The translations under genes and the position numbers were made by a program. From sequence record MK327947.1: a DNA stretch of 64,000 bases; one strand, 5' to 3'. Shown piece by piece: positions 1 through 64,000 of this stretch (positions are counted from its first letter, which is position 1; the number at the start of each line of letters is the position of its first letter). The notes beneath the pieces are model-generated. The model did not search any database. It had not been told where the DNA came from and saw nothing but the letters and a program-made list of their open reading frames with translations. This stretch comes from Escherichia phage vB_EcoM_G5211.

Positions 1-1233
1 ACTCCGACTAGCCAGATCTTTGCAATCCGTTCTGTATACGGTGGCGATCCGCTGAAATCCGATGCTCGCGAAGCATTCCACCCGATGTTTGCGCCGGATG
101 TATATCATAGCTCTCTTGCCGCTAAAGACGCAACCGCAAGCTCTCCGACTGGTACTGCATTCCAGAAACTGCAAAACAGCCAAGCAATCAACGAAGGTGA
201 TATTGTATATCACGTATTCGAACAGACTGGTATTGCATATCTGCAAAACGTTAAAGGTTCTACCGTAACACCTACTCAGGCGGGAGATACCCTTGATGAA
301 TGCGTAATGAAGCTGATCGAAAAAGGCGAACTGGCTGAAATTGCTGCTGGTATGGCTACTTCCATCGCTGAATTGCAGCAAGGGTTTAATGGTTCTCAGA
401 ATAACCCGTGGAACGAAATGTCAATGCGTATTGACAAACAGGTTGTTGAAGCGAAATCTCGCCAACTGAAAGCCCGTTACTCTATCGAAGTTGCGCAGGA
501 TCTGCGTGCTGTACACGGTATGGATGCTGACGCTGAACTGAATGCTATCCTGGCTAACGAAGTTCTGCTGGAAATCAACCGTGAAATCGTTGACGTCATC
601 AACTTTACCGCTCAGGTTGGTAAGACTGGTATGACTCAGACCGTTGGTTCTAAAGCTGGTGTATTTGACCTGCAAGACCCGATCGATACTCGCGGTGCTC
701 GTTGGGCTGGTGAATCCTTCAAATCTCTGATCTATCAGATCGACAAAGAAGCTGCTGAAATCGCTCGTCAGACTGGTCGCGGTGCTGGTAACTTTATTAT
801 CGCTTCCCGTAACGTTGTAAACATTCTGGCTTCTGCTGATCAGGGTATCAGTCTTGCTATGCAGGGTGCTGCACAGGGTCTGAACACCGACACCACTAAA
901 GCTGTTTTCGCTGGTGTTCTGGCTGGTAAGTATAAAGTATTCATCGACCAGTATGCTCGTCAGGACTACTTCACCGTAGGTTACAAAGGCGACAACGAAA
1001 TGGATGCTGGTATCTACTATGCTCCGTATGTTGCTCTGACTCCGCTGCGTGCAACTGATCCGCAGTCTTTCCACCCGGTTCTGGGCTTCAAGACTCGCTA
1101 CGGCATCGGTATTAACCCGTTTGCAGACAGCAAATCCCAGGCACCGTCCGCTCGCATCACCTCCGGTATGTTGAGCAAAGACAGCGTAGGTAAAAACGCA
1201 TACTTCCGTCGTGTATGGGTTAAAGGTTGCTAA
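1..1233 (+). CDS. 23: major capsid protein gp23, C-terminal ~410 codons (5' end lies upstream of the window)
   Basis: Frame 1 is open from base 1; translation (..GARWAGESFKSLIYQIDKEA..GYKGDNEMDAGIYYAPYVALTPLR..FRRVWVKGC) matches the T4 gp23 C-terminal region as recalled. Confidence 0.95.
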   Translation, partial: TPTSQIFAIRSVYGGDPLKSDAREAFHPMFAPDVYHSSLAAKDATASSPTGTAFQKLQNSQAINEGDIVYHVFEQTGIAYLQNVKGSTVTPTQAGDTLDECVMKLIEKGELAEIAAGMATSIAELQQGFNGSQNNPWNEMSMRIDKQVVEAKSRQLKARYSIEVAQDLRAVHGMDADAELNAILANEVLLEINREIVDVINFTAQVGKTGMTQTVGSKAGVFDLQDPIDTRGARWAGESFKSLIYQIDKEAAEIARQTGRGAGNFIIASRNVVNILASADQGISLAMQGAAQGLNTDTTKAVFAGVLAGKYKVFIDQYARQDYFTVGYKGDNEMDAGIYYAPYVALTPLRATDPQSFHPVLGFKTRYGIGINPFADSKSQAPSARITSGMLSKDSVGKNAYFRRVWVKGC

Positions 1234-1318
1234 TATAAGCCAATTCCTGAAAACTCCGGTCGGGTGCAATACCCGACTTATCATAAACCTTATGACAGTG
1301 TAAAGTGTTAATTCCAAA

Positions 1319-1348
1319 GGGAAGACTCGAAAGGGTCTTCCCTTTTTG
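1319..1348 (+). terminator. intrinsic terminator downstream of gene 23
   Basis: Stem GGGAAGAC/GTCTTCCC followed by TTTTT; a second hairpin GTCGGGT/ACCCGAC lies at ~1259-1277. Confidence 0.6.
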
Positions 1349-1363
1349 CGTATTATATCCCGT

Positions 1364-1371
1364 TATAAATA
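1364..1371 (+). promoter_or_regulatory. T4-type late promoter motif TATAAATA
   Basis: Exact TATAAATA octamer in the 23-24 intergenic region. Confidence 0.35.
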
Positions 1372-1732
1372 AGGTTGCAAGCCTATATTCTATTGGGAGC
1401 GAAAATAGATACACACAACAAAGACAGGAAGATGCAGAACATCGGTGGGTTGCTAGCCTAAATCCGGTGGCTATAATATGTGATTTCTTTTGATGCTGGA
1501 TTTATTAAAACACAACAAACAATTCCACCAATTTTCGTAGTAACTGCATGGCAAAGGGACAAATGAATGAAATGAGCGTTCATGTTGATATTGGGTCGGA
1601 TAGATTTTGTAGATATACAGATCTGGTGTATGCCGACCTTGTTATGACATTCCAGCGTGACGCTAGCGGTAATTTTTGGTTTTGGTACGCTGTTCCCTGA
1701 ATTAACCCAAAATTCTCCATAAGGAGGAATGC

Positions 1733-1885
1733 ATGAGTAAGAAAGAAAACAGCTATGTTATGACTCGTAAGGAATACAACGAATTGATGTTAGCATTAGC
1801 TTATGCAATTATTCGTTCTGATCATGCAATTAATCTGGTAAACAAAGTTAACCGTAGCGTTGATAATGTTTCTAGGAAGAAGTAA
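1733..1885 (+). CDS. small hypothetical protein (50 aa), not in the ORF track
   Basis: ATG preceded by AGGAGG at 1723-1728; translation MSKKENSYVMTRKEYNELMLALAYAIIRSDHAINLVNKVNRSVDNVSRKK. Confidence 0.5.
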   Translation: MSKKENSYVMTRKEYNELMLALAYAIIRSDHAINLVNKVNRSVDNVSRKK

Positions 1886-1894
1886 GTTTATTTT

Positions 1895-1922
1895 GGAATC
1901 CTTCGGATTCCTTTTTCTTTTT
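1895..1922 (+). terminator. hairpin plus T-run terminator
   Basis: GGAATC-cttcg-GATTCC followed by TTTTTCTTTTT. Confidence 0.5.
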
Positions 1923-1923
1923 G

Positions 1924-1931
1924 TATAAATA
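1924..1931 (+). promoter_or_regulatory. late promoter TATAAATA upstream of gene 24
   Basis: Exact TATAAATA about 40 nt upstream of the gene 24 ATG. Confidence 0.6.
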
Positions 1932-1968
1932 TGATATATCCATTAAGGCAAATACAGGATTCATAAAC

Positions 1969-3210
1969 ATGACTCATATTTTTACTGAACTGTTGCGGGA
2001 ATCTACTTCCTCAGTAGCTAACCAGACAGCGCGACCGCAACTATTATCATTAACTCGCGCGGTAAACAACCTGATTTTCTCTGATCTGGTAGCAATCCAG
2101 CCAACGGATCAACCAGTATCTGCATTGTACGGCCTACGTTATCTTAATCGTGATGGTCAGATGACTTTCCGAACTGCTGCGACCTACGGTGGCGCGGCTG
2201 GTGATCGCACAGAGATTGAAGAGTTTTCAAAAGAAAAATCTTATGACGAAGGCGCACTGTTCAAATCAGGCGATGTTGTATACGAAGTTGTGACCGCTGG
2301 TACAGTCGGTGAAGATGCCGAAACTCCAGAATCTGCAATCTTTAAAGGCGTAATGACAAACAAAATTCGTTTCTATAGCGATTGTGCATCGGTAGAATAC
2401 TTTGAAGATAAAAACACCGAAATTGCGTCTACCTCTATGCAGTTTGACAAGTGGCAAGTTAATGTAGGTTCTCGTAAACTGAAAACCTCGTTCACCACTG
2501 AATTAATGCAGGATCTTGAGGCAAGCCAAATCAACTCTGAAAACTCTGTAATTGATCTTCTGGCTACTGTTGCTTCCGAAGAGATCAACAAAGATATTAT
2601 TCAGAAGTTGATCACTGTATCATCTCGCTATAAAATTAAAGGGATCACCCCTGATGGCGTACTTTCTCTCGTTAGCGTTCAGGATGCACCAACACAATCG
2701 CGTGAACTTTACCGCTATGCTTGCGAGATGAGCAATCAAATGTTGCGGACTTCCTCCTTTGCTGGTACATACGTTTTGGCGTCTTCTCGCGTGGTTGGCC
2801 TCCTGCAATCATCCGGTTGGATGGAAGAAACCGACAATGCTCTAAGCGAAGGTCGTCTACGTTGCGGTCTGGAAGTGTACGCAGACACGACAACACCTTT
2901 CGATTATATGCTCGTTGGTTGTAAGCACATGATCGGTGATATGGAGAGTGTCGGTTCTCTGTTCTACTCCCCATATACAGAAGCCGACGGCGCTGGCGCG
3001 TATAAGAGCGTAATTGACCCTAATAGCTTCCAGCATCATGTAGCTATTATGAATCGTTATTCACTCTCTGTCAACCCATACACATCAAAAGTTGATCAGG
3101 AAGAACACCAGGTCATCAAGGGTGACGATTGGGGTAAAATGGCTGGACGTTCAGAAATGTCCTACATTTTAGGAATCGAACTGCCACCACTTGAGATTGA
3201 CAACGCTTAA
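1969..3210 (+). CDS. 24: capsid vertex protein gp24
   Basis: Translation from the internal ATG (MTHIFTELLREST..) parallels T4 gp24 in length and motifs (NPYT, YSPYTE); the track ORF starts at an upstream TTG. Confidence 0.9.
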   Translation: MTHIFTELLRESTSSVANQTARPQLLSLTRAVNNLIFSDLVAIQPTDQPVSALYGLRYLNRDGQMTFRTAATYGGAAGDRTEIEEFSKEKSYDEGALFKSGDVVYEVVTAGTVGEDAETPESAIFKGVMTNKIRFYSDCASVEYFEDKNTEIASTSMQFDKWQVNVGSRKLKTSFTTELMQDLEASQINSENSVIDLLATVASEEINKDIIQKLITVSSRYKIKGITPDGVLSLVSVQDAPTQSRELYRYACEMSNQMLRTSSFAGTYVLASSRVVGLLQSSGWMEETDNALSEGRLRCGLEVYADTTTPFDYMLVGCKHMIGDMESVGSLFYSPYTEADGAGAYKSVIDPNSFQHHVAIMNRYSLSVNPYTSKVDQEEHQVIKGDDWGKMAGRSEMSYILGIELPPLEIDNA

Positions 3211-3798
3211 CTAAATATCTAACCAAGACAAGTCAGATCCGCCAAAGATTTTTTCGACGGCGGATCTATTTTCTTGATGATATAAGTTAAAACATGGTAT
3301 CCCATGTCTACGGGCAACATAAACAGCAATTCTAGTTCCTCCCGAAACGATTCCATTAACTTCTTTCGCCCAAAATATCACACAATCTACAGGGTCATCA
3401 AGTGTCTCACCTAAGACTTGAGCAACATTTCTAGAAAACAGATTTTGCATGTATAACGGTATAGAACGAGGATTATCATAAACGTGTTCTAATTCATCCA
3501 TCGCCAGATTTTTTTGTTCTAAGGTTTGCCATGCAATCACATCATGACCGTTATGCTTGTGGTCATAAAACTTCCAATTTGGAATGAAAATTTTTCTATA
3601 ATCTGGATCGTAATACTTCATGAAAGCATTGTCCATACCGTAAGCCCCTCCAGAATGCGCTACAACGCGATTTTCTGACAATACCCTCCCAATGGTACTA
3701 GCCATTATCAAAATGTCGCTAGGCGCTTTTCTAGAGCCTATTAAAGCACATCTACGAAGTGGTTTTACTCCAAATAGATCTTGTAACTGGTCAAACAT
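3211..3798 (-). CDS. hypothetical protein, SLOG/DprA-like Rossmann motif
   Basis: 195-aa ORF with GGAGGA RBS; motif ALIGSRK..VVAHSGGAYGMD resembles the DprA/LOG-type Rossmann signature. Confidence 0.6.
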   Translation of the reverse strand: MFDQLQDLFGVKPLRRCALIGSRKAPSDILIMASTIGRVLSENRVVAHSGGAYGMDNAFMKYYDPDYRKIFIPNWKFYDHKHNGHDVIAWQTLEQKNLAMDELEHVYDNPRSIPLYMQNLFSRNVAQVLGETLDDPVDCVIFWAKEVNGIVSGGTRIAVYVARRHGIPCFNLYHQENRSAVEKIFGGSDLSWLDI

Positions 3799-3951
3799 AA
3801 TATTTCCTCCATAGAAAGCAATATCATACTACAAGTTAATAACAAATACAAGTATCCGCGTAGCGGAAGCGAGCACAGCGAGCAATAAAAACACTTCCAG
3901 TAATTGATTAATAAATGTTCGAAACAAATTTTTATTATTCTATAAGATAAG

Positions 3952-3977
3952 TCTTCGTTTTGATCATAATTTAATCA
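3952..3977. repeat. 26-bp perfect direct repeat, copy 1
   Basis: tcttcgttttgatcataatttaatca; identical copy ~150 bp downstream with similar flanks. Confidence 0.7.
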
Positions 3978-4100
3978 CACATGTAAAAACTACACAAAAG
4001 GATATCGCTTCGCGAACTCCTACGGAGTATAACATTTGTGTTACAATATGTAGTGATTAATAATTAACCAAAGATACATTTTCTATGTTCTAAAGATCTT

Positions 4101-4126
4101 TCTTCGTTTTGATCATAATTTAATCA
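4101..4126. repeat. 26-bp perfect direct repeat, copy 2
   Basis: Identical to 3952-3977; both lie in a ~400-bp non-coding gap. Confidence 0.7.
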
Positions 4127-4180
4127 AACAGTATTAATATTGTGCACATGTAAACTAAAATTATGTTAATAACATATACA

Positions 4181-4205
4181 AAAAAAGCCGCCCCGAAGGA
4201 CGGCT
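4181..4205 (-). terminator. intrinsic terminator (UUCG tetraloop) on the - strand
   Basis: Minus-strand RNA AGCCGUCC-UUCG-GGGCGGCU followed by U6, just after the stop of 4214..4651. Confidence 0.6.
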
Positions 4206-4213
4206 AATGTTAA

Positions 4214-4651
4214 TTATTTGTTGATAACGATCTGATTTCGGCGAATGGTAACATTACTCTTAGAGATGATCAGATCATCCGGCACTACGTTAGTTTTGTA
4301 TGGTTGGAAGCGAACAAGCATCTGATTGCGTTTAGACCCTTCCTTAATCTTGATTTCCATCTGGATATTGTTGCCTACGTGAGCAACCGCAATTTCACCT
4401 TTATTCTCATAGACCCACTTGCTGGTAACGTCTCCAGCAAAAGCCTTAATAACTTGCAATGCTTCGTCGTATGCGGTAGAGCTGTGAACTTTCAGAAGGC
4501 CAGCCGTAGCAAGACGGGAGCAGGTGATCGCCGGAGATTGCCAAACATCAACATTAATTTGCTCAATCAGAGTAACACCGCCCTGATCAACTGCTTTGAA
4601 TGCTTCGAACATTGCCTTTTTCATTGCTACGTGGTTTTTACGGAATTTCAT
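4214..4651 (-). CDS. hypothetical protein (145 aa)
   Basis: ATG start with GAGGTGA RBS; no motif recognised. Confidence 0.7.
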   Translation of the reverse strand: MKFRKNHVAMKKAMFEAFKAVDQGGVTLIEQINVDVWQSPAITCSRLATAGLLKVHSSTAYDEALQVIKAFAGDVTSKWVYENKGEIAVAHVGNNIQMEIKIKEGSKRNQMLVRFQPYKTNVVPDDLIISKSNVTIRRNQIVINK

Positions 4652-4697
4652 AATTAGTCACCTCTATTGATTAGTTATTCAGAATATTAATTACAAA

Positions 4698-4973
4698 TCA
4701 GGACATTGCCCGTTTGAATGCGTCCATTATAACAGTGTTATTTGGCTTGTCAACACGTTTTTGAACTTTATTTTTAAATTTTTTGTTGATGTGGTGTTTA
4801 CGATAAACAACCTTTTCACGGTTGGCGTAAGCCTCGCGTGCATCTTTTACCATCAACCATGCCTTAGCCGCATCTTGTCCGCTGATCCCGCCAATCTTTT
4901 TAGCAATATCAACAAAATTAAGACCGTGGTCTTCTCGTAGCATGTAAACCATTAACGCTGTTTTCTTGTCCAT
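4698..4973 (-). CDS. hypothetical protein with helix-turn-helix-like segment (92 aa from internal ATG)
   Basis: The internal ATG overlaps the stop of the upstream ORF (TGATG), suggesting translational coupling; the track ORF extends to 5081. Confidence 0.55.
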   Translation of the reverse strand: MDKKTALMVYMLREDHGLNFVDIAKKIGGISGQDAAKAWLMVKDAREAYANREKVVYRKHHINKKFKNKVQKRVDKPNNTVIMDAFKRAMS

Positions 4974-5170
4974 CACTTCGCCCCATTGACGATTAACAGG
5001 ATAGTGATCAGCACCGGAAACTGGATCATGATAGTGCCAATAAACCGGATAAACGCATTTTCTGACTTCCACACATGACATGCGACTAGCTGATATACCA
5101 TTGTTGCCACCAAAGCCAGAAAATACATCTCGATTGGTGTTTCTTTGATCAATCGTACAATCTCATTCAT
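4973..5170 (-). CDS. small hydrophobic membrane protein (65 aa)
   Basis: ATG with GAGGTGA RBS; mostly hydrophobic sequence. Confidence 0.6.
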   Translation of the reverse strand: MNEIVRLIKETPIEMYFLALVATMVYQLVACHVWKSENAFIRFIGTIMIQFPVLITILLIVNGAK

Positions 5171-5297
5171 ACTTCACCTCATACATTCATAAACACAACA
5201 ACGAATAATACAGTAACAGTTATCAACGCCATTTTCAACCCCACATTCATAATATTTTCTTCGCCTCACTATGGACAGTAGCATGTCGATGTGTGCC

Positions 5298-5325
5298 ATT
5301 ATAGGCATCTAAATCGCTCTGTCAA
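5298..5325 (-). promoter_or_regulatory. sigma70-type early promoter, TTGACA-16-TATAAT
   Basis: Perfect -35 and -10 hexamers on the - strand, immediately downstream of the hoc terminator. Confidence 0.5.
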
Positions 5326-5334
5326 GCACAAAAA

Positions 5335-5360
5335 CAAAAAAGCCACCCCGAAGGATGGCT
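5335..5360 (-). terminator. intrinsic terminator (UUCG tetraloop) after hoc
   Basis: Minus-strand RNA AGCCAUCC-UUCG-GGGUGGCU followed by a U-run. Confidence 0.6.
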
Positions 5361-5371
5361 GATATATTTCA

Positions 5372-6586
5372 TTAAGCAGGATGCATTTCACGAATGCGTA
5401 GAACTCGCTCTAACGTCTCTCGGTCCAGTTTATGTAACTCTTTGGAATGATACATGAAACCATTGCGAGATTCCATGCAAGTGCAATCACTATATTTTTC
5501 TTCCGCTGCCGCGATTGTCTCCAGATCTTTGGCGTACTTGCTGGTTGAATAAACTTCTCGATCACGCCACTCTAACCCAGCCTCATTGAATTTAACAATC
5601 TCGTCAAATACCCACCATCCAATGTAGATAAATGAAGTTTTGCGCCACGGGATCGGGTGTACGTAACGAAACATTTTAACAACTTCCATTGAACATTTTC
5701 GGCTTGTACTTGCTGCAACTTCTACTGTTTCATCTTCGATCTGTTGATATAGTTTAGCAACACACCAGAATTTGGCTGTGTCATCGTAAGTAGCACTCTC
5801 TTTGAACAGATGACCGTCTGGCATGATAGAAAATCCTTCCAGTGCTTCGCCGGCCTCACTACCGATTAGAGTCGGTGACGGTTGCCCTTCGCGCTGCAAA
5901 TACCAGTTATATTTGATCGTCAAATTAGGCATACCGCTAGAATCGCCTACAATGTCCTCTGACACAACATAATTAAGTGATATCTCATTACCTAGTGCCA
6001 CGGTCTTTGATTCCACCACATCCTGATCTACGTTCATTGTTGCCAGCATGATTTTAGTCGATGCGCTAGCGGCTGAATCTTCCGACTCACCCCACACTTT
6101 TACAGTATACAAGCCGTTTTTATCTGCTGTAAATTCTCGGATTGTAATATCCTGTTTTGTGTCTATAACGTCTTCGCCCTTACTCCAACTATAATGTAGT
6201 TCATAGTCGTCTGCTGGAGTCTTCCCACCAGAAAATTTTACTGTTGCATGTAATTCTACGTCTTTTTGTGATGATACGTAAAAATGCTGCGGTTCGGTGA
6301 TATTTACGATTAATTCAGCTTCTTCCATGAGGAAAACTTCAGATTCTACTGATTCCGTCGTATCGGTATCTTGTACCGTTACTTTATAGCTACCCGCATT
6401 TTCACTTGTTGCGTCTGCTACAGTTAGCGTAGCTGTGTTATTTTCATGCGGTTGGTCGTCTTTTGTCCATGTATATGTCAAATTGCTGGGTAATGGTTCG
6501 TCACCCGCTACAGTCGCCGTTAAGGTGAAACCATCTCCAGCAAGAAAACATCTTTTGTTAGATTGTATTGATACTGTGAAAGCCAT
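5372..6586 (-). CDS. hoc: Hoc, highly immunogenic outer capsid protein (Ig-like repeats plus capsid-binding C-terminus)
   Basis: 404 aa; repeated Ig-like segments (..YTWTKDD.., ..YSWSKGED..) and C-terminal GWWVFDEI..ESRNG motif as in T4 Hoc. Confidence 0.85.
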   Translation of the reverse strand: MAFTVSIQSNKRCFLAGDGFTLTATVAGDEPLPSNLTYTWTKDDQPHENNTATLTVADATSENAGSYKVTVQDTDTTESVESEVFLMEEAELIVNITEPQHFYVSSQKDVELHATVKFSGGKTPADDYELHYSWSKGEDVIDTKQDITIREFTADKNGLYTVKVWGESEDSAASASTKIMLATMNVDQDVVESKTVALGNEISLNYVVSEDIVGDSSGMPNLTIKYNWYLQREGQPSPTLIGSEAGEALEGFSIMPDGHLFKESATYDDTAKFWCVAKLYQQIEDETVEVAASTSRKCSMEVVKMFRYVHPIPWRKTSFIYIGWWVFDEIVKFNEAGLEWRDREVYSTSKYAKDLETIAAAEEKYSDCTCMESRNGFMYHSKELHKLDRETLERVLRIREMHPA

Positions 6587-6755
6587 ATAAAGCCACTCCC
6601 ATCGAAAATCCGAATTTAATTAATTGAAATAGTTGATTGTCATCAACCAGATAACCATTGCGAGATTCCAATACATGAGTATTAGAATAGTGATGCAACG
6701 AGGCCGAAATAGTATCGATCTCGTCTGGGTATTTGTTCTGTTTGATGTAATACAT
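6558..6755 (-). CDS. 65-aa ORF resembling the extreme C-terminal tail of Hoc; probable gene remnant
   Basis: YPDEID..HVLESRNGYLVDD parallels the T4 Hoc tail YPEVDVQESRNGYIIHK; no RBS before this ATG; starts with YYIK as at the end of 6852..7580. Confidence 0.3.
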   Translation of the reverse strand: MYYIKQNKYPDEIDTISASLHHYSNTHVLESRNGYLVDDNQLFQLIKFGFSMGVALYGFHSINTI

Positions 6756-6851
6756 TGATTTTGTTAGACATGTAGTATCCTCTTTTTAATTGCATAACGG
6801 AACTACAATTAAAATTATAACAAATATTTCACAACTTTTATCACCCAAAAA

Positions 6852-7580
6852 TTACTTGAGTGTGTGGAATTGGCTATGTTTAGTCTCTCGCACCTTGACA
6901 GACCCATCGCGTTTGATATAATAGATCAGTGACTTGAGGGTGTCGTGTACATACGCGTGCGGGAAACGCTCTGGATACTTCTTCCAATCTGGAGTATTAA
7001 CGATCCAGTCGAAAATCCACCACGGGCAGGAGTAGTAACCACGACCGCCACCGATCAAGCAAATGGTTGGACGGAAGCCGGTAAGATCGCAAAATGAATC
7101 AGTGTCATGTGCTGGGGAACGATGTTCTGCTTCGTCAGATAAAATGTTGGCTACCTGAGATTCCACTTTAACTTCCGGTACAACCACAATTTCAACTGGT
7201 ACTGTGTGTGGTTTGGCTTCTTCTACAACTGTAACTGTAACTGTAATTGGTTCTTCTTTTTGTTCTGGTTCTTTCATTGCTTCAACCAGAGACGGATCAA
7301 CTTCGTCGAATACTACTTTATCATCTGCGGTATCTGCTGCCAGAATAAGATCGTTAATACTGGTTCCTTCTGCCGGAGTTTCTTCTTCCATTTCGGATGC
7401 CAGTTTAGTTAATTCTGTTTCTACGAACTCGATCATGTTCTCTAGTGATAGCGTCTTTTTGACCTTGATGTCAAATTGTTTTGCGTAGTCCGCTAATTCT
7501 GTTTTAGCGGCTTTCTGTGCTTCTTTGTCGTCGGACGCCGCAATAGCGCGGAGTTCTTCGAAATATTCTTTATCAAACAT
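6852..7580 (-). CDS. Hoc-family capsid-binding-domain protein with acidic, TV-rich N-terminal region (occupies the inh position)
   Basis: C-terminal SCPWWIFDWI..DWKKYPERFPHAYVHDTLKSL parallels the Hoc module (GWWVFDEI..DW..Y.H..L); AGGAGAA RBS. Confidence 0.7.
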   Translation of the reverse strand: MFDKEYFEELRAIAASDDKEAQKAAKTELADYAKQFDIKVKKTLSLENMIEFVETELTKLASEMEEETPAEGTSINDLILAADTADDKVVFDEVDPSLVEAMKEPEQKEEPITVTVTVVEEAKPHTVPVEIVVVPEVKVESQVANILSDEAEHRSPAHDTDSFCDLTGFRPTICLIGGGRGYYSCPWWIFDWIVNTPDWKKYPERFPHAYVHDTLKSLIYYIKRDGSVKVRETKHSQFHTLK

Positions 7581-7606
7581 GTTATTCTCCTGATTGGGGG
7601 TGTTTG

Positions 7607-7614
7607 TATAAATA
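7607..7614 (+). promoter_or_regulatory. late promoter motif TATAAATA upstream of the segD-like gene and uvsW
   Basis: Exact octamer in the divergent intergenic region. Confidence 0.4.
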
Positions 7615-7652
7615 TTTGTATACTGTATTTATTGCATACGGAGATTTTTACT

Positions 7653-8384
7653 ATGGCTAAAAGATTTCATTATGTTTATGAGATAAAGAATCTTGTAAAC
7701 GGCAAGCTGTATATAGGTAAACATTCTACTAACAATATGCATGATGGATATATGGGGTCTGGTGACCTTCTTCGTGCTGCATTTGAAAAATATGGCATTG
7801 AGAACTTCGAGAAGCGCATATTAAAAATGTTTGATACCGAGCAGGATGCTTACCTATACGAGAAAGAACTTGTCACTGTTGACATTGTAAAAGATCCCAA
7901 TTATTATAATGTAGTTACTGGCGGTCGTTATGACGGAGACCAGGTATACTCAGACTCTGTACGCGCTAAAATGTCTTCTTCTGCCAAAGAGCGCGTAGAA
8001 CGTGATATGAAAACTGGAAAACTAAAAAAAGCAATAGTAGGTATGCGAGAGAGTGTTTCCGGTAGCTCATGGTATAATGACGGTGTTAAATCTATACGAG
8101 TTCGAGATGGAGAAACTCCACCTGACGGATTCGTCAAGGGTAATTTACATGCTGGGTGGGACCATATAGAATGGACGGAGGAACGCAAAGCCGCTAACAG
8201 GGAAATATGTCTAAGACAAGTCCAAAAGGATCGTGAGTCCGGTGCTCTCGCCGAGCGTGTAGCAAGGCTTAACGATTTTCATACTGGCAGTAAGTGGTAT
8301 AACAACGGGGTAGTTAATAAGGTCGTGAAACGCGGTGACACCCCTCCTGATGGTTTTGTTCTTGGAAAACTTGTTAAAAGGTGA
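7653..8384 (+). CDS. segD: GIY-YIG homing endonuclease, Seg-like (segD position)
   Basis: N-terminal HYVYEIKNLVNGKLYIGKHS GIY-YIG motif; GGAG RBS; duplicated GDTPPDGFV segments near the C-terminus. Confidence 0.75.
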   Translation: MAKRFHYVYEIKNLVNGKLYIGKHSTNNMHDGYMGSGDLLRAAFEKYGIENFEKRILKMFDTEQDAYLYEKELVTVDIVKDPNYYNVVTGGRYDGDQVYSDSVRAKMSSSAKERVERDMKTGKLKKAIVGMRESVSGSSWYNDGVKSIRVRDGETPPDGFVKGNLHAGWDHIEWTEERKAANREICLRQVQKDRESGALAERVARLNDFHTGSKWYNNGVVNKVVKRGDTPPDGFVLGKLVKR

Positions 8385-8388
8385 TGTG

Positions 8389-9891
8389 ATGCAAGATATT
8401 CATGTGCATTTTATGAATTATAGTTTTGTTAAAATTGAATGTTCTGATTCAATATCTATGGAATTACGAGACTATTTTTCTTTTGAGATTGAAGGTGCAA
8501 GATTTAATCCTCGTTATCGCTACGGGCAATGGGATGGGCGAATCCGGCTATTTACCTATGAAAACACTCTTCCTATCGGACTGATCAAAACTTTGGGTAT
8601 CTTTGCTAAGAATATGAGCTATTCTGTTTGGATTGATCCCCGTCTTCTGGAAAAGGAGAAAATCACTAAAGAAGATATTGATAGTTGGATCGGTTCGTTG
8701 GCGATATATTCTGGCGCTAATAAGATCACCCCTCATTGGTATCAAAGTGAAGCTGTATTTCAGGGTATACATAATCGTCGTAGAATGTTAGTTTTGCCTA
8801 CTTCTGCTGGTAAAAGTTTGATTGCTTGTTTATTATCTCGATGGTATCTGGAAAACTACGAGGGAAAGGTACTAATCATCGTTCCAACTACTTCTCTTGT
8901 TCTCCAGATGCGTGATGACTTTATTGATTATAGGCTATTCCCTTTTGAGGCTATCCATACAATGATGAGTGGTAGCCAAAAACATCCAGGGGAACGATTG
9001 ATAACTGTTTCAACTTGGCAATCTGCGTGTAAGATGCCTAAAGAGTGGTTCCAGCAATACGGAATGGTTATTGTCGATGAATGTCACAAAGCAACCGCCA
9101 AAAACCTTCAAAATATTGTAAATGATATGACTCATTGCCAATTTAAGATTGGTATGACTGGTTCACCTCGTGACGGTAAGTGTAATGCTTTACAATATGT
9201 TGGATTATTTGGCGATATATCTAGGATCGTAAGTATTGATCGTCTTATGGATGAAGGACAAGTTACAAAACTGAAAATTAACTGTCTATTCCTAAAATAT
9301 ACTGACGATGAATGTACGTCGATTAAGGGGAAAGAATACGCGGAAGAGATCAAATATATAACTTCACACGGTAGACGGAATAAGTTTGTGTGTAATTTGG
9401 CACTAAAACTAGCTAAGAAGGGCGAAAACGTATTCCTGATGTTCCGCAATACTAAGCACGGAAAACTTATGTATGACGCGTTACAGAAGGTACACGACAA
9501 GGTTTATTATATTGACGGTGGAGTTAAGACAGAAGAACGTGATGAATTTAAGAAATTAGCGGAAGGGGAAACAGGGATCATTTGTGTTGCTTCCTATGGT
9601 GTTTTCTCTACTGGTGTTTCAATTAAGAATTTGCACCATGTTATTTTCGGTCATCCCGTGAAGGAATCAACTATCGTTCGTCAGAGTATCGGTCGTGCAT
9701 TGCGTAAACATGGTTCTAAGGATATTGCAACGGTCTGGGATCTTATAGATCATCTGGCGGTGAAGACAAAGAGCAATAATGCTAAGAAACAGTTTAGCCA
9801 CCTTAATTATGCTCTTAAACATGCGCTTGAAAGAATAAAAATTTACAACACCGATCGATTCGAATATGTCACGAAAACAATCGAGATTTAA
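8389..9891 (+). CDS. uvsW: UvsW helicase
   Basis: From the internal ATG (MQDIHVHF..) the sequence parallels T4 UvsW with helicase motifs (LPTSAGKS, DECH); AGGTGA RBS. Confidence 0.9.
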   Translation: MQDIHVHFMNYSFVKIECSDSISMELRDYFSFEIEGARFNPRYRYGQWDGRIRLFTYENTLPIGLIKTLGIFAKNMSYSVWIDPRLLEKEKITKEDIDSWIGSLAIYSGANKITPHWYQSEAVFQGIHNRRRMLVLPTSAGKSLIACLLSRWYLENYEGKVLIIVPTTSLVLQMRDDFIDYRLFPFEAIHTMMSGSQKHPGERLITVSTWQSACKMPKEWFQQYGMVIVDECHKATAKNLQNIVNDMTHCQFKIGMTGSPRDGKCNALQYVGLFGDISRIVSIDRLMDEGQVTKLKINCLFLKYTDDECTSIKGKEYAEEIKYITSHGRRNKFVCNLALKLAKKGENVFLMFRNTKHGKLMYDALQKVHDKVYYIDGGVKTEERDEFKKLAEGETGIICVASYGVFSTGVSIKNLHHVIFGHPVKESTIVRQSIGRALRKHGSKDIATVWDLIDHLAVKTKSNNAKKQFSHLNYALKHALERIKIYNTDRFEYVTKTIEI

Positions 9892-9896
9892 TAAAT

Positions 9897-9920
9897 AGGG
9901 GCTTTAATGCCCCTTTATTC
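9897..9920 (+). terminator. intrinsic terminator after uvsW
   Basis: AGGGGC-tttaat-GCCCCT followed by TTATTCT. Confidence 0.55.
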
Positions 9921-9934
9921 TACGGAGATTAAAA

Positions 9935-10171
9935 ATGATTAGCTTTAAACGTTTTTTGGTTGAGGCCGCTATTGACGGTTTCATGCGTAAGATTTATTCT
10001 TGTAATACTATCGAGGGATTAAATGAACTTGAGGCATATTATGAGAAGCGCAAGAAAGAAACAGAATTGAAACCTGCTGATGATATTTCGATCCGTGATG
10101 CCATCGCTGGACGCCGTAAGCAATTGGAAGCGGACAACGAGCCAGAAGAGGAGCCGGAAGAGGATTTTTAA
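9935..10171 (+). CDS. uvsW.1: UvsW.1-like small acidic protein
   Basis: 78-aa ORF directly after uvsW with GGAG RBS and acidic C-terminus. Confidence 0.7.
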   Translation: MISFKRFLVEAAIDGFMRKIYSCNTIEGLNELEAYYEKRKKETELKPADDISIRDAIAGRRKQLEADNEPEEEPEEDF

Positions 10172-10174
10172 GAT

Positions 10175-10201
10175 ATAAAAAAGCCCCATCAATGATGGGG
10201 C
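10175..10201 (-). terminator. intrinsic terminator on the - strand
   Basis: Hairpin GCCCCATC-aat-GATGGGGC followed by a U-run on the - strand. Confidence 0.55.
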
Positions 10202-10234
10202 AAAATAAACCAATTAAAATCGGTTATCAACAAA

Positions 10235-10411
10235 TTACATTAACAGCATTGTTTGCTCTACGAGTTGTTCTTGTTCTTCGCCGTTCGCATCTTCACTAAT
10301 CGAACGTTCTGTTACTAGCTGTAAGCAGTAGCCAGTGTGAACAACGCCGTTTTCTGTCTGGACGGATAACGCATCCTCGACAGGTTGTTTACAACAAATA
10401 CAGATTTTCAT
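10235..10411 (-). CDS. small Cys-rich protein (58 aa), not in the ORF track
   Basis: ATG preceded by AGGAGG; translation MKICICCKQPVEDALSVQTENGVVHTGYCLQ... Confidence 0.55.
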   Translation of the reverse strand: MKICICCKQPVEDALSVQTENGVVHTGYCLQLVTERSISEDANGEEQEQLVEQTMLLM

Positions 10412-10432
10412 AAAAATTCCTCCTGCATGTAT

Positions 10433-10840
10433 TTAGCGACCAGATTCCAGCATACGCAATTCTATAGCATTCTTGATCGCAAATCCACGAGATTTAACGA
10501 TATCAAGTGCGCGACCAGCGAAATCCATTACCATCTGGTAATATGCAATTTTCGTATCAAGCGGTAAGATCTCGTCGTCTGCTGCCATGACAACTTTCAA
10601 TTCTGATTTCTCATATTCAGCACGACACCAGTCATCACTACGGTTAGTGTAAAAGTCAAGACGATTTTTCATAGCCTTTTTCTTTTTAGCCTCAAGAGCA
10701 ATCGTCTCTCTTTTCGCCTCGCTGTAAATCCTTAACCACTTTGAGTATACTACCGGATTATTCAGCGCCTCCCATTGCAACTTAGTCGCATCGATCTTCA
10801 TGTCAGCTTCTAATTGTTCTTTCAAATCGTTTAGGTCCAT
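10433..10840 (-). CDS. uvsY: UvsY recombination mediator
   Basis: 135 aa; parallels T4 UvsY (..KSRGFAIK.. C-terminal motif). Confidence 0.9.
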   Translation of the reverse strand: MDLNDLKEQLEADMKIDATKLQWEALNNPVVYSKWLRIYSEAKRETIALEAKKKKAMKNRLDFYTNRSDDWCRAEYEKSELKVVMAADDEILPLDTKIAYYQMVMDFAGRALDIVKSRGFAIKNAIELRMLESGR

Positions 10841-10869
10841 AATATCCCCTTATTCACACTAAGACCTAT

Positions 10870-10898
10870 ATCATATCACACACAAAATCACTTTGCAA
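10870..10898 (-). promoter_or_regulatory. putative sigma70-like promoter TTGCAA-17-TATGAT upstream of uvsY
   Basis: Hexamers with 17-bp spacer on the - strand; overlaps the 3' end of gene 25. Confidence 0.3.
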
Positions 10899-11274
10899 GT
10901 CTTATGCGTAGTTGTTCAAGATCATCTGGGTTATCTATTACTGAAAAGTAGATTGATACTATGATTGAGTTATCGTCGTACTGCGGGGTTACTTCTACTG
11001 TCAGGTTTCGGACCCGTGGTTCATAGTTTCGGATCGCCTCATTGATGTTTTTTGATAAGGTATCCACTGTCAGTGGGTTCATGTTCTCAAACAGTGATTT
11101 ATTGAGATCGCATCCAAACAGTGGATCAAATGGACGAGATCCCTTGCGAGTAGTCACGATCAGTAGAATAGAATCCTTAACCGCTTTAATCCCTATGTTC
11201 TTTTTAACGTCGTTATTCCACGATCTGGATATATTGAGATCCAAATCAGTATACATCTGATTAATAGTTGCCAT
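10888..11274 (-). CDS. 25: baseplate wedge subunit gp25
   Basis: From the internal ATG (MATINQMYTD..); TRKGSRPFDP.FGCDL and VIDNPDD motifs as in T4 gp25; the track ORF begins at an upstream TTG. Confidence 0.9.
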   Translation of the reverse strand: MATINQMYTDLDLNISRSWNNDVKKNIGIKAVKDSILLIVTTRKGSRPFDPLFGCDLNKSLFENMNPLTVDTLSKNINEAIRNYEPRVRNLTVEVTPQYDDNSIIVSIYFSVIDNPDDLEQLRIRLAK

Positions 11275-11282
11275 GTTATACC

Positions 11283-11912
11283 TCAAAGAATTTTAAGGAA
11301 ACTGGATAGACCTGATAATGAATATACACCAGATTCCCCGCATTCGCACTTGATCGGTACTGCCAGTGTGATTTGATTTCTTGTTAGCTCGTCGATCACT
11401 TCTTCCACTTTATCCGTGGTAAGCATATCCAGCACGCGGTCAAAGTCCTGTGCGTTCAGGTCGTCTATATTGAATTGCTGATCGCCTATCACGATATATT
11501 CGATACATGCAATTACCATCTGCATAATATCAACATCTTCTGTAAACTTAGGTTGACGAAATTTGATTTTTACTTGCCCTAAGTCCAGAATATACGGTTC
11601 AACTTCTGGTATCTGTGTGCGTGAAACATCAAGAGAGTATACTTTCTCTTTATTGCATACACCACACACCCAAGTAGCATCAATTTTCATCTTATTGAGG
11701 CTGTGACACCATAAGAGAAGAAAAATATATTCTGCTTCGCATTTCTCTAGCTCTAATGCATTGATCCCCGTACATTCATGTATGATCTCTATAACAACCT
11801 CTGACAGCTTGCCAGTCTCTTTTGCTGCTACCAGTTTTTGAAATTCGCCGAAGGTGAAAGCACGGGCGTGTATCAACTTTTCGCCTAATTGGATCTTGAA
11901 AAAGTATTGCAT
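11283..11912 (-). CDS. 26: baseplate hub subunit gp26
   Basis: 209 aa at the T4 gene 26 position, between 25 and 51. Confidence 0.85.
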   Translation of the reverse strand: MQYFFKIQLGEKLIHARAFTFGEFQKLVAAKETGKLSEVVIEIIHECTGINALELEKCEAEYIFLLLWCHSLNKMKIDATWVCGVCNKEKVYSLDVSRTQIPEVEPYILDLGQVKIKFRQPKFTEDVDIMQMVIACIEYIVIGDQQFNIDDLNAQDFDRVLDMLTTDKVEEVIDELTRNQITLAVPIKCECGESGVYSLSGLSSFLKIL

Positions 11913-11954
11913 AATAAAACACCCTTTATAAACACATAGAATTATTTAGTATTT

Positions 11955-11962
11955 TATAAATA
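11955..11962 (+). promoter_or_regulatory. late promoter TATAAATA upstream of gene 51
   Basis: Exact octamer ~20 nt upstream of the gene 51 RBS. Confidence 0.55.
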
Positions 11963-11982
11963 CCCGAAAGGGGGATTATACC

Positions 11983-12753
11983 ATGAATATTATCAGAATA
12001 AAACTACCGGAAGGTGTGCAGAGATTTAAACCATTCACGGTAAAAGATTATAGAGATTTCCTTCTGGTGTCAACTGAAATTAAGATGAATCCAGAAGAAG
12101 AACAAACGATTCTTGATGAGCTATTAGAAGAAATATATCCAGACGTAGATCCGGCATTTCGTGAATATATTTTCCTGAATGTCTTTACTAGTTCAATTGG
12201 TAAAACTAAAATACCTCTTTGTTTTACTTGCCCGACTTGCAACAAAGAAAGAAAAATGTTGCTTAACTTACAGGTTGAAGCACTAAAACCAATCGTTCTA
12301 GAGGCCGCAGGGCTTAAAATAACTTTCCGGTATGTTAAACCATCAACCGACTATGCAAAAACGTTTCTGGATGCGATAGAGCGTGTATCTGATGGTATTA
12401 ATGATTATCTATGGACTGAATTACCGGAAGAAGTTAGAGAACAGGTTATCGATTCAATCTCATTTGCTGAATTTGAAGAAGTTGTTAAGCAGATGCACAC
12501 AATCAAGATCGAACAAAAGATATCTTGTTGTGAAAGTCATGACCTGAAATACATAGGTCTTCTTCCATTATTCAAATTGTTGTTGAATCCAGATGAGTTA
12601 TTCATCTTTTATCGAATAAACCATCTATTGGCAAAATCAAATTATTCTATCAGTGATCTTATGGATATGTTACCGGTCGAGAGAAACATTGCACTGACAC
12701 TGGTCGAGAAAGACGTAAAAGAGGCAAATAATGCAAAGAACGGGGTTTCCTAA
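11983..12753 (+). CDS. 51: baseplate hub assembly catalyst gp51
   Basis: 256 aa, CxxC pairs, at the T4 gene 51 position. Confidence 0.8.
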   Translation: MNIIRIKLPEGVQRFKPFTVKDYRDFLLVSTEIKMNPEEEQTILDELLEEIYPDVDPAFREYIFLNVFTSSIGKTKIPLCFTCPTCNKERKMLLNLQVEALKPIVLEAAGLKITFRYVKPSTDYAKTFLDAIERVSDGINDYLWTELPEEVREQVIDSISFAEFEEVVKQMHTIKIEQKISCCESHDLKYIGLLPLFKLLLNPDELFIFYRINHLLAKSNYSISDLMDMLPVERNIALTLVEKDVKEANNAKNGVS

Positions 12754-13840
12754 TGTCTCAATAAAACTTTATCAGGATTATGAGGCATTTCTAAATCATC
12801 GCTTTATAGAATTGGGTGCTACCTTTGTTACAATGACTCTGCGTGATTCGATTCGTGGGGTGAACGAAGGATTGTTGCAATTCTATGATAATAAGGCGAT
12901 GCATACAAAATTAAACGGGAGAGAGATCATTCAGATTTCGCTATCAACTGCTAATACAGATGAAGTGTTTAACCGAATCTATGGGATCTCTCATAGTAAT
13001 GTAACAATTGACCAAAAATCCGACAACATTTTAACATTCCAGTTAAAGAGCTATCACGAAACACTAAACCTTAAATTTTCCCGCTCATTGACAAATAACG
13101 CTGTTAATAACGTAACTAGCATGATTGATGCCATCTATAAGGAAGTTCCTTTATGGAAACCTACTATAAAGGGTGATAACGTTGTTATTCCTCGTTGTCC
13201 GTGGGTTAGTACCATAAATGACTATATGGATTTTGTGAGGGCATACGGGCAAAGCGTAGAAACAGAGTCTTTCGTGTATTGCTGGGAAGATTTTGATGGT
13301 ATAACGATCGCTGGACACGATACAATATTAAAAAATGAGCCAATACCAGCTATAATCTGTGAGCCTAGACTCATGGGGCAATTTATTGATATGTCGCCTA
13401 ATCTGATGGTTTTTAATTTCGAGTGGAAGACTAAGAGCAATGCTAAAGTTAAAAATTCATTTAGCAATGTGACATACACAACTATTGATTTTGTTACTAA
13501 GCAGTATAATAAAATTATTGTTGGTAATGGGGATAATATTGCACACTTTGCTCATGGTGGCGCTTATGGCGATTTAACTTATAAGAATGCGTTTTTGGAA
13601 GGTTCTAAACTTGCCACAATAGAACAATATGATTCATATGCTACCGCCGTGTGTCACGGTAATTTTTCGTTGCGCCCCGGTATGGTTATTCGATTCTTTG
13701 ATGAGAAGCAACAAGCACGCAATGATTTTATTGTTGACGAAGTGGTGCATGAAATTAGCCGAGAGCAATCATTAACTCACCTGTATATGATCGGTAACAG
13801 CGAAGAATTACAGGAAGTCAAATTTGAAGGTAAGATATAA
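12731..13840 (+). CDS. 27: baseplate hub subunit gp27
   Basis: 369 aa; N-terminus MQRTGFPNVSIKLYQDY.. parallels T4 gp27. Confidence 0.9.
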   Translation: MQRTGFPNVSIKLYQDYEAFLNHRFIELGATFVTMTLRDSIRGVNEGLLQFYDNKAMHTKLNGREIIQISLSTANTDEVFNRIYGISHSNVTIDQKSDNILTFQLKSYHETLNLKFSRSLTNNAVNNVTSMIDAIYKEVPLWKPTIKGDNVVIPRCPWVSTINDYMDFVRAYGQSVETESFVYCWEDFDGITIAGHDTILKNEPIPAIICEPRLMGQFIDMSPNLMVFNFEWKTKSNAKVKNSFSNVTYTTIDFVTKQYNKIIVGNGDNIAHFAHGGAYGDLTYKNAFLEGSKLATIEQYDSYATAVCHGNFSLRPGMVIRFFDEKQQARNDFIVDEVVHEISREQSLTHLYMIGNSEELQEVKFEGKI

Positions 13841-14358
13841 TGACAGAAACTAAACCTATGTTAAAATTTGTTGTTCCTGTAAAAAAATTAGAGATAAACG
13901 GGAAACATATCAAGATCCCAAAAATGGGGATTAAGCAACATCGATTATTAAAAGATGTTCGTAGCTGTGATGAAACATTAAAGATTCTTCTTGATTCAAT
14001 CTGTCCTGGGTTAAACGCTGCCGAGTCTGAATTGGTTATGCTTAACCTTTGTGCGTTTAATGGTAAGTGTCTGGAAGAAAAAGATGGTCTTAAGCTGTCT
14101 GATGTGTATATTTGTACAGAGACTGAATTTACTTTAAATGGTAAAGTCTTTAAATTTAAAAATCCAATGTACACTTCTGACCCCATTATCGATGACGCTG
14201 ATTTCTTGAGTCATCATTATCACGATCCTAGTGTAGACTTCCATGATTTCCCAGCTTTTATTATGGATTGGGCTACAGGATTAAGAAAAACTATTGCGCT
14301 GGATACACCGGAAGGTACTATCTATGGTGGAATTAACATATTGGATCGCCTATCATGA
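13840..14358 (+). CDS. 28: baseplate hub distal subunit gp28
   Basis: 172 aa; start overlaps gp27 stop (TAATG). Confidence 0.8.
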   Translation: MTETKPMLKFVVPVKKLEINGKHIKIPKMGIKQHRLLKDVRSCDETLKILLDSICPGLNAAESELVMLNLCAFNGKCLEEKDGLKLSDVYICTETEFTLNGKVFKFKNPMYTSDPIIDDADFLSHHYHDPSVDFHDFPAFIMDWATGLRKTIALDTPEGTIYGGINILDRLS

Positions 14359-16088
14359 ATGACGCATTAACATCATTTCGCGGGATGCGCAAGGAAGCGG
14401 AAGAAAACCCGATTGATAAACTTAACAAATTAGATAAACTTGATTCTATTGATAATTTGCAAGCCGCTACCGAATTGGTGGCAGAGACAGTAGAACAAAA
14501 ATCTAATGAAGTTGTTGGTGCGGTAGAGGATAACACCGCAGCCAATGAATTGACGGCAGAAAATACACAATCTACCGCTGGCAATACCCAAAAAACTTAT
14601 GAAGAATTGCAAAAACTCAATAATTTCTCTTCTCAGATGAATGAGAAATTACGTGGTTTTGGTGTTATGATGGAACGTAGATTTGGTGTTGTCAGTAAAA
14701 TGGCTAGCGGTATTGGTGCGATTGAAGAAGCACTGAAAAAACCGGAACAACCGCAAACAATGCCATCACCTCAGCCAGTTTTGCCTACTGTACCGGAACA
14801 GCCTAATAATGACAACTATCAAGGTCTTCCAAAGAAAAAACCGGATGTTGAGGAACGGAAGAAAAAGAACGCCGCAGATAAGCGCAATGCAGATTCTATG
14901 GAAAATCTTCTTAAAGTTGTTCGTGGAGGATTTAAAGAAACCATAGGTATCTCTAATAAGGTCTTAGGGATGTTATTTAAGATCACCTTGACCGCTATGG
15001 CAGAAGCCGCAAAATGGGGCGCTATTTTGATGGGTATTGTTTTTGCCATTGATACCCTTATGATTCATTTCAGATATTGGAGTGATTTATTCGAAACAAA
15101 ATTTGATGAATTTATGGATAAAGCCGGAGAATGGGCTGGACCAATTAGTGATATTCTAACAACTATTCGTCAAGTTCGAGATTATTGGTCTAAAGGCGAA
15201 TATGGAGAGTTAATTAAATCTCTTGTTATGGGTATTGGTGATGCATTCTATAAAACCTTTATCCAACTTGATCGAATTATCACTACTGGTATTGCTAAAA
15301 TTCTTCGCATGATCCCTGGTATGGGTGATTATGCCGATAAGTTAGAATATGGTGCTTTAAAATCTGCTGTCGCTCAAGGCTATACGCCAAATGAAAGAGA
15401 ACTCGAATTAATGGATAAGGTCGAGTCTGAACACGAAGAGGACAAATACGGGGAGCGTACTGGTTGGACCGGAAAAGCCCGTGATATTGGTGAGGCTATC
15501 GGTGACTCCATTAAAGATAAAGTTAACGAGGGTCTTGTTAGTCTGGGTTGGAGAGATCAAAAGGATGTTGACGCAGAGAAACGACAAGAAGAATTAAAAC
15601 GCGGGGAATATAAGTCTGTTTCTGCTGAACAACGATCTGCTAGTCGTAAACTTAGAATTAAAAGCGAGGGCGCGATCAATAATATTAATGAAGTTATGGA
15701 GAATTTGAGCGGTGACTATGACAAAGAAAGAATGGAAGAGTTGAAAAAGGATATTGATGTTTACCGTGAGCAAGTTCAAGATCCTACATTAGTTGAAAGT
15801 GATCGTTCTCAGTTAGAGCGTCTTATTGAAAAATTTGATGAGATGTATGCTGATAAAACTAAGGGTGCGGTTCCAACTAATCCTGTTCCTGCAACTGAAA
15901 CGGAAACAGCAAAACAAGCGGAACGTACTGAACAAATGCAGAAACAAGCTGCAATCCAGCAACAAACGACAAATCAGACCTCAAACGTAAATAATACACA
16001 AATTGTAACAAACAATAGAACTATTAAACAGGGTGCACCAACAACTAGAATTGATGCCCCCGGTACAATTAATATGGGGAACTTTTAA
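14355..16088 (+). CDS. 29: baseplate hub / tail length determinator gp29
   Basis: 577 aa; start overlaps gp28 stop (ATGA); position and size as T4 gp29. Confidence 0.85.
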   Translation: MNDALTSFRGMRKEAEENPIDKLNKLDKLDSIDNLQAATELVAETVEQKSNEVVGAVEDNTAANELTAENTQSTAGNTQKTYEELQKLNNFSSQMNEKLRGFGVMMERRFGVVSKMASGIGAIEEALKKPEQPQTMPSPQPVLPTVPEQPNNDNYQGLPKKKPDVEERKKKNAADKRNADSMENLLKVVRGGFKETIGISNKVLGMLFKITLTAMAEAAKWGAILMGIVFAIDTLMIHFRYWSDLFETKFDEFMDKAGEWAGPISDILTTIRQVRDYWSKGEYGELIKSLVMGIGDAFYKTFIQLDRIITTGIAKILRMIPGMGDYADKLEYGALKSAVAQGYTPNERELELMDKVESEHEEDKYGERTGWTGKARDIGEAIGDSIKDKVNEGLVSLGWRDQKDVDAEKRQEELKRGEYKSVSAEQRSASRKLRIKSEGAINNINEVMENLSGDYDKERMEELKKDIDVYREQVQDPTLVESDRSQLERLIEKFDEMYADKTKGAVPTNPVPATETETAKQAERTEQMQKQAAIQQQTTNQTSNVNNTQIVTNNRTIKQGAPTTRIDAPGTINMGNF

Positions 16089-17146
16089 TGAAAATTAGTG
16101 TTATCAATGATGCCGTTGATAGCTTTAAAGCGGGGGTTAAAACCTCCGCTGGTTTTACCTCAAAAAATAAAGGGAAAACATTAACCGCTCAATTCCCCGC
16201 TGAACGTGCTAGCGGTAATGATGCTAGCGGTTATTATATCAACGACTTATATAATAATGGTCTGTTATTCACTGCATACGATTATACATCTCGTACTACC
16301 GGATCGTTGCGTGATTTCAGGAAAAAGAAAAATGTTGCTAGCGGTTTTGGTGGTAGCGTTAATATCGCTGGTTTTGATTTAAATTTGGGTGGGAGAAATG
16401 CTGCATTTGACCGAGAGGCAATTGCTAATATTCTTCTTCCTCGTAGTCAATCTGACGTTGACGCTGCTAGCCATAAGTTTAATGATGTTGGTGAATCTGT
16501 CATTTCTCGCGGCGGTGGTACTTTAGGCGGTGCTCTTTCTAATATGGCATCTACTGCCGTTTTTGGTGGTATCGAAAGTATTACTGGTGGATACCTTGCC
16601 GACCACGGTGAACAGATTTATAATACTGCGCGAAGCATGTATGCGGGTGCTGACGCACGAACTAAAAACTACGTATGGCATTTAACCCCACGTAGTATTG
16701 AAGACCTTCGCAATATTCTGATCATATACGAAACGTTTTTAGAATTGTCTTATGGATCTAGTGGTATTTCCAGCACCGCAAAAGAATTAAAAGCGGAAGT
16801 TGATGCGTGGTATAAAAATACACTATTGAGAAAATCCACCCCAGAGGAAGCGAAGAGAAATGATACTCTGTTTGAAGGGATCACCGATTTTCTATCAAAC
16901 GCAATTACTGTATCTAACCCGACAATATGGATGATCTCTAACTTCGGTAAGCGTACATCGTTTGAAGGGCGTAGCGATGCATTTGGTCCCGCTCAGATCT
17001 CAAGTGTACGTCTGGACAAGTCGCCTGATGGTAAGTTTAATGGTCTTGCTATTTCTCCTAACTTGCCTAGTACATTTGTTCTGGAAGTATCATTTAGAGA
17101 GATCTTGACACTTTCCCGTGGTACTATATTTGGGAGTGCGGCATAA
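16088..17146 (+). CDS. 48: baseplate tail-tube junction protein gp48
   Basis: 352 aa, translationally coupled to gp29. Confidence 0.85.
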   Translation: MKISVINDAVDSFKAGVKTSAGFTSKNKGKTLTAQFPAERASGNDASGYYINDLYNNGLLFTAYDYTSRTTGSLRDFRKKKNVASGFGGSVNIAGFDLNLGGRNAAFDREAIANILLPRSQSDVDAASHKFNDVGESVISRGGGTLGGALSNMASTAVFGGIESITGGYLADHGEQIYNTARSMYAGADARTKNYVWHLTPRSIEDLRNILIIYETFLELSYGSSGISSTAKELKAEVDAWYKNTLLRKSTPEEAKRNDTLFEGITDFLSNAITVSNPTIWMISNFGKRTSFEGRSDAFGPAQISSVRLDKSPDGKFNGLAISPNLPSTFVLEVSFREILTLSRGTIFGSAA

Positions 17147-18078
17147 TGTTTGATTTAAATGACTTTAACGAACAAGCCGCTAACCTTGACTTTCAGCGAT
17201 CTAACTTATTCAGCGTGGCATTTGCCACCACTCCAAGTAATAAGACACAAGCGATCCTAGAAAGTATGGGCGGTGCGGTATATGATATTATACCAAATGC
17301 ATTAAATGACTATTTCGGGATTACTCGTGGTGATTATACTGACGCATTAACAAATCTTGCTGTACAGGGTGTTAGGCGTGCTGTTGATTCATCCGGTGTC
17401 AAAAAGTATCTTTTAGGTGCAATGTCATCCCGCGTAGTTCAATCTCTTCTGGGGCAATTTGATGTTGGTACATATGCGCTTGACTGGTTCAATATGGCAT
17501 ATAAGACAAGCGGTCTTCTGGTGTATGCTGTTAAGGTTCCAGAAAACAGATTGAATTATGAAATGGACCGTAACCACAATGCGCCAAACATTCGAATTAC
17601 CGGACGTGATTTTGATCCGCTTGTATTGAGCTTTAGAATGGACTCTAGCGCATCAAACTATAGAGCAATGCAGGATTGGGTTAACTCAGTAGAAGACCCC
17701 GTGACAGGGCTTCGTGCGCTTCCTGTTGACGTTGAAGCAGATATTCAGGTTAACTTACATAACCGAATGGGAGTTCCTCACACAATCATGATGTTTAATG
17801 GTTGTGTTCCTGTTGGTGTGAGTGCACCGGAATTAACCTATGAAAACAACAACGAAATTACAACATTCGATGTTACTTTTGCGTATAGGACTATGCAAAC
17901 TGGTGCTGTAGGAGAGCAAGCCGCGCGAGAATGGATTGAGGATAAGGCAATAAACGCAATAACAAACACTTTCGGCAATAATTTACTTGATAGTGGGTTA
18001 TCTGCTGCTGGTAATGCTTTATCGCGTCTAAATGGCGTTGGTGGGCGTGTGGTGAATACTGTCACTAACTGGTTCTGA
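17146..18078 (+). CDS. 54: baseplate tail-tube initiator gp54
   Basis: 310 aa, translationally coupled to gp48. Confidence 0.85.
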   Translation: MFDLNDFNEQAANLDFQRSNLFSVAFATTPSNKTQAILESMGGAVYDIIPNALNDYFGITRGDYTDALTNLAVQGVRRAVDSSGVKKYLLGAMSSRVVQSLLGQFDVGTYALDWFNMAYKTSGLLVYAVKVPENRLNYEMDRNHNAPNIRITGRDFDPLVLSFRMDSSASNYRAMQDWVNSVEDPVTGLRALPVDVEADIQVNLHNRMGVPHTIMMFNGCVPVGVSAPELTYENNNEITTFDVTFAYRTMQTGAVGEQAAREWIEDKAINAITNTFGNNLLDSGLSAAGNALSRLNGVGGRVVNTVTNWF

Positions 18079-18087
18079 TAAGCGAAA

Positions 18088-18116
18088 GGCGGGGATTATC
18101 CCCGCCTTTTTATTTT
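18088..18116 (+). terminator. intrinsic terminator after gene 54 (probably bidirectional)
   Basis: GGCGGGG-attat-CCCCGCC followed by TTTTTATTTT. Confidence 0.6.
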
Positions 18117-18595
18117 GCTAAATCATTGCAATATTTTAGTGCCTTAGTTTGAAATTCTGCGCTGTTAAGTTCTTCATAACGGTCATAATCACCGTTTAAT
18201 GCTGCTTTTCTTGCTTCTTGCTCTATCTGCATGTCAGACATGATAATACAGCGATCCCGCGCTTTCATCTTCTCAAGTTGTATAGACTCTTCTTTCTGCT
18301 TGCGCAATTCTTCTTGACGCTTCTTTTCTTCTTGTGCTTTCTCTTCCCGCGCTTCTTTGATTGCATCCTTGAACATCTGCGTTTGTGGTGCTAAACCAAC
18401 TTTAACTCGATCTACGTCTCGACGTTCCATTTTAGAAATAAAGCATGATTCGATCTGATCATCACTTGCATATGCTGCTTTACATTCACGAAGCAAGAAA
18501 ACCGGATCTGATTTAGCATTCATCATAGCTTCCATGTTGGCACAACCAGTAAGCATGAATGCAGCCGCAAGACCAATCAGTTTAATCATTTTCAT
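18110..18595 (-). CDS. predicted lipoprotein (161 aa)
   Basis: N-terminus MKMIKLIGLAAAFMLTGC has a signal peptide and lipobox; start overlaps the upstream stop (ATGA). Confidence 0.65.
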   Translation of the reverse strand: MKMIKLIGLAAAFMLTGCANMEAMMNAKSDPVFLLRECKAAYASDDQIESCFISKMERRDVDRVKVGLAPQTQMFKDAIKEAREEKAQEEKKRQEELRKQKEESIQLEKMKARDRCIIMSDMQIEQEARKAALNGDYDRYEELNSAEFQTKALKYCNDLAK

Positions 18596-19416
18596 TTAGT
18601 CACCTCACCGAAAATTGTAAATTGTCTACGATTCTCATCGCCGAAAGATTCTACTACGTCGTTTACCTTGACGCAAGTCCCGCGCGGTAAAATTACTTCA
18701 CATTCGCAAGGGTTCCATGCAATGGACCCAACAACAAAACCTTTATGATCTTTTACATCAATCACCCATGATACATTACAAGAATGTTGCATCTTTCCGG
18801 TCATGGATTCATATCGATTCTCACAATAAAGGCTAGTGCTGTTTGATAGCCAGCCTCCAAAGATGATCGGTGTCATGCTGGTCGATACAAAGTTTTTAAA
18901 GGTAAACTCCTTATCTTCAATGATACGCTCTATTGTCTGAATGTCAAGATGTTGACCGCGATAAAGAGTACCGTTTAACTTTTCGGTTTTATCCATGACG
19001 CAATCCATCAAATCGACAATCTCTGATATCTCATCGGTCATGTCTTCTTCCCCTAAGAGAGCACCATTTACCCATTCGTATTGCTCAGACACATAATCAC
19101 AGATTGCATTATATTCTGCTGGGGTTATGTTGTTATGTTTGTAATGTTTGAATACATTATCTCCAAAGTCTTCGGAGTGTACTTCATACATCACATTAAT
19201 GATTTTCTTGACAAATCCATAATCTTGTGTCTCACGCTCAAGGAAGCGGATAACCTTCACATAATCATCAAAGTTAATCTGATCGCTGATCATCTCAGTG
19301 ATCATGTAACCATTAATACCCTCAATGTCATATGTTTCGATGTAATTATCCATACGTTCCATCATTGATTCGCGTGATTCTTCTGAAAGACGAAAATCCT
19401 GTAATTTCTTGAACAT
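18592..19416 (-). CDS. ADP-ribosyltransferase, Alt paralog (274 aa)
   Basis: C-terminal FVSTS..IFGGW..ECEVILPRG parallels the Alt catalytic region (YVSTS..IFGGW..ECEILLPRG); GGGAGG RBS. Confidence 0.7.
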   Translation of the reverse strand: MFKKLQDFRLSEESRESMMERMDNYIETYDIEGINGYMITEMISDQINFDDYVKVIRFLERETQDYGFVKKIINVMYEVHSEDFGDNVFKHYKHNNITPAEYNAICDYVSEQYEWVNGALLGEEDMTDEISEIVDLMDCVMDKTEKLNGTLYRGQHLDIQTIERIIEDKEFTFKNFVSTSMTPIIFGGWLSNSTSLYCENRYESMTGKMQHSCNVSWVIDVKDHKGFVVGSIAWNPCECEVILPRGTCVKVNDVVESFGDENRRQFTIFGEVTK

Positions 19417-19430
19417 TTTAAACCTCCCAT

Positions 19431-19468
19431 ATAACAGAAAACGGGGCTAGTATAAAACTAGTCCCCGT
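19431..19468 (-). terminator. hairpin with U-run downstream of alt
   Basis: ACGGGGCTAGT..ACTAGTCCCCGT inverted repeat followed by a U-rich run on the - strand. Confidence 0.5.
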
Positions 19469-19494
19469 TTGAGTCAACCATTATTTCTTAAAAA

Positions 19495-21546
19495 TTACAT
19501 TTTAAATTTATCTGGCATTGCGTCTACAGATACCAGATCAGCGATAAGCTGACGTAGAGTTGCCTTATCTGCTTTCTTACGTTCGGTTTTAGCTTCGCTA
19601 ATGAAGCTGGAGAAAGACAGGTCAGAAGCAGGTTTAATAACACCTTCACGGATGAATGCATCACCGTCCGCGATCATCTCGCCAGATTCTTGTAATGCTG
19701 CCAGTTCATTTTTGTTCATAATATGTGCCTCAATGTAATAAGTTTCTTGTGAATCCGTCGATGCCGTAGCACGAGTTACCGTATCAAAGGATAACACAAC
19801 ACCGCGAGGAAGTAAAATCTCGCATTCTTTGTAAGCAAATGCTTTGTTACCTACTGGCAATACAGGGATGTTTTCCGCGCCAGCAATGGAGAAAGCAACA
19901 TTAGCGCCACCTTCACCGCGAGAGCCAGCCATAGAATCAACACCAGCAACGGCACTAGCCACGTTTGCATTCCAGCCGCCAAAAATGTTAGGTGCAAGGG
20001 AAGTGCTCACATAGTTTTTAAAGTAAAACGCTTTTTGCTTACGTGCAGTTTCCCACATTTGCGACCGGAAGTCCATACCACGATACAGAATAGTACCCGG
20101 ATCAAGTTTAACGCCATAGTTGGAGAAGGCATTATCCAGTGCATCGCACATCTTGACCAATTCTTCTGGATCTGCGATGCCTTCAAACTCTTCCAGCTTA
20201 CGGTCGGTTAGGAAGTTGTTCATATTGATGTATGCTGCATCGGCATATTCGCTCAACACAAAACCTTCCGCGCCCGGCAGATCAAGATCAATATCTGCCA
20301 TCATTTCACCCATGTTGCTAGCAATTGCTTCAAACATACCGGAAGCAACATTACGTAGGGCATCGGTTTTAATCTGGGTGATGTGACTACGCAGCATTTC
20401 AGCTTTTACATCTGCTGGCATAGACTGGTCTACTCGATCCATTGCCAGGGCGGTGATCTTGTTTTCGAATACTTCCTCGCTCATGATTTCTTTTAAGCGT
20501 TTGATTGATGCTGCGATAACTTCCGCAGACAATGGATCATATTGATCCTGAACTTTTACCAGTTCGCTTACTGCGTATTTTGCATCGGCTTCGCTTTCAA
20601 AAATAGTACGCATGAAACCATAGCGAGTGATAATATCACTTGTCCAGTCATTCAGAGAACGGGCGGTTGAACGTTCTAAGGCTTGACGATCAATCAGAGT
20701 ATTAAACTGTTTCTTAGGTTCGGCTTCGGTGATATCTTCTTCCGGTTTAAGATTAATTTTTTCTGGATGATTCACATAGTCGCTGTTATAGGTCGCTTGA
20801 GTTTTCAGCATTTCTTCTTTAGTCAAACGAGATTTAGCCGCTACGCGTTGTTCTGCTTCCGCGTTTCGTTCTTCTTCTGACACAAGACTAGCCGCATATG
20901 CCTCATCTTTAGTCAGAGATTCACCAGTAGCCTTAGATACCCAGCGATCACCTAAATCACTTTCTACTTTAGTGAACAAGGATTCATCAAGTTTAATCCC
21001 TTTAATCTTATCAATCGCCATCCCGCGACGCTTGACAACAACTAAAGCGATCTTTTTGCTGGTCATTACTTCCTGCTGGAATACTTCAAACTTCGGTGTA
21101 CGACGCACCAAACGCTCTATAACGCGCTTAACCAGTTCGGTCTTACCTTTCATGCGGGATACGTTAAAACGGAACATAACAGCGTCTAATTGCGCTTTAC
21201 GGGCTGTTTCCATAACCACATCAAAAGCACTTGACATAACTGCAATCGGGTTATCGCCTAGACCATTTTTAAGCTGTACAATACGACCGCTTTTGTTCAT
21301 TTCGCACAGTACAACATGTGCGGTCTTGTCACCCATACGAATGATTTTAGGTGTTTTGTTGGTGAAGTTACAAAGACGGACAATCACATCTTTATCGCGT
21401 GTCTGTACTGCAAAAAGCTGTTTAGGATTCTGCTTAGGCTTTAAGCACTGTACCGGAGCAATACTGCCAAAGTTTTCTTCCTCTTCCGTCAACAGCCATT
21501 TCTCGAAAGATTCAATCATTAGATCGTCGATTTCTAAGTTAAACAT
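19495..21546 (-). CDS. alt: Alt ADP-ribosyltransferase
   Basis: 683 aa (T4 Alt is ~682 aa); C-terminal ART motifs; AGAGGA RBS. Confidence 0.9.
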   Translation of the reverse strand: MFNLEIDDLMIESFEKWLLTEEEENFGSIAPVQCLKPKQNPKQLFAVQTRDKDVIVRLCNFTNKTPKIIRMGDKTAHVVLCEMNKSGRIVQLKNGLGDNPIAVMSSAFDVVMETARKAQLDAVMFRFNVSRMKGKTELVKRVIERLVRRTPKFEVFQQEVMTSKKIALVVVKRRGMAIDKIKGIKLDESLFTKVESDLGDRWVSKATGESLTKDEAYAASLVSEEERNAEAEQRVAAKSRLTKEEMLKTQATYNSDYVNHPEKINLKPEEDITEAEPKKQFNTLIDRQALERSTARSLNDWTSDIITRYGFMRTIFESEADAKYAVSELVKVQDQYDPLSAEVIAASIKRLKEIMSEEVFENKITALAMDRVDQSMPADVKAEMLRSHITQIKTDALRNVASGMFEAIASNMGEMMADIDLDLPGAEGFVLSEYADAAYINMNNFLTDRKLEEFEGIADPEELVKMCDALDNAFSNYGVKLDPGTILYRGMDFRSQMWETARKQKAFYFKNYVSTSLAPNIFGGWNANVASAVAGVDSMAGSRGEGGANVAFSIAGAENIPVLPVGNKAFAYKECEILLPRGVVLSFDTVTRATASTDSQETYYIEAHIMNKNELAALQESGEMIADGDAFIREGVIKPASDLSFSSFISEAKTERKKADKATLRQLIADLVSVDAMPDKFKM

Positions 21547-21579
21547 TTTATATCCTCTAGTTGATAACCTATAAACCTA

Positions 21580-21607
21580 TATTTATGAAAAGGGGGCTTA
21601 ACGCCCC
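21580..21607 (-). terminator. hairpin GGGGC-guuaa-GCCCC with U-run (- strand)
   Basis: Sits between the stop of 21613..21825 and the alt RBS; same hairpin recurs at 25614. Confidence 0.5.
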
Positions 21608-21612
21608 ATTTA

Positions 21613-21825
21613 TTATAATGCACCATCGAGCAATTGCTCTAAGGTGTATCCTGAATAGTCTTTTTCAATCAGGATATATTTTCCTACTCGTTTAATACAA
21701 CCACGCATTTCAACGTATTCTGCGTAGTTGATGGTACGAGTTGTTCCATCTTCCAGTAATGCAGTACCGATTTCGTTAATGCGGTCATAAGTTACGTCGG
21801 TAATGATGATTTCGATGTTAGCCAT
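21613..21825 (-). CDS. small early hypothetical protein (70 aa)
   Basis: AAGGAG RBS; preceded by a promoter/stem-loop cassette. Confidence 0.6.
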   Translation of the reverse strand: MANIEIIITDVTYDRINEIGTALLEDGTTRTINYAEYVEMRGCIKRVGKYILIEKDYSGYTLEQLLDGAL

Positions 21826-21893
21826 TTGATACTCCTTAGTAGTTCGTTTCGGTATGGGTGTATTATGATATACACCCTCTGTTATGTCAACAA
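21826..21893 (-). promoter_or_regulatory. early promoter plus stem-loop cassette (PeSL-like)
   Basis: On the - strand: A-tract, TTGACA, palindrome GGGTGTAT..ATACACCC over a CATAAT -10, conserved leader CAUACCGAAACGA, then GGAG RBS. Confidence 0.6.
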
Positions 21894-21896
21894 CTT

Positions 21897-22076
21897 TTAG
21901 AACATTTTTGAAATTAATTCTGCTTTGATTTCGCAGAGAACATCTAAAGATTTCTCGTCACCCGCTTTTGCTGCTTCTGCTTGCATTTTTGAAATGGCTT
22001 CAATGTCAGTGCAATTATAAGCCGCTTGAACTTTAGCGATTGCGATGATTGCCGATTCGATGGTTAAGTGTTTCAT
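21897..22076 (-). CDS. small early hypothetical protein (59 aa), not in the ORF track
   Basis: ATG directly follows a cassette leader; translation MKHLTIESAIIAIAKVQAAYNCTDIEAISKMQ... Confidence 0.5.
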   Translation of the reverse strand: MKHLTIESAIIAIAKVQAAYNCTDIEAISKMQAEAAKAGDEKSLDVLCEIKAELISKMF

Positions 22077-22138
22077 GTTTGATTCTCCTTTCGTTTCGGT
22101 ATGTGTGCATTATAGGGGATCTCCGACCCCCCTGTCAA
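22077..22138 (-). promoter_or_regulatory. early promoter plus stem-loop cassette (PeSL-like)
   Basis: TTGACA-18-TATAAT with GGGGATC..GACCCC stem in the spacer. Confidence 0.6.
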
Positions 22139-22145
22139 CAACTTT

Positions 22146-22664
22146 TTAGTTATTTTTTAATTGCTCATCTTGCAATAGGGCAATCACATGCTGGCGATGT
22201 TCTTCCGATTGAGGAACACCGAAAAAGTTTGTTTTGTAGAAATACTCTAATCGGTCTTCTCGTGTGCTCTCTTCCATCATGATCGCGGGTAGTCCGAGAT
22301 TTCGGAAACGTCGCTTTTCTGCTGGCGTAAAATCACTGTAATACAACATAGAATCATCATTACCAGCAATGCTAAACTCATCATTCATGAAGGAGAATAT
22401 TGCGTTTAAACGCTGTTTACCGTCCACGATTTCGATCTCATAGCGAGAGCCATCATCAATCTTAGCCATTGCGATAGCACCAACCGGAAAATCATTAATC
22501 AGGTTTTCGATAAACATACGTTTGTTTTCGGTGTCCCATACCAAAGGACGCTGATAATCTGGGTTCATGTTGATATAGCCATCTTCTAACCATGCATCAT
22601 AAACAGAGATGACAAAGTTTTTAGTATTGGTATAGTAACGGCGTTTAGGCGTTAAACGGTTCAT
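22146..22664 (-). CDS. DUF262 / ParB-like (DGQQR-type) domain protein
   Basis: PDYQRPLVWD ... IVDGKQRLNAI matches the DUF262 N-terminal signature; internal ATG abuts the stop of the upstream ORF. Confidence 0.7.
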   Translation of the reverse strand: MNRLTPKRRYYTNTKNFVISVYDAWLEDGYINMNPDYQRPLVWDTENKRMFIENLINDFPVGAIAMAKIDDGSRYEIEIVDGKQRLNAIFSFMNDEFSIAGNDDSMLYYSDFTPAEKRRFRNLGLPAIMMEESTREDRLEYFYKTNFFGVPQSEEHRQHVIALLQDEQLKNN

Positions 22665-22665
22665 G

Positions 22666-22995
22666 TTATAGTCTCCTGAATGGATCATCACGTAAATCAA
22701 TATCTTTTAAGAACTCATCCCATGAATGGCGGATATTGTTCTTAATTCTCCAGATAAGCGCAGGGATTGAACGCTCTCCCATCTGGAAGTAAGGATCATA
22801 TGATCCGTATGCCCAATATGCTACTACAATTCCACAGTCAGCGCAATAGTATTCTATTTCACTTGCTGGCGACCAAAGTCCATCAATATGATCAGTGATC
22901 TTGCTTTCGATGTTATGACTATGACAATCAGGGCAACGGATGCAATGACCTTGTTTATCGTAATTTGACGTTAGAGAATACTTAAACAATCTCAT
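22666..22995 (-). CDS. zinc-ribbon (CxxC..CxxC) protein
   Basis: CIRCPDC .. CADCG cysteine pairs; start overlaps the stop of the methyltransferase-like gene by 1 nt. Confidence 0.65.
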   Translation of the reverse strand: MRLFKYSLTSNYDKQGHCIRCPDCHSHNIESKITDHIDGLWSPASEIEYYCADCGIVVAYWAYGSYDPYFQMGERSIPALIWRIKNNIRHSWDEFLKDIDLRDDPFRRL

Positions 22996-23711
22996 TATAG
23001 ATCCTTATTGGCTTCAAATACTGCCTTTGCGAATCCTCGCGGGGTAAGTGACCTGATAGTCTTTGTTCTGGTTCCTTTCCCGCCTAGCTTAGAATGCTGT
23101 TTACTGTACCCTTTATTAATCTGCAACGGTTTCTTTTCTGGCATTATAAAGCCTTGTCCGGTCCATAAGCAAGTCTTTTTCGGGTACATATCACGGGCGG
23201 CAATATACTCAGGAAACGTAGGATGCTTATCATCTTCCGGCAAATAACCGCCATATTCCCACGGATGGAACATGTAATCAGGCTTACGCCACATACTAGA
23301 GATAACGCTTACAGGATTCTCTATCATGTAGGGAACTCCTAGCCATTCACCCAAATAAGCGGTTATTTTAGCTGTCCGTACATCATGAACTTGAATCAAT
23401 GGTCCTTGTTCTCGTTTCTTTCGTTCAAAGTGTGCAGCGCCACTAACAGCTAAATTGGTGCACGGTGGGAATGCAAAGATAATATCCGGTTTCCCCCATT
23501 CAAGGTCCATTGCTCTTTCCAGCCAGTTCAAATCAATCCAGGTGTTTACATAAGTAATGTTTGGATGTTCAAATCTGGTATTATACTTTTTGTATGTACC
23601 GTGGTCGGCGTCATCCGCATTAAAGCAGACTACCTTATGACCTGCTTTAGCCCATTCTAGCCCCATTATCCCCGATCCGTCAAAGTTGCAGAATATTAAT
23701 TTTTGTTTCAT
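22995..23711 (-). CDS. SAM-dependent C5-cytosine-methyltransferase-like protein (238 aa)
   Basis: FDGSGIMG (motif I-like), FPPCTNLAVSG (PC motif IV-like), MIENPVS (ENV-like), SLTPRGFAKAV; AGGGTGG RBS. Confidence 0.6.
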   Translation of the reverse strand: MKQKLIFCNFDGSGIMGLEWAKAGHKVVCFNADDADHGTYKKYNTRFEHPNITYVNTWIDLNWLERAMDLEWGKPDIIFAFPPCTNLAVSGAAHFERKKREQGPLIQVHDVRTAKITAYLGEWLGVPYMIENPVSVISSMWRKPDYMFHPWEYGGYLPEDDKHPTFPEYIAARDMYPKKTCLWTGQGFIMPEKKPLQINKGYSKQHSKLGGKGTRTKTIRSLTPRGFAKAVFEANKDL

Positions 23712-23949
23712 ATACCACCCTTTAACCCAGCACAGATTTTAGTCGGTTCTTTACCGTGCCACATTAAGTAAAGTCCGTTAATGCGACCTTGTTTTGTGTG
23801 TGATTCTTTTCTAATCTTCTTATAGTGTCGTGCTTCCTCAACTTATTGTTTAGAATACCAATCATAAAGGAAGAGGCACAAAGGCCAACCATTAGCGGCC
23901 TTAATGCAGTTATTAAGAAATTCCTTATTGCGTTTAATTAATTTTCTTT

Positions 23950-24201
23950 TCACGCTACCCCCATTGGTTTGATAGTAACAGAATCTAAAAGACCTTTGTT
24001 AGCCAGTTCGCGGCAAGTTTTCAGATCCGCAACTTCCCAGCCAGCCGCAATCAGGTTATCAATCAGGCTGTTAGCAACTTCTTCGCTCATGAAAGAGCAC
24101 TGTTTGCCGATGGTGTAGCGCACACGCTGTAATTTCAGTTTACGGAAGCCTTTAACGTTCAGGTCTTTAGCGATTTTCTTTGCGGTTTCGATGTTAGCCA
24201 T
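23950..24201 (-). CDS. small early hypothetical protein (83 aa)
   Basis: AGGAGAA RBS behind a cassette. Confidence 0.6.
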   Translation of the reverse strand: MANIETAKKIAKDLNVKGFRKLKLQRVRYTIGKQCSFMSEEVANSLIDNLIAAGWEVADLKTCRELANKGLLDSVTIKPMGVA

Positions 24202-24270
24202 TGTTTGATTCTCCTAAGTGGTATCTCGTCTTGATGGTTGTATTGTAGGGGAGTTATCCTCCCCTGTCAA
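24202..24270 (-). promoter_or_regulatory. early promoter plus stem-loop cassette (PeSL-like)
   Basis: TTGACA; stem GGGGAG-ttatc-CTCCCC in the spacer. Confidence 0.55.
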
Positions 24271-24284
24271 CACTTTTTATAAAA

Positions 24285-24452
24285 TTATTTGTTAATTTCT
24301 GGTGCGTTGCTAGGATAGTAACCTTCTTTAACTCCGAGGTATTTCGCAACCATCCCTACAATCTTCTGTGCTACTACAATGTCAAATTTCAGATAATCTT
24401 CGCCGTGGGTTTCAATGATATATGCTTCACATGCTGCTTTAGTCTCGAACAT
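24285..24452 (-). CDS. small early protein (55 aa), paralog A of 27551..27718
   Basis: MFETKAACEAYIIETHGEDYLKFDIVVAQKIVGMVAKYLGVKEGYYPSNAPEINK; nearly identical to the 27551 copy. Confidence 0.5.
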   Translation of the reverse strand: MFETKAACEAYIIETHGEDYLKFDIVVAQKIVGMVAKYLGVKEGYYPSNAPEINK

Positions 24453-24514
24453 TTTGATTCTCCTATTTCGTTTCGGTATGTGTGTAGTATAGGGGATCTC
24501 CCGATCCCCGTCAA
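24453..24514 (-). promoter_or_regulatory. early promoter plus stem-loop cassette (PeSL-like)
   Basis: TTGACG-17-TATACT with GGGGATC-tccc-GATCCCC palindrome in the spacer. Confidence 0.6.
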
Positions 24515-24528
24515 CAACTTTTTTAAAA

Positions 24529-24810
24529 TTATTCGTGATTAGTTTCGATATTGTGCATTTTGCACCAGTTCAGCCAATCGCCCAGATCTTTATAGTTGAT
24601 GCTTTTATCTGCTGCCATCGTTTTTGTCTTGATACCCATATGTGCGTTATGAGTAAGCATTTTTACAGTGAACTCAATTTTATCGCCTTTAGCTTTAACA
24701 TCAACCAGTTTGGTCCACTGGCTACCAGCGCCGCGAATGTTCATACCAACGATGTTTCCGATGTATGCTTCTTTGTTTTTCAGGATTTCGGTTGCTTTGA
24801 TGAATTTCAT
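24529..24810 (-). CDS. small early hypothetical protein (93 aa)
   Basis: ATG behind a cassette. Confidence 0.6.
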   Translation of the reverse strand: MKFIKATEILKNKEAYIGNIVGMNIRGAGSQWTKLVDVKAKGDKIEFTVKMLTHNAHMGIKTKTMAADKSINYKDLGDWLNWCKMHNIETNHE

Positions 24811-24872
24811 TTTTGATTCTCCAGTTCGTTTCGGTATGGGTGTATTATGCTATGTTCTTACTTTGGTGTCAA
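24811..24872 (-). promoter_or_regulatory. early promoter cassette (PeSL-like)
   Basis: TTGACA-17-CATAAT plus conserved leader. Confidence 0.55.
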
Positions 24873-24880
24873 CAACTTTT

Positions 24881-25150
24881 TTAGATATTTTCAGAAATAA
24901 ATTTTAAAACTTGACGTAAATGTTTCTCATCTTTGATAGTCGCCGGAAGTTCTTCTTTTACTTCCTGTGCAAGATAGATATTTCCGTTCCAAGTGAAAGA
25001 TCCGTCTTTGTTTACGCGATAGCTGAACATCCACTCGCAATCATTTTCGATTTCATATACACACAGAAGGGTGTAATCGTTAAAGCTATTGATTTCAAGG
25101 TCGAAGCCGTGACGTTTTGCAAAGTTGGTAGTGGTTTTAGTCAGTGCCAT
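24881..25150 (-). CDS. small early hypothetical protein (89 aa)
   Basis: ATG behind a cassette. Confidence 0.6.
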   Translation of the reverse strand: MALTKTTTNFAKRHGFDLEINSFNDYTLLCVYEIENDCEWMFSYRVNKDGSFTWNGNIYLAQEVKEELPATIKDEKHLRQVLKFISENI

Positions 25151-25219
25151 TGTTTGATTCTCCTAAGTGGTATCTCGTTTCGATGGGTGTATTATGCTAT
25201 AGGCTAGATCAGGTGTCAA
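25151..25219 (-). promoter_or_regulatory. early promoter cassette (PeSL-like)
   Basis: TTGACA-17-CATAAT plus conserved leader. Confidence 0.55.
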
Positions 25220-25243
25220 CAACTTTTTTAATTTTTTGGAAAT

Positions 25244-25269
25244 AAAAAAAGCCGACACTAAGGTCGGCT
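25244..25269 (-). terminator. intrinsic terminator (- strand)
   Basis: AGCCGAC-cuuagu-GUCGGCU followed by U7. Confidence 0.55.
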
Positions 25270-25276
25270 AATAAAA

Positions 25277-25585
25277 TCATTTAGACAAATAATCATTCTG
25301 TGCAATCCGGTCGGCGTATGCTGGTGTTATGTCAATCGCCAGCACTTTAACGCGTGCTTTCTTGCGACCTGTGTTTTCTCGTAACCAGTGCTCATGACCG
25401 TGAACATTTTTATACTGCGATGCTTCTTCGAAGGTACGGATCGGACCTGGATAATCTGCGTAAAGGATCTCTAGGTCTTCGGTGATGTAAAAATATACAT
25501 CATAATTACTGTTCTCTAGTTTAAGCAGAGACTTTCGGAACATTGGGAGATTTTCGCGGGTAAATTCAAAGATATTATCTTTCAT
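25277..25585 (-). CDS. small early protein (102 aa), member 1 of an H-x-H-W paralog family
   Basis: ..YFYITEDLEILYADY..HGHEHW..VKVLAIDI.. pattern shared with 26005, 26298 and 27016. Confidence 0.6.
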   Translation of the reverse strand: MKDNIFEFTRENLPMFRKSLLKLENSNYDVYFYITEDLEILYADYPGPIRTFEEASQYKNVHGHEHWLRENTGRKKARVKVLAIDITPAYADRIAQNDYLSK

Positions 25586-25607
25586 AGTATTATCCTCAAT
25601 AGTTGGA

Positions 25608-25630
25608 TGAAAAGGGGGCTTAACGCCCCC
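25608..25630 (-). terminator. hairpin GGGGGC-guuaa-GCCCCC with U-run (- strand)
   Basis: Between 25636..25923 and the RBS of 25277..25585. Confidence 0.5.
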
Positions 25631-25635
25631 ATATA

Positions 25636-25923
25636 TTAAAACAGACCTTCCTGTACACCGTAGTAGAGTTCATCGCTGATAATTTCATTAATGCGACGGT
25701 GTGCATATTCCTGATTTGCGAAGTTGTCAGCAAGTTCTACTTTAGTTTCGCCGTCATGAGTCCATTTAGTGATAACTTTACCATCTGCAAATTTGAAGTT
25801 GAACTCTTTAGCTACCGCATCGCGTACCAGACGTGCAAACTTATTGTTGCGGATTGCATTGTCGGTTTCGTGTGCAGCGTGAGCGAATTTGTTAACTTTC
25901 AGAGTGATAGTAATGTATGCCAT
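25636..25923 (-). CDS. small early hypothetical protein (95 aa)
   Basis: ATG behind a cassette. Confidence 0.6.
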   Translation of the reverse strand: MAYITITLKVNKFAHAAHETDNAIRNNKFARLVRDAVAKEFNFKFADGKVITKWTHDGETKVELADNFANQEYAHRRINEIISDELYYGVQEGLF

Positions 25924-25998
25924 AATTTGATTCTCCTAGTTAGAAAGTGTATCTCGTTTCGATGGGTGTATTATGCTATACACCCAACCTCATGTCAA
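25924..25998 (-). promoter_or_regulatory. early promoter plus stem-loop cassette (PeSL-like)
   Basis: TTGACA-17-CATAAT with GGGTGTAT..ATACACCC palindrome. Confidence 0.6.
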
Positions 25999-26004
25999 CA
26001 CTTT

Positions 26005-26283
26005 TTATAAAATAATTTTTTGATATTTTTCTATGATGTTCGTGTAATTCACATCAACCGCTAGCACCGTTGCTTCGAATCCACCGTTTAGCCAATGGCT
26101 ATGATCGTGATCGTGAAAGAAACCTAGACCAGTACGAAGACCTTCTTTATATTCGGCGCGTACATTTAGATCATCATCGATAAACAGATAAAACCATGAA
26201 TTTTTACTAGGATTGATGATACAACCTTTCAGATTCGGGAGAATATCACGACTAAGAATAAACTTATCACCTACTTTGAACAT
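26005..26283 (-). CDS. small early protein (92 aa), member 2 of the H-x-H-W paralog family
   Basis: ..FYLFIDDDLNVRAEY..HDHDHSHW..VLAVDV.. Confidence 0.6.
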   Translation of the reverse strand: MFKVGDKFILSRDILPNLKGCIINPSKNSWFYLFIDDDLNVRAEYKEGLRTGLGFFHDHDHSHWLNGGFEATVLAVDVNYTNIIEKYQKIIL

Positions 26284-26297
26284 AATATTTTCCTCAC

Positions 26298-26606
26298 TTA
26301 TAAAGTTTGACCGTTGTTTTTCGCATAATGCTTAATGCGTGCTTGATCTGCTTCCGCTGGTGATAGATTCCATGCAACCACTACAACTTCTGACGCATCG
26401 TCATCCGTTTCTGATACCCAATGGTTGTGATTCATACAGTTATTTGCTATCGAGTGAGCAAATGATTTCATCACTGGAGACGTATAATCATAGTAACGGA
26501 TTTTCAGATTTTCATCAACATACAAGTAGATCGTATAAGGTTTATATTCAGTAACCAGTAACAGACAGTTACGCAATTCTGGGAAAATCTTTTTAGTTAA
26601 TTTCAT
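26298..26606 (-). CDS. small early protein (103 aa from internal ATG), member 3 of the H-x-H-W family
   Basis: ..IYLYVDENLKIRYYDY..NHNHW..VVVVAW..; the ATG lies 1 nt from the stop of the upstream ORF. Confidence 0.6.
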   Translation of the reverse strand: MKLTKKIFPELRNCLLLVTEYKPYTIYLYVDENLKIRYYDYTSPVMKSFAHSIANNCMNHNHWVSETDDDASEVVVVAWNLSPAEADQARIKHYAKNNGQTL

Positions 26607-26607
26607 T

Positions 26608-26817
26608 TTATAATCCTCGGTCGCGGCTATAGTACACGGTACGCCATACAATTTCATGTTTCGTGTCGCTCCAGCACACGATCTCATTTACTCTTAAATC
26701 TTTGTTATCAACAAAAGATGAACATTGTGACGCTTCTTTCATCATTTTATCTGCTGTTTTCTCATCAAATACAGCACAGATTTCTTTATACACTCGATAA
26801 TCTTTAAACTTGCTCAT
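26608..26817 (-). CDS. small early protein (~70 aa), MSKFKDY paralog 1
   Basis: MSKFKDYRVYKEICAVFDEKTADKMMKEASQCSSF..; tandem paralog of 26820..27029. Confidence 0.55.
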   Translation of the reverse strand: MSKFKDYRVYKEICAVFDEKTADKMMKEASQCSSFVDNKDLRVNEIVCWSDTKHEIVWRTVYYSRDRGL

Positions 26818-26819
26818 AA

Positions 26820-27029
26820 TTAACACCAATCAAGAGTTTTTGAGAAAACCTCTATCCATTGTTGAGTATATGCGGTTTCTTTCCATGATACAATACCAGT
26901 AGAATAATGGTTTTTGTTTCCAGAAAATGACGGGCATTTTGATGCATCTTCCATCATCTTTTCGGCGAACTCTGGTTCGTATACTCGCAAGATCTGTTGA
27001 TATGCTTTATAATCTTTAAATTTGCTCAT
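26820..27029 (-). CDS. small early protein (~70 aa), MSKFKDY paralog 2
   Basis: MSKFKDYKAYQQILRVYEPEFAEKMMEDASKCPSF.. Confidence 0.55.
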   Translation of the reverse strand: MSKFKDYKAYQQILRVYEPEFAEKMMEDASKCPSFSGNKNHYSTGIVSWKETAYTQQWIEVFSKTLDWC

Positions 27030-27294
27030 AATCATTCACTACCTTATCAGCTTCTTTTGTTGTTTTTACATCAACTGCGATAACCCGTAAAGGTTCGTCA
27101 TGGTTCCACCAATGATCGTGAATATCGGCTTGTGATTTATCACCAAAGGAATCACGAATATCATTTTTACTTTTATAGCTAATGTGACCGTCATAGTCAA
27201 CATAAAGGTAATTATCGAAAATCGGCGTTTTTAAGATCATGCCGAAAAATCTTTCTTTGTGTGTCTTATCCAGCGTTGCAGTAATTCGCATCAT
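27016..27294 (-). CDS. small early protein (92 aa), member 4 of the H-x-H-W paralog family
   Basis: ..YLYVDYDGHISY..HDHWW..VIAVDV.. Confidence 0.6.
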   Translation of the reverse strand: MMRITATLDKTHKERFFGMILKTPIFDNYLYVDYDGHISYKSKNDIRDSFGDKSQADIHDHWWNHDEPLRVIAVDVKTTKEADKVVNDYEQI

Positions 27295-27306
27295 AATATA
27301 TTCCTC

Positions 27307-27486
27307 TTAGAAAGGGATGGTCATTTCTTGAGCTTGTACATTCTCGTTAGGATTAAACTTCATCCAACCAATATTGTCTACCAGCATATGCACATTTTTA
27401 TCATATCCTACGTGAGTAGTCAACACTAAATGTGATTTACCTTCAACGATGATTTCCATGTACTTCTGAACTTCGATAGCTTTCAT
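27307..27486 (-). CDS. small early hypothetical protein (59 aa), not in the ORF track
   Basis: ATG directly after a cassette leader; translation MKAIEVQKYMEIIVEGKSHLVLTTHVGYDKNVHMLVDNIGWMKFNPNENVQAQEMTIPF. Confidence 0.5.
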   Translation of the reverse strand: MKAIEVQKYMEIIVEGKSHLVLTTHVGYDKNVHMLVDNIGWMKFNPNENVQAQEMTIPF

Positions 27487-27547
27487 TTTGATTCTCCGTT
27501 TGTTGTCTTGATGGGAGTATCTTACTACTCCCTTTAATCATTGTCAA
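27487..27547 (-). promoter_or_regulatory. early promoter plus stem-loop cassette (PeSL-like)
   Basis: TTGACA; stem GGGAGTA-tcttac-TACTCCC. Confidence 0.55.
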
Positions 27548-27550
27548 CTA

Positions 27551-27718
27551 TTATTTGTTAATTTCTGGTGCGTTGCTTGGATAGTAACCTTCTTTAACAC
27601 CCAGATATTTTGCAACCATTCCGGTGATCTTCTGTGCTACTACGATATCGAATTTCAGGTAGTCTTCACCGTGTTTTGCTACAATGTATGCTTCGCATTC
27701 TGCTTTAGTCTGGAACAT
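27551..27718 (-). CDS. small early protein (55 aa), paralog B of 24285..24452
   Basis: MFQTKAECEAYIVAKHGEDYLKFDIVVAQKITGMVAKYLGVKEGYYPSNAPEINK. Confidence 0.5.
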   Translation of the reverse strand: MFQTKAECEAYIVAKHGEDYLKFDIVVAQKITGMVAKYLGVKEGYYPSNAPEINK

Positions 27719-27782
27719 TTTTGATTCTCCTATATCTCGTTGGTATGTGTGTATTATAGGGGATCTCCCGATCCCCTGTCAA
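27719..27782 (-). promoter_or_regulatory. early promoter plus stem-loop cassette (PeSL-like)
   Basis: TTGACA-18-TATAAT with GGGGATC-tccc-GATCCCC palindrome. Confidence 0.6.
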
Positions 27783-27795
27783 CAACTTTTTTGAA

Positions 27796-28272
27796 TTATT
27801 TTTCTTGATGCTCGCGCTCGTACTTTTCGAAATAAAATTCTACTGGCTGGTCATGAATTGACAGCAAGCCAAAGCGTTTAGCCGCTCGCAATCCCATATT
27901 GCGCTGAATGTACTTCTGGAAGTTCTCGCGTATACACTTACGCCAGTATTCTAAGCCCATACAGCTTTTATAAAGATTGCATTGTACACACGCCGGATTC
28001 ATGTTATCAAGTATATCATGTTCCGGTTTATGCATTCCTACAACCTTATACTTCCACGACCCATCATCATTACGGGCAATTCGTCCATTTTCATCATAGA
28101 CTACCTTTGAGCGTCGCAATACTGGTTTGATATGGTCTGCGTGCCAGCGATCCCCTAGTTCCTCGCCACAATAGGCACAACGCCCACCGTATTTCATTTT
28201 CAGGATCTGGCGTTGCTCTTTCTTTGACAATTTTTTAGGTTTAGGGGCTTTCGCCCCTTCATTATCACACAT
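27796..28272 (-). CDS. HNH endonuclease (free-standing, abutting the DNA ligase gene)
   Basis: CAYCGEEL..WHADHIKP..NMNPACVQCN matches the HNH Cys/His pattern; start overlaps the 3' end of gene 30. Confidence 0.75.
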   Translation of the reverse strand: MCDNEGAKAPKPKKLSKKEQRQILKMKYGGRCAYCGEELGDRWHADHIKPVLRRSKVVYDENGRIARNDDGSWKYKVVGMHKPEHDILDNMNPACVQCNLYKSCMGLEYWRKCIRENFQKYIQRNMGLRAAKRFGLLSIHDQPVEFYFEKYEREHQEK

Positions 28273-29761
28273 CGAATACCTCTTTTACTGTATTTGCCGT
28301 GGTCTTGTCGTAGCGAATACGTTTGATGATTGGGAGAAATAAAGAGAACTCCGGTTCATCTTCTTTACGTGATTTGCTGCGGATATACCCGTTGCATGTC
28401 ATCTCAATGACTTTTCCAATCAGGTTATGACGGTCAGCCCATAACATTTCTCGGTCGAGTTCATTTCGACGATCGAACGGAATTACACGTTCGATACCAT
28501 CATCACCTTTTTCGGTTGTGGTGTCGGTTAATCCCGATCCGGTGTTAGTCATCATTCGTCCGCACGCACTACGGACAGTAAAACCGCCTACCTTATTGGG
28601 GTCTTTACTATGCGGATATACATCAACAATTTCCGCGTCGAAGTCAATAACTTCTTTAAATTTAACCTGATCTTTACTGCGACGATCTTCAAATACACCA
28701 TGTAAATTTTTAAGGATAATACCTTCTAAGCCCATGTTTACATAGCGATGATATACTTCGCGAGCTTCATCGATATTGTTAACTACAGTGTTTTCGATTA
28801 TCTGAACACGAGGATCGTTAAGTTCTTCAACAATCTGTTTTAGTTCTTCGAATCGATCTTTATATTGCTTCGTTGCTTTCTCGTTTCCGTAATACACATC
28901 ACGGTCGATAACATCCCAGACAGTGTAAACAATACATTGGGCTTCTTCTTTTGGAATAGTTCCTTTCAGTGATTTGTTGAGGATACCATTTCCGGTCTGA
29001 CGATCTGCAACAACGGATTCTTTCACTGCTTCCGCTACTGGCGTTAATGGCATTTCATCTTCTTCAAATATCCATGACAGAGTACCATCATAAACGCTCT
29101 CAACGAAGTTCTGCGCTGGTGTTTGCGAAAGGGTAGGCATATATACCAATTCGCCATCTAGAACAATTCCACGGCCTCGTAGACGCTCTAAAACCACAAA
29201 CAAATCATCAAGCCCTTGATAGGTATTACCTGAACGGGTATAGATTGCTAATGTTTCCCCGTCAATATCAGCCATCCCACGAGCGCCATCGCTTTTAAGT
29301 TGTGCATACGCCGGATATTTGATATTGGCAATGGTCTTATCAGAACATGACGATGCAAGGTGGCACGGCTGCTGAGGAATCAGTTTCTTCCATACCTTGT
29401 TTGCGGTGGTAGCGGAACAACCGCATTCTAGGTCTCGATTCAGGACCATCATTGCAACTTTAGCATCGTCTTCCGACAAGCAAGTCAGAGTATCGGTAAC
29501 TAGCTGTAATGCTGCATTACCAGTTATTTGACGCGTGGCAAGTTTATTTTTAAAGACCTGTAATGCGCCAGATAAAGACAATACAGATGAATAACGCGAC
29601 GGTTTATCGTATTTCTTTACGCCAAACGTAACCTGTTTGCAATATGCCAGATAAAAGCATTCTTTCAGCGTTTCATTGCTTGCAGATTCTTTCAGGATCT
29701 TTTCTTTCAGCGATGTTTTGTCTGTTGCTGCAAGCTGATTAATGATATTAAGAATTGACAT
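28265..29761 (-). CDS. 30: ATP-dependent DNA ligase gp30
   Basis: From the internal ATG (MSILNIINQ..); KSDGAR adenylation motif region and overall parallel to T4 ligase; the track ORF starts at GTG 29767. Confidence 0.9.
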   Translation of the reverse strand: MSILNIINQLAATDKTSLKEKILKESASNETLKECFYLAYCKQVTFGVKKYDKPSRYSSVLSLSGALQVFKNKLATRQITGNAALQLVTDTLTCLSEDDAKVAMMVLNRDLECGCSATTANKVWKKLIPQQPCHLASSCSDKTIANIKYPAYAQLKSDGARGMADIDGETLAIYTRSGNTYQGLDDLFVVLERLRGRGIVLDGELVYMPTLSQTPAQNFVESVYDGTLSWIFEEDEMPLTPVAEAVKESVVADRQTGNGILNKSLKGTIPKEEAQCIVYTVWDVIDRDVYYGNEKATKQYKDRFEELKQIVEELNDPRVQIIENTVVNNIDEAREVYHRYVNMGLEGIILKNLHGVFEDRRSKDQVKFKEVIDFDAEIVDVYPHSKDPNKVGGFTVRSACGRMMTNTGSGLTDTTTEKGDDGIERVIPFDRRNELDREMLWADRHNLIGKVIEMTCNGYIRSKSRKEDEPEFSLFLPIIKRIRYDKTTANTVKEVFDV

Positions 29762-30227
29762 TTTCACCTCGTTTTGTTAAACGTTCACGAATATCATTGA
29801 GGATACTACAAAATTCCGATTCAGTCAATATAGTCTTTAACGGATCAGTTCCACCTATGCTATGACGTAATTTCTTATTTCCGGTAGCGAGTAATGCTTT
29901 ACAAAATTCTGGGTTATTCCGTGCCATCGTAACAAATGCCAGATGTACCAGTCTGTAATAATGCTCACTCATTCGATGAATAGGGCGACCCTGAAAATAT
30001 AACATGTGATTCTCAATCTTTTCAGTTCTTCCGGTTCTTTTTGCTTTGCCACCGTGCATCAAAAAGATTTCTCTTTGTCTCTGAGGGTTCTTAAATCTTA
30101 GCCCCTGTAAAAATCCTTCTGTGCTGTTAATATCGCAACCAAATAGACGGAATGGTCTTTTATTGAAATTGCTCAATTCACCCGATGGATAAGGTCCACC
30201 CGCATAGATATCAATTTCAGAAGTCAT
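29748..30227 (-). CDS. NADAR/YbiA-like (DUF1768) protein
   Basis: PSGELSNFNKRPF..EGFLQGLRF and ALLATGNKKL resemble the NADAR family signature. Confidence 0.6.
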   Translation of the reverse strand: MTSEIDIYAGGPYPSGELSNFNKRPFRLFGCDINSTEGFLQGLRFKNPQRQREIFLMHGGKAKRTGRTEKIENHMLYFQGRPIHRMSEHYYRLVHLAFVTMARNNPEFCKALLATGNKKLRHSIGGTDPLKTILTESEFCSILNDIRERLTKRGENVNS

Positions 30228-30381
30228 TGAAACTAATCTCGCTAATCAGAGAGAACGGATCATAATCGTCATTAGGAATATCGATAGTAATCGAATGAGG
30301 ATTTACCCATACACCAAACTGGCCTTCTTCGGTGAATACTTCGGTATGGATTTCGTGGATGTTTACATTCATAGTTTTCAT
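30217..30381 (-). CDS. small hypothetical protein (55 aa from internal ATG)
   Basis: ATG with AAGGAA RBS; the track ORF starts at an upstream TTG. Confidence 0.45.
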   Translation of the reverse strand: MKTMNVNIHEIHTEVFTEEGQFGVWVNPHSITIDIPNDDYDPFSLISEISFNDF

Positions 30382-30420
30382 AATAAATTCCTTAATAATC
30401 AATAACTTACAAAATCATAT

Positions 30421-30451
30421 AGCCAAAATATAGGCGGGATTATTTCCCGCC
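30421..30451 (-). terminator. hairpin GGCGGGA..TCCCGCC with U-rich tail downstream of gene 31
   Basis: Inverted repeat immediately after the gp31 stop. Confidence 0.4.
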
Positions 30452-30462
30452 GTTTAAAATCA

Positions 30463-30786
30463 TTAACCGTAAACTACCACAATATTCTGTTTGTGTGTTA
30501 CAGTCCATTTCAGGTCGATCTCTTCTTCCTTCTTAACGCCATTAATAACGTCTGGATGAGGAACTTTATTCATCTTGCCATGTGGCAGTAAAACAGTTTT
30601 ACCCAGCAATTCTTTATCTACCGTTTCACCAATATCAATAATCTTACCTACCAGCGGAATCTCACCCATAGTGCGCTTTTGCTCAATAATGATCCCCATA
30701 GAGCTTTTTACTTCGGTCCCTGCGCTTTCTGCTTTAGCTTCGATAATTACATAATCACCAAGTGCTTTAGGAGTTTTAACGGTCAT
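30463..30786 (-). CDS. 31: co-chaperonin gp31 (GroES-like)
   Basis: 107 aa; ..LGDYVIIEA.. and ..KVPHP.. parallel T4 gp31. Confidence 0.75.
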   Translation of the reverse strand: MTVKTPKALGDYVIIEAKAESAGTEVKSSMGIIIEQKRTMGEIPLVGKIIDIGETVDKELLGKTVLLPHGKMNKVPHPDVINGVKKEEEIDLKWTVTHKQNIVVVYG

Positions 30787-30827
30787 AATTTTATTACCTC
30801 TTCAAATCAATACAGTTTAATGATGAA

Positions 30828-31142
30828 TTATTTATAAATTTCGACGATCTGCTCTGTAGTCAGCCCGTCTACATTAATCAGACTATCAAGCCCAAAACTA
30901 CGGAAACCTTCAACTGCAATTTCATATACTGGCAAAGATGTTTCTGATTCTTTACGCGGTTTTTCAACATTCGGAACTAACCACTTTTCGTATGTTTCAA
31001 ACGGCATCAGTGCCGGATCTCGCGTGGCGATCATCTCACAGACAGTACCATCTTTCTTAGTAAACTGCAAAGAGTGAGTACCGACCGAAAACATTTTCTT
31101 TAGTGCTTCACGAAGTGCGATATTATCAACTTGTTCAGTCAT
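30828..31142 (-). CDS. hypothetical protein (31.1/31.2 position)
   Basis: ORF from the internal ATG; the track start is TTG. Confidence 0.55.
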   Translation of the reverse strand: MTEQVDNIALREALKKMFSVGTHSLQFTKKDGTVCEMIATRDPALMPFETYEKWLVPNVEKPRKESETSLPVYEIAVEGFRSFGLDSLINVDGLTTEQIVEIYK

Positions 31143-31641
31143 TATCAATACCCTTCAAATCAGTCAATAATGCTTTTGGAATACGCGTGATCGTAATATC
31201 TGCATTATTCAGAATATCAGCCCAATCACGCCCACCATTTCGATCATATGTGTCGCAATAGTATAGATGTTTAATACCACTGTTTGCAATTGCTTTAGCG
31301 CAATCTGGACACGGTGAAGCAGTACACCACATACTAGCGCCTTCAATCGATACACCGCTACGGGCAGCAAACAAAATAGCATTTAATTCAGCATGGATCT
31401 CGTTTTTCTGTGACCATGCACTATGCTCTGGTCGTTTTTCTGGGATCATTTTGCCGTCATCATCCAGCCAACCGTTTTTATGTGCATGACAGCTACAATT
31501 TACTTGCCCTGCTGGAGTTCCGTTAAATCCAGTAGAAATGATTCGCCCGTCTTTTTCGATCAGTGCGCCTACCTTCCACGAAACACATTTAGAGTTCTTT
31601 GCGATCAGATAGGCGATCTGCATGTAAGTTTGTGACAACAT
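31135..31641 (-). CDS. cd: dCMP deaminase
   Basis: HAELNAI and PCPDCAKAI zinc-binding deaminase motifs. Confidence 0.85.
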   Translation of the reverse strand: MLSQTYMQIAYLIAKNSKCVSWKVGALIEKDGRIISTGFNGTPAGQVNCSCHAHKNGWLDDDGKMIPEKRPEHSAWSQKNEIHAELNAILFAARSGVSIEGASMWCTASPCPDCAKAIANSGIKHLYYCDTYDRNGGRDWADILNNADITITRIPKALLTDLKGIDND

Positions 31642-31662
31642 AATATAATCCTCACATAGTAA

Positions 31663-31866
31663 TTAACCGTATACGCGAAAGTATTCTACTGATCCGTCGC
31701 TATACTGTTTTACATTGAATGTATTCACACCATGATTATTTCTCATGATGACATATACACTGCGACGTTCATCGCTAAACGGCATAACTGGCGCTGGTTC
31801 AATATCAACACTAAAACCACGTTTAGCAAGTGCTTCGCCTAATTGCTTGAGTTTATCGGTAAACAT
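31663..31866 (-). CDS. small hypothetical protein (67 aa)
   Basis: ATG overlaps the pseT stop region. Confidence 0.5.
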   Translation of the reverse strand: MFTDKLKQLGEALAKRGFSVDIEPAPVMPFSDERRSVYVIMRNNHGVNTFNVKQYSDGSVEYFRVYG

Positions 31867-32744
31867 TAAAATTCTCCGTAGTTAACCTGAAAACATTCTA
31901 CACCAATTGAGCGGTACATGTCAACCACTTGATCACGGTCATCTACCGCCAAAACAACATGATAACGCGGTGCAATTTCAGAGAAGAAGATCTCTTTCTT
32001 CACTTCATGATCAGGACGACGATCATTAGTTTCACGTTGAAAGTGATCACTAGGTTCAATACCCTGTTCACGCAACCATTGCAGAGTATCTTCTTCGCAA
32101 ACATCCTCACGCCCTGAGCATGTGATGATACGATAGCCATTATCACGATACAGTTTAAGCATTTCGACCACTTGCGGACGCGGTTTATCTTCTTTGACCT
32201 TTGTCCAGTCAAACGGATGACGACCGCCCTTATCCGCTAATGTCCCATCAATATCAAAGATCACTGCCTTTGGCAGCATGGTATTCGGTTTGTATACTTC
32301 TTGACCCATATATTCCTGCATCAGATAAAATTGGTTGCGCAAATGAGAAAGTGGAATTGCTTTCTCGCCGCGATAGAAATTACGTTTCTTTAGTGTCTCA
32401 AATGATTCATTGAACACTTGTTCAGTATACACCGCGTTAAATTCTTTTGCAAGTTCTTTGTAGAATACACGATGTTTTTCTTTCAGGTTGGTATCGGAGA
32501 TAATGATACTCAATCCGCGTGATAGAGTCTCACGAGCAATCATTCTCTGAATAGACTCTACCAGCTTTTCTTTTTCCTTAGTATACTTGTATTTCAAATG
32601 TGAGTCAACACCAAACAACATAAGACGAAGATCATCACGATTCACATTACGATAATTACTAAACCGTTTACACGTTTCCATAGCCCATGTAGTTTTACCG
32701 GACCCAGAACAACCAACGGTTAAAATCACTTCACATTTCGGCAT
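31866..32744 (-). CDS. pseT: polynucleotide 5'-kinase/3'-phosphatase
   Basis: From the internal ATG with AAGGAGAA RBS; P-loop GCSGSGKTT and HAD motif VIFDIDGTLAD. Confidence 0.85.
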   Translation of the reverse strand: MPKCEVILTVGCSGSGKTTWAMETCKRFSNYRNVNRDDLRLMLFGVDSHLKYKYTKEKEKLVESIQRMIARETLSRGLSIIISDTNLKEKHRVFYKELAKEFNAVYTEQVFNESFETLKKRNFYRGEKAIPLSHLRNQFYLMQEYMGQEVYKPNTMLPKAVIFDIDGTLADKGGRHPFDWTKVKEDKPRPQVVEMLKLYRDNGYRIITCSGREDVCEEDTLQWLREQGIEPSDHFQRETNDRRPDHEVKKEIFFSEIAPRYHVVLAVDDRDQVVDMYRSIGVECFQVNYGEF

Positions 32745-33196
32745 TATTTCTCCTTCGGTTTGCACCGTTCCTCATTAAGTTCTTTTCGATAATAACACAT
32801 GATCAACTTACTTTCAAGTGTATATCTCTTAATATCCGCAAGCCAGACTCTGAATTTTTGGGAGTCCTCCCACGACATAGAAACTCTAGGTTTACCGTCT
32901 ATTGTATCCACTTTCAGGTCAATGTCAACTTTTTCTATTGGTGCTGGTAGTTGAGGATGTAATTTCGGTTCCTGTGAATACTGGTCCATTGTACACGAAG
33001 AAAGAGCAAATACAATAGGTACAGCGAAGACATGGATTATGGCGGTCTGAAAATTCTTATGTGCTTTCTTAAACATCCAGTGTATCACGAAAATTGAAAA
33101 CACCATCAGGATAATAATGCTTGCACCTATCCCCAGATAATCAACCAGATTAAAATTGCTTATCTGCTCTTGCGTAGGCAATATTTCTATGCTCAT
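32744..33196 (-). CDS. membrane protein with internal lipoprotein signal; candidate o-spanin (pseT.2-like)
   Basis: AAGGAGG RBS at 33196; internal MFKKAHKNFQTAIIHVFAVPIVFALSSC has a lipobox; start overlaps the upstream stop (ATGA). Confidence 0.45.
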   Translation of the reverse strand: MSIEILPTQEQISNFNLVDYLGIGASIIILMVFSIFVIHWMFKKAHKNFQTAIIHVFAVPIVFALSSCTMDQYSQEPKLHPQLPAPIEKVDIDLKVDTIDGKPRVSMSWEDSQKFRVWLADIKRYTLESKLIMCYYRKELNEERCKPKEK

Positions 33197-33516
33197 TTAG
33201 TAGCCTCCTTTAATTCTTCGGTAAACTCCTTAAATGAATCATTAAGCTGTTTCTCTACCAACTTGGGTTTTTGTGCTACTACATAGCCTCGTGTAGCGTC
33301 TTTCATTGCTTTGTTTTGTTCTTCTGCAAACTTAGTTCTTATTCCGTACATATCCTTTTGTAGTGAGTCTACGACCTTCATCTTTTCATCTGTCTTTTTC
33401 TTATACTCTGTAAATTCCTGATTCAGTCGGTCTACCTCCTTTTTATTTTCCCACCACATATTACCACCTACCCCTAGCAACACAGAGATGATAACAATGT
33501 ATATCAGCTTTGACAT
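33193..33516 (-). CDS. candidate i-spanin (N-terminal TM plus coiled coil; pseT.3-like)
   Basis: From the internal ATG: MSKLIYIVIISVLLGVGG then a charged helical region; the track ORF starts at an upstream TTG. Confidence 0.45.
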   Translation of the reverse strand: MSKLIYIVIISVLLGVGGNMWWENKKEVDRLNQEFTEYKKKTDEKMKVVDSLQKDMYGIRTKFAEEQNKAMKDATRGYVVAQKPKLVEKQLNDSFKEFTEELKEATK

Positions 33517-33531
33517 ATTACCCCCAACGAC

Positions 33532-33554
33532 AAAAGGCGGGGAACTAGCCCCGC
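33532..33554 (-). terminator. hairpin plus U-run downstream of rnlA
   Basis: GCGGGG-cuaguu-CCCCGC followed by UUUUG on the - strand. Confidence 0.5.
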
Positions 33555-33560
33555 TTATTA

Positions 33561-34730
33561 TTACCAATCAATCTTATCAGCCGGAATAAGTTTCTTATAA
33601 TTCCGTAGATAGTAAGTTTTCATTGAATCCAGAATACGGTCATAATCAAGACCATCAAATGCAATCATCAGACACATGAAAATATATGCTTGTGCATCAC
33701 CATGTTTACTTGATTCGATAGTCGCATTTGATGCATATGTCTTTCTGTCTTCTCCCGCGTGTGCGTTATAAAATTCTGTTGCTGTCGTGAAGGCATTGCG
33801 AAGAATAGACCTGAATGCTTCCTCGAATAGCTCGATTCGTTCCAGTGCTTCCGGTTCGCCTTCATATGCAGCACGCAAATCATCGGTTTCGCTTTCTACG
33901 ACATAGTAGATCAGGTTATTAGGAAACATCGATGTGTTTTTAATGTTATGCACACCAATATACCATTCACTCTTCACTTTGAACATTTGACCGTCTTTAG
34001 TGCGTGCAACAATTCCTTCGATACCTTCTGCGGTCCGAACTTCATCAAGAATATTGCTAAAACGCGCTGAATCAACCTGTAACGCATTTACCAGATGAGG
34101 ACGTAGGATTGCGTCCGCAAATAGCATTTGATGCGGTACGTACTCTCCTGTGACGTTATGACGTACATTCAGAAGTGTTAGCGACGGTTCAGAATATTCT
34201 ACAACAATTCGGTTGCTGGGCGCTGTATATTCAAAGTTGAAAGTATAATCAGACCCAATATCAGCAATCTTAGCGCGTAGATCCGCATACTTCTCTGAAT
34301 ACAGAAGACCGTTTGCTCTCTCTGCCTGGCTTGAGTACAAGGCCGCTTTAGACTTCAACTGAACATAGCCGTTATCAATGTAGGTGCTTACTAGACTACC
34401 GTCCATTTTGTCCATGACCATTTCCACATCTTCCGGCTTAAAGCGAGCGCGATCATTCTCGCCTAAATTAAAAAACTTCTCCATAGGACGAGATGCAATG
34501 CGGACCGGACGACCTTTATCGTCAATTTCAAACATGATCCCGCGACACTCTAACGCATCTGGTTTATTCCACATTTCAGGTTTGCTCAAGTACAGATAAC
34601 TAAAAATGCGCATACGGGTTTGCATCGCCGTAATTTCATCTTTGTAATAGAACGTATCAGATCCGTCACATAGTGCCATCAGATTTTTGAACAATGCTAA
34701 AACTTTTTTGTTGTTTTCTTTTGTTGACAT
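33561..34730 (-). CDS. rnlA: RNA ligase 1
   Basis: KMDGSL nucleotidyltransferase motif; IFSY..DALECRGIMFE..VRIASRPMEKFFNL parallels T4 RnlA. Confidence 0.85.
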   Translation of the reverse strand: MSTKENNKKVLALFKNLMALCDGSDTFYYKDEITAMQTRMRIFSYLYLSKPEMWNKPDALECRGIMFEIDDKGRPVRIASRPMEKFFNLGENDRARFKPEDVEMVMDKMDGSLVSTYIDNGYVQLKSKAALYSSQAERANGLLYSEKYADLRAKIADIGSDYTFNFEYTAPSNRIVVEYSEPSLTLLNVRHNVTGEYVPHQMLFADAILRPHLVNALQVDSARFSNILDEVRTAEGIEGIVARTKDGQMFKVKSEWYIGVHNIKNTSMFPNNLIYYVVESETDDLRAAYEGEPEALERIELFEEAFRSILRNAFTTATEFYNAHAGEDRKTYASNATIESSKHGDAQAYIFMCLMIAFDGLDYDRILDSMKTYYLRNYKKLIPADKIDW

Positions 34731-35127
34731 AATTTGTGTTCCATTCTGGTTTAAATTTGGTGATCAAAACAGGTTCTTCGATATCGGCAGTGCTTATAAT
34801 ATCTTTACCCGTTGGATTCTCAATATATAACTCAAAGCACTGGCGGTAATAGAATGTTACTGTCTTACCTTCCTCTAGCGCCTTATGAATATTCTTACTC
34901 TTGCGAGTATCCGCTGTTGGTGTTTGTCTGTTAATGCTAGTCCGGTAATAATTGATCCGCTTTCTGAGATTGACAGTCTGACCAATGTATACCAGTTCAT
35001 CATCAACAACAATAGCGTAAAGAACATTTAAACGGTTCTTCTGAGGCGGCAGAATCACATCACCATCTTTACACTCTAAACATGAATATTTAACGAATCC
35101 ATAGTTTTCTATTAGCTCATTAATCAT
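34666..35127 (-). CDS. denA: GIY-YIG endonuclease II
   Basis: VLYAIVVDDELVYIGQT..RKRINYY GIY-YIG motif; position between rnlA and nrdB as in T4; 65-nt overlap with rnlA. Confidence 0.75.
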   Translation of the reverse strand: MINELIENYGFVKYSCLECKDGDVILPPQKNRLNVLYAIVVDDELVYIGQTVNLRKRINYYRTSINRQTPTADTRKSKNIHKALEEGKTVTFYYRQCFELYIENPTGKDIISTADIEEPVLITKFKPEWNTNYVNKRKQQKSFSIVQKSDGTM

Positions 35128-35152
35128 TATCCTTTCCTCACGTCACAACAAA

Positions 35153-35170
35153 GGCGGGATTTCTCCCGCC
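35153..35170 (-). terminator. hairpin GGCGGGA-gaaa-UCCCGCC (attenuator-like)
   Basis: Inverted repeat between the stop of 35178..35576 and the denA RBS. Confidence 0.35.
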
Positions 35171-35177
35171 CACCTTA

Positions 35178-35576
35178 TTAACTTTCCAGAATATCGCGAG
35201 CTTCGTTACGCTCCTTGATGATTTTCAGGACAAATTCCAGTTTTTCTTTGTTTAGTGTTCCGTTTTCCATTGCTTCTTTGACGGTAAACACTCCGCCACC
35301 TTGCCCGTATACAGTGACAGTGATTTCACCTAACATCGTGGTGTGAAAACCGCCAATTTTCGGTGATTCGAAAGAAACAATTACCTCGCGGACAGTATTA
35401 CCGTCGTTGATTTCTGAGAGGGTAATGTCGTTTTTGTAGGCGGTTGCTTTAACCATACGGATCAGCATAGTCTGATCTGGGGAGATGGTCATTTTGTCCA
35501 TTGCATGTTGCAATGCAGCGTAACCGAAAACTTTAACGAAGTCCAGAACGTCTTTGCGAGTTTGAAATTTAATCAT
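35178..35576 (-). CDS. early hypothetical protein (132 aa)
   Basis: ATG behind a cassette. Confidence 0.6.
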   Translation of the reverse strand: MIKFQTRKDVLDFVKVFGYAALQHAMDKMTISPDQTMLIRMVKATAYKNDITLSEINDGNTVREVIVSFESPKIGGFHTTMLGEITVTVYGQGGGVFTVKEAMENGTLNKEKLEFVLKIIKERNEARDILES

Positions 35577-35638
35577 CTTGATACTCCTTAGTTGTTTTGG
35601 TATGGGAGTATCTTACTACTCCCGTGATATGCTGTCAA
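35577..35638 (-). promoter_or_regulatory. early promoter plus stem-loop cassette (PeSL-like)
   Basis: TTGACA; stem GGGAGTA-tcttac-TACTCCC. Confidence 0.55.
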
Positions 35639-35646
35639 CTGCTTTT

Positions 35647-35796
35647 TTATGCAACCGCAAACATCAACATTTGAACATTCTTGGCTGTCTGGCTTTCAAA
35701 GTTCTGACATTCTTTGATAATGTCCTCTACTTTCTCGCCGGAGATCTCCGCGTAAGTTTCGATTGCCATTTTCAGTACCGCGTCAAAGTTGTTCAT
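35647..35796 (-). CDS. small early hypothetical protein (49 aa), not in the ORF track
   Basis: ATG after a cassette leader; translation MNNFDAVLKMAIETYAEISGEKVEDIIKECQNFESQTAKNVQMLMFAVA. Confidence 0.45.
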   Translation of the reverse strand: MNNFDAVLKMAIETYAEISGEKVEDIIKECQNFESQTAKNVQMLMFAVA

Positions 35797-35863
35797 TTGA
35801 TTCTCCTTAAAGTGTATTTCGTTTCGATGGGGGTATATTACTACCCCCGTTTCATGCTGTCAA
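35797..35863 (-). promoter_or_regulatory. early promoter plus stem-loop cassette (PeSL-like)
   Basis: TTGACA; stem GGGGGTA-tattac-TACCCCC. Confidence 0.55.
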
Positions 35864-36082
35864 CTACTTTTTAATGACAAGTTCGAATTTTGCTACCTTG
35901 CGTCCTCGTTTATTGAAAGCAACCCACGGACGGTTTTCAATGTAGAACAATTCTTCGCCAATAATGAATACTGGCTGATTGTAAAGGCGACCCATCAGGT
36001 CACGCTGGCGAATGGTAGTAGATTCGTATACTTCGCCTACTACAAAGTGCTTGCTGATAGAGTCGGTGCAAGTAAATTTCAT
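35864..36082 (-). CDS. small early hypothetical protein (72 aa)
   Basis: ATG behind a cassette. Confidence 0.55.
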   Translation of the reverse strand: MKFTCTDSISKHFVVGEVYESTTIRQRDLMGRLYNQPVFIIGEELFYIENRPWVAFNKRGRKVAKFELVIKK

Positions 36083-36146
36083 TTTGATTCTCCTTTGTTT
36101 CGTTTCGATGGGGGTATATTACTACCCCCCCGTTATTCAGTGTCAA
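36083..36146 (-). promoter_or_regulatory. early promoter plus stem-loop cassette (PeSL-like)
   Basis: TTGACA; stem GGGGGTA-tattac-TACCCCC. Confidence 0.55.
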
Positions 36147-36153
36147 CTACTTT

Positions 36154-36372
36154 TTACTTGTTGTATTCATTCCACCATTGGGTTAGCTTATCAATTATTT
36201 TTGTGTTTCTATCCAACTTCTCCCACCGTTTTCTAGGGTTTATCAACCGGAATAGGTAAGGTGTACTTGTTAAGTGAACTCGGTCAATGTAGTGATTGAT
36301 GTACTGCTTTTCGATTCTAAGTTTCATCTTTTTACGATGAAAATATGCAATGACTTGTTCTTCTGTTTCCAT
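36154..36372 (-). CDS. small early hypothetical protein (72 aa)
   Basis: ATG behind a cassette. Confidence 0.55.
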   Translation of the reverse strand: METEEQVIAYFHRKKMKLRIEKQYINHYIDRVHLTSTPYLFRLINPRKRWEKLDRNTKIIDKLTQWWNEYNK

Positions 36373-36425
36373 ATGTTCCTCCGTTTCGATGTGCGTATTA
36401 TGCTATGGCAAGATCAGATTGTCAA
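36373..36425 (-). promoter_or_regulatory. early promoter cassette (PeSL-like)
   Basis: TTGACA-17-CATAAT plus conserved leader. Confidence 0.55.
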
Positions 36426-36435
36426 CACCCAATAA

Positions 36436-36461
36436 CAAAAAAGTCGCCACTATGGGCGACT
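36436..36461 (-). terminator. intrinsic terminator (- strand)
   Basis: GUCGCC-cauagug-GGCGAC followed by U6. Confidence 0.5.
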
Positions 36462-36472
36462 TTGAACAAACA

Positions 36473-36949
36473 TTAATCATGACCGTGATTTGCAATATCC
36501 GCTCGCGTCTTATCTTTGTGATTTCCTACGTCAAAGACACGATAACCATTTTCACGCAAAACTTTAATCACTTCTGGGTTATCCTCAAAGACTCCGACAA
36601 CTTCATCTTTATCAAAGGATTTAATTACCTCTAATTTGATGTGATAGTCTTTACGGGAATCGGTACGGCCTCTCATAAAGATTTTATCAAAACACACCCC
36701 GTTAGAAATTAACCAATCAATTGTTTCCATGTAAGCATGTGAACTTCGTCCGGTGAGGATGTAAATCAAATGCCCGTTGTCGGAAAGAGCATTAATAACA
36801 CGAATTACATCGTAAATGGGGGAATCTCCCCCACATGCCTTGTTATATTCGATCCATGACTCGACTTTATCAAGATTTTCGGTTGGCATCTTTGCTAGTC
36901 GATGCGTTGGATCTGTGATCGTAAAATCTAAATCGACAAAATATATCAT
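36473..36949 (-). CDS. HAD-superfamily phosphatase (nucleotidase-like)
   Basis: FVDLDFTIT (DxDxT), ILTGRS and FEDN motifs; start overlaps the nrdB stop (ATGA). Confidence 0.65.
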   Translation of the reverse strand: MIYFVDLDFTITDPTHRLAKMPTENLDKVESWIEYNKACGGDSPIYDVIRVINALSDNGHLIYILTGRSSHAYMETIDWLISNGVCFDKIFMRGRTDSRKDYHIKLEVIKSFDKDEVVGVFEDNPEVIKVLRENGYRVFDVGNHKDKTRADIANHGHD

Positions 36950-38133
36950 AGATATTTCCCGAATCGGTTGTAGTCTTCGTCTGTTAAATCGGTATTAACC
37001 TGAGATACCAGATACATGATCTCTACTTCTTGCGCCGCGTTTTGAACTTCGTCAGAGTTTAACCACTTACGCATCCACGGTAAAGGATGACGACGAACAC
37101 TAAACGGGCTTTTCAGTCCGGCAGCACGCATACGGGAATCTGCCAGGTATTCTACATAGGTTTTCAGAATTTCCGGTGACAGGTTAGGAATTGCCCCCAT
37201 TGCGAATAGGTGGTCTACCCATTCTTTTTCTTGCTCGACAACATCCAGAAAGATTTTCGTTGCTTCGCCTTCAAGTTCTTCCGCAATCTGTTTCCACTCA
37301 TCACCATCAGCCCCCGTTTGCCATTGACGAATAATGTATTGTGTGCCTTTTAAGTGAAGTTGTTCATCACGCGCAATAAATTTCATGATCTTCGCGTTAC
37401 CTTCCAGTAAACCACGTTCGGCAAAGCTGAAAGTACATGCAAAGGACACATAAAAACGGATTGCTTCCAGTGCATTGACGCAGTGTACACACAGATAAAT
37501 CGAAGCCATCAGATCTCGTTTTGTATCTTCAAAAAATCTTCTTGCATCATCTAATTCTGTCTGATCGTCTCGTTCTTCCCAATAGTGGTGGAGAACTTCT
37601 TCTTCCCAATAGCGGAGATCTTCTTTTGCATTCTCATACTTACGAATCCAATAGAGAACATCATCATAATATTGCCCGATAGATTCCGCTCGCTTCATGA
37701 TAGCAGGGTTATCGATGATCTGGTCAAACTCACTAGCCGGATCAATAAAACAGTTACGCATAATGTGTGTATAGCTTCTGCTATGAATCGTTTCGCTGAA
37801 TGTCCATGTTTGCAACCATGTATCAAGAGTTGGATCAGATACAATTGGACCAAATACACGGGCTGGCGCTCTGCCTTGAATCGAATCTAGCAAAGTTTGA
37901 TAACGTAAGTTCTCGGTGAAGAAACGCTTTTCAACATCGCTCATATTCAGATATTGAATGCGGTCAGTTGCAAGTGAAATCTCTTCTGGACGCCAGAAAA
38001 ATGACAACTGCTTCTCGATCAACTCTTCAAATACTTGATGACGCTGAATATCATAACGGGCAATCCCTAAATCACTACCAAAAAACATCGGTTCGGTCAT
38101 AATATCAACATGTTCACGATTAAATACGCTCAT
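36946..38133 (-). CDS. nrdB: ribonucleotide reductase small subunit
   Basis: From the second codon ATG (MSVFNREH..); di-iron/tyrosyl-radical region ..FSFAERG..; continuous ORF with no intron. Confidence 0.9.
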   Translation of the reverse strand: MSVFNREHVDIMTEPMFFGSDLGIARYDIQRHQVFEELIEKQLSFFWRPEEISLATDRIQYLNMSDVEKRFFTENLRYQTLLDSIQGRAPARVFGPIVSDPTLDTWLQTWTFSETIHSRSYTHIMRNCFIDPASEFDQIIDNPAIMKRAESIGQYYDDVLYWIRKYENAKEDLRYWEEEVLHHYWEERDDQTELDDARRFFEDTKRDLMASIYLCVHCVNALEAIRFYVSFACTFSFAERGLLEGNAKIMKFIARDEQLHLKGTQYIIRQWQTGADGDEWKQIAEELEGEATKIFLDVVEQEKEWVDHLFAMGAIPNLSPEILKTYVEYLADSRMRAAGLKSPFSVRRHPLPWMRKWLNSDEVQNAAQEVEIMYLVSQVNTDLTDEDYNRFGKYL

Positions 38134-38135
38134 CA

Positions 38136-38675
38136 CTATTCTCCATCAATTTTGTTTATATTGTAGCCCATGTTGCCTTTTTCTATTTCTCTCAACGCAA
38201 CTGAATTAAACGCTCTTGCCGCATCTTGTTCGCTATCAAATCTCCCTATATGAACACTCTTTCCTTGTATATTAATATGAACTAGCCATCTATTTGTGTA
38301 CTTACACCAACTTACCCCGTTATATTTTGATGATGCACCTTTAAATTTAGTTCTGTTTCTATTATTGACAGAATAATCAGTACCTCGTAAATTTTCTATA
38401 TGATTGTTCAGCTTGTTTCGGTCGATGTGATCTATAACTTTAGGCTTATGCCCGTGAAACATATGATAAATCACATGATGTATTAACTTCTTTCTATTGT
38501 CTACTGTTAGTTGAAGATATCCCCCATTATGTGGACTTCCAACCTCATCACCAACTTTAACTTTATTGCTTGTTGAAACCTTTCTGAAAAGTTTACCATC
38601 TTCGTATTTAAATAGATAATGATACCTTTCGTAAAGTATTCGGTCCTCTTCCGTATAATGTATTACCTCATACAT
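38136..38675 (-). CDS. HNH homing endonuclease with AP2-like DNA-binding domain (mobE-like position between nrdA and nrdB)
   Basis: HNH motif ..IDHIDRNKLNNHIENLR..; AP2-like SSKYNGVSW..KSVHIGRFDSEQDAARAF. Confidence 0.75.
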   Translation of the reverse strand: MYEVIHYTEEDRILYERYHYLFKYEDGKLFRKVSTSNKVKVGDEVGSPHNGGYLQLTVDNRKKLIHHVIYHMFHGHKPKVIDHIDRNKLNNHIENLRGTDYSVNNRNRTKFKGASSKYNGVSWCKYTNRWLVHINIQGKSVHIGRFDSEQDAARAFNSVALREIEKGNMGYNINKIDGE

Positions 38676-38685
38676 AATATTTTAC

Positions 38686-38853
38686 TCACTTTTTAACACA
38701 AAATAACTTAGTATTTCTGTTTACTTCGCTATCCCGCTGCAATTCCTGCACAGCTTCAAAACAATTTTGATATGATGAAAACTCTACGCTGGTAACAGTT
38801 CCTTTATTATATACGCCTACGCTAACGGAAAGCAATAACCATAATGTAGCCAT
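38686..38853 (-). CDS. small protein with hydrophobic N-terminus (55 aa), tandem paralog 1; not in the ORF track
   Basis: MATLWLLLSVSVGVYNKGTVTSVEFSSYQNCFEAVQELQRDSEVNRNTKLFCVKK; start overlaps the paralog stop (TAATG). Confidence 0.45.
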   Translation of the reverse strand: MATLWLLLSVSVGVYNKGTVTSVEFSSYQNCFEAVQELQRDSEVNRNTKLFCVKK

Positions 38854-39026
38854 TAGTTCACCTTTTGTTTTTCAACGCAATATAGATTCATAAAGCGTTT
38901 ATTGTCTTCGCTGATAATCTCGCGAGCTTTAACGCAATCCTGCTTTGTTGCAAACTCAATGCTTGACATATTTCCGTAATTATACATTGAATTGCTTATT
39001 GCAATCAATAACCATACAGTAGCCAT
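38853..39026 (-). CDS. small protein with hydrophobic N-terminus (57 aa), tandem paralog 2; not in the ORF track
   Basis: MATVWLLIAISNSMYNYGNMSSIEFATKQDCVKAREIISEDNKRFMNLYCVEKQKVN. Confidence 0.45.
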   Translation of the reverse strand: MATVWLLIAISNSMYNYGNMSSIEFATKQDCVKAREIISEDNKRFMNLYCVEKQKVN

Positions 39027-39193
39027 TATCCGACAACCTCAAAACATTTATCATCAGGAAGAATCGCCCATTCTACACCGTATTCATCCTCGACGTAGTA
39101 GCAAGTCCCATCATGTCGAGCATCATATTCATCACCAACAACAAAGCTATCAGCTAGTTCAAAATCTACAGCAACACATTTTAATTTGGTCAT
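39026..39193 (-). CDS. small early hypothetical protein (55 aa from internal ATG)
   Basis: ATG directly after a cassette leader; CxxxxC-rich. Confidence 0.5.
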   Translation of the reverse strand: MTKLKCVAVDFELADSFVVGDEYDARHDGTCYYVEDEYGVEWAILPDDKCFEVVG

Positions 39194-39253
39194 AATAAAA
39201 TCCTCACTTGTTTTTGATGGTTGTATTATAGCGGGGATTTCTCCCCGCGTCAA
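39194..39253 (-). promoter_or_regulatory. early promoter plus stem-loop cassette (PeSL-like)
   Basis: TTGACG-17-TATAAT with GCGGGGA-tttc-TCCCCGC palindrome. Confidence 0.6.
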
Positions 39254-39261
39254 CACTTATT

Positions 39262-41505
39262 TTACAGCTTGCAAGATGAGCACTCGCTAGCGTCTTCCGT
39301 ACCATCTGCACCGTCGCGAACGTTCGCATAATACAGGGTTTTCAGACCGTAATATTGAGCAAACAACATATCATCTAATACATCAGCAATATCGACTTTA
39401 CCAGTCTTATAAGTGCTTGGATCGTAGGATGTGTTGGAACTAATCGCCTGATCTACAAACTTCTGCATGATCGCTGCCAGTGTCAGATAAGGCTTGTTAC
39501 CTTTCTTGATCAGTGTCCAAAGCAGGTCAATAACATCAGCATTATTCTCTACGTTCGGAATAACCTGATTAAATTGCCCTTCTTTCGATCCTTTAACCGA
39601 TACAATACCGCGAGGCGGTTCAATACCGTTTGTGCTGTTAGATACCTGAGAAGACGACTCACAAGGCATCAGCGCCGACAGTGTACTGTTACGAATGCCA
39701 TATTTTTTCAGGTCTTCGCGCAGTTCTTCCCAATCCATCTCATACACCGGATCAACCAGTTCATCTACTGTCTTTTTGTACCAGTCGATAGGAAGTTCAC
39801 CGCGACCATAGCGTGTTTCGTGCATCAGTTCGCAAGCACCCTTCTCTTTAGCCAGTCGCACACTAGCCTTAATCAGAGCATATTGCAAGCGTTCAAACGT
39901 TTTATGCGTAAACTCGTTAGCGTCTTCATATGTGAAGAAATTATCTGCTAGATATGATGCAAAGTTAGTAACACCAACACCCAGAGAGCGACGTTTTTTG
40001 GCTGTCAGAGCTTGTTCTACAGGATAATCCTGATAATCTAACAGGTTGTCAAGTGCACGCACCATAACCATAGCAATGCGTTCTACTTCTTCCATATTTT
40101 CGATATCGAAATTACCTAAAACATATGCTGCCAAAGTACATAGGCTAATTTCTGAATCATCACGCCCCATCGGTTTTGTTGGCAGAGCAATTTCACAACA
40201 CAAGTTAGATTGTTTAATCGGTGCTACATTACGAATAAACGCCCCGTGATTGTTCATGTTGTCTGTGAACGTTGGGTAGATTCGACCAGTGTTAAAACGT
40301 TCAATTGCCACCGCTAAAAACAGGTCTTCGGCTTTAACACGAGTTTTACGAACACTCGGATCTTTTTCCAGTTTTTCGTAAAGCTGGCGGAAACCTTCCT
40401 CATCTCGGAAGTATAGATCCCACAACAAGCCACCCGCAACATCTGGACTAAACAGAGTAATGTAATCCCGTTTAAGGAATCGCTCTACCATCAGGTTATT
40501 AATCTGTACGCCGTAGTCAAGATGGCGAATGCGGTTATCTTCCACGCCCTTATTGTTCTTTAACACAATCAGACTTTCAAACTCTAAATGCCACATTGGG
40601 TAATAGAGAGTCGCCGCCCCGCCACGAATGCCGCCTTGTGAGCATGACTTAACGGCAGTCTGAAAATGTTTCCAGAATGGGATAACGCCAGTATGACGAA
40701 CTTCACCATGCCCGATCTTAGATCCTTCCGCGCGAATCATGCCAGCGTTGATACCGATACCAGCACGCTTGCTAATATACTTGATGATTGCATTTGCTGT
40801 TTCGTTGATGCCCTGCAATGAGTCATCACTTTCAATCACCACACACGAACTAAATTGGCGTGTTGGGGTACGCACACCTGCCATAATCGGAGTAGGCAGA
40901 GAGATTTGCTTATTCGCAACAGCATTATAAAAATCAATCACATGTTCAAGTCGATTTTCTGTCTCTTCTTGATGCAAGCACATACCGATCAGCATATACG
41001 CAAATTGCGGTGTTTCGATGATTTTCTTAGTGCTGCGATCCTGAACAAGATATTTCTCTTTTAACTGCATCGCACCAGCATAGGTCATTTTAAAATCAAG
41101 TTTATGGTCGATGAATTTCTCCAGATATTCCACTTCTTCACGGGAATACTTTTGCAGAATTTCGCGATCATATTTTCCGGTTGCAATATTACGCTCAATA
41201 TGGCTGTAAAAATCAATCGGTTGGAATTGACCGTATACTGATTTGCGAAGCGCGAACATTGCAAGGTTACTTGCTACATATTGATAATCGGGCGTTTCTA
41301 CCGTGATGTTATCTGCGGCGACCTTAATCAATACTTTCTGGATATCATTGGTAGACATACCTTCTGTCAGAAGTGGTTCAACCATATCAAACAATTCATA
41401 TGGATCAACGTTATGACCTTCGGCTGCCGCTTCCAGAATTTTCATTACTTTTTCTTTTTCAAACGGAACAGTCAGACCGGAAGACTTAACAACATTTTTA
41501 ATCAT
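39262..41505 (-). CDS. nrdA: ribonucleotide reductase large subunit
   Basis: 747 aa; ATP-cone N-terminus; catalytic-site motifs (..NLCCEI.., ..CESSSQV..); C-terminal CSSCKL. Confidence 0.9.
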   Translation of the reverse strand: MIKNVVKSSGLTVPFEKEKVMKILEAAAEGHNVDPYELFDMVEPLLTEGMSTNDIQKVLIKVAADNITVETPDYQYVASNLAMFALRKSVYGQFQPIDFYSHIERNIATGKYDREILQKYSREEVEYLEKFIDHKLDFKMTYAGAMQLKEKYLVQDRSTKKIIETPQFAYMLIGMCLHQEETENRLEHVIDFYNAVANKQISLPTPIMAGVRTPTRQFSSCVVIESDDSLQGINETANAIIKYISKRAGIGINAGMIRAEGSKIGHGEVRHTGVIPFWKHFQTAVKSCSQGGIRGGAATLYYPMWHLEFESLIVLKNNKGVEDNRIRHLDYGVQINNLMVERFLKRDYITLFSPDVAGGLLWDLYFRDEEGFRQLYEKLEKDPSVRKTRVKAEDLFLAVAIERFNTGRIYPTFTDNMNNHGAFIRNVAPIKQSNLCCEIALPTKPMGRDDSEISLCTLAAYVLGNFDIENMEEVERIAMVMVRALDNLLDYQDYPVEQALTAKKRRSLGVGVTNFASYLADNFFTYEDANEFTHKTFERLQYALIKASVRLAKEKGACELMHETRYGRGELPIDWYKKTVDELVDPVYEMDWEELREDLKKYGIRNSTLSALMPCESSSQVSNSTNGIEPPRGIVSVKGSKEGQFNQVIPNVENNADVIDLLWTLIKKGNKPYLTLAAIMQKFVDQAISSNTSYDPSTYKTGKVDIADVLDDMLFAQYYGLKTLYYANVRDGADGTEDASECSSCKL

Positions 41506-41552
41506 ATTACCTCACTTCATATTTTAGCAGGAACAAGTTTATCCTCCATATT

Positions 41553-41577
41553 GGGGGCTTTCGCCCCCCTTTTTTTT
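41553..41577 (+). terminator. antisense-oriented intrinsic terminator (GNRA-type hairpin plus T9) between td and nrdA
   Basis: On the + strand GGGGGC-tttc-GCCCCC followed by nine T; local genes are on the - strand. Confidence 0.45.
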
Positions 41578-42796
41578 ATACTGCCATTTGAGCGGTGATC
41601 GCTGGATGGCTTTGATAGTTGTGAATTTTAAAGTCTTTAGGAGTTTTTGTCAATACCTCATCTAAAGATTTAAATTCCGGCAACTCAATTGTTGGTTTAT
41701 CAAACGGAACACGGCTTAACTGTTCCATAACTTGGTCAAAATGGTTTTTGTAAATGTGAGTATCTCCACCAGAGAAAATCAGTTCTCCTACCTCAAGATC
41801 ACACATTTTCGCTATGATGTGAGTTAACAGCGCATAGCTGGCGACGTTAAAGGGCAAGCCCAAAAAGCTGTCTACGCTTCGCTGAAACCACATACAAGAC
41901 AATTTACCTTCATTGACATAGAATTGCACGAAAGGATGACATACACCTAATACAGCATTATGTGTTCCTTGTACGTTCCATGAGTCAATAATGATCCGGC
42001 GATCCGTTGGATTGTTTTTAATTTGTTCAATCACGTTTTGTAACTGGTCTTCCCAAATCTTCGGGCGATAGACATATTCTTCATCGTCTTTAGTGCTTGA
42101 TGTGTCTACGTCCATACTAACAAACATCGTGGTATCCGGTGCTATAATATCCCCACCCAGATAATCACTATCAAGCAGATAACCGAAATAACCATCATCT
42201 ACCCATTCCTGGAATCCCCACAAGCAATATGCATCATTAACAAAATTAGATTGAGTCTTCCAGTGGTCTGCTACCAGAATATAATCAAACTCTTCATAAC
42301 GCATACCACGCCAGATAGCACATAAACGGTCTTCTGTGTCATTGGTTGGCGTAAAGTCTTCTACCCACGGGTGCTTAAATGTATGTGTATATTTGCTCTT
42401 AACGCGCTTAATTTTGATTTCACCATGTGGATGAATCGGTTTGCGTCGCCACGCCATACCATACATATTGCCGACATTATAACCATTGAATCGCAAGGGA
42501 TTCTTTTCTTTCATATCAAGACAGTTGCCGCGCCAAATATCAAAGGCTTCCTCGTCAAACTTGCCTCGTGTAATTTCCTGTAAGCGACGGCGGTCAAGTG
42601 ATCCCTCCATAAACCATAGCAATTCGCCAATTACAGAGGCTGTAGCCATCTTTTTAGTGGTAAGTAAGGGGAAACCCTTGCTTAAGTCAATTCGCATCTC
42701 TGCGCCGAATTTAGATAGCGTACCTACCCCCGTGCGGTCTTCACGAGGCCAGCCATTATCAAGAACATCATGCAACAGTTTCAAATATTCTTTCAT
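41576..42796 (-). CDS. td: thymidylate synthase with ~120-aa in-frame insertion
   Basis: TS hallmarks DRTGVGT, CHPFVQFYV..GKLSC..FQRSVDSFLGLPFNVASYALL; 406 aa versus ~265-286 aa for typical TS; continuous ORF with no intron. Confidence 0.85.
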   Translation of the reverse strand: MKEYLKLLHDVLDNGWPREDRTGVGTLSKFGAEMRIDLSKGFPLLTTKKMATASVIGELLWFMEGSLDRRRLQEITRGKFDEEAFDIWRGNCLDMKEKNPLRFNGYNVGNMYGMAWRRKPIHPHGEIKIKRVKSKYTHTFKHPWVEDFTPTNDTEDRLCAIWRGMRYEEFDYILVADHWKTQSNFVNDAYCLWGFQEWVDDGYFGYLLDSDYLGGDIIAPDTTMFVSMDVDTSSTKDDEEYVYRPKIWEDQLQNVIEQIKNNPTDRRIIIDSWNVQGTHNAVLGVCHPFVQFYVNEGKLSCMWFQRSVDSFLGLPFNVASYALLTHIIAKMCDLEVGELIFSGGDTHIYKNHFDQVMEQLSRVPFDKPTIELPEFKSLDEVLTKTPKDFKIHNYQSHPAITAQMAV

Positions 42797-43037
42797 CCCA
42801 CATCACCTTTTTCTTATTGATTGCTTTCTTACGCAGTTTTGCTACTGTCTCGTCAATATCGATAAAGACAACTCCACGGTCGAATATAGTAGCAGGTCTT
42901 GAGATATCGCTATTTTCCTGTACTGGAAGCCATGATGCGCTCGCTTCATCATAGAGATATTGTAAACCGTAATAATCTACGGCTACTGCGTAGTTTTCAC
43001 TGGTAGCTGACCATAATTGAATAATACCGACTTTCAT
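42768..43037 (-). CDS. hypothetical protein (89 aa from internal ATG) between frd and td
   Basis: The track ORF starts at GTG 43064; the internal ATG overlaps the stop of a 30-aa mini-ORF. Confidence 0.5.
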   Translation of the reverse strand: MKVGIIQLWSATSENYAVAVDYYGLQYLYDEASASWLPVQENSDISRPATIFDRGVVFIDIDETVAKLRKKAINKKKVMWDERIFETVA

Positions 43038-43129
43038 TATTGTTCCCGTCCGCAATGTAAACACCGACTACCAGCAAACATCAAAGATTCACCACAATGT
43101 TTGCACTCATAATCTGTCAGAATTTTCAT
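43037..43129 (-). CDS. 30-aa zinc-ribbon mini-ORF
   Basis: MKILTDYECKHCGESLMFAGSRCLHCGREQ; sits between the frd stop and the next ATG with 1-nt overlaps. Confidence 0.3.
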   Translation of the reverse strand: MKILTDYECKHCGESLMFAGSRCLHCGREQ

Positions 43130-43130
43130 G

Positions 43131-43700
43131 TTACGCCTTCTTACGTTCTAAAATTTGTTCGCTGATCAGGTAATCATCAAGGAAGTAATTATGTTCTTCT
43201 TTTGTTGCAAAGTCAAAATATAATTCCTGAATCATTTCCTTAGAGATGCCAACATCATATTCAAACGGATCATTAATTCCTGATCGTTGAACATACGTTA
43301 ACACAATACGGTCCGCAAAGTCAACTGCTTTTTCAATCAGGGAAGGTCCGCCAATAACGCTTACCAAACCTTGCGTTTTCTCTAGGGCTTTTAACAGATC
43401 CTTCAATTCAATTCCAGTATACACATCAGGTTGGTCGCCGTTTTTAGCTTTCGGTTCTGGCTTGCTGGTATCGGTGCTAATAACCACATTCAAACGTCCC
43501 CAAAGTGCTTTAGGCAGACTTTCAAAGGTATTACGTCCCATTACTACCGCAGCAAAATCAACCTCGCCAATAGTGCGGATTTTAAAGTTTTCCATATCTT
43601 TTTTGATTGGACGCCCCCACGGTAAACCGCCTTTAAAACCAAAAGCCCAATTTTCATCCGACATTTTAGTGTCACCAATCGCAAATACACATTGAATCAT
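43131..43700 (-). CDS. frd: dihydrofolate reductase
   Basis: 189 aa; ..GLPWGRPIKKD.. and ..VIGGPSLIE.. DHFR motifs; TAGGAGA RBS. Confidence 0.85.
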   Translation of the reverse strand: MIQCVFAIGDTKMSDENWAFGFKGGLPWGRPIKKDMENFKIRTIGEVDFAAVVMGRNTFESLPKALWGRLNVVISTDTSKPEPKAKNGDQPDVYTGIELKDLLKALEKTQGLVSVIGGPSLIEKAVDFADRIVLTYVQRSGINDPFEYDVGISKEMIQELYFDFATKEEHNYFLDDYLISEQILERKKA

Positions 43701-43715
43701 AATATAAATCTCCTA

Positions 43716-44045
43716 TCAAATCAGTTTAAAGAAGTTTTCGTTTACATTTTCTTCTGTGATTGCTGTCTTAAATTCTTGACCGTTATCCGGTGTGATGAAA
43801 TAACGGTCAGAATAATCACGAAAACGTTTTAAGTGAGATACCCCAACATTAACACCATTTTCCCAAAAACGAAAGGTAATCATTTTTGGTTCATATCGAT
43901 AGTCGCTGGTTAACACAGTACCATCACCACGACGGGCTTCATAAACCGTAATACATTCACGATTAGCGGCTTTAAGGCATTCTTCAATAGTGCCGCACGA
44001 GATAATACTTACTTTTTCATCTACGATTTGTTCTACAGTCCACAT
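43716..44045 (-). CDS. early hypothetical protein (109 aa; frd.1 position)
   Basis: ATG behind a cassette. Confidence 0.6.
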   Translation of the reverse strand: MWTVEQIVDEKVSIISCGTIEECLKAANRECITVYEARRGDGTVLTSDYRYEPKMITFRFWENGVNVGVSHLKRFRDYSDRYFITPDNGQEFKTAITEENVNENFFKLI

Positions 44046-44104
44046 AATATAATCCTCTCTTTGTTTTGATGTTTGTATTATACACTATTGCGTTACGCTG
44101 TCAA
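44046..44104 (-). promoter_or_regulatory. early promoter cassette (PeSL-like)
   Basis: TTGACA-16-TATAAT on the - strand. Confidence 0.5.
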
Positions 44105-44430
44105 CCTTTTTGTTCCATGAAAAGCGGTGCTGTTTCTTCTTTCAGTTTAATAACTAGCGCGGAAACTTCATCAAGAAAATCTTTTTCCATATGAGCAAGC
44201 ATTGATTTAGAATCTTTGATGACTTTCAAAGAATATTCACTTAGATTTCCTTGTCCTAACAATAATGCAGGATACACACTATGTGGGATCTCGATTTCAT
44301 GATATTCGCTCATATTATAATATTTGTGAATTTTTAAATCTATATTTCTTCGTTGTACGTCCACATCAGCAATGACATACAGAAGTTCGATTTTATCACT
44401 TTTCTGGGAAAGGGTAGCATTCAAAAACAT
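44101..44430 (-). CDS. early hypothetical protein (109 aa)
   Basis: ATG behind a cassette. Confidence 0.6.
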   Translation of the reverse strand: MFLNATLSQKSDKIELLYVIADVDVQRRNIDLKIHKYYNMSEYHEIEIPHSVYPALLLGQGNLSEYSLKVIKDSKSMLAHMEKDFLDEVSALVIKLKEETAPLFMEQKG

Positions 44431-44488
44431 TGTTAATCCTCCGTTGTTTCGATGAGTTCATTATACATTACCTCGCCAACATGTCAAT
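44431..44488 (-). promoter_or_regulatory. early promoter ATTGACA-17-TATAAT
   Basis: Consensus hexamers on the - strand followed by GGAGG RBS. Confidence 0.55.
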
Positions 44489-44513
44489 ACATTTTCATAA
44501 AATTTTAGGCAAT

Positions 44514-44537
44514 AAAAAAGCCTCCCCGAAGGAAGGC
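44514..44537 (-). terminator. intrinsic terminator (UUCG tetraloop) after gene 32
   Basis: GCCUUCC-UUCG-GGGAGGC followed by U6 on the - strand. Confidence 0.6.
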
Positions 44538-44548
44538 TTTAAAATTCA

Positions 44549-45517
44549 TTACATCCCTAACAGAGCGTCAAGATCATCCAGATCAGAAGCGGAGGAAGTA
44601 CCGCCACCCAGATCCAGCGATGCCATCAGGTCATCAGCGGAAGAATCTAACGCCGTGCTAGCTGCGTTAATACCAACTACAGTGCTAGCTGCGTTAATAC
44701 CAGAATCGAATGCATTCATCTGTGCGTCAAAATCGTCAAGCTGGCTGTTAATCGCTGCCGCAGCACTGGAAGCCGCAGCACCAGCTACCATAGAAACGCC
44801 CATAGTTTTCTTAAATTTGGTTTCCAGTTCATCGAACGGTTTAAACTGGCTAGGCGCTACAATCTCACTCAGGTCAACCATGTTTTCCATCAGATATTTC
44901 TGATATGCTTCGTCTTCAATTTTCGGAAGCTGTGATTGCTGCATGAAACGAGAATCATCATAGTTCTGGTGTTTATCAACCTTCTTAGCTTTCAGGAGGA
45001 AGTTAGCACCGGAGAACACACAAGTTACATCTACCGGAACTTCGCCCATGTCGGTATTCACGTTCACCATTGCAACGATCTTATCATAAATTTTCTGACC
45101 GAAGCGGAATTTGAATACCTTACCTTCATTTTCTGGTGATTGAGGATCTTTCAGTACCAGAATATTTGCGTAGTAAGACGCTTTACGCTTAATCAGTTGC
45201 CATTCGGTTTTATCGGTATTGTACAGGTCTTTTTCGTTAATATATTTGCACACAGGGCAAGAATCAAAATCACCGTGGGTGCTGGAGCAGTTTTCCCAAT
45301 ACCATTTGCCATTAACTTTGAAGGAATGGTTTACCAGTTTCACAATCGGCAGACCGTCTTCTGTCTTAGACGGCAGGAAGCGAATCAGGGCTTCACCGTT
45401 ACCTGCTGCATCAGTCTTAATCTTCCACTCTTTTGGATCTTCTTTGGAGAAACCGTTGCCACCTTTCAGTGCGGCCAGTTGAGCTTGCAGTTTGGAAGAA
45501 TCTTGGCGTTTAAACAT
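44549..45517 (-). CDS. 32: single-stranded DNA-binding protein gp32
   Basis: From the internal ATG (MFKRQ..); ..[27 protein letters not shown].. parallels T4 gp32; acidic C-terminus. Confidence 0.9.
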
Positions 45518-45553
45518 ATTCACTATTCCTTCTTTTGATTAATTTACTAGACT

Positions 45554-45581
45554 ATTATACAGATTTAAGTTTACTTGTCAA
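45554..45581 (-). promoter_or_regulatory. sigma70-type promoter TTGACA-16-TATAAT upstream of gene 32
   Basis: Perfect hexamers on the - strand; -35 overlaps the gene 59 stop; AU-rich leader precedes the gp32 start. Confidence 0.55.
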
Positions 45582-46258
45582 CTATTTGTTTCGGATTTTA
45601 ATTGAGATATTTCTTTACACTCTTTAACTACTTTAACAAATAATGCTCTTGCTTTTGCGGCGTCAATAACAAGTAGTTTCTTGTACGCCTTCATTTTAAC
45701 ACTATAAGTTTGCCAAATCAAGTCTTTGGCTACCTTGTCGTGTTCGTCGATTATATTTAGAAAGCTATCTAACAACATAAACGACTCAAACGATATAATC
45801 CGATTTTGCAGTAGTTTAAAGATACCGCTAGTTTCGGTTGCGGGATTGTATGTAATTAGCTCTTTAAGAGTAACCCCGCGTTTCTCGGAGAAGTATACCA
45901 GACTTTTAATGTCATCGTCAAATCTTGTTGCTGCATCGGTTATCTTTCCTATGTATTCCATATAAAAGCCGTATGCGTCAACATCAGTGATTTCACCTAC
46001 CCATGCATCGGTATTAGCTACCAGATTGCTTAGGAATAGGAAGTATAGTTCTCTTAGATTGTACTTTTCCGCTAATTTTGCGAAATAATACTTATCTCTG
46101 CGTTTATTGAATGCGGCATCAGACAACCGCATCCTCCAATTGTATTTTACGCAATCATAACGCCCGTTCATATGAGCTTTCATCATGCAATATAACATAT
46201 ACACAGATTTAGCATTAATTCGCATATCTGGATCTGGAGGAAGACGGTTTCTGATCAT
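45578..46258 (-). CDS. 59: helicase loader gp59
   Basis: 226 aa; ..GKSVYMLYCMMKAHMNGRYD.. parallels the T4 gp59 N-terminus. Confidence 0.85.
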   Translation of the reverse strand: MIRNRLPPDPDMRINAKSVYMLYCMMKAHMNGRYDCVKYNWRMRLSDAAFNKRRDKYYFAKLAEKYNLRELYFLFLSNLVANTDAWVGEITDVDAYGFYMEYIGKITDAATRFDDDIKSLVYFSEKRGVTLKELITYNPATETSGIFKLLQNRIISFESFMLLDSFLNIIDEHDKVAKDLIWQTYSVKMKAYKKLLVIDAAKARALFVKVVKECKEISQLKSETNS

Positions 46259-46267
46259 ACATACCCC

Positions 46268-46537
46268 TTAAATATCGAGAGTGTTGGTCGGTTCGTCGAT
46301 CACTCCCTTCCTGAGCGTTCTATTTACTATACATTCTTGTGTGATCTTGTCAATAATGGACACCGGAATATACTTCTGATAGTGACCATATTCGATAGAG
46401 TTTTCCTCTACAAACTGCGTTGTCGCTTCAAGATAAGTCAATCCCTCTTCAACAACCAGTTTTTCGATTGCAAGACCGTTTGCTGTTTTGTTCGCGGCTT
46501 TTACCGCATGTTCATTAAGCATTGAACACCCGATCAT
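46268..46537 (-). CDS. 33: late transcription co-activator gp33
   Basis: ..GLTYLEATTQFVEENSI.. parallels T4 gp33; the true start may be the ATG at 46522. Confidence 0.7.
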   Translation of the reverse strand: MIGCSMLNEHAVKAANKTANGLAIEKLVVEEGLTYLEATTQFVEENSIEYGHYQKYIPVSIIDKITQECIVNRTLRKGVIDEPTNTLDI

Positions 46538-46790
46538 AGAGTTCTACCGCTTCATCGCGTTCTGCTTCGAAGGTTTCGCGCTGTTGCTGGTGATACAGTT
46601 TAAACAGAATGCCCCACATTTTACCATCTACGCCTAATTCTTCTTTAGCACGCTGTTTGATCTCTTTGATCTTATCGCCATATGCTTCTTGAATGGTTTT
46701 CTGATCGCTGGCTTCTTTAATCAGTTGTGCCAGGGTATTTCCGTGTACATTTTCGTCAAATACTACTTTTTCTTTTTTCTGTTCAGTCAT
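46515..46790 (-). CDS. dsbA: small basic protein at the dsbA position
   Basis: 91 aa between gene 33 and rnh; called by position. Confidence 0.55.
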   Translation of the reverse strand: MTEQKKEKVVFDENVHGNTLAQLIKEASDQKTIQEAYGDKIKEIKQRAKEELGVDGKMWGILFKLYHQQQRETFEAERDEAVELYDRVFNA

Positions 46791-46794
46791 AATA

Positions 46795-47391
46795 TTAACC
46801 CTCTTTCGTCATTAATTGAAAACCACGTTCAGCTTTTGAAATTTCGCTAGGACTTAAATCGTCACCCACATATTCTAGCATCATTTCTCGGATAATGTCA
46901 AGTGCTTTTTCATCACCTGATTTTAACTCGAACTCAAGTTCATAGTGAGCATCTCCCATGACTTTGCCGACTTTGCAATAATAGAAAGTGTCTTTGCACA
47001 TTTCCACTATAGCACCCTCAAGGTCAAGTGTCAATGACTTGCGGTATGTCATTACTTGCAATAAAGGAACGATAAGGTCGGAGTTTACGCCTAGACTATC
47101 AACATAGTGATAGAAATCATCCATTGTTGAAAAAGTAATTTCTTCTCGGTTGAATAGTCCAGATTCACCATCACCTATTTTGACCATGATCAATGATCTA
47201 TTAACGTCAAGTCGAGCATAAATTCCTTTTCGACGCAGTGCATGATCTTCGGTATCATAATAAAATTCGTGTTTTAGAATGTTATCTCGGTCTACGAGAT
47301 TGTACCCGTCATACATTGCTACCCACAAATCACAGATGGTTTCGACGCCAATTTGTGAGTGTGCATAGTATTTTAATTCAAGTTCTTTCAT
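46795..47391 (-). CDS. CYTH-like (triphosphate tunnel metalloenzyme) domain protein
   Basis: N-terminal ELELK (ExExK) and later ELEFELK acidic motifs typical of CYTH/CyaB-ThTPase domains. Confidence 0.5.
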   Translation of the reverse strand: MKELELKYYAHSQIGVETICDLWVAMYDGYNLVDRDNILKHEFYYDTEDHALRRKGIYARLDVNRSLIMVKIGDGESGLFNREEITFSTMDDFYHYVDSLGVNSDLIVPLLQVMTYRKSLTLDLEGAIVEMCKDTFYYCKVGKVMGDAHYELEFELKSGDEKALDIIREMMLEYVGDDLSPSEISKAERGFQLMTKEG

Positions 47392-47401
47392 ATGTCAACC
47401 C

Positions 47402-48349
47402 TTAGAACTCACCAATTTTCTGCAACATTTTAACTAACGCATTTGTTACAAAATAGTTATAAATTTTACCGCGTGGTGCTGGTTTAGATTTTTCCCATGA
47501 CGCCAGAATCTGATTCTGAATATTGTCTGGGATGTAATCGAAATCAATAAGTTCGCGGTTTTCGTCAAAACGTCGTGCTTCTTCCTCTGTCATCAAAGAC
47601 TTTGGATCTTCGGCATCGAAAATTTGCTCTAACCATTTGGTTGCAATTGGTTTAGCTCGTTCCCCTTCCAGTCGAGAGATAATGAAATCACTACGACACT
47701 TGACAGAAGCCACACCGTCTTTTGCGTCACCCTTAACACATTTTACCATAAGGTCTTTGTAAGGGCTACCATATTTGCATTTCTTCCATGCTTTCTGTAC
47801 TGGCGCCCACTGTTTCACATTTTTGTATTTGTGTAACTGTGTGTAGTCACCATCGCCGGAGTTGATTAGCACCTGACGACCTTCTACAGAAAACTTTTTA
47901 GTTAACACAGCGATTATATCATCTGCCTCAACTTTGTCAACCTTAATAACGTGATAAGGCATGTTCTCTTTAAACTCTTCGGTGATCTTATTGATCGCAG
48001 CAAAGATCATCTCCCAATCACGCGGATCTGCGTCTCGTTTTTCCTTACGGTTGCGTTTATAGTAAGGGGCGATATCACGTCGCCAGTAACCTTTGCTTGA
48101 ATCGAATGCAAGTACCGTTATTGGGTATTGCTCTTTGAATTTTGTCATATTATAACGCATGGTGTCAAGAATAAGATGACGGATCATGCCTTCATTAATA
48201 GGATCTTCCGGTTTAAATGTATGAGAGATAGTAGCAATCATAAGCTGTGACATATCAATCAAATGCACACCTTCCGGTAGTTTATCTTCTGGATCATCGA
48301 AGAAATCATTAAGTGTAGCGGTAGTTTTTGTAAACGGGTTATACGTCAT
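47402..48349 (-). CDS. rnh: RNase H / 5'-3' flap exonuclease
   Basis: 315 aa with acidic metal-binding clusters (..VLAFDSS.., ..EADDII.., ..SGDGDY..), as in T4 RNase H. Confidence 0.85.
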   Translation of the reverse strand: MTYNPFTKTTATLNDFFDDPEDKLPEGVHLIDMSQLMIATISHTFKPEDPINEGMIRHLILDTMRYNMTKFKEQYPITVLAFDSSKGYWRRDIAPYYKRNRKEKRDADPRDWEMIFAAINKITEEFKENMPYHVIKVDKVEADDIIAVLTKKFSVEGRQVLINSGDGDYTQLHKYKNVKQWAPVQKAWKKCKYGSPYKDLMVKCVKGDAKDGVASVKCRSDFIISRLEGERAKPIATKWLEQIFDAEDPKSLMTEEEARRFDENRELIDFDYIPDNIQNQILASWEKSKPAPRGKIYNYFVTNALVKMLQKIGEF

Positions 48350-48351
48350 AA

Positions 48352-48537
48352 TTAAGTTCTCTCCACTCTCACAACAACATATTCGCCAAACGAGTTAGAT
48401 ACTTCACGATCATACCCGTATTTCTCCATAACTCGCAGAATTGCATTGTTTAATTCGGCACGGAAATAATTGTAATCCTTATCAGGGATTCTGTCAACTA
48501 CCCATTTTGCACCATCTGACAAATCAAATTTAACCAT
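48352..48537 (-). CDS. small hypothetical protein (61 aa)
   Basis: ATG-initiated ORF directly downstream of rnh. Confidence 0.5.
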   Translation of the reverse strand: MVKFDLSDGAKWVVDRIPDKDYNYFRAELNNAILRVMEKYGYDREVSNSFGEYVVVRVERT

Positions 48538-48575
48538 AATATATCATCCTCTTTTGTTTCTATCAAGCCTTATTT

Positions 48576-48583
48576 TATAAATA
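48576..48583 (+). promoter_or_regulatory. late promoter TATAAATA upstream of gene 34
   Basis: Exact octamer ~30 nt upstream of the gene 34 ATG. Confidence 0.55.
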
Positions 48584-48611
48584 TGAACATACTATAAAAG
48601 GAGACCCAATA

Positions 48612-51600
48612 ATGGCAGATTTTTCTCAACATTTCAAGGCCACATTTGGCTTTGACGCTGGTAATGAAAAGGTCGTCAATGTAGCATTGGCTGATAAGAA
48701 TGTCAACACCGATGCGGTCAACGTTGAATTTTTCAATTACCATAATGGTATTACTCAGTATGACGCAACTCGCGGTTATGATCAATACGGCACTACAATC
48801 TATCAAAACCGTCCGTATTATGCAAAAGAAGATATCACAAAACCAGCAGGTGATTTTGACCCGACTAAATGGCAAGCACTGCGCACGGACCCACGTTGGG
48901 ATTATGTTGCAGCAACTTCCGGCGATACTCCTTTAAAGTCCGGTGATTATATCGCAGCGGACTGTCAGTTTGCAAACTTGACATTCTCAATGCCTACAAA
49001 TCCGGTAGAGGGCGACAATATAACAGTAAAAGATATCGGTGGCAAGTGCGGTGTTAATGAGTTATCGTTCCTTTCGGTTGGTCATGAGTTCTATCATAAT
49101 GGTGTGGTAAACAACCGCAAATGGTACTGTACTACCCCTTATGCAATGAACTACTTCATTTTTGTTCGCAATCGCTGGCACGTTTACCAGACGGGAACGG
49201 AGCCACGCGGGGTATATGCACAACCATCTATCGACCCGATCCAGATGCAAAACGGTGATCAGGTATTCCGCCGTAGTTCTTTGGGTAACATTGTTTTGAT
49301 GCTTCCTAAGTTTGCTAATAACGGTGATATGATCCAGACTACCGATCTTGACGGATTGACTGCAACCAACCATGTTACGGTAAAAGTGCATGAAGGTGCG
49401 CAAGAACAATCGATCGGTACTTTCGGGGTAAAAGAAATTGTTGGTAAGCGTAGCGGTCATGGTGTATTCATATTTGACAAACCGGAAAACTTATGGCGTT
49501 TGTGGGATGGTGATCAGTCTGTTCGCTTGAATCCTATCATTAGTGATACTCGCTTGTCCCCCAATAGCTATGTTGCAGTATTTGGTGATCGTGATGTTAC
49601 CTTGACTTTACCGACCAGCGTCGAGCATGGTGATCGTATCCAAATTTCTATGCAGTATATGCACGGAAACCAGAATTGCCGAATCGTTACCGCAGAAGAG
49701 GATACAAAAATCCTTATGCAGAAAAACATGGTTCAGTTTCCTAAGCGTAGCGAGTACCCGTTCAATGGGACCGATACATGGAAGGAAGTGTCTGAATTGT
49801 CTTTCAACGCTGCAAATGATTATGTACCTTATCTGGAGTTCTCTTATTCAGAAGGTGATGATGGTAAGAAACACTGGTTGGTAGCACATGCTCACCCGAT
49901 CGTAGAACGAGTAGATCCGACTCGTAAAGAGCGTGTTGGTGTTATTGCGCTTGCAACACAGGACGAAACCAACAAAAACCATGAAGATAATCCTAGCGAC
50001 GAAGTTGCAGTAACGCCAAAAATGCTTGCCAATAAGACTGCAAACGAAACGCGTCGAGGTATTGCTAGAATCGCTACTCAAGAAGAAACGCACCAACATA
50101 CAGGGGCAAATTTTCTTGATGATGTGATCGTAACTCCTAAAAAACTAAATGCGTGTGTTGCTTCCGAAGAACATCGAGGCGTGTTGGAGATTGCAACTCA
50201 GGAAGAAACCAACGTAGGTTTAGACGATACACGCGCAATCACCCCTAAGAAATTAGAGGAACGTCGCGCGTCGGAAGACCTTGCTGGTATCGCTGAAATT
50301 GTTCAGATGGGTGGTAGTGCTGCCGCTCGACGTGGCGAAGCTGGTACAGGGGTCTATAACATCAATGACCATGCTAAAATCGTTACACCACAAAACATCA
50401 ACGAAGTTAAGGCGACCGAAACTTCCCGTGGTGTTGGTTATCTGGCAACTGACGCGGAAGTGCAAGGGGCTACAGAAGCAACCCCGCAAGATGCAATGCT
50501 GATCACTACTCGCACGTTAACCAAGCGTACTGCTACCGAATCGCGTACTGGTATCGCTGAAATTGCTACGCAGGAAGAAACTAACTTAGGCCAGAGTGAT
50601 AACCATATCATCACGCCTAAAAAGCTGCATACTCGCCGCGCAACTGAAACTTTACATGGTTTAGCAGAAATTGCAACTCAGCCGGAATTTGACGCAGGTC
50701 GTGACGATGCTCGCATTTCTACTCCATTGAAGATTAAAACCTTCTTTGAGAAAGCACAGCGTTTGAGAGTAGATCCGAATCAGGGGCTTAACCTTACGGG
50801 TGATTTATGGCAAGGTATCACGATCAGCGGTCTTGATGCAACCGAAGATACAAAAGGTGTCGCGAAAGTTGCTACTAGTCAGCTTACCGATGTGGGAGAA
50901 GATGACGCCACGATCATTACTCCTAAAAAGCTGCAAGGCAAAAAGGCCACCGAAGATAAAGAAGGTATTATCAGAGTTGGTACTCAAGCCGAAACCGTCG
51001 CTGGTGCACTGGACAATGTAGCAATTTCTCCGAAGAATTTCAAATATGTTGTCCAGACAGAGGATACATGGAAAGCAACCGAAGCGCGTCGTGGATTCTT
51101 GAAAGTTGCTACTCAGGAAAACTGTTTTGTTGGCGATAATCTGCAAGGTTCTACTCAAGAGCTTGATGAATATCAGCATGATGGGATTGCGGTAACTCCG
51201 AAAGGATTAAACTACGCACTTGCTAATTTCTTACCTAAAATGGCAACCGCTCAGAATAGTTTGAAATTGGGTAACGTAGAGGCCGCTAAATGGGCGCGCA
51301 GAGACATTGACCAGACCATTGAGAGCAATTACACGTTTAATAAAAACGTTAACGTGAAGGGCGATTTAGAGTGCTTAAAATCCGGTTCCTTTGAAACTCT
51401 GTTTGTGACTAAGAACTCGACTGACGATCCGAGTAATGGTCATCTGGTATTGGGTGAGCGTGGAGTTGACGGTCACACCGGAATTACTCTGCATGGCACA
51501 ACCTTGTCAGAAGGTATGGAAAACTCATGGTCTATTATCGTTGGTGGCACTGGAACGGCGCAAGCAGTTAATAGTGATGCTATCGCTTTCTGTAAGATTG

Positions 51601-52352
51601 ACGATTCTGGATCTGTTGAACATTATGCCTTTGCTATGGAACGTGACGGCGATGCGTTAGCATATAGAGACTTCATAGCAGGTCGTAACCTGTATGCGAA
51701 GCAAGGCGGTTTATATATTGTAGACCACTCCAATCCGGCAATGACTCGCTCTCCAGACGGTATGTTGAATATCGGTCACGGTGGAAGTGTTAACATCAAA
51801 GCAGGTTATCAGAATCTGACTACAGAGATCGCTGGGCAGAAATATCAGATCGTACACGCAGGAAACGCTGACGAAGTTCTTAACCGTCAGTTTGTTAAGA
51901 ATGCTGGCGATACAATGGTCGGTAAGCTGATTATGGATAATGCGCCTATTGTTTCTGTTAAGCATGAAGCTAGCGCGGCAACCGCTCCGGCAATCGGTAA
52001 CATCGGTTTCTGGAACATGCGAGTAACTACCCAAAACATCAAAGAAACCTATCCAGAGAAGAAAAACGGCACATTGATGCAATGGGGTACTGATGAAAAC
52101 GGCCTTACCCAAATCTGGTCACCTGATGGTACTCATAAGCATTATATCCGTTCCGGTACAGATGGTCAATGGACCGCATGGGGCGAAATTTACACCAAAC
52201 AGAACAAGCCTACCGCTCAGGAAATCGGGGCAGTGGTTGCCGAAGGTGGTTTGATGAACTCTATGACGGTTCGTGACTGGATCAAGGTTGGTAATGTTAA
52301 AATTATTGCCAATAATCTGACTCGTACCGTAGATTTTATCTGGGAAGACTAA
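48612..52352 (+). CDS. 34: long tail fibre proximal subunit gp34
   Basis: 1246 aa; N-terminus and the repeated ..GIAxIATQEET..ITPKKL.. units parallel T4 gp34. Confidence 0.9.
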   Translation: MADFSQHFKATFGFDAGNEKVVNVALADKNVNTDAVNVEFFNYHNGITQYDATRGYDQYGTTIYQNRPYYAKEDITKPAGDFDPTKWQALRTDPRWDYVAATSGDTPLKSGDYIAADCQFANLTFSMPTNPVEGDNITVKDIGGKCGVNELSFLSVGHEFYHNGVVNNRKWYCTTPYAMNYFIFVRNRWHVYQTGTEPRGVYAQPSIDPIQMQNGDQVFRRSSLGNIVLMLPKFANNGDMIQTTDLDGLTATNHVTVKVHEGAQEQSIGTFGVKEIVGKRSGHGVFIFDKPENLWRLWDGDQSVRLNPIISDTRLSPNSYVAVFGDRDVTLTLPTSVEHGDRIQISMQYMHGNQNCRIVTAEEDTKILMQKNMVQFPKRSEYPFNGTDTWKEVSELSFNAANDYVPYLEFSYSEGDDGKKHWLVAHAHPIVERVDPTRKERVGVIALATQDETNKNHEDNPSDEVAVTPKMLANKTANETRRGIARIATQEETHQHTGANFLDDVIVTPKKLNACVASEEHRGVLEIATQEETNVGLDDTRAITPKKLEERRASEDLAGIAEIVQMGGSAAARRGEAGTGVYNINDHAKIVTPQNINEVKATETSRGVGYLATDAEVQGATEATPQDAMLITTRTLTKRTATESRTGIAEIATQEETNLGQSDNHIITPKKLHTRRATETLHGLAEIATQPEFDAGRDDARISTPLKIKTFFEKAQRLRVDPNQGLNLTGDLWQGITISGLDATEDTKGVAKVATSQLTDVGEDDATIITPKKLQGKKATEDKEGIIRVGTQAETVAGALDNVAISPKNFKYVVQTEDTWKATEARRGFLKVATQENCFVGDNLQGSTQELDEYQHDGIAVTPKGLNYALANFLPKMATAQNSLKLGNVEAAKWARRDIDQTIESNYTFNKNVNVKGDLECLKSGSFETLFVTKNSTDDPSNGHLVLGERGVDGHTGITLHGTTLSEGMENSWSIIVGGTGTAQAVNSDAIAFCKIDDSGSVEHYAFAMERDGDALAYRDFIAGRNLYAKQGGLYIVDHSNPAMTRSPDGMLNIGHGGSVNIKAGYQNLTTEIAGQKYQIVHAGNADEVLNRQFVKNAGDTMVGKLIMDNAPIVSVKHEASAATAPAIGNIGFWNMRVTTQNIKETYPEKKNGTLMQWGTDENGLTQIWSPDGTHKHYIRSGTDGQWTAWGEIYTKQNKPTAQEIGAVVAEGGLMNSMTVRDWIKVGNVKIIANNLTRTVDFIWED

Positions 52353-52359
52353 TTAAAAG

Positions 52360-52377
52360 GGGGGCGAAAGCCCCCTA
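52360..52377 (-). terminator. antisense-oriented hairpin terminator between genes 34 and 35
   Basis: GGGGGC-uuuc-GCCCCCC followed by UUUUAAUU on the - strand; reverse complement of the element at 41553. Confidence 0.4.
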
Positions 52378-52387
52378 TGGGGTTATT

Positions 52388-53527
52388 ATGACACAAGAAA
52401 TAGAATTACGCAATACTGGAATTAAGTTTGCGCATTTCGACGAAGACTCCGCGACATTTACAAGCATTTCAGAAAACAACTCTGTGATGTATAAGCTGGA
52501 AGTGCGCGGATCTAATGCGGATTCTTCCAAACCAGCAAGGATTAGATTTAATGGAGTGGAGATCGTCGGGACTGGCTATGAGACTGGCCTAAACTTTAAA
52601 GTTTTTACTCCAACTGGACAATTGCACGAAGAAAAGGTATTCTATGGTCGTGGTGCTGTATTGGCAATGCGTGATTATCTTTATTTGCTGAAAGGCGACT
52701 ATATCATTGCGATGGCAACGCATGGAGAATTGTTTGCAGATCCGATAAGTGATGATATATTTTCTAAGCTGGGATCTGTATCATTCCCGAATCACATTTT
52801 GTTACAGCAAATGCCTCGTGTGTCATATGCTGCAATTTATTCTACTAAAATGGGTAAAATTGTGTGCGAAGGGATGCAAGCAACGCACGGAGAAGGTCAA
52901 GATTCGTCTATACAAATTGAGAAGGTTTATGATACTATAGATGATCTTGCGGTCACAGGAACACCACAACGATTTTTAGATTATCCGGTTGAGTATGTTA
53001 GCGAAGATGCCGAACATTTCGAGCTAATACAATGGCCTCATGATGAGATCAGCGCACCACTTGAATATTTTAACATAAAGGCAGGTGACAAACTATCAAT
53101 ATCCTTTGAATTGTTCCGTGATAGTGCCGCAGCCGCAGCCAACGTAACAGCGCGTTTCTATCACAACTACTTCACTGATGGACAATATCAAACTGGCGTT
53201 CGTTATAATGCCAGCCAGAAAGATCAATGGGAAAAGTTTGAAGCCGTCTATACCGTACCGGAAGGAGTTGATAGTGTAGTAACTGGTTGTATCAGATATC
53301 CAACCAACTCCAATGAAGGTGTTGTTAAGGTTAGAAACATACTAATAACGCCGATCAGTGGAGTCGTCAAAACTACTGGTCCTACTTCATTTGGTGTTAA
53401 TGGTGTTAGAACAACTCATATTCAGGATAACGGTGATTTTACTAACCCTGTAATGAGTCTTCTTAAACTGCCTAGAGATAATAAACACATCACATCCAAC
53501 AACTTTAAAGAGTTCGATGTTGATTAA
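52388..53527 (+). CDS. 35: long tail fibre hinge connector gp35
   Basis: 379 aa at the T4 gene 35 position. Confidence 0.85.
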   Translation: MTQEIELRNTGIKFAHFDEDSATFTSISENNSVMYKLEVRGSNADSSKPARIRFNGVEIVGTGYETGLNFKVFTPTGQLHEEKVFYGRGAVLAMRDYLYLLKGDYIIAMATHGELFADPISDDIFSKLGSVSFPNHILLQQMPRVSYAAIYSTKMGKIVCEGMQATHGEGQDSSIQIEKVYDTIDDLAVTGTPQRFLDYPVEYVSEDAEHFELIQWPHDEISAPLEYFNIKAGDKLSISFELFRDSAAAAANVTARFYHNYFTDGQYQTGVRYNASQKDQWEKFEAVYTVPEGVDSVVTGCIRYPTNSNEGVVKVRNILITPISGVVKTTGPTSFGVNGVRTTHIQDNGDFTNPVMSLLKLPRDNKHITSNNFKEFDVD

Positions 53528-53538
53528 CATTTTTAACA

Positions 53539-53570
53539 AGCCGATCCATGTGGTCGGCTTTATTTTTATA
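53539..53570 (+). terminator. intrinsic terminator after gene 35
   Basis: AGCCGA-uccaugugg-UCGGCU followed by a U-rich run. Confidence 0.6.
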
Positions 53571-53688
53571 CAGTTGGTTAAAACATAACCAAAACGAAGA
53601 AAGATCTTTAGAATAATAGAAAATTTGTTTCGGCTAAAAAATAGTCAGTGCCTACGGCACGTCGCGAAGCGATATTTTGTTAACATTC

Positions 53689-53696
53689 TATAAATA
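53689..53696 (+). promoter_or_regulatory. late promoter TATAAATA upstream of gene 36
   Basis: Exact octamer ~35 nt upstream of the gene 36 ATG. Confidence 0.55.
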
Positions 53697-53729
53697 CTCG
53701 GAACTATAACTAATTTTTGAGGTTACTTT

Positions 53730-55220
53730 ATGGCAGATTTGAAACATGGATCTACTGTAGGCGGATCTCCCATTTGGACGCAAGGAAACTTGACGATCCA
53801 GCCAGCGGGTGATCAGCTTTTCTACAAAGGTCATAAAATCTATACCGCTTTTGATAAACCTTCGGCTGCCGATTTTGATGCTGTTAGTGCATCCGAAGGG
53901 GGTACATTTCAGAAACTGGTCCATTTTGAGGAAGGTTTAAGCGTAGGTAGCGCATCCGGTGGAGAAACCAAAAAGAACGGGATCTTTAAAGGCAATAGTG
54001 ATGCGGCTAACTTTGACGGTGTAAGTTGGGGTTTGCATTCGTGGAAATCTATTGGTTTTGTTAATGCTCGTGATGATGTTATCATGGCTTATATTGACAC
54101 TACCACAGGTGATTTTAAAACTAAAGGGACCATCGAAGGGACAACCATTAAAGACACAGGTCAACGCGTCTATAGCCCTGTTAATAAACCAACGAATAAT
54201 GATTTAGATTTGGTGTCTCGTCGCGGTGATACCCTCACAGGAACATATAATTTAAACACTGTCACTGTTAAACTATCGGTTGATTCGAAATTAATTGCAA
54301 GGGAACGTGATTTAATTAATTTTGATGCGACTAAGATCTATTATGGTAACGTTCTTGATACGTTGGTCTTCCGAAGTAAAGATGAGCCTACCATTTTTGT
54401 TAATGGCAGAGAAGGTCGTTTTTATCACACCAACAATAAACCAACTAAAGCCGATGTTGGGCTAGGCAATGTCACCAATGATGCACAGGTTAAACGTGCT
54501 GGTGATATTATGGAAGGTAACTTGCAAGCGCCTAGAATGTTGGCGACAAACGATCCGGCTGGTCCTAATGAATTGGTTCGTTTGAGCTACTTTGAGAAAA
54601 AATCAATGGTAGCAAATCCAACCATCATAGGAAACGTTGATTGGAACACTCTTATTAATCGCGGTATCTATCGTGTGGAAAATGCTGGGTCAGGTACTAA
54701 TAAACCGTCTGATAGCTATTATAACGGCGTTTTGATGGTATATCGCCCAGAAGATGCGGTCGGTACTCGTCGAATTGTTCAGGTATACTATCCTGAATCT
54801 ATTGATCATCCGATGTGCTGGCGTTCTTGTTCTAATGAATCATGGACTGCATGGAACTATGTAGATCACCGTAAATTGGCTGATATTCGCTATGTTAACG
54901 TCACTGGCGATACCATGACAGGACCGTTAACTGTTCCGGCGGCAAATGGCGTTCATACCGCAGAAGCTAACTATAATGGTGATAATTGCTACGCTGGACT
55001 TAATAGCTTAAATGGCACAGCAATGATTCATCGTGTTAGTGATATTAAAGCGCACGAGAAACTAGGCATCACACATGATTCTAAAATTATTTTCGTTAAA
55101 TCACGCAACAATACTCAGGACACCGATACATTTGAATTATACCACGAAGGACACAAACCAACTCCTGATGATGTTGGCGCTGTTCCGCTTAATGCGGTAA
55201 TTGATTTTGGTACTTTCTAA
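53730..55220 (+). CDS. 36: long tail fibre subunit gp36 (enlarged, 496 aa)
   Basis: N-terminus MADLKHGSTVGGSPIWTQGN.. parallels T4 gp36, which is only ~221 aa. Confidence 0.8.
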   Translation: MADLKHGSTVGGSPIWTQGNLTIQPAGDQLFYKGHKIYTAFDKPSAADFDAVSASEGGTFQKLVHFEEGLSVGSASGGETKKNGIFKGNSDAANFDGVSWGLHSWKSIGFVNARDDVIMAYIDTTTGDFKTKGTIEGTTIKDTGQRVYSPVNKPTNNDLDLVSRRGDTLTGTYNLNTVTVKLSVDSKLIARERDLINFDATKIYYGNVLDTLVFRSKDEPTIFVNGREGRFYHTNNKPTKADVGLGNVTNDAQVKRAGDIMEGNLQAPRMLATNDPAGPNELVRLSYFEKKSMVANPTIIGNVDWNTLINRGIYRVENAGSGTNKPSDSYYNGVLMVYRPEDAVGTRRIVQVYYPESIDHPMCWRSCSNESWTAWNYVDHRKLADIRYVNVTGDTMTGPLTVPAANGVHTAEANYNGDNCYAGLNSLNGTAMIHRVSDIKAHEKLGITHDSKIIFVKSRNNTQDTDTFELYHEGHKPTPDDVGAVPLNAVIDFGTF

Positions 55221-55224
55221 TTCT

Positions 55225-55250
55225 AGCGGGGATTATCCCCGCTTTTCTAA
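55225..55250 (+). terminator. hairpin plus T-run after gene 36
   Basis: AGCGGGG-auua-UCCCCGCU followed by UUUUC. Confidence 0.5.
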
Positions 55251-55287
55251 ATAATATTATTCTAACAACCGTTAAGGATTTTATAAA

Positions 55288-58068
55288 ATGGCAGATTTAC
55301 AGAGAATCCAATTTAAAAGAACAAGTACGGCAGGTCGCAAGCCGGATGCGAATATTCTAACTCCGGGTGAACTTGCTATTAACCTAGCGGATCGAGAACT
55401 ATATACAAAAGATGACAGCAATAATGTAATTACTTTGGGACACTTTCGCGGTGAGTTGCCATCTGATGCAAATTTAGATAATTATGGACCTACTGGTAAA
55501 TTTACTGGCGTTTGGTCTAAATCAACTTCAACAAATGCGCAGCCAGCAAATAAATTCCCAGAAGAGAATGCTGTAGGTGTATTAGAAGTATTTGTGGCTG
55601 GTCAATTTGCTGGCACTCAGCGTTATACTGTTCGGTCTGGTAACGTTTATATCCGTTCTTTGTCTGCGAAATGGAATGGCGTAGATGGTCCATGGGGTCC
55701 GTGGCGCAATATTCAAACTGGCACACGTCCACTATCAACTACACTAGACTTGAATACTTTAGGTGATGCTTCTCATTTTGGGTTATGGCGAAATAGTTCA
55801 AGTTCCATTGCATCATTTTCTCGAAATTACCCAGAAGAAGGTGGTCTCGCGCAAGGTCTTTTAGAAATTTATGAAGGTGGTAACTATTCTCGCACGCAAC
55901 GTTATACTACCCGAATGGGTGTTGTATATGTTCGTTGTCTTGCTGGTGCATGGGATCCAGAAGCTCCGAATTGGGGACCGTGGCAACAAGTAGGTATGGT
56001 TACTCCCAACACATTCTATGACGGGGATCTTAATAATTTTCGTTCTCCTGGCTTATATAATATTTTAGGCACTGATGCCGTTATTAACCGTCCAGTTGCA
56101 GAAGGTGTTCCGGTTGAGATGACCGGATTGCTTGAGGTTAAACAGCGTGCTTCCGGTGGCGCTATTTTCCAACGTTTCACTACCGCAGGAACGGGATCTA
56201 CTACCCGTGGTCGTGTTTTTGAACGTGCAATGACAAATAATATCTGGGGAAATTGGCATGAAGTATATACATCTTATTCTCTGCCAATTACTTTGGGTAT
56301 GGGTGGTATTAAAACTCAATTAGCGGAGCTAGATTGGCAAACATTTGATTTTGTTCCTGGTAGTATGTTTAGCGTTCCTTTGAACAAAATAAAGAACATG
56401 CCAGCAAATATGGATTGGGGTGCGATTGACGGAAACTTGGTTATGTTTTCTGTCGGTCCTAGCGAACACACTAGCACAGGGCGTACTGTTCAGGTTTGGC
56501 GTGGTACTGTATCCCAGACAAACTACCGTTATTTTGTCGTTCGTGTGTTCGGTAATTCTGGAAATAGAACTTGTACAGTTCGCCGTGTTGTTCTTGAAGA
56601 CGGATCACATACTTGGACTGCTAAACAAGATTTTAATGGTGCTGTCAACTTTGGTGGTTCGACAACTTTTAAGTCCACTACAACTTTTAACACAGAAGTT
56701 AAATTCCGTTCATCCAATGCATTTAAAATGTATGGCGGTAATTTTGGCACAATTTTCCGTAATGATGGTGAAAGTCTTTATATTCTTTCCACCGACGAAA
56801 ATGATCAAGATGGAAACTTTAATACAAATAGACCTTTCCGCTATCAATTAAAAACTGGCGATGTTACTTTGGGTGGCACTAGCGGTGCTAACGCTTTAGT
56901 ATTAAAAGGCGGTTCTCTTGCTGCTACCTTTAGCGGTGATGTTAATTTAAGTAAAGGTACGCTGACGTTTGAAGCGGGTGGTAAGCAATCACGCGATTAT
57001 TTCCGGTTTAATCATTGGGGTGATAGCAATAACGCTCGTGATAACATTATTCAGTTAGAAGATAGTAAAGGCGCTCATTTTTCCACTGAACGTACTTTAG
57101 CGACTGGTGCAATTAAAACTAAATTCTTTGGTGAAGTTGAATCAACTGGTCGATTGACTATTAAACGTCCGGGTGGTGCTATTGTATTATCGACTACAGC
57201 CAGCAACGCTTTGCATATTCGCGGTGACGTAGACGGGAATGGTAACTGGTATATTGGTAAAGGTGGTGCTGATAATTCGCTAGCATTTTATAGCTATGCT
57301 ACTCAGGCGGCAGTACATATAACAAACAATGGTGAGATTGCGTTAAACCCGCAAAATACCTTAATGGTTAACGTTAACCGCGATCGTATGTATATCAATG
57401 GTGCAAGTTGGGTTGCCAGACAACCAGGTGATTGGGGCAACCAATGGCGAGTAGAAGCTCCATTATTCGTTGATCATGGTTATGTTGGTCAAGATAGTTA
57501 TTATCCTATTCTTAAAGCAAGAAGCGTTATAACCAATCAAGGATATAGCACCGCTGTTGACTTTGGTATGCGTCGTATTCCATCACAGTGGGGGCAAGCA
57601 ATCATTCGTGTCGGATCCACGGAGGCTTCTCCTGATGCTGGACACCCACAAGCTGTGTTTGAATTCCATCATGATGGGTTCTTTTATACACCAGGAAATG
57701 GTAGCTTTAGCGATGTGTATATTCGTTCTGACTCCCGTCTTAAGATTAATAAAGAAGAGTTAGAAAACGGAGCACTTGAAAAAGTATGCCGTCTGAAAGT
57801 TTATACTTACGATAAAGTTAAGTCTATTAAAGATCGTAGTGTGATTAAACGTGAAGCTGGTATTATTGCTCAGGATCTTGAAAAAGAATTGCCGGAAGCT
57901 GTATCTAAAGTTGAAGTTGATGGATCTGATGTTCTGACAATTTCTAACTCGGCAGTGAATGCTCTTTTAATTAAGGCTATTCAGGAAATGAGTGAAGAAA
58001 TTAAAGAATTGAAAACTCCTTTCTTTACTAAAATTGCTCGCAAAATTAGTAAATATTTTAAATTCTAA
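55288..58068 (+). CDS. 37: long tail fibre distal subunit gp37 with C-terminal intramolecular-chaperone (S74-like) domain
   Basis: N-terminus MADLQRIQFKRTSTAGRKPD.. parallels T4/T2 gp37; C-terminal SDSRLKINKEELENGALEKV..GIIAQDLEKELPEAV matches the auto-cleaving chaperone signature. Confidence 0.85.
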   Translation: MADLQRIQFKRTSTAGRKPDANILTPGELAINLADRELYTKDDSNNVITLGHFRGELPSDANLDNYGPTGKFTGVWSKSTSTNAQPANKFPEENAVGVLEVFVAGQFAGTQRYTVRSGNVYIRSLSAKWNGVDGPWGPWRNIQTGTRPLSTTLDLNTLGDASHFGLWRNSSSSIASFSRNYPEEGGLAQGLLEIYEGGNYSRTQRYTTRMGVVYVRCLAGAWDPEAPNWGPWQQVGMVTPNTFYDGDLNNFRSPGLYNILGTDAVINRPVAEGVPVEMTGLLEVKQRASGGAIFQRFTTAGTGSTTRGRVFERAMTNNIWGNWHEVYTSYSLPITLGMGGIKTQLAELDWQTFDFVPGSMFSVPLNKIKNMPANMDWGAIDGNLVMFSVGPSEHTSTGRTVQVWRGTVSQTNYRYFVVRVFGNSGNRTCTVRRVVLEDGSHTWTAKQDFNGAVNFGGSTTFKSTTTFNTEVKFRSSNAFKMYGGNFGTIFRNDGESLYILSTDENDQDGNFNTNRPFRYQLKTGDVTLGGTSGANALVLKGGSLAATFSGDVNLSKGTLTFEAGGKQSRDYFRFNHWGDSNNARDNIIQLEDSKGAHFSTERTLATGAIKTKFFGEVESTGRLTIKRPGGAIVLSTTASNALHIRGDVDGNGNWYIGKGGADNSLAFYSYATQAAVHITNNGEIALNPQNTLMVNVNRDRMYINGASWVARQPGDWGNQWRVEAPLFVDHGYVGQDSYYPILKARSVITNQGYSTAVDFGMRRIPSQWGQAIIRVGSTEASPDAGHPQAVFEFHHDGFFYTPGNGSFSDVYIRSDSRLKINKEELENGALEKVCRLKVYTYDKVKSIKDRSVIKREAGIIAQDLEKELPEAVSKVEVDGSDVLTISNSAVNALLIKAIQEMSEEIKELKTPFFTKIARKISKYFKF

Positions 58069-58104
58069 CAACAAGGGGGCGTTGCCCCCTTTGGAGTATA
58101 AATT

Positions 58105-58218
58105 ATGGCAGTAGTTGGTGTTCCTGGTTGGATTGGAAGTTCAGCCGCAAATGAAACAGGACAACGATGGATGAGTCAAGCGGCTGGTCAATTAAGATTG
58201 GTGTTCCTTGCTGGATGA
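58105..58218 (+). pseudogene. 38: gp38 adhesin N-terminal segment (37 codons) in a different frame from the gp38 body
   Basis: GGAG RBS then [32 protein letters not shown] (conserved gp38 N-terminus), running into a TGA at 58216; the body continues in the -1 frame. Confidence 0.6.
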
Positions 58219-58904
58219 GTCAATTTGCAGGTCGCTCGCGAGAAATTATTCATACTGTAGGAGCAAACCACAATTTTAATGGTCAGTGGTTCCGTGATAG
58301 ATGCTTTGAAGCTGGCGGTGCACCTATTGTATTCAATATTGTTGGTGATATCGTTTCTTATTCTAAAGATGTACCGCTTTTCTTTATGTATGGTGACACT
58401 CCTAACGAATACGTTGTCCTTAATATTCATGGTGGTGTCCATATGTGGGGTCGAGGTGGTAATGGTGGATACACTCACTCAGGTGGAGATGGTAACGGTA
58501 CACAAGGCGGTCATGTTATTCAAAATGATATCGGTGGACGGCTTCGTATTTGGAACTACGGTGTTATAGCTGCTGGCGGTGGTGGCGGTGGTGGTATTGC
58601 ATATCGTCCACACTCAGGGGCAAACTGGCAAGATATCGGTGGCGGTGGCGGTCGACCTTTCGGTGGTGCTGGCGGTGGCGGTTATTCCGGTGGTGCTGCT
58701 TCTTATGAAGGTCCGGGTGGTGGTTACAACTATGGTAACGCACACTCCGGCGCGGGTGGTAATGCTGGCGCTGCTGGTCAGAATGCATGGTCTGATGGCG
58801 GTAAAGTTCTTAAAGTTGGTGTTGGTGGTGCTTCTGGTCATGCCGTGTTTGGATCTTCTCCAACTTGGGGCGCTGTAGGGACAATTTATGGACCTTACAT
58901 TTAA
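58167..58904 (+). CDS. 38: gp38 receptor-recognising adhesin, body with glycine-rich motifs (T2-type)
   Basis: ..[41 protein letters not shown].. plus poly-Gly motifs; no RBS before this in-frame ATG. Confidence 0.8.
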
Positions 58905-58963
58905 CCGTTAAAAAAGAATTAAGGAAAAATCCCAGGGAAGGGAACTACTAAGGAGAAACGGCT

Positions 58964-59203
58964 ATGGTCTATAATATCGTCATTGGTGCTTTGTCTAATT
59001 TCGGAATGAAATTATTGTCAAAGTTAATTAGTGAAAAGATGCTCACTAAAATTTTCTTCTATTGCGCTCGTCGTCTTGCGGCTTATACCAATACGCCAAT
59101 TGATGATCGTTTTGTGGAAGAACTTTATAAGGAGTTTAATAAAGATCAGTCAGAAGATAGTAACGAGCAAGATAAACCTAGTGATAGTCAACTACCTAAA
59201 TAA
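58964..59203 (+). CDS. small protein with hydrophobic N-terminus (79 aa) between genes 38 and t
   Basis: AAGGAGAA RBS; N-terminal MVYNIVIGALSNFGMKLLSKLI; acidic C-terminus. Confidence 0.55.
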   Translation: MVYNIVIGALSNFGMKLLSKLISEKMLTKIFFYCARRLAAYTNTPIDDRFVEELYKEFNKDQSEDSNEQDKPSDSQLPK

Positions 59204-59236
59204 GAGTACACTGTCATAGTTATCTTAGGGCATTAT

Positions 59237-59893
59237 ATGCAAGTTTCTGAAAAAGGGAAAGACTTTGCTATCTCAAATGTCCTGCGCGCTATTTTCACAA
59301 CTAAAAGCACGGAGTTGCTCGTACTTCGTGTTTTTGCTGCCGTCGTGTTGTCCATATTAGCATTTGTCGTTTATAGTAAAAACGAGTTATTTGCGCTTTA
59401 TAAAGAGACTCGTTATGAGACTTATGCTCACATTCTCCAGGTAGAGAAAGACCGCAATTTTGATAATGCAGCACAGGAGCAGTTACAGATAGTTCATGTG
59501 TCGGCTGATGCCGATTTTTCTGCTGTTTTTAGTTTTCGTCCGAAAAACCTAAACTATTTTGTTGATTTGGTGGCATATGAAGGAAAGTTACCGCATACAA
59601 TCGATGAAAAAAATTTAGGCGGATTCCCTATCAATAAAACGAGTGAAGAATATCGTAGGCATCTTTTAGGTAAATCATATTTTACCGATAAAGATTTCCA
59701 GTATATTCCATCAAGAGAAAAGAAATTAGAGAATATCGATATAGGGTTTATGTATTCTTGCCCTATATTCAATCTCGATAATGTCTATTCTGGTAGTATC
59801 GCCATTGCATGGAAGAATAAACCGGATATTGACATTGAGAATTTAGATACTCTTTGCAATCAATCTGCCAGAATCCTCGGAAGGATTAGATAA
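59237..59893 (+). CDS. t: holin T
   Basis: 218 aa; ..LEQLQIVHVSADADFSAVFSFRPKNLNYFVDLVAYEGKLP.. parallels T4 holin; N-terminal TM; C-terminal ..ARILGR.. Confidence 0.9.
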   Translation: MQVSEKGKDFAISNVLRAIFTTKSTELLVLRVFAAVVLSILAFVVYSKNELFALYKETRYETYAHILQVEKDRNFDNAAQEQLQIVHVSADADFSAVFSFRPKNLNYFVDLVAYEGKLPHTIDEKNLGGFPINKTSEEYRRHLLGKSYFTDKDFQYIPSREKKLENIDIGFMYSCPIFNLDNVYSGSIAIAWKNKPDIDIENLDTLCNQSARILGRIR

Positions 59894-59898
59894 CTTAA

Positions 59899-59930
59899 AG
59901 GGGAAGCCTTTCGGCCTCCCCTTCTTTTTA
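59899..59930. terminator. bidirectional terminator between convergent genes
   Basis: GGGGAAGCC-tttc-GGCCTCCCC with T-rich runs on both sides. Confidence 0.55.
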
Positions 59931-60176
59931 TTGGCGCATAGAAGCCCCTGAATCACATTTTGACGCTGTATGATGAAAACAGGTAGCGTACCAGTCATCG
60001 GCTTGTTTGTCTTCGTCAGAAAACGCGTAATTGCGTTGTATGCCGTTTTCTACTTTGACCAGTGCAATAGCTGTTTCTGGAAGATCAATCAATCGGACAA
60101 AATCACCATCTTCCCACTCTACACGAGCAATATCATAGCCCATCTCAACGTATACAATCGCTTGTTCTAATTTCAT
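59928..60176 (-). CDS. hypothetical protein (82 aa)
   Basis: ORF convergent with t; no motif recognised. Confidence 0.5.
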   Translation of the reverse strand: MKLEQAIVYVEMGYDIARVEWEDGDFVRLIDLPETAIALVKVENGIQRNYAFSDEDKQADDWYATCFHHTASKCDSGASMRQ

Positions 60177-60496
60177 TCTGGAAACTTCCCGTAAACATTC
60201 TCTGCCAGCTTACGTGCATCTTTTACAATATCTTTCATGTAATGACTATAATTTTTAGCTAGATCAATGATACAATCAACAAAGAAGTAATAGCGTCGCA
60301 GTGCTACCAGCCCAACATCTTCAAGATGACCATTTTCTCCAATCGCTGAAATGTGTTTAAATTCCTTTCGGATCGCGTCCATCGCTACATTAACTTCTTT
60401 TATAATATCTTTAGTATTATATGCACCTCGACTAATCAAAATTTTGGTTAGGTCTTCTGCTTTTTCGTGAAAGTTGTCAATTTCAAACTCGATCAT
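60173..60496 (-). CDS. hypothetical protein (~107 aa), paralog of 60611..60943
   Basis: From the internal ATG with GAGAGGTGA RBS; C-terminus ..ENVYGKFPE resembles ..ENIFGKF of the neighbour. Confidence 0.55.
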   Translation of the reverse strand: MIEFEIDNFHEKAEDLTKILISRGAYNTKDIIKEVNVAMDAIRKEFKHISAIGENGHLEDVGLVALRRYYFFVDCIIDLAKNYSHYMKDIVKDARKLAENVYGKFPE

Positions 60497-60610
60497 AATC
60501 ACCTCTCATAATTTCACGCTGTTGTTTCAACATTTTTTCGTGGTTTGCTAATTCTATACCTTGTAATAGCATAACCAGTGCAATTTTCAATGATTCATCA
60601 TCTTTCATAA

Positions 60611-60943
60611 TCAAAATTTACCGAAAATATTCTCTGTCATAATTCTTGCTTCGTCGATTATTTTCGTCATGTTCATGGTGTAGTTATGATCATTTAGTGC
60701 CTTAATGACAACGAGCAAGGAATCTAAAAACACTCGATACCGTGTATATTCTACGCTATTTGTGAATACCGATGTTTTCTCTACTTTATCGATCAGATAG
60801 CCTAAAACCGATAGCGCCTCGTTGACTTCCCTTGTTACTTTATCGGCGCTAAACAGCACCGGATAAAGACGCGGTGTGATTAACCGCGCTGCCTCTTTCA
60901 ATTCGGTCGCTTTCCATGATTCATATTTGTCATAGTTAAACAT
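60611..60943 (-). CDS. hypothetical protein (110 aa), paralog of 60173..60496
   Basis: Shared length and C-terminal motif. Confidence 0.55.
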   Translation of the reverse strand: MFNYDKYESWKATELKEAARLITPRLYPVLFSADKVTREVNEALSVLGYLIDKVEKTSVFTNSVEYTRYRVFLDSLLVVIKALNDHNYTMNMTKIIDEARIMTENIFGKF

Positions 60944-60955
60944 TGTATAATCTCC

Positions 60956-61288
60956 TTACAGATGAAAACCTGTTACAATAACCGCATCGATCATACCGCT
61001 AGGAATAAACGGTTCGCCCTCTTTTATTTCAACTTTGAATTGATGCCATTTCGCTAATACTTCTTCCGGTACACCCAGCGATTCGGCGTCTGCTTTAGTT
61101 TCATCCATAATCCAACTAGGCTGCATGAGAGCATAGTTTACATAGTCCATTTCTGGGGTCATGTCATCAATGTTAATATATTTGCAGTTGACGCGTTTCA
61201 GAATTTCAAATTCTTTATTATCAACCTGTACCATGTATAATTCAGTAGTTTCTGGAATCAGTTCCCACACAATCAGTACATTTTTCAT
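60956..61288 (-). CDS. hypothetical protein (110 aa)
   Basis: ATG-initiated ORF in a tightly packed - strand array. Confidence 0.55.
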   Translation of the reverse strand: MKNVLIVWELIPETTELYMVQVDNKEFEILKRVNCKYINIDDMTPEMDYVNYALMQPSWIMDETKADAESLGVPEEVLAKWHQFKVEIKEGEPFIPSGMIDAVIVTGFHL

Positions 61289-61296
61289 AGTTCACC

Positions 61297-61665
61297 TCAC
61301 TTAACAAAGATTTTCTTTAATGCTTTCAGGATCGTTGCTTCCGGCGCTTCTTCCGGTGGAGGGAGCAATTCTACCACTTCCTCTTCCAACTCGATATAGT
61401 CTACCAGATATTCTACATAGAATGCAAGTGCTTCCATGAAATTAGATGCTACATCCGATTCACCACACGCGCCTACATGCATTGTATAAACATCACTGCG
61501 ATCAAGTTTGTGGATGCTTCCCAGATAGTTCCGGTTATACCAGACTTCCCACACTTTCAGCTTTCCGGTTTTGGTTGATGTTTTATAATCGGTTTCGTAA
61601 TGATGCAATTGACGTTGCAGATCATTGATAATAACACATTTTTCGTAATTGTTTTGAATTTCCAT
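61297..61665 (-). CDS. hypothetical protein (122 aa)
   Basis: ATG-initiated ORF. Confidence 0.55.
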   Translation of the reverse strand: MEIQNNYEKCVIINDLQRQLHHYETDYKTSTKTGKLKVWEVWYNRNYLGSIHKLDRSDVYTMHVGACGESDVASNFMEALAFYVEYLVDYIELEEEVVELLPPPEEAPEATILKALKKIFVK

Positions 61666-61675
61666 GATGCAATCC

Positions 61676-61867
61676 TCACTTATCGTTCAGAAGTTCTAAA
61701 ACTTTCTGTCGTACTTTGTCAATATTAGTTGATTCAAAAACTGTACGGTATCCCCAGCTTTGACCGTATGAGCGGTTGCAATCTCCATATCCCCATTGTT
61801 CAACCTGATAGTATTCAAGGAATGGATGCTGTCGAACTATGATACCATCGCGATTAAAAATTACCAT
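61676..61867 (-). CDS. small hypothetical protein (63 aa)
   Basis: ATG-initiated ORF. Confidence 0.5.
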   Translation of the reverse strand: MVIFNRDGIIVRQHPFLEYYQVEQWGYGDCNRSYGQSWGYRTVFESTNIDKVRQKVLELLNDK

Positions 61868-61890
61868 AATATAATCCTCACGTCAACAAC

Positions 61891-62178
61891 TTATTTTCGG
61901 TTGTGGTCACGATATGTTTTAAAATATCCCTCGTACCACGGTAAAACATCTGGATTTTTACCACTATACAGACCTTTAACCATCATGTCAATAAGGCCAT
62001 CCGGTGTTTGATAGTTTCCAGCTTTTATAAGCTCTCTGATTAAAATCTCTCTGTATATGTCTTTCGGATCTTCGTAATCAACTTGTATTGTGGTTGTGGT
62101 CTCATTCAATTTGGTTTCTGGAGTATCTCGCATCACATCCCACCAATCTTTTGTGATCTTCATGTTATTGAATTGCAT
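61891..62178 (-). CDS. hypothetical protein (95 aa)
   Basis: ATG-initiated ORF. Confidence 0.55.
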   Translation of the reverse strand: MQFNNMKITKDWWDVMRDTPETKLNETTTTIQVDYEDPKDIYREILIRELIKAGNYQTPDGLIDMMVKGLYSGKNPDVLPWYEGYFKTYRDHNRK

Positions 62179-62189
62179 AATTTAACCTC

Positions 62190-62948
62190 TTACTTGCAAA
62201 CGTATTGATCTACATCAATTGCGCCACCGAATGTAGGATGACGTTTTTCAAATCTAATAGTTCCGTCGTTTGGTTCGAAAACGGAGTATTCATATAGATC
62301 TTTCTTGCCAACATTCTTATAAAACCCGCCTTTAGTCATAACGGTTTCTTGTACGTTTGCTTTGTGTACGTTGTATTCGTCAATGTATACAAAATCAACC
62401 ATCTTCCCATTTTTAATGGTTACTTTAAGATCTCCTGGTTGATTTCCATATTTTGCATACAGTGGCGCTTCTTTAATTTTTGTGGAAATTCCATCTTTCA
62501 TACTCCACTCATAACGAACGGTGCATTGATAGGTAAAAGTTTCGACCTTCGGTTCTTCTACCACTTTTGCTTCCTGTTTCGGTTGTTCTTCTTCAACCTT
62601 CGCAGAAGTCTCTGAATCGCTTTCTGACGCGGTTTCTTCTTTAGGTAATACGTTCATCAAGTTTTGGATTTGAGCGTTGTATACAGCCTCCAGTGGCTGA
62701 ATCTGCCCGATATTGATCATTGTATCACGAACAGTTTTATTCCAGTTTCGTTGCTCTTGTTTCAGAGACGGATCAATCTTAACAGCCTTAACATACACCT
62801 CATGAAGTTTAGAGTCCAGTGCGGAGATAGACTCATTAGCACAAATAAACTTCTCTGATTTGGTAGTAGCTTTAGCGCAATCAAAGGACGCAGCGTTAGC
62901 ACCGAAAGCAGTAGCAGAAAGAACGATAGCAGCGATAATGTTTTTCAT
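62190..62948 (-). CDS. secreted/periplasmic early protein (252 aa) with Sec-type signal peptide
   Basis: N-terminus MKNIIAAIVLSATAFGANAAS; acidic linker; preceded by a cassette. Confidence 0.65.
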   Translation of the reverse strand: MKNIIAAIVLSATAFGANAASFDCAKATTKSEKFICANESISALDSKLHEVYVKAVKIDPSLKQEQRNWNKTVRDTMINIGQIQPLEAVYNAQIQNLMNVLPKEETASESDSETSAKVEEEQPKQEAKVVEEPKVETFTYQCTVRYEWSMKDGISTKIKEAPLYAKYGNQPGDLKVTIKNGKMVDFVYIDEYNVHKANVQETVMTKGGFYKNVGKKDLYEYSVFEPNDGTIRFEKRHPTFGGAIDVDQYVCK

Positions 62949-63011
62949 AATATATTCCTCAGTGTTTTGTCTTGATGGGAGTATCTTACTACTCCCTTAA
63001 TCCGGTGTCAA
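62949..63011 (-). promoter_or_regulatory. early promoter plus stem-loop cassette (PeSL-like)
   Basis: TTGACA; stem GGGAGTA-tcttac-TACTCCC. Confidence 0.55.
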
Positions 63012-63018
63012 CTACTTT

Positions 63019-63174
63019 TTAAATTTCTTCTACAGTAAAGTCTTCAATGTTGTTGTGCTCGGCGAACGTTGCCAGACCAGCATTCCATGCATCATCCTCA
63101 GAGAAGAATACACCGTAACGTTCATATCCTTTAGCGCCTTCAAATTTAACCATTAATTTGTGAGTATGTTTCAT
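63019..63174 (-). CDS. small early hypothetical protein (51 aa from internal ATG)
   Basis: ATG directly after a cassette leader. Confidence 0.45.
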   Translation of the reverse strand: MKHTHKLMVKFEGAKGYERYGVFFSEDDAWNAGLATFAEHNNIEDFTVEEI

Positions 63175-63234
63175 TTTGATTCTCCTTCGTTGTCTTGATG
63201 AGTTTAGTATAGGGGATCGCCGATCCCCTGTCAA
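63175..63234 (-). promoter_or_regulatory. early promoter plus stem-loop cassette (PeSL-like)
   Basis: TTGACA-17-TATACT with GGGGATC-gcc-GATCCCC palindrome. Confidence 0.6.
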
Positions 63235-63244
63235 CAACTATTTT

Positions 63245-63457
63245 TTAATTTTTACCCGCTCGTGCATTAATACGCATTTTCTGCATAGCCATGATCTGGC
63301 TTACTGCTTCTTCTTTACGTTCTTGCGTGATAACGTGACCAGATTCCGCAAACTCTCCCGCAACTTCTTCTACGATCTCGCGAATTTGAGAACGTCCAAA
63401 GATGCGGTTTCCTTCGTAGCCCATAAACTCGGTTACTACTTGCTCGATAGATTTCAT
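63245..63457 (-). CDS. small early hypothetical protein (70 aa from internal ATG)
   Basis: ATG directly after a cassette leader. Confidence 0.5.
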   Translation of the reverse strand: MKSIEQVVTEFMGYEGNRIFGRSQIREIVEEVAGEFAESGHVITQERKEEAVSQIMAMQKMRINARAGKN

Positions 63458-63515
63458 GTGATTCTCCTTTCGTTTGGTATGGGAGTATGTTACTACTCCC
63501 ATTTCTTTACGTCAA
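63458..63515 (-). promoter_or_regulatory. early promoter plus stem-loop cassette (PeSL-like)
   Basis: TTGACG; stem GGGAGTA-tgttac-TACTCCC. Confidence 0.55.
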
Positions 63516-63518
63516 CAA

Positions 63519-63680
63519 CTATTTTAAATTATTTTCGACCTTCATCCATTCCGCGTATTCTTGCGCGGCTACTTTCGGATTTAGTCCATCTTCGTACATT
63601 GCTTCAAGTAATTCTTTGTCGGTGGGCTTATACCCTAGATAAGCCTCCACCTGATTTTTCCAAATTTTATACCAGTTCAT
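63519..63680 (-). CDS. small early hypothetical protein (53 aa from internal ATG)
   Basis: The internal ATG follows the stop of the upstream ORF. Confidence 0.45.
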   Translation of the reverse strand: MNWYKIWKNQVEAYLGYKPTDKELLEAMYEDGLNPKVAAQEYAEWMKVENNLK

Positions 63681-63684
63681 ATTA

Positions 63685-63957
63685 TCACCAATCAAGAGCG
63701 CGTGTCTCTGCGTCTTCCCATGCTTGACCCATAACAGCCTTGAAAACATATTCTAGAGTATCATCTTTAGAGAATCCGAAGACCTTAGACGGGATATCTT
63801 CAATTGCTACTCCCGCAACTTCTGCATTGCGCGCTTGGCAGTAATGCAACTCTAAGTTATCGAGATAGCGACCGCCTAATTTCTCCATATCATCCCAGCA
63901 TTTCCAGTAACCTACTTTATCTGCAATTGCTAACACTTTGCTGTTTTTGTTGCTCAT
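63685..63957 (-). CDS. early hypothetical protein (90 aa)
   Basis: ATG behind a cassette leader. Confidence 0.55.
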   Translation of the reverse strand: MSNKNSKVLAIADKVGYWKCWDDMEKLGGRYLDNLELHYCQARNAEVAGVAIEDIPSKVFGFSKDDTLEYVFKAVMGQAWEDAETRALDW

Positions 63958-64000
63958 CTTTGATTCTCCTTTTGTTTGGTATGTGTGTATTATGCAATGA
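63958..64000 (-). promoter_or_regulatory. partial early promoter cassette (leader and -10; -35 lies beyond the window)
   Basis: Conserved leader GGAG..CAAACAAA..CATACC and CATAAT at the window edge. Confidence 0.4.

Follow-up and report, generated by a model that had tools for sequence, protein, structure and literature searches.

We analysed a 64,000-nucleotide stretch of DNA from Escherichia phage vB_EcoM_G5211 (MK327947.1), hereafter the window, around a small gene on its minus strand. The initial annotation had placed an open reading frame at 29748-30227 next to a DNA ligase gene, and both statements proved exact: the frame runs on the minus strand from an ATG and encodes 159 aa, and it adjoins and overlaps the ligase gene. 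The gene and its two neighbours are listed below.

29748-30227, minus strand: adfN, the gene 30.3 orthologue; ATG start, 159 aa, a single-domain phage NADAR protein and predicted guanine-ADP-ribose DNA glycohydrolase.
30217-30402, minus strand: ORF 31.-1, a small frame 5' of adfN; PHROG 15277; the RB49 annotation gives 54 aa, which corresponds to 30217-30381.
28265-29767, minus strand: gene 30, ATP-dependent DNA ligase, the syntenic neighbour; PF01068, PHROG 114 and RB49 annotation.

The gene order in this part of the window was cd-31.1-31-31.-1-30.3-30. The stop of 31.-1 and the start of adfN overlapped by 11 nt, which suggests that the two genes are translationally coupled within one transcript; at the other end, the start of the ligase gene overlapped the 3' end of adfN, which lies immediately upstream. 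The same gene order was found in a 69%-identical metagenomic relative (locus L008). Approximately 59 genomes of Krischvirus (RB49-like) coliphages showed 97-98% DNA identity across the adfN region, and the window protein was 100% identical in amino-acid sequence to the deposited RB49 gp30.3 (AJ550428.1). The krischvirus records that we checked label adfN as 'hypothetical protein', and the RB49 fragment record lists gp30.3 with the function unknown.

In T4, where the order is cd-31.2-31.1-31-rIII-30.9...30.4-30.3-30.2-30.1-30-alt, gene 30.3 also lies between 31 and 30, and genes 30.1 and 30.2 separate it from the ligase gene. The T4 30.1 and 30.2 proteins gave no tblastn match in one complete krischvirus genome. 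Since these two genes are absent from RB49-like phages, the adjacency of adfN and the ligase gene is best read as the T4 order minus 30.1 and 30.2 rather than as functional clustering. Functional coupling between adfN and the ligase, such as repair after de-ADP-ribosylation, was considered and rejected as unsupported, because two unrelated T4 genes sit between 30.3 and 30.

A scan for promoters and terminators near adfN revealed nothing above shuffled expectation, except for a hairpin between gene 31 and 31.-1. This GC-rich hairpin is followed by a T-run and lies on the minus strand at 30433-30451 (GGCGGGAAATAATCCCGCC TATATTTTGG); it could represent a terminator or else resemble the shuffled promoter/stem-loop motifs of T4-like phages (PMC4122927). 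Directly downstream of the ligase gene, and overlapping it, we found an HNH endonuclease gene (27796-28272, minus strand; PF01844, PHROG 2118), which probably encodes a homing endonuclease. A 4-kb query around adfN aligned to relatives in two pieces spanning approximately 5.5 kb. At approximately 27700-27800, the window was without approximately 1.5 kb of small hypothetical ORFs that other krischviruses carry, as seen against phage kvi (L003 20088-21547). From these alignments, the site downstream of the ligase and HNH genes in krischviruses appears to be a hyperplastic region.

The window protein matched the Pfam family PF08010 (Phage_30_3) with 132.5 bits against a cutoff of 36 (E=1.2e-38, 137 of 138 profile positions) and PHROG 652 with an E-value of 2.5e-45. 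The initial annotation had called the protein NADAR/YbiA-like from two motifs, both of which are present (ELSNF at residues 17-21 and EGFLQGLRF at residues 37-45), and had proposed a search with the NADAR profile PF08719 as a check. Taken literally, that search was negative, with 15.5 bits against the curated cutoff of 35.1 (E=0.021). The profile was missed because the phage clade has a Pfam family of its own, PF08010, and the relation to PF08719 is accordingly one of superfamily kinship rather than of membership. An exhaustive HMM search placed 1,665 clusters at 50% identity in the gp30.3 family. PF08010 was matched by all 150 representatives of the best 150 of these clusters, and PF08719 was matched independently by 32 of the 150 (E<=0.01; best E=1.2e-6). 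The census was made on these representatives because a viral-contig scan with the single protein yielded too few loci, namely two near-identical ones.

The fold search and profile-profile alignment were needed to reach NADAR, as sequence-level searches of the PDB were insufficient. The single-protein search of the PDB gave no NADAR match, and its match to DltA (E=3.8e-4, residues 45-151) was judged spurious; the family profile reached E. coli YbiA weakly (E=0.12). Upon alignment with hhalign, the family and YbiA were matched with 90.7% probability over 125 columns (E=1.3e-6). The AlphaFold2 model of the window protein had a mean pLDDT of 94.2 and a pTM of 0.89, and the fold search with this model returned only NADAR structures, the best structural match being YbiA. 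The model consists of a bare NADAR (YbiA-like) core without extensions, and its core fold begins at residue 4. Thus, the NADAR/YbiA-like description held at the superfamily level, given the fold, the hhalign comparison and the 32 PF08719 matches, but did not extend to PF08719 itself. The NCBIfam entry 'NADAR family anti-phage protein' was also rejected as the family of this protein, as its score was sub-threshold (13.8 bits against 240). The domains to which family members are fused (DUF6939, ASCH, NT5C and others) carried no coherent extra functional signal. On this evidence, it is practically certain that the window protein is a NADAR protein of the gp30.3/AdfN family.

The gp30.3 proteins form the 'phage NADAR' clade, whose defining feature is a His at the position of the Glu of YbiA and the Asp of DarG1 (PMC11125620, PMC12945103). 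T4 gp30.3, also a PF08010 protein, showed 38% identity to the window protein over its full length (E=2e-30). The T4 protein has been renamed AdfN (anti-DarT factor NADAR) and is necessary and sufficient for the escape of T-even phages from DarTG1; the purified protein strips ADP-ribose from DarT1-modified DNA, and the mutations E36A and K43A abolish its function (PMC11257639). In vitro, T4 AdfN hydrolysed guanine-linked but not thymine-linked ADP-ribose (PMC11125620); G-ADPr in RNA was a further substrate of the T4 NADAR (PMC11833690), but cytidine-ADPr was not (PMC12945103). Across the family, the reported NADAR activities concern base-linked ADPr (guanine in DNA or RNA, and cytosine in some clades), and NADARs are inactive on thymine-ADPr and phosphate-end ADPr (PMC11125620, PMC11833690, PMC12945103). 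In a transposon screen, adfN was dispensable on plain K-12 and became essential when the host carried DarTG1 (bioRxiv 10.1101/2025.11.20.689424).

From these precedents, we consider it probable that the main function of the window gene is that of an AdfN-type guanine-ADPr DNA eraser that counters host DarTG1. The structural proximity to YbiA, together with the RefSeq name N-glycosidase YbiA, could instead point to a metabolite N-glycosidase whose substrates are intermediates of the riboflavin pathway or further small molecules rather than nucleic acids. This reading is extremely improbable: the YbiA catalytic Glu is replaced by the His of the phage clade, T4 AdfN has been shown to act on DNA and its phenotype is specific to the defence (PMC11257639), and adfN lies among DNA-metabolism genes.

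To relate the eraser function to the window protein, we compared its active-site residues and C-terminus with those of characterised NADAR proteins. The features concerned are given below.

30117-30119, minus strand: codon GAA of E37, aligned with the catalytic Glu of T4 AdfN (E36), the E. coli C7 NADAR (E88) and YbiA.
30096-30098, minus strand: codon AGA of R44, a naturally occurring Arg that aligns with the Lys coordinating the phosphate in other NADARs (K43 in T4, K95 in C7).
29862-29864, minus strand: codon CAT of H122, the last-strand His, aligned by hhalign with the Glu of 'VEHT' in YbiA.
29760-29822, minus strand: C-terminal alpha-helix (residues 136-155), intact in the model.

Glu was found at the E37 position in 162 of 170 family rows and His at the H122 position in 158 of 170. 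The alignment with T4 gp30.3 reached the T4 C-terminus; the RB69 allele, which is 15 residues shorter at the C-terminus, is non-functional, and this correlates with DarTG1 sensitivity (PMC11257639). Conservation across the family reaches 80% or more at 37 positions; the window protein carries the conserved residue at 33 of them, and T4 AdfN, with its demonstrated activity, deviates at six. The R44 position differs from this pattern, as it is occupied by Lys in 159 of the 170 rows and by Arg in only 6. Arg is likewise basic, and the residue at this site matters for function rather than for the assignment of homology. Nevertheless, all krischvirus copies that were examined have Arg, and R44 was retained in RB49, in phage kvi, in two IMG/VR contigs and in the 69%-identical metagenomic protein with the same synteny (P0002). 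Comparison with four krischvirus orthologues gave synonymous to nonsynonymous codon differences of 4:0, 2:0, 10:0 and 16:2 (32:2 in total), which indicates that adfN is under clear purifying selection in these phages.

Arg at the catalytic Lys was also seen in one matched stretch of three metagenomic family members unrelated to the krischviruses (P0031, P0058 and P0144). Two of these, P0031 and P0058 (290 and 292 aa), contained two matched stretches, the N-terminal one with an E-x6-K motif, and may be tandem NADAR duplications.

The consequences of the Lys-to-Arg change can be gauged from the E. coli C7 NADAR, in which K95R kept guanine-ADPr hydrolysis in vitro and lost the rescue of cells from DarT1 (PMC11543638). 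Because the C7 mutant hydrolyses in vitro without rescuing in vivo, R44 would be compatible with catalysis, although it could alter efficiency or specificity. By the same comparison, the krischvirus gene might be an attenuated allele that hydrolyses in vitro and gives no useful protection in vivo, so that krischviruses use other means or stay sensitive to DarTG1; the C7 mutant gave no rescue from DarT1 toxicity, krischviruses do not encode AdfA (61.2), and our literature search gave no report on krischviruses and DarTG1. We consider this very unlikely in view of the strong purifying selection, the retention of R44 down to 69% identity, and the intact state of the C-terminal helix and of all other catalytic and core positions.

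The same rarity of R44, combined with its fixation under purifying selection, could also be taken as a sign of a broader or different nucleic-acid eraser, whose main substrate would be G-ADPr RNA or the marks of other guanine-specific host ARTs (YarT-like, pierisin/ScARP-like) rather than those of DarT1. The substitutions K44R, W78F and M36T would then represent retargeting. The removal of G-ADPr from RNA by the T4 NADAR in vitro (PMC11833690) and the pairing of another ART toxin with a NADAR in YarT-YbiA (PMC11125620) are consistent with such a shift. Overall, however, it is unlikely, as the orthology and synteny with T4 adfN argue for the T4 substrate, the clade His, which is associated with specificity for guanine alone, is kept (PMC12945103), and no data indicate another writer in the E. 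coli hosts of krischviruses.

The initial annotation had further noted that two ADP-ribosyltransferases (ARTs) are encoded in the window, and both were identified, each above the PF03496 cutoff.

19495-21546, minus strand: Alt homologue, 683 aa; PF03496 with 37.3 bits against a cutoff of 23.4; named RNA polymerase ADP-ribosylase in phage kvi.
18592-19416, minus strand: Alt-like ART paralogue, 274 aa, adjacent to alt; PF03496 with 59.3 bits, PHROG 15144 and 802.

The two proteins shared 37% identity over 109 residues of the catalytic region, and the paralogue lacks the long N-terminal region of Alt. A 161-aa ORF (18110-18595, minus strand; PHROG 16112) overlaps the Alt paralogue gene and comes after it, and the two may form a two-gene module beside alt.

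Alt-type enzymes modify protein arginines. From the presence of these ARTs, it had been suggested that the NADAR protein completes a writer-plus-processor repertoire; in such a scheme, it would reverse or process the protein-arginine ADP-ribosylation or RNAylation made by Alt, its paralogue or a ModB-like ART. The gene content is compatible with the suggestion, comprising the two ARTs of the window, a third, ModB-like ART in phage kvi, and two predicted ADPr hydrolases (the NADAR and a Tk.4/AdfM-like macrodomain protein). Several observations nevertheless make an eraser of the phage's own marks highly improbable. In particular, the activities reported for NADARs are on base-linked ADPr and do not include thymine-ADPr or phosphate-end ADPr (PMC11125620, PMC11833690, PMC12945103); T4 AdfN strips the marks of host DarT1, and the adfN mutant of T4 has a phenotype only with DarTG1, the gene being dispensable without it (PMC11257639; bioRxiv 10.1101/2025.11.20.689424). 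Additionally, none of the 150 family representatives was fused to an ART, and adfN and alt lie approximately 8 kb apart with approximately 20 ORFs between them. By analogy with T4, the writer relevant to adfN would be host DarT1, which makes this a host-phage conflict rather than a phage-internal write/erase cycle.

The eraser repertoire of the krischviruses was further compared in the complete genome of phage kvi, which encodes AdfN, a Tk.4/AdfM-like macrodomain protein and the ModB-like ART; AdfA (61.2) was absent from this genome.

L012 27618-28073 (phage kvi, outside the window): Tk.4/AdfM homologue, 44% identity to T4 Tk.4/AdfM (E=6e-39).

The AdfM macrodomain has recently been reported as an anti-DarTG2 factor. 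Since AdfN and an AdfM homologue are encoded and AdfA is lacking, krischviruses appear to carry one eraser per DarT type. Our literature search found no report of Krischvirus or RB49 with DarTG and no experiment on an RB49-type AdfN.

The DNA of these phages also differs from that of T4. RB49 DNA contains neither hmC nor glucosyl-hmC (PMC4041780), and Krischvirus genomes are reported to be without hmC synthase and glucosyltransferases (PMC13390438); in line with this, we found no gp42, a-gt or b-gt homologues in the complete genome of phage kvi. Unexpected modified cytosines have been described in the krischvirus SAP and not in the 99.96%-identical TB34 (PMC13390438). The window encodes a 238-aa protein (22995-23711, minus strand) that matched PHROG 757, 'DNA methyltransferase' (E=3.4e-91), is named 'Dcm' in phage kvi and had no Pfam match at E<0.01; it could bear on the cytosine modification found in SAP and not in TB34 (PMC13390438). 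Two further observations concern other genes of the window. A 184-aa protein (22146-22700, minus strand) contained only GmrSD_N (DUF262), the domain that forms the N-terminal half of proteins resembling type IV restriction enzymes, and its match to PHROG 1583 (417 positions) was confined to the first half of that profile; it is an odd phage cargo and could be a decoy or an inhibitor. A second PNKP-type HAD phosphatase, stand-alone and 158 aa in length (36473-36949, minus strand), was present beside a full-length PseT (polynucleotide kinase/phosphatase, 299 aa; 31866-32765, minus strand).

T4 AdfN is no general antitoxin and gives little help to phages with unmodified DNA, and a preference for hydroxymethylcytosine DNA has been proposed (PMC11257639). 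Since R44 and W78F occur in a canonical-cytosine phage, the RB49-type AdfN might be a shifted variant (Lys to Arg, W78F) tuned to unmodified DNA, which might counteract DarT1 whatever the DNA, also in uninfected cells or on behalf of unrelated phages. We put this forward tentatively, as a possible but rather doubtful extension of the AdfN assignment.

We return to the eraser that counters DarTG1, for which the following course is proposed. The gene would be expressed from a minus-strand block with genes 31, 31.-1 and 30, as suggested by the overlapping frames and the RB49 annotation, and the product is predicted with high confidence to fold as the bare NADAR core. By alignment with 8bau and from published mutagenesis, ADP-ribose would be bound with R44 at the pyrophosphate and with E37 and H122 around the distal ribose. 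The protein would then hydrolyse the bond between guanine N2 and ribose in phage DNA, and the DarT1 replication block would be lifted so that the phage replicates in DarTG1 E. coli; both steps have been demonstrated for T4 and are presumed to apply here. Homology, synteny, fold, retention of the catalytic residues and purifying selection were all observed for the window gene. For its substrate, chemistry and counter-defence role, we infer from the T4 experiments that an RB49-type protein, with Arg and with canonical-cytosine DNA, would behave in the same manner. Counting against this are the Lys-to-Arg change at the phosphate site, which in C7 abolished DarT1 rescue in vivo (PMC11543638), the poor performance of T4 AdfN outside Tevenvirinae with its proposed hmC preference (PMC11257639) when hmC is absent from RB49 DNA (PMC4041780), and the sub-cutoff score with the NADAR Pfam profile itself.

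The gene, its family and its NADAR nature are already in the literature, and the exact protein is in GenBank as RB49 gp30.3 (AJ550428.1). The annotation should read adfN (anti-DarT factor, NADAR-type DNA ADP-ribosylglycohydrolase). The co-occurrence of ARTs and an ADP-ribose hydrolase in a phage does not by itself amount to an own write/erase cycle, as the eraser would be aimed at a host toxin. The krischvirus Lys-to-Arg change and unmodified-cytosine DNA would allow the determinants of AdfN substrate specificity to be tested cheaply by comparison, and the shifted variant, if true, would be a natural test of the hydroxymethylcytosine origin of T4 AdfN specificity.

Upon comparison with known systems, the window protein was most like T4 AdfN, with which it shares the bare NADAR core without an N-terminal extension, the catalytic Glu, the clade His and the C-terminal helix. 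Some differences were present. The essential Lys of T4 AdfN (K43) corresponds to Arg in the window protein, and the near-invariant Trp at position 78 to Phe; the gene is without the internal ORF 30.3' of T4 (no minus-strand ORF of at least 40 aa lies inside it) and abuts the ligase gene directly, 30.1 and 30.2 being absent. Additionally, the DNA of this phage type normally has canonical cytosine, whereas T4 DNA has glucosyl-hmC.

The DarG1 NADARs (E. coli C7 and Geobacter lovleyi, PDB 8bat) carry an N-terminal beta-beta-alpha extension that is absent from the window protein, and their catalytic Asp corresponds to His. The DarG1 gene is linked to the DarT toxin gene, whereas adfN in the window is flanked by 31.-1 and the ligase gene, with no DarT, in the manner of an 'orphan antitoxin'. 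The third group consists of YbiA (PDB 2b3w), the Phytophthora nicotianae NADAR (PDB 8bau) and other PF08719 proteins, for which the window protein falls below the cutoff; the last-strand Glu of YbiA is His in the window protein, and the PF08719-type acidic residue (Glu in the YbiA type, Asp in the DarG1/BC4488 type) is absent there. The YbiA and 8bau types are encoded by a chromosomal LexA-regulated gene or a eukaryotic gene, in contrast to the predicted counter-defence gene of a lytic phage. Finally, the NADARs of phages Bas32 and Bas60 and the T4 protein Tk.4/AdfM are, like AdfN, phage-borne ADP-ribose erasers that neutralise DarT toxins. The Bas32 and Bas60 proteins belong to other NADAR clades and are active also in uninfected cells (PMC11257639), while T4 AdfM, whose krischvirus homologue is encoded outside the window, is a macrodomain acting against the thymine-ADPr made by DarT2.

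Follow-up and report, generated by a model that had tools for sequence, protein, structure and literature searches.

A probable relic of a homing-endonuclease-like gene within the thymidylate synthase of RB49-like coliphages

The thymidylate synthase (TS) encoded by td of Krischvirus, an RB49-like coliphage, carries a long excursion in the middle of an otherwise ordinary ThyA fold. Comparison with other phage proteins leads us to regard this insert as probably the fixed and defunct relic of a homing-endonuclease-like gene, lying in frame within td without an intron or intein. It shares homology with the central module of free-standing phage proteins that form a large family and are annotated as "HNH endonuclease", and complete three-module copies of these proteins are embedded at the same hairpin in many other phage TS genes. 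We found no published description of the td insert in the full-text literature searched.

Results

The td product is a ThyA-type enzyme with an in-frame insert

Throughout, the window denotes the whole stretch of DNA analysed (64,000 nt). Within it, td is a single uninterrupted reading frame, as the first-pass annotation of the locus had described it (Table 1). The product matches Pfam Thymidylat_synt over two separate segments (E 3.9e-84), the family HMM covering each half of the fold (PF00303 / TIGR03284), and E. coli ThyA aligned with td residues 1-82 and 250-406. Using the E. coli residues C146, R21, E58, W80, Y94, R126', R127', H147, R166, D169, H207 and Y209 as reference, we found by multiple alignment that the catalytic and binding residues are all intact in Td (R21, E58, W88, Y112, R266/R267, C286, H287, R306, D309, N317, H347 and Y349), in agreement with the annotation's statement that the catalytic motifs are preserved. 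N317 corresponds to E. coli N177, an Asn that specifies uracil, in contrast to the Asp of dCMP hydroxymethylases. Judged by its sequence, the td product is a normal ThyA-type TS, expected to convert dUMP and methylene-tetrahydrofolate to dTMP.

Between E. coli R99 and D110 (Td R117 and D250) lie 132 residues in Td and 10 in E. coli ThyA; the difference of 122 aa matches the insertion of about 120 aa first estimated. The annotation had placed the insertion after a "phosphate-binding WRR", which proved to be a misassignment: the phosphate-binding arginines, R126/R127 in E. coli and R266/R267 in Td, lie beyond the insert on its downstream side, and W116-R117-R118 is the counterpart of E. coli W98-R99-A100.

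Table 1. Features of the td locus and its insert, with positions in the window
Feature	Td residues	Position	Strand	Basis
frd (dihydrofolate reductase), upstream of td in the same operon-like array		43131..43700	(-)	Pfam DHFR_1, E 1e-20
td, ThyA-type thymidylate synthase	406 aa + stop	41576..42796	(-)	Continuous ORF, ATG start
TS N-terminal core, ending in W116-R117 (= E. coli W98-R99)	1-117	42446..42796	(-)	Alignment to E. coli ThyA
Insert	118-249 (132 aa)	42050..42445	(-)	Alignment, tblastn, family HMM, dN/dS, AF2 model
N-side stalk strand, RKPIHPHGEIKIK	118-130	42407..42445	(-)	AF2 strand 118-130
Globular module B remnant	153-227	42116..42340	(-)	AF2; scaffold versus invariant residues; charge
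Site of deleted module B R-C-Y loop, and of an in-frame 12-nt indel polymorphism in the genus, EEFD[SEYN]		42281..42295	(-)	Alignments
L-D-S-D-Y, degenerate counterpart of family-invariant D-K-D, end of first strand of beta-beta-alpha unit	208-212	42161..42175	(-)	Comparison with free-standing proteins and long TS inserts
C-side stalk strand, YVYRPKIWE, directly before D250-Q251 (= E. coli D110-Q111)	241-249	42050..42076	(-)	AF2 strand 241-250
TS C-terminal core, with R266/R267, C286-H287, R306, D309, N317, H347, Y349	250-406	41579..42049	(-)	Alignment
nrdA (class Ia ribonucleotide reductase large subunit), downstream of td		39262..41505	(-)	ORF and annotation in relatives

The structure prediction that the annotation had proposed alongside the ThyA alignment gave a confident fold for Td as a whole (AF2, pLDDT 93.5, pTM 0.92) and for the insert (pLDDT 86-98). 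The model shows the insert replacing a short surface beta-hairpin (E. coli residues 100-109) with what is predicted to be a long beta stalk of two strands that carries a compact helical domain and a small beta-hairpin. The globule comprises predicted helices 153-171, 177-189 and 195-200 and a hairpin 206-209/224-227, with the scaffold residues W162, W179 and F185 and the stretch LWGFQEWVD kept. Two junction motifs are common to insert-bearing TS, P-x-PHG at the N-side stalk and (Y/H)V(Y/V)RPxI(W/Y) on the C side. Residues 118-142 are basic, with a net charge of +7; residues 143-236 carry a net charge of -14, versus +2.5 +/- 3.3 in intact modules. Extra residues in this region occur in other enzymes as well: human TS has about 8 at the same hairpin and T4 Td almost none, and the Lactobacillus casei enzyme has a 50-residue insert about 10 residues upstream of the td insert site. 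The L. casei insert and the eukaryotic inserts of human TS, both lineage-specific, likewise show that this variable part of the small domain can accommodate additional residues at its surface, but they are short and not known to be related to mobile-element proteins.

The insert is probably retained in the enzyme and is conserved across the genus

We looked for elements that might remove the insert from RNA or protein. Rfam yielded no match to the td gene at E <= 10 beyond noise. No intron or other family reached the gathering score in the window, nor did any intron in five related loci. Pfam detected no Hint/intein domain in the td product at E <= 1, and the junctions (WR/RKPIHPHG and YRPKIWE/DQL, the slash marking the boundary) have none of the C/S/T...HN-C/S/T intein residues. 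The annotation's doubts about an intron or intein, and its failure to see intein boundaries, were thus well founded. The insert is conserved at the amino-acid level, its dN/dS is below 1, the 12-nt indel is in frame, and in the model the junction strands run on from the TS core in a single uninterrupted beta-hairpin. Taken together, these results show an excursion that would be translated with Td and remain in the enzyme. Base composition showed no anomaly, and neither flanking direct or inverted repeats nor transposon-like ends were found.

All 58 relatives found carry the insert, the td ORF is continuous in 58 genomes, and no presence/absence polymorphism was seen in Krischvirus (58/58 genomes). 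The dN/dS of the insert was ~0.25 (0.15-0.5) versus ~0.02 (0.01-0.03) for the TS core, so that selection on the insert is about 10-fold weaker. The remnant stays near-constant in size (126-139 aa) over T4-like lineages that are only 52-61% identical. On these substitution rates, the insert is evidently translated and under purifying selection. The first-pass annotation had supposed that close homologues with the same length as a standard family feature would speak against its reading. Such homologues do exist, as the whole genus has the insert, but this shows fixation and not the lack of an insertion, since more distant TS genes are without it, and since P0017, a 559-aa TS with an insert, has a backbone ~86% identical to that of the insert-less P0019 (cores 78-87%).

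The insert belongs to a family of free-standing phage proteins

In tblastn searches the insert matched ThyA inserts of jumbo phages (E 3e-12) and a TS-like protein of a Vibrio phage (E 9e-7), and long TS inserts match phrog_2081/953/374, annotated "HNH endonuclease" (E 4e-32). An HMM built from 103 free-standing proteins alone matched Td (E 1.6e-5), its sole match in the window; no intact gene of the family able to act in trans was found elsewhere in those 64,000 nt. A query of a word-indexed protein database with the insert alone returned no match, which we attribute to the index and not to absence, as the full-length query did match.

Members of the free-standing family (set P0123-P0240 in our analysis) are ~180-250 aa long and consist of an N-terminal beta-barrel (module A), a helical/beta-beta-alpha module with D-K-D...N (module B) and a NUMOD-like helix-turn-helix (module C); module A varies in number. 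The family is large, with 8,800 representatives in all and more than 1,000 phage records, and its members were found between terS and terL, between nrdB and trx, and adjoining thyA, positions that are typical homing-endonuclease slots. Eleven residues are family-invariant (R85-C86-Y87, Y97, D137-K138-D139, Y150, S151, C155 and N163), D137-K138-D139 being invariant in the 103 free-standing proteins.

The only significant match of the free-standing proteins to a solved structure was the homing endonuclease I-HmuI, with which the family architecture is collinear end to end. In profile comparisons (hhalign), only module C was linked to I-HmuI and module B did not align to the HNH core; we dropped an alignment-based equation of the two, and their equivalence is suggested by the beta-beta-alpha topology alone. 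The catalytic His of HNH enzymes is replaced by Lys in the parent family. The annotation's remark that the insert lacks homing-endonuclease motifs stands at the level of motifs, there being no HNH Pfam match in the Td insert, the long TS inserts or the free-standing members; it fails at the level of homology, since the insert is detectably related to a homing-endonuclease-like family. Among the proteins classified, no host other than TS was found. P0221, labelled "NTP pyrophosphatase" and a candidate second host, turned out to be a standard three-module (A+B+C) protein extended at its C terminus, and Pfam finds no domain in it.

Copies at the same site form a series from intact to degenerate

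The element occupies one site, between E. coli R99 and D110, in at least 79 TS lineages (clusters). Separate N-half and C-half TS models were used for this placement, and all 79 proteins gave R99-D110, with the C-half model restarting at Ec110/111 in 69/79. Pfam coordinates had pointed to a second site near E. coli ~84, an artefact of local-alignment ends that disappeared with the half-models (79/79 at R99-D110).

Inserts with at least 230 extra aa keep 10.3 of the 11 invariant residues on average, with D-K-D intact in 57/58, and those with fewer than 180 extra aa keep 2.8. The Td insert retains 2/11, having D-S-D in place of D-K-D and no K138, Y150, S151, C155, R-C-Y loop or N163. Modules A and C are absent from it (0/65 and 2/60 positions covered), and the family scaffold residues W79, V104, W108, F114 and T154 are retained. 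The annotation's alternatives, an acquired extra domain or the fixed remnant of a mobile element, are both in keeping with an insert that appears to derive from a homing-endonuclease-like module found intact at the same site in other phage TS. In a neighbor-joining (NJ) tree of module B, the short-form inserts were monophyletic (99/100 bootstraps), and a clade of all TS inserts received 48/100. BLAST scores had suggested an independent capture by P0017; the NJ tree puts its insert nearest other TS inserts, and we do not claim a second capture.

TS genes around the insert are mosaic

TS backbones bearing the element are polyphyletic and mosaic. Between the TS of UE-S1 and P0015, the distal core is 84% identical versus 41% for the proximal core (p 2e-12), and between Td and P0008 the upstream flank, comprising the last 48 residues of the N-terminal core, is 81% identical versus 50% (p 8e-5), the rest of the core lying at 43-53%. 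Between two jumbo phages the insert had a dS of 0.55 versus 1.24 for the core (p 2e-4; module B omega 0.076), a comparison that, like the presence/absence contrast of P0017 and P0019, concerns the intact form and not the Td copy. From the mosaic genes, the P0017/P0019 pair and a synonymous divergence lower than that of the host gene, the embedded element, in its intact form, looks mobile.

Discussion

The history that we favour would begin with a free-standing family member inserting in frame into td, a direction of transfer that parsimony suggests. The element would then have spread among td alleles by recombination, homing-like gene conversion being the likeliest route, and would have reached the ancestor of RB49-like and related T4-type phages. 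Its decay there may have involved deletion of modules A and C and of the R-C-Y loop, replacement of D-K-D by D-S-D, loss of 9/11 invariants and the appearance of a strongly acidic surface, leaving a remnant that presumably neither cuts nor specifically binds DNA. We propose that the stalk makes the remnant tolerable by keeping it away from the catalytic core, and that two things account for its persistence: it still has to fold in a way that does no harm to an essential enzyme, and two precise in-frame breakpoints would be needed to delete it cleanly.

The near-constant size, purifying selection, confident fold and directional charge change could equally indicate a newly acquired role. With the same origin, the remnant might have been exapted: its acidic stalked domain could, for example, dock with other proteins of the T4-type dNTP-synthesising complex, regulate TS or mimic DNA or another nucleic acid. 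We judge this unlikely but worth taking seriously: the short form is stable in size and monophyletic over deep divergence, the omega of ~0.25 marks purifying selection, the surface-type motifs DAYCLWGFQEWVD and GDIxAPDT are strongly conserved between proteins 52-61% identical, the domain is modelled with high confidence in a defined orientation, and its charge lies more than 3 sd from that of intact modules. However, selection is about 10-fold weaker than on the core, and the conserved residues are mostly hydrophobic scaffold that is conserved in the parent family too, as expected for mere foldability. Moreover, T4 and most phages are without any such domain, and no partner or activity is known.

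Other readings fare worse against the relic. That the domain originated in TS, as an accessory of particular lineages, and gave rise to the free-standing proteins might be argued from the many TS-embedded clusters and the moderately supported grouping of TS inserts, but we consider it very improbable, as the free-standing family is far larger, collinear with I-HmuI throughout, variable in its number of A modules and spread over many genomic contexts, and the TS backbones with inserts are polyphyletic and mosaic. Harder still to credit is a Krischvirus insert that remains an active endonuclease or sequence-specific DNA-binding domain; its homology to an endonuclease-like family and its basic N-side stalk point that way, but modules A and C, which are predicted to bind DNA, are missing, as are the invariant residues listed above, and the globule is strongly acidic. 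We give least credence of all to self-splicing, in which the insert would leave the RNA as a group I intron carrying an in-frame ORF, as in T4 td, or the protein as an intein. T4 td is a classic intron host and an in-frame ORF alone does not exclude an intron or intein, but the searches recovered no Rfam intron, Hint domain or intein junction residues, and both the coding constraint with its in-frame indel and the single hairpin formed with the TS core argue against splicing.

The relic that we favour can be set beside several known systems. In T4, splicing takes the td intron, with its GIY-YIG enzyme, out of the RNA, and the intron sits at a different site of td. In contrast, no RNA structure was detected in Krischvirus td, and the element is translated along with the enzyme. 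The two cases share a host gene of the same name in T4-type phages, invaded in T4 by a group I intron with the homing endonuclease I-TevI (PMC2988022). The mycobacteriophage ThyX intein is likewise an endonuclease-containing element in frame in a conserved nucleotide-metabolism enzyme, with a cycle of invasion, fixation and decay (PMC5050341). Inteins, however, have a Hint domain and excise themselves, whereas the td insert lacks this domain and splice-junction residues and must therefore be accommodated in the mature enzyme. Degenerate relics in nucleotide-metabolism clusters are also known from the defunct T4-type homing endonucleases I-TevIII and mobE, the latter between nrdA and nrdB (PMC2790892). 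Those are separate or intron ORFs, whereas the td relic is part of the host protein. In the same window, a free-standing HNH_3/AP2 gene occupies the mobE slot. The known fungal mitochondrial fusions are terminal, usually with a duplicated gene end, whereas in td the module lies inside the coding sequence, within a hairpin at the surface of a folded enzyme. In these fusions, too, a homing-endonuclease ORF shares the reading frame of a host gene and no splicing element is involved (PMC7902536 and related papers). The intron-encoded I-HmuI of Bacillus phage SPO1 (PDB 1u3e) has the canonical D-H...N; the parent family differs from it in its D-K-D...N, its N-terminal barrel and its larger helical module B, and the Td copy retains decayed module B only.

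To our knowledge, homing endonuclease genes are thought to survive in essential genes only if an intron or intein removes them, and otherwise to lie between genes. In the phages described here, TS simply tolerates a whole endonuclease-like protein as an additional domain. At least 79 divergent lineages of the phage enzyme have it at one conserved site, with signatures of horizontal movement and a graded series from intact to relic. We advance, tentatively, that the intact copies represent a further homing-endonuclease lifestyle alongside the intron-borne, intein-borne and free-standing ones, embedded unspliced in a permissive hairpin of an essential enzyme, TS, expressed together with it and spreading between td alleles by homing with co-conversion of the flanks, of which the Krischvirus insert would be a fossil end-stage, perhaps reused. 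Should insert-less td alleles prove to be cut by the intact forms, current models of gene invasion by selfish elements would have to be widened, and phage competition would gain a new mechanism at a nucleotide-metabolism locus. The TS hairpin also marks a natural "safe harbour" for protein engineering. Such proteins are at present annotated inconsistently, as TS, "hypothetical protein" or "HNH endonuclease", and reading the insert as a relic would explain a 20-year-old oddity of RB49-type td genes.

The td insert and its position

As the first-pass annotation had it, the td gene reads through without a break as a thymidylate synthase (TS). A Pfam TS model matched this protein in two pieces (E 3.9e-84), and its alignment with E. 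coli ThyA covers residues 1-82 and 250-406. In a multiple alignment, the insert is bounded by W116-R117 (E. coli W98-R99) and D250-Q251 (E. coli D110-Q111); the segment is 132 residues long, its E. coli counterpart 10, and the catalytic and substrate-binding residues are all kept, including C286, R21, R266/R267, R306, N317 and Y112. This confirms the earlier claim of some 120 additional residues in an enzyme with intact catalytic motifs. Its placement after a "phosphate-binding WRR" was correct as to location but not as to label, since the tripeptide corresponds to E. coli W98-R99-A100 and the phosphate-binding pair lies downstream of the insert. An AlphaFold2 model built with a 48-sequence alignment (mean pLDDT 93.5, pTM 0.92; insert pLDDT 86-98) predicts a long stalk of two strands (residues 118-130 and 241-250) that extends the native hairpin, and a compact domain at residues 153-227 with four helices and a small hairpin; we found no comparable feature in any solved TS structure.

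The long form (406-411 aa) was present in 58/58 Krischvirus genomes (RB49, Phi1, JSE, GEC-3S and others), whose td is 96-99% identical to that of the window; the insert is therefore fixed in the genus and not a peculiarity of vB_EcoM_G5211. The gene lies in a T4-type array of gp59, gp32, frd, td, nrdA, an HNH_3/AP2 endonuclease gene and nrdB, then rnlA and pseT. The free-standing endonuclease ORF abuts the nrdB start, in the position that mobE takes in T4, and belongs to a different family from the td insert. Modified cytosines have been reported in some Krischvirus phages (SAP), although the genus has no known hydroxymethylase homologues (PMC13390438); the window td is not an obvious candidate for this modification because it has the uracil-specifying Asn317.

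Coordinates of td, neighbouring features and loci in other phages
Feature	Coordinates	Strand	Details
td ORF	41576-42796	-	TS of 406 aa, uninterrupted (ORF reading)
In-frame 12-nt indel	42281-42295		EEFD[SEYN], within the insert
HNH_3/AP2 ORF	38136-38675	-	179 aa, between nrdA and nrdB; HNH_3 E 1e-9, AP2 E 4e-7
98-aa ORF	42768-43064	-	29-nt overlap with td start codon region; "hypothetical protein" (RB49ORF236c) in all relatives; no Pfam match
Hairpin	41553-41568	+	GC-rich GGGGGCTTTCGCCCCC, then T-run; terminator-like; within 70-nt td-nrdA spacer; terminator annotated at same place in one relative
Free-standing family member, Vibrio phage K460	L005 1393-2214		two genes upstream of an ordinary 282-aa thyA
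"HNH endonuclease", Vibrio phage D181	L002 2638-4071		CAM0023654; divergent TS-superfamily enzyme with embedded modules B and C
Divergent patch, Escherichia virus KFS-EC td	L014, gene nt 781-1080		~300 nt, 52-82% identical to window gene (rest 90-100%); about 30 nt downstream of insert

Relatives of the insert

In tblastn, the 131-aa insert matched all Krischvirus genomes, the interior of a 517-aa ThyA of the ~358-kb jumbo phages UE-S1, KP13-7 and phiKp_21 (31-34% identity, E 3e-12), and a 477-aa TS-like Vibrio phage protein annotated "HNH endonuclease" (E 9e-7). With the full window TS as query, insert-bearing TS of 401-613 aa outranked ordinary enzymes of 276-304 aa. Alignment divides the long inserts into a beta-rich module A ending in GVGYLG, a module B (LYxxWxxM...CxRWxNFxNF...LWGFQEWVD...LDKDYxG..YSPxTCxF...N) and a module C (LNGGG..vY..G..F.S...). 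The window TS retains only a trimmed module B, with A and C entirely absent. Public records label insert-bearing proteins inconsistently, as thymidylate synthase, hypothetical protein or HNH endonuclease. The D181 protein keeps the catalytic Cys, has R127 replaced by Y and an altered DRTG motif, and may be a different pyrimidine-modifying enzyme.

The long inserts matched PHROG families annotated as HNH endonuclease (E 4e-32), and free-standing relatives of 178-273 aa, comprising A and B with or without C, occur in over 1,000 phage records. Their genes occupy slots typical of free-standing homing endonucleases: in the terS-terL interval, between nrdB and thioredoxin, or two genes away from a normal thyA. 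The K460 arrangement suggests a route by which such a gene could target or enter td. Some free-standing members (P0127, P0142) carry 3 to ~7 tandem copies of module A before a single module B. An HMM built from 103 free-standing proteins alone matched the window td directly (E 1.6e-5), its sole match among the window's 399 six-frame ORFs. No Pfam HNH model matched this parent family, and PF22083, the I-HmuI NUMOD-like domain, lies at the C-terminus of many members. The predicted model of one free-standing member (pLDDT 96.5) has three parts: a beta-barrel, a helical module whose terminal beta-beta-alpha unit bears the invariant D-K-D and N163, and a hairpin with a helix-turn-helix.

One insertion site and a series of decay

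Used as a profile in an exhaustive search, the insert returned 8,800 cluster representatives (E <= 1e-3), and thymidylate synthases made up 75/146 of the new top representatives. With separate N-half and C-half TS models, 79/79 complete insert-bearing TS carried the module between R99 and D110 (E. coli numbering), with the C-side junction directly preceding the conserved D-Q. The module thus occupies a single site in many TS backbones. About a dozen of the 79 (P0261, P0272, P0329, P0341, P0364, P0378 and others) also contain another insertion, ~10-70 aa long, close to E. coli residues 152-158.

We mapped 11 family-invariant module B residues onto the 79 embedded copies. Inserts with at least 230 extra residues (n = 58) kept a mean of 10.3/11, with D-K-D intact in 57/58, and those with fewer than 180 (n = 11) kept 2.8/11, with D-K-D intact in none. 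The window copy (122 extra residues) keeps 2/11 and has D-S-D for D-K-D; what remains is mainly the hydrophobic scaffold. The net charge of its globular part is -14, against +2.5 +/- 3.3 in intact embedded modules, and DNA binding or cleavage by this copy is very unlikely. The short forms comprise the Krischvirus copies, P0003-5 and P0006, the last from another T4-like genome that shares the frd-td-nrdA synteny; they are monophyletic in 99/100 bootstraps, so the truncation is old and stably inherited.

At E <= 10, Rfam gave nothing credible in td; at gathering score it had no match either in the window or across five loci with related long TS genes. As the first-pass annotation had stated, intein boundaries are absent: the window TS has neither a Hint domain nor intein junction residues. 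Terminal repeats and compositional anomaly were not found at the insert, which is thus neither intron, intein nor transposon. Across nine Krischvirus td genes, dN/dS was 0.15-0.5 in the insert and 0.01-0.03 in the TS core, about ten times lower. The 12-nt indel, at the place of the parent family's deleted R-C-Y loop, varies among these genes (window, L007-L014). Its preserved frame, with a dN/dS below 1 yet about tenfold that of the core, shows that the insert is translated and under constraint, albeit relaxed.

Signs of movement

The backbones are polyphyletic: the core of P0017 (559 aa) is 78-87% identical to the insert-less P0019 and ~52% to the window TS. Mosaicism is centred on the insert: identity between UE-S1 and P0015 was 84% in the distal core but fell to 41% in the flanks next to the insert and to 29% within it (p 2e-12), and between the window and P0008 it was 81% over the 48 residues upstream of the insert versus 50% in the distal core (p 8e-5). 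For UE-S1 and phiKp_21, dS was 0.55 in the insert and 1.24 in flanking core (p 2e-4), making the insert younger than its host gene, and a module B omega of 0.076 indicated strong constraint. Such patterns would be expected of homing with co-conversion; ordinary phage recombination could also contribute to them. A single insertion as the source of all TS inserts is weakly supported (48/100 bootstraps), and we do not claim multiple captures.

Within the genus, the divergent KFS-EC segment points to a recombination patch adjoining the insert. In most Krischvirus pairs (window vs L007-L013), the defunct insert had a lower dS than the TS core (window vs JK32: 0.034 vs 0.178).

Discussion

The best-supported account is one of capture, spread and decay. 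A homing-endonuclease-like gene would have entered a dispensable TS surface hairpin in-frame, and the embedded element would have spread, presumably by homing, among phage td genes. In the ancestor of RB49-like phages it would then have decayed to a folded, functionless stump, still part of an otherwise normal enzyme. The data establish what the enzyme is, where the insert lies, that it is translated, its homology, its loss of family-invariant residues and how it is distributed; the direction of transfer, the homing mechanism and the stump's present inertness are inferred. The main rival holds that the stump has gained a new role. Its stable size, continuing purifying selection and marked acidification leave room for this, and we regard it as a serious but less likely alternative to decay to an inert remnant.

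Our full-text literature search, whose coverage did not extend to the RB49 genome paper, returned no description of the insert, nor any of endonuclease-like modules embedded in TS. The type of element is known, but its form as an endonuclease-like insertion that is internal, in-frame and unspliced is new, and the window copy is its relic.

Follow-up and report, generated by a model that had tools for sequence, protein, structure and literature searches.

A probable stand-alone CYTH phosphohydrolase with a divergent core, encoded between rnh and dsbA in an RB49-like phage

Results

The gene and its surroundings

The DNA analysed here is a 64-kb stretch of phage sequence, referred to below as the window. 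Its open reading frame listing contains, on the minus strand between rnh and dsbA, a frame of 597 nt and 198 codons with an ATG start. An earlier note on this DNA had described a 198-aa ORF at 46795-47391 with an N-terminal ELELK and a later ELEFELK, and the listing matches this exactly, ELELK being residues 3-7 and ELEFELK residues 151-157. The protein sequence is MKELELKYYA...HYELEFELKSGD...SKAERGFQLMTKEG. The features of the locus are as follows.

46795..47391, minus strand: CDS of the 198-aa protein of the CYTH/triphosphate tunnel metalloenzyme (TTM) family; ortholog of RB49p245 / RB49ORF244c; PHROG 14893
47371..47385, minus strand: ExExK, codons 3-7, E3-L-E5-L-K7, in strand beta1; homologous to YgiF E4/E6/K8
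47206..47220, minus strand: beta3 motif, codons 58-62, Y58-A-R60-L-D62; aligned with [A/S/G]-x-R-x-R
47041..47181, minus strand: putative tunnel residues K71, R82, E84 and R117, codons 71-117; from conservation in the phage clade and in relatives
46921..46941, minus strand: beta8 motif, codons 151-157, E151-L-E153-F-E155-L-K157; from alignments to 5a60
46822..46839, minus strand: start of the plug helix, codons 185-190, S-K-A-E-R-G; the SKxxRG typical of YgiF-type CYTH domains
46948..47343, minus strand: variable core cassette, codons ~17-148 (helix a1 to strand b7); from DNA identity, dN/dS and blastn
46795..46947, minus strand: constant 3' part, codons 149-198 (beta8, a3 and plug helix); from dN/dS
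47392..47404, minus strand: rnh stop codon and 10-nt spacer, TAAGGGTTGACAT ahead of the ATG; from sequence inspection
47402..48349, minus strand: rnh (RNase H / 5'-3' exonuclease), upstream neighbour; from the RB49 annotation, and Pfam 5_3_exonuc_N and RNaseH_C on orthologs
46515..46790, minus strand: dsbA (dsDNA-binding late-transcription factor), downstream neighbour; from the RB49 annotation, and Pfam Phage_DsbA on orthologs

The gene is separated from rnh by 10 nt and from dsbA by 4 nt. A Shine-Dalgarno-like AAGGG ahead of it (47399-47403) shares bases with the stop codon of rnh, and its own last codons contain GAGGG (46799-46803), the ribosome-binding site of dsbA. Because the spacers are short and the ribosome-binding sites overlap the ends of upstream genes, translational coupling can be inferred from the layout; judging from spacing and orientation only, the gene is most likely co-transcribed and translationally coupled in an rnh-CYTH-dsbA-33-59 unit. 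A promoter scan also returned a promoter-like site at 47398..47370, whose -35 hexamer is the TTGACA at 47393-47398 in the rnh-CYTH spacer, and, at 46901..46872 within the 3' part of the gene, a second one of sigma70 type (TTGACA-18-TAGAAT).

Phage lineage and distribution of the gene

In phage T4, dsbA and rnh lie 8 nt apart with nothing between them, and the gene is indeed an insertion relative to T4, as the earlier note had proposed. The 4.5 kb around it are 97-98% identical in DNA to the Krischvirus phages RB49, JSE and GEC-3S; by this identity the source phage is a Krischvirus (RB49-like), not T4. A protein of Escherichia phage vB_EcoM_G5211 matches the 198-aa protein with 100% identity. 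The RefSeq record of RB49 gives RB49p245 as a hypothetical protein 'similar to P45267, P30871, HI1598, ygiF', and Nolan et al. 2006 listed RB49ORF244c with a CYTH domain match at E=0.0026 (PMC1524935). The CYTH domain call is therefore not new, both the RB49 record and published work having carried it from 2003-2006 on, for some 20 years.

Matches to the gene were found in 58 phage records, all of them Krischvirus-like. Among the listed rows of these records the product is mostly named 'hypothetical protein', with 'adenylate cyclase' twice and 'inorganic triphosphatase' once. A scan of IMG/VR gave three loci, all Krischvirus. Megablast of 5,426 complete E. coli genomes found no copy of the phage gene, and cellular relatives of the protein are at most 29% identical. 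Genome and metagenome scans returned generic CYTH proteins only (24-33% identity) and no informative non-syntenic context. Recent capture of the host ygiF gene was considered and is ruled out by the 23% identity together with the lack of a megablast match in E. coli genomes.

More distant homologs were found in metagenomes. Those 57-58% identical (P0042) and 46-48% identical (P0043, whose phage has an 81% identical rnh) lie between rnh and dsbA, and one 38% identical (P0044) immediately precedes dsbA and 33, its 1.25-kb contig stopping before any upstream gene. Relatives with as little as 46% identity thus have the order rnh-CYTH-dsbA, and the 38% relative has CYTH-dsbA-33. Since these distant homologs occupy the same place, the gene is, on present sequence evidence, a long-standing resident of the phage lineage, evolving much faster than its neighbours. 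The neighbourhood of the three homologs, always dsbA-33 and with rnh upstream wherever that flank is present, adds no functional clue.

Membership of the CYTH family

The profile search against CYTH (PF01928) put forward in the earlier note gave 26.9 bits, above the gathering score of 23.2 (E=5e-6); the score is marginal. Pfam gave no CYTH match at E<=0.01 for one divergent allele (P0036) and for the 38% relative, and the further relative P0045 fell below the cut-off. PHROG 14893, of 'unknown function', matches the protein over its full length, the NCBIfam scan gave no match, and a scan of the PADLOC defence models gave none at E<=10. No CHAD domain was matched by Pfam, and the protein ends at residue 198, just past the plug helix; a CHAD domain is present in one relative (P0048).

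A single-sequence search of PDB sequences found YgiF at a marginal E=0.076, so that the match is significant only with the family profile: searched against all PDB sequences, this profile had YgiF as its sole match (E=1.2e-8, residues 2-193). Among 1.84 billion representative proteins, the profile found 228 relatives at E<=1e-3 and just 6 at E<=1e-10, and those sampled were bona fide CYTH or CYTH-CHAD proteins with 70-97 Pfam bits. When the phage family was compared by hhalign with 46 Pfam-verified YgiF-type CYTH proteins, the probability was 99.9% (E=1.2e-33).

The AlphaFold2 (AF2) model (pLDDT 91.6, pTM 0.85) has eight long strands with flanking helices, and in it the protein is predicted to form the eight-stranded antiparallel beta-barrel, or tunnel, without which the earlier note would have abandoned its proposal. 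The best Foldseek match in the PDB is YgiF 5a60 (E=1.6e-12, TM 0.79, 23% identity), and the remaining significant PDB matches are all TTM-fold proteins. A second allele, 59% identical and with no Pfam match at all, has the same predicted topology (pLDDT 91.4).

Conservation follows the predicted fold. ExExK does not vary among 13 phage homologs, and 142 of 143 distant CYTH relatives have E/E/K at these positions; K71, R82, E84 and R117 are invariant in the phage clade and present in 140-142 of the 143; and E153 and E155 are each found in all 143. In the plug helix, where AF2 predicts a helix at 186-195, the relatives keep K186 in 143, S185 in 129, R189 in 125 and G190 in 134 of 143. Altogether, E3, E5, K7, R60, K71, R82, E84, R117, E153, E155 and K186 show no variation in the phage clade and hardly any among the relatives. 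Along every strand conservation alternates with the periodicity expected for inward-facing residues, the invariant positions being E3/E5/K7/Y9, K40/Y44/D46, Y58/R60/D62, K71/G73, G78/F80/R82/E84, V113/T115/R117/T121/D123, E130/C132/D134/F136/Y138 and E151/E153/E155/K157. The least conserved parts are the outer helices a1 (13-29) and a2 (90-99).

The fold matches also include RNA triphosphatases, namely Cet1 and those of mimivirus and vaccinia, and the gene adjoins rnh, with coupling inferred, in a replication cluster wherever the upstream flank was recovered. Both points would fit an RNA or primer 5'-triphosphatase that converts 5'-ppp to 5'-pp, the targets being host or phage transcripts (priming decay by RppH/RNase E) or the pppAC... 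Okazaki primers handled by the rnh product. The closest similarity in structure and sequence, however, is not to Cet1, Pct1 or the viral capping triphosphatases, and any tie to primer or mRNA 5' ends is conjectural; we regard this activity as quite improbable.

Motifs of hydrolases and cyclases

Three rules separate the activities of the family. Class IV cyclases extend the N-terminal hallmark to HFxxxxExExK (Vogt et al. 2021, PMC8233210); in beta8, hydrolases have ExE and cyclases ExA (PMC8233210); and in beta3, ordinary TTMs have small-x-R-x-R, thiamine triphosphatases W/Y-x-R-x-R, and cyclases lack the first Arg (PMC8233210). In the phage protein the HF base-stacking motif is absent, just M1-K2 standing ahead of E3. 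The beta8 ExE is intact, with E153 and E155 aligned to YgiF E160 (metal 1) and E162 (metal 2); the Ala that cyclases have for the second beta8 Glu is not found, E155 being present and invariant.

The beta3 strand is atypical, and its register, like the geometry of the tunnel, was judged from alignments and DSSP strings. In a MAFFT alignment of 150 CYTH domains, position 60 is R in 141 of 143 relatives, position 62 is R in 140 of 143, and position 58 is A, S or G. The same register, Y58-A-R60-L-D62 on [A/S/G]-x-R-x-R, was given by hhalign. The hairpin in the AF2 model (strands 57-62 and 67-76) sets K71 opposite Y58, and in YgiF K69 would likewise lie opposite G54, to judge from its N-G turn at residues 61-62. 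With this register, the catalytic Arg (YgiF R56) is predicted to be R60, D62 would replace the second Arg, and Y58 is predicted to fill the aromatic slot of thiamine triphosphatases; the W/Y-x-R-x-R of those enzymes is present in its aromatic residue and first Arg, the last Arg being Asp in the phage protein. In the more distant relatives P0044 and P0045, V or I takes the place of Y58. Mutation of YgiF R56 to Ala strongly lowers activity (PMC4641920), and mutation of AtTTM3 R54, the second beta3 Arg, has little effect (PMC4641920).

HMMER alignments to YgiF alone place a two-residue deletion elsewhere and leave beta3 ungapped, with Y58 on R56. This register would make the catalytic Arg the missing one, which would weaken the tripolyphosphatase reading and be cyclase-like; we consider it the less likely of the two, though it keeps a distinct minority chance. 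The first beta3 Arg, lost in cyclases, is thus present as R60 by MAFFT, hhalign and the AF2 hairpin, and is replaced by Tyr in the HMMER register. In either case one of the two beta3 arginines is kept, unlike in about 98% of relatives. The basic tunnel residues K7, R60, K71, R82, R117 and K186 are all present and invariant.

Because the HF extension is missing and the beta8 ExE is intact, we favour a hydrolase-type signature overall, that of a putative two-metal phosphohydrolase acting on a triphosphate, and not of a class IV cyclase. The earlier note had left both readings open: its CYTH/TTM half stands on Pfam, hhalign and fold, and its class IV cyclase half is not supported, given the missing HF and ExE in place of ExA. 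A CyaB-type adenylate or nucleotidyl cyclase, making a cyclic nucleotide in the infected cell, corresponds to the name 'adenylate cyclase' given to the gene in some GenBank records, and we consider it very unlikely; on the Krischvirus records this name is probably wrong, a legacy of the family name (see PMC3440374). A defensible product name would be 'Triphosphate tunnel metalloenzyme / CYTH phosphohydrolase'.

Clade-specific residues of the tunnel and the candidate substrate

At eight positions of tunnel parity the phage clade has one fixed residue that is not the consensus of the family.

K40: family consensus L
Y58: family consensus A/S/G
D62: family consensus R
M69: family consensus T
T115: family consensus F
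F136: family consensus G
Y138: family consensus I/V
H149: family consensus I

Some of these changes resemble exchanges between adjacent strands (L40/R62 to K40/D62, and F115/G136 to T115/F136), which could leave the chemistry of the tunnel as a whole unchanged. The added aromatic and His residues, in the part of the tunnel nearer the plug helix, are in keeping with a substrate that has an organic moiety.

YgiF is a Mg-dependent enzyme specific for tripolyphosphate (PMC3440374); ATP, GTP, ITP, PPi and long polyP are left intact by it, and thiamine triphosphate is hydrolysed slowly (PMC3440374). Since YgiF has this specificity, inorganic tripolyphosphate (PPPi) would be the default guess for the substrate. 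The clade-specific changes at Y58, D62, K40, H149, F136 and Y138 make a small organic, nucleotide-like triphosphate appear about equally likely. Within the hydrolase reading, PPPi or short polyP would be a tentative assignment, a nucleotide-like or other organic triphosphate is possible if somewhat doubtful, and the 5'-triphosphate ends of RNA are improbable. In E. coli extracts most PPPase activity is already due to pyrophosphatase (PMC3440374), and the authors of the YgiF work doubted that PPPi hydrolysis is its real job. In the literature we found no stated benefit to a phage from PPPi hydrolysis, and no paper testing any phage CYTH/TTM enzyme.

A nucleotide-like substrate would suit a nucleotide-pool enzyme, a triphosphatase of (d)NTPs or modified nucleotides that removes an unwanted nucleotide, an alarmone or an immune signal. 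Iyer et al. speculated that jumbo phages use CYTH and MazG triphosphatases to clear away unmodified nucleotides (PMC7824862), and their proposal could be carried over to the present gene. Y9, Y58, F136, Y138 and H149 are extra in the phage tunnel, the relatives being small or aliphatic there, and Y58 stands at the position that thiamine triphosphatase uses for stacking the organic moiety. NTPs are hydrolysed by some TTMs, as ATP is by SaTTM; the allelic-cassette pattern described below fits a conflict-related gene; and some Krischvirus phages have cytosine modifications made by a pathway that is not known (PMC13390438). However, YgiF, the closest characterised enzyme, leaves ATP, GTP and ITP intact, removal of the gamma-phosphate leaves an NDP that is readily re-phosphorylated, which would be a poor purge, and PADLOC offers no match. 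Moreover, the modified phage SAP and the unmodified phage TB34, whose genomes are 99.96% identical (PMC13390438), both carry the gene, each with a protein 84.9% identical to that of the window, so that the CYTH gene does not explain the difference in cytosine modification. We hold a pool-cleansing role to be unlikely.

A divergent core within conserved flanks

In a sliding identity profile against phage Skers, the window is 95-100% identical in rnh, dsbA, 33 and 59; identity is 48-63% across 47341..46925, inside the CYTH gene, and returns to 97-100% in the last ~130 nt of the gene. Substitution rates between the window and the Skers and P0042 loci were as follows, the last line also giving the dS range against the divergent Krischvirus alleles.

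rnh: dN 0.011-0.012, dS 0.18-0.28, against the Skers and P0042 loci
dsbA: dN 0-0.017, dS 0.04-0.13, against the Skers and P0042 loci
CYTH codons 17-148: dN 0.55-0.58, dS saturated, against the Skers and P0042 loci
CYTH codons 149-198: dN 0.008-0.017, dS 0.07-0.20, against the Skers and P0042 loci; dS 0.07-0.25 against the divergent Krischvirus alleles

The core has diverged about as far as the ortholog in a phage of another genus-level group (dN 0.59). The Makalu/Phi1-type allele falls in between, its core having a dN of 0.13 and a dS of 0.45 (ratio 0.29), the ratios in the same comparison being 0.05 for rnh and 0.11 for dsbA. There are at least four classes of core, the RB49/window, Makalu/Phi1, Skers and P0042 types, across which the tunnel-facing residues are invariant.

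When the whole window was compared with Skers by blastn, collinear blocks were 94-98% identical, and 87% within the tail-fibre genes. The blocks were interrupted by the gain or loss of homing-endonuclease-like ORFs, at the tail-fibre genes, and by one unalignable segment of equal length at 46944-47362, which is the CYTH core. In this 64-kb comparison with Skers the core is thus one of very few allelic-replacement islands, and the only one outside the tail-fibre genes.

Two other accounts of the pattern were set aside. A foreign composition of the core is ruled out by its GC content, 39.1% vs 40.4% for the window. Conservation of the 3' 150 nt through the embedded promoter and ribosome-binding site is ruled out by a dS equal to the backbone value; the 3' part therefore simply lies outside the recombined cassette. 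The simplest reading is that ancient alleles have been repeatedly exchanged by homologous recombination, with crossovers in the conserved coding segments of beta1 and of beta8 to the C-terminus. By these comparisons, strong purifying selection acts on the tunnel, and phages swap divergent cassettes that encode the outer surface. A divergent surface around a conserved tunnel suggests, as a hypothesis, that the surface is seen by, or binds, a variable host partner.

A highly variable surface is also what would be expected of a non-catalytic binder, a sponge or regulator sequestering polyphosphate, a triphosphate ligand or a protein partner, and non-enzymatic TTM-fold proteins (Mediator Med18/Med20 and Vtc2) are among the fold matches. 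The metal-binding glutamates and the catalytic Arg are nevertheless invariant across alleles that are 38-59% identical, which would be needless for mere binding, and such a role is in our view exceedingly improbable.

Discussion

These results point to a gene that probably encodes a stand-alone, catalytically competent triphosphate tunnel metalloenzyme, a phosphohydrolase equivalent to a YgiF-type tunnel domain without CHAD. The roles of the residues and the two-metal mechanism are taken from the crystal structures and mutants of YgiF and AtTTM3 (PMC4641920). By homology to these enzymes, a triphosphate with Mg2+ or Mn2+ would be bound inside the barrel, its phosphates held by K7, R60, K71, R82, R117 and K186/R189. 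E153 would complete metal site 1, and E3, E5 and E155 would form metal site 2, which would position the attacking water at the terminal phosphate. R60 would stabilise the leaving group, and the products would be orthophosphate and the diphosphate remainder. All of the proposed catalytic and binding residues are invariant in the phage clade.

The pattern of allelic replacement is one usually tied to host-interaction genes. The phosphohydrolase could be a factor in phage-host conflict: it would break down a host molecule that carries a triphosphate (for instance an immune or stress signal, the 5' end of an RNA, or PPPi), and a host protein would recognise its outer surface; a host inhibitor or defence sensor would then keep that surface under balancing or diversifying selection. 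Such a conflict would account for the circulation of four or more ancient core alleles, by recombination, among near-identical Krischvirus genomes while the tunnel stays fixed. We give this proposal a low probability; if true, this would be the first triphosphate tunnel metalloenzyme known to serve a phage in counter-defence or in taking over its host. We also considered the p3diT signal of Clover as a target and dropped the idea: p3diT is inhibitory, so its destruction gains the phage nothing.

Three points are new here: motifs that argue for a hydrolase whose beta3 is atypical, a cyclase label that is probably mistaken in some records, and a gene core organised as allelic cassettes. A small and readily purified phage version with an altered tunnel could help to define the in vivo substrates of CYTH enzymes. 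The importance of the gene would rise if the enzyme acts on a host signal or on RNA ends, or if the allele class tracks the defence repertoires of hosts.

Comparison with known systems

Of the characterised enzymes, E. coli YgiF (PDB 5a60/5a61), a CYTH-CHAD inorganic triphosphatase, shares with the phage protein the SKxxRG motif of the plug helix (S185-K186-A-E-R189-G190). The phage protein lacks the polyphosphate-binding CHAD domain and is 23% identical; its beta3 is Y-x-R-x-D, whereas that of YgiF is G-x-R-x-R, its beta3-beta4 hairpin is two residues shorter, and K40, H149, F136 and Y138 are specific to the phage clade. The stand-alone bacterial YgiF-type CYTH proteins of ~200 aa (P0046 and P0054 among them) resemble it in length, single-domain architecture and motif set, but are 22-29% identical to it and have the full pair of beta3 arginines (140-141 of 143). 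Mammalian 25-kDa thiamine triphosphatase (PDB 3bhd, 5a64) is 14-18% identical, and its W/YxRxR is incomplete in the phage protein, where the last Arg is Asp; this likeness amounts to one motif position and is not evidence of specificity for thiamine triphosphate. With the class IV adenylate cyclases (CyaB; Yersinia pestis AC-IV, PDB 2fjt, 3n0y) the phage protein has the superfamily, the size and ExExK in common. Finally, Aeh1ORF004c, the CYTH proteins of Aeromonas phages 65.2 and D3, and the capping triphosphatases of giant viruses show that TTM-fold enzymes occur repeatedly in large viruses. These proteins are distant from that of Krischvirus (Foldseek E 1e-8 or weaker, at most 16% identity), and their genes, which lie at other genome positions, look like independent acquisitions.

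Sigma70-like promoter matches around the CYTH gene

A promoter scan of the region surrounding the CYTH gene, which codes for a YgiF-like triphosphate tunnel enzyme, returned 21 sigma70-like matches between 45400 and 48700, an excess over the 10.1 +/- 3.3 found in shuffled sequences. Nearly all of them lie on the minus strand, which is the gene-coding strand here, in seven the -35 hexamer is exactly TTGACA, and three fall within the CYTH gene or at its start. Examples from the scan are the following:

47940..47913, minus strand, sigma70-like match
45581..45554, minus strand, sigma70-like match
48497..48469, minus strand, sigma70-like match
47398..47370, minus strand, sigma70-like match
47034..47006, minus strand, sigma70-like match
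46901..46872, minus strand, sigma70-like match
46353..46326, minus strand, sigma70-like match

Among the predicted sites of this region, only the one at 45581 matches an early promoter annotated in RB49. The minus strand of the entire window has 45 copies of TTGACA and the plus strand 24, where about 16 would be expected per strand, and the density of this hexamer is highest at 24-28 kb and 44-48 kb. This excess of TTGACA and of sigma70-like matches is probably an early-promoter signature of the phage.

YgiF-type enzymes, phage infection and cytosine modification

In Pseudomonas aeruginosa, a ygiF mutant was among the mutants resistant to four phages, and the authors do no more than speculate on an effect through LPS/Psl (PMC12406683). 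This weakly hints at a part for YgiF-type enzymes in phage infection. In Krischvirus SAP the cytosines are fully modified, whereas TB34, 99.96% identical, has no modified cytosines (2026 paper, PMC13390438). Krischvirus lacks the hydroxymethylase and glucosyltransferase genes of the T4 type (PMC13390438). Both phages carry the CYTH gene, and therefore the gene alone does not explain the difference in modification.

Other differences from Skers

Besides the core of the CYTH gene, the other region strongly diverged from Skers comprises the distal tail-fibre genes (55415-60953), which by blastn fall into three segments:

55415-57694, tail-fibre segment without alignment to Skers
57694-60298, tail-fibre segment with 87% identity to Skers
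60298-60953, tail-fibre segment differing in length from Skers

This divergence is the usual host-range mosaicism. Where the two genomes are otherwise collinear, blastn comparison found two ORFs of the window missing from Skers, whose motifs were read by eye from the translations:

7632-8384, plus strand, 250-aa ORF whose N-terminus is GIY-YIG-like (YVYEIKNL..GKLYIGKHS), directly upstream of a uvsW-like helicase gene
38136-38675, minus strand, 179-aa ORF with HNH- and AP2-like motifs, adjoining nrdB

On that reading, both appear to be homing endonucleases of the free-standing kind. Skers in turn has two genes that are missing from the window: one of the HNH type between genes 59 and 32, and a nuclease gene of the GIY-YIG type adjoining gene 32.

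Neighbouring genes compared with T4

Two further genes lie near the CYTH gene:

48352-48537, minus strand, conserved 61-aa ORF flanked by rnh and gene 34, the latter transcribed divergently
44549-45523, minus strand, gene 32 (gp32 homolog, 324 aa)

In the annotations of RB49, Skers and Makalu the 61-aa ORF is simply hypothetical, and the T4 annotation shows no equivalent at that position. The gp32 homolog, whose C-terminal tail is Ala/Ser-rich and repeated in part, has 324 residues against the 301 of T4 gp32 (906-nt CDS).
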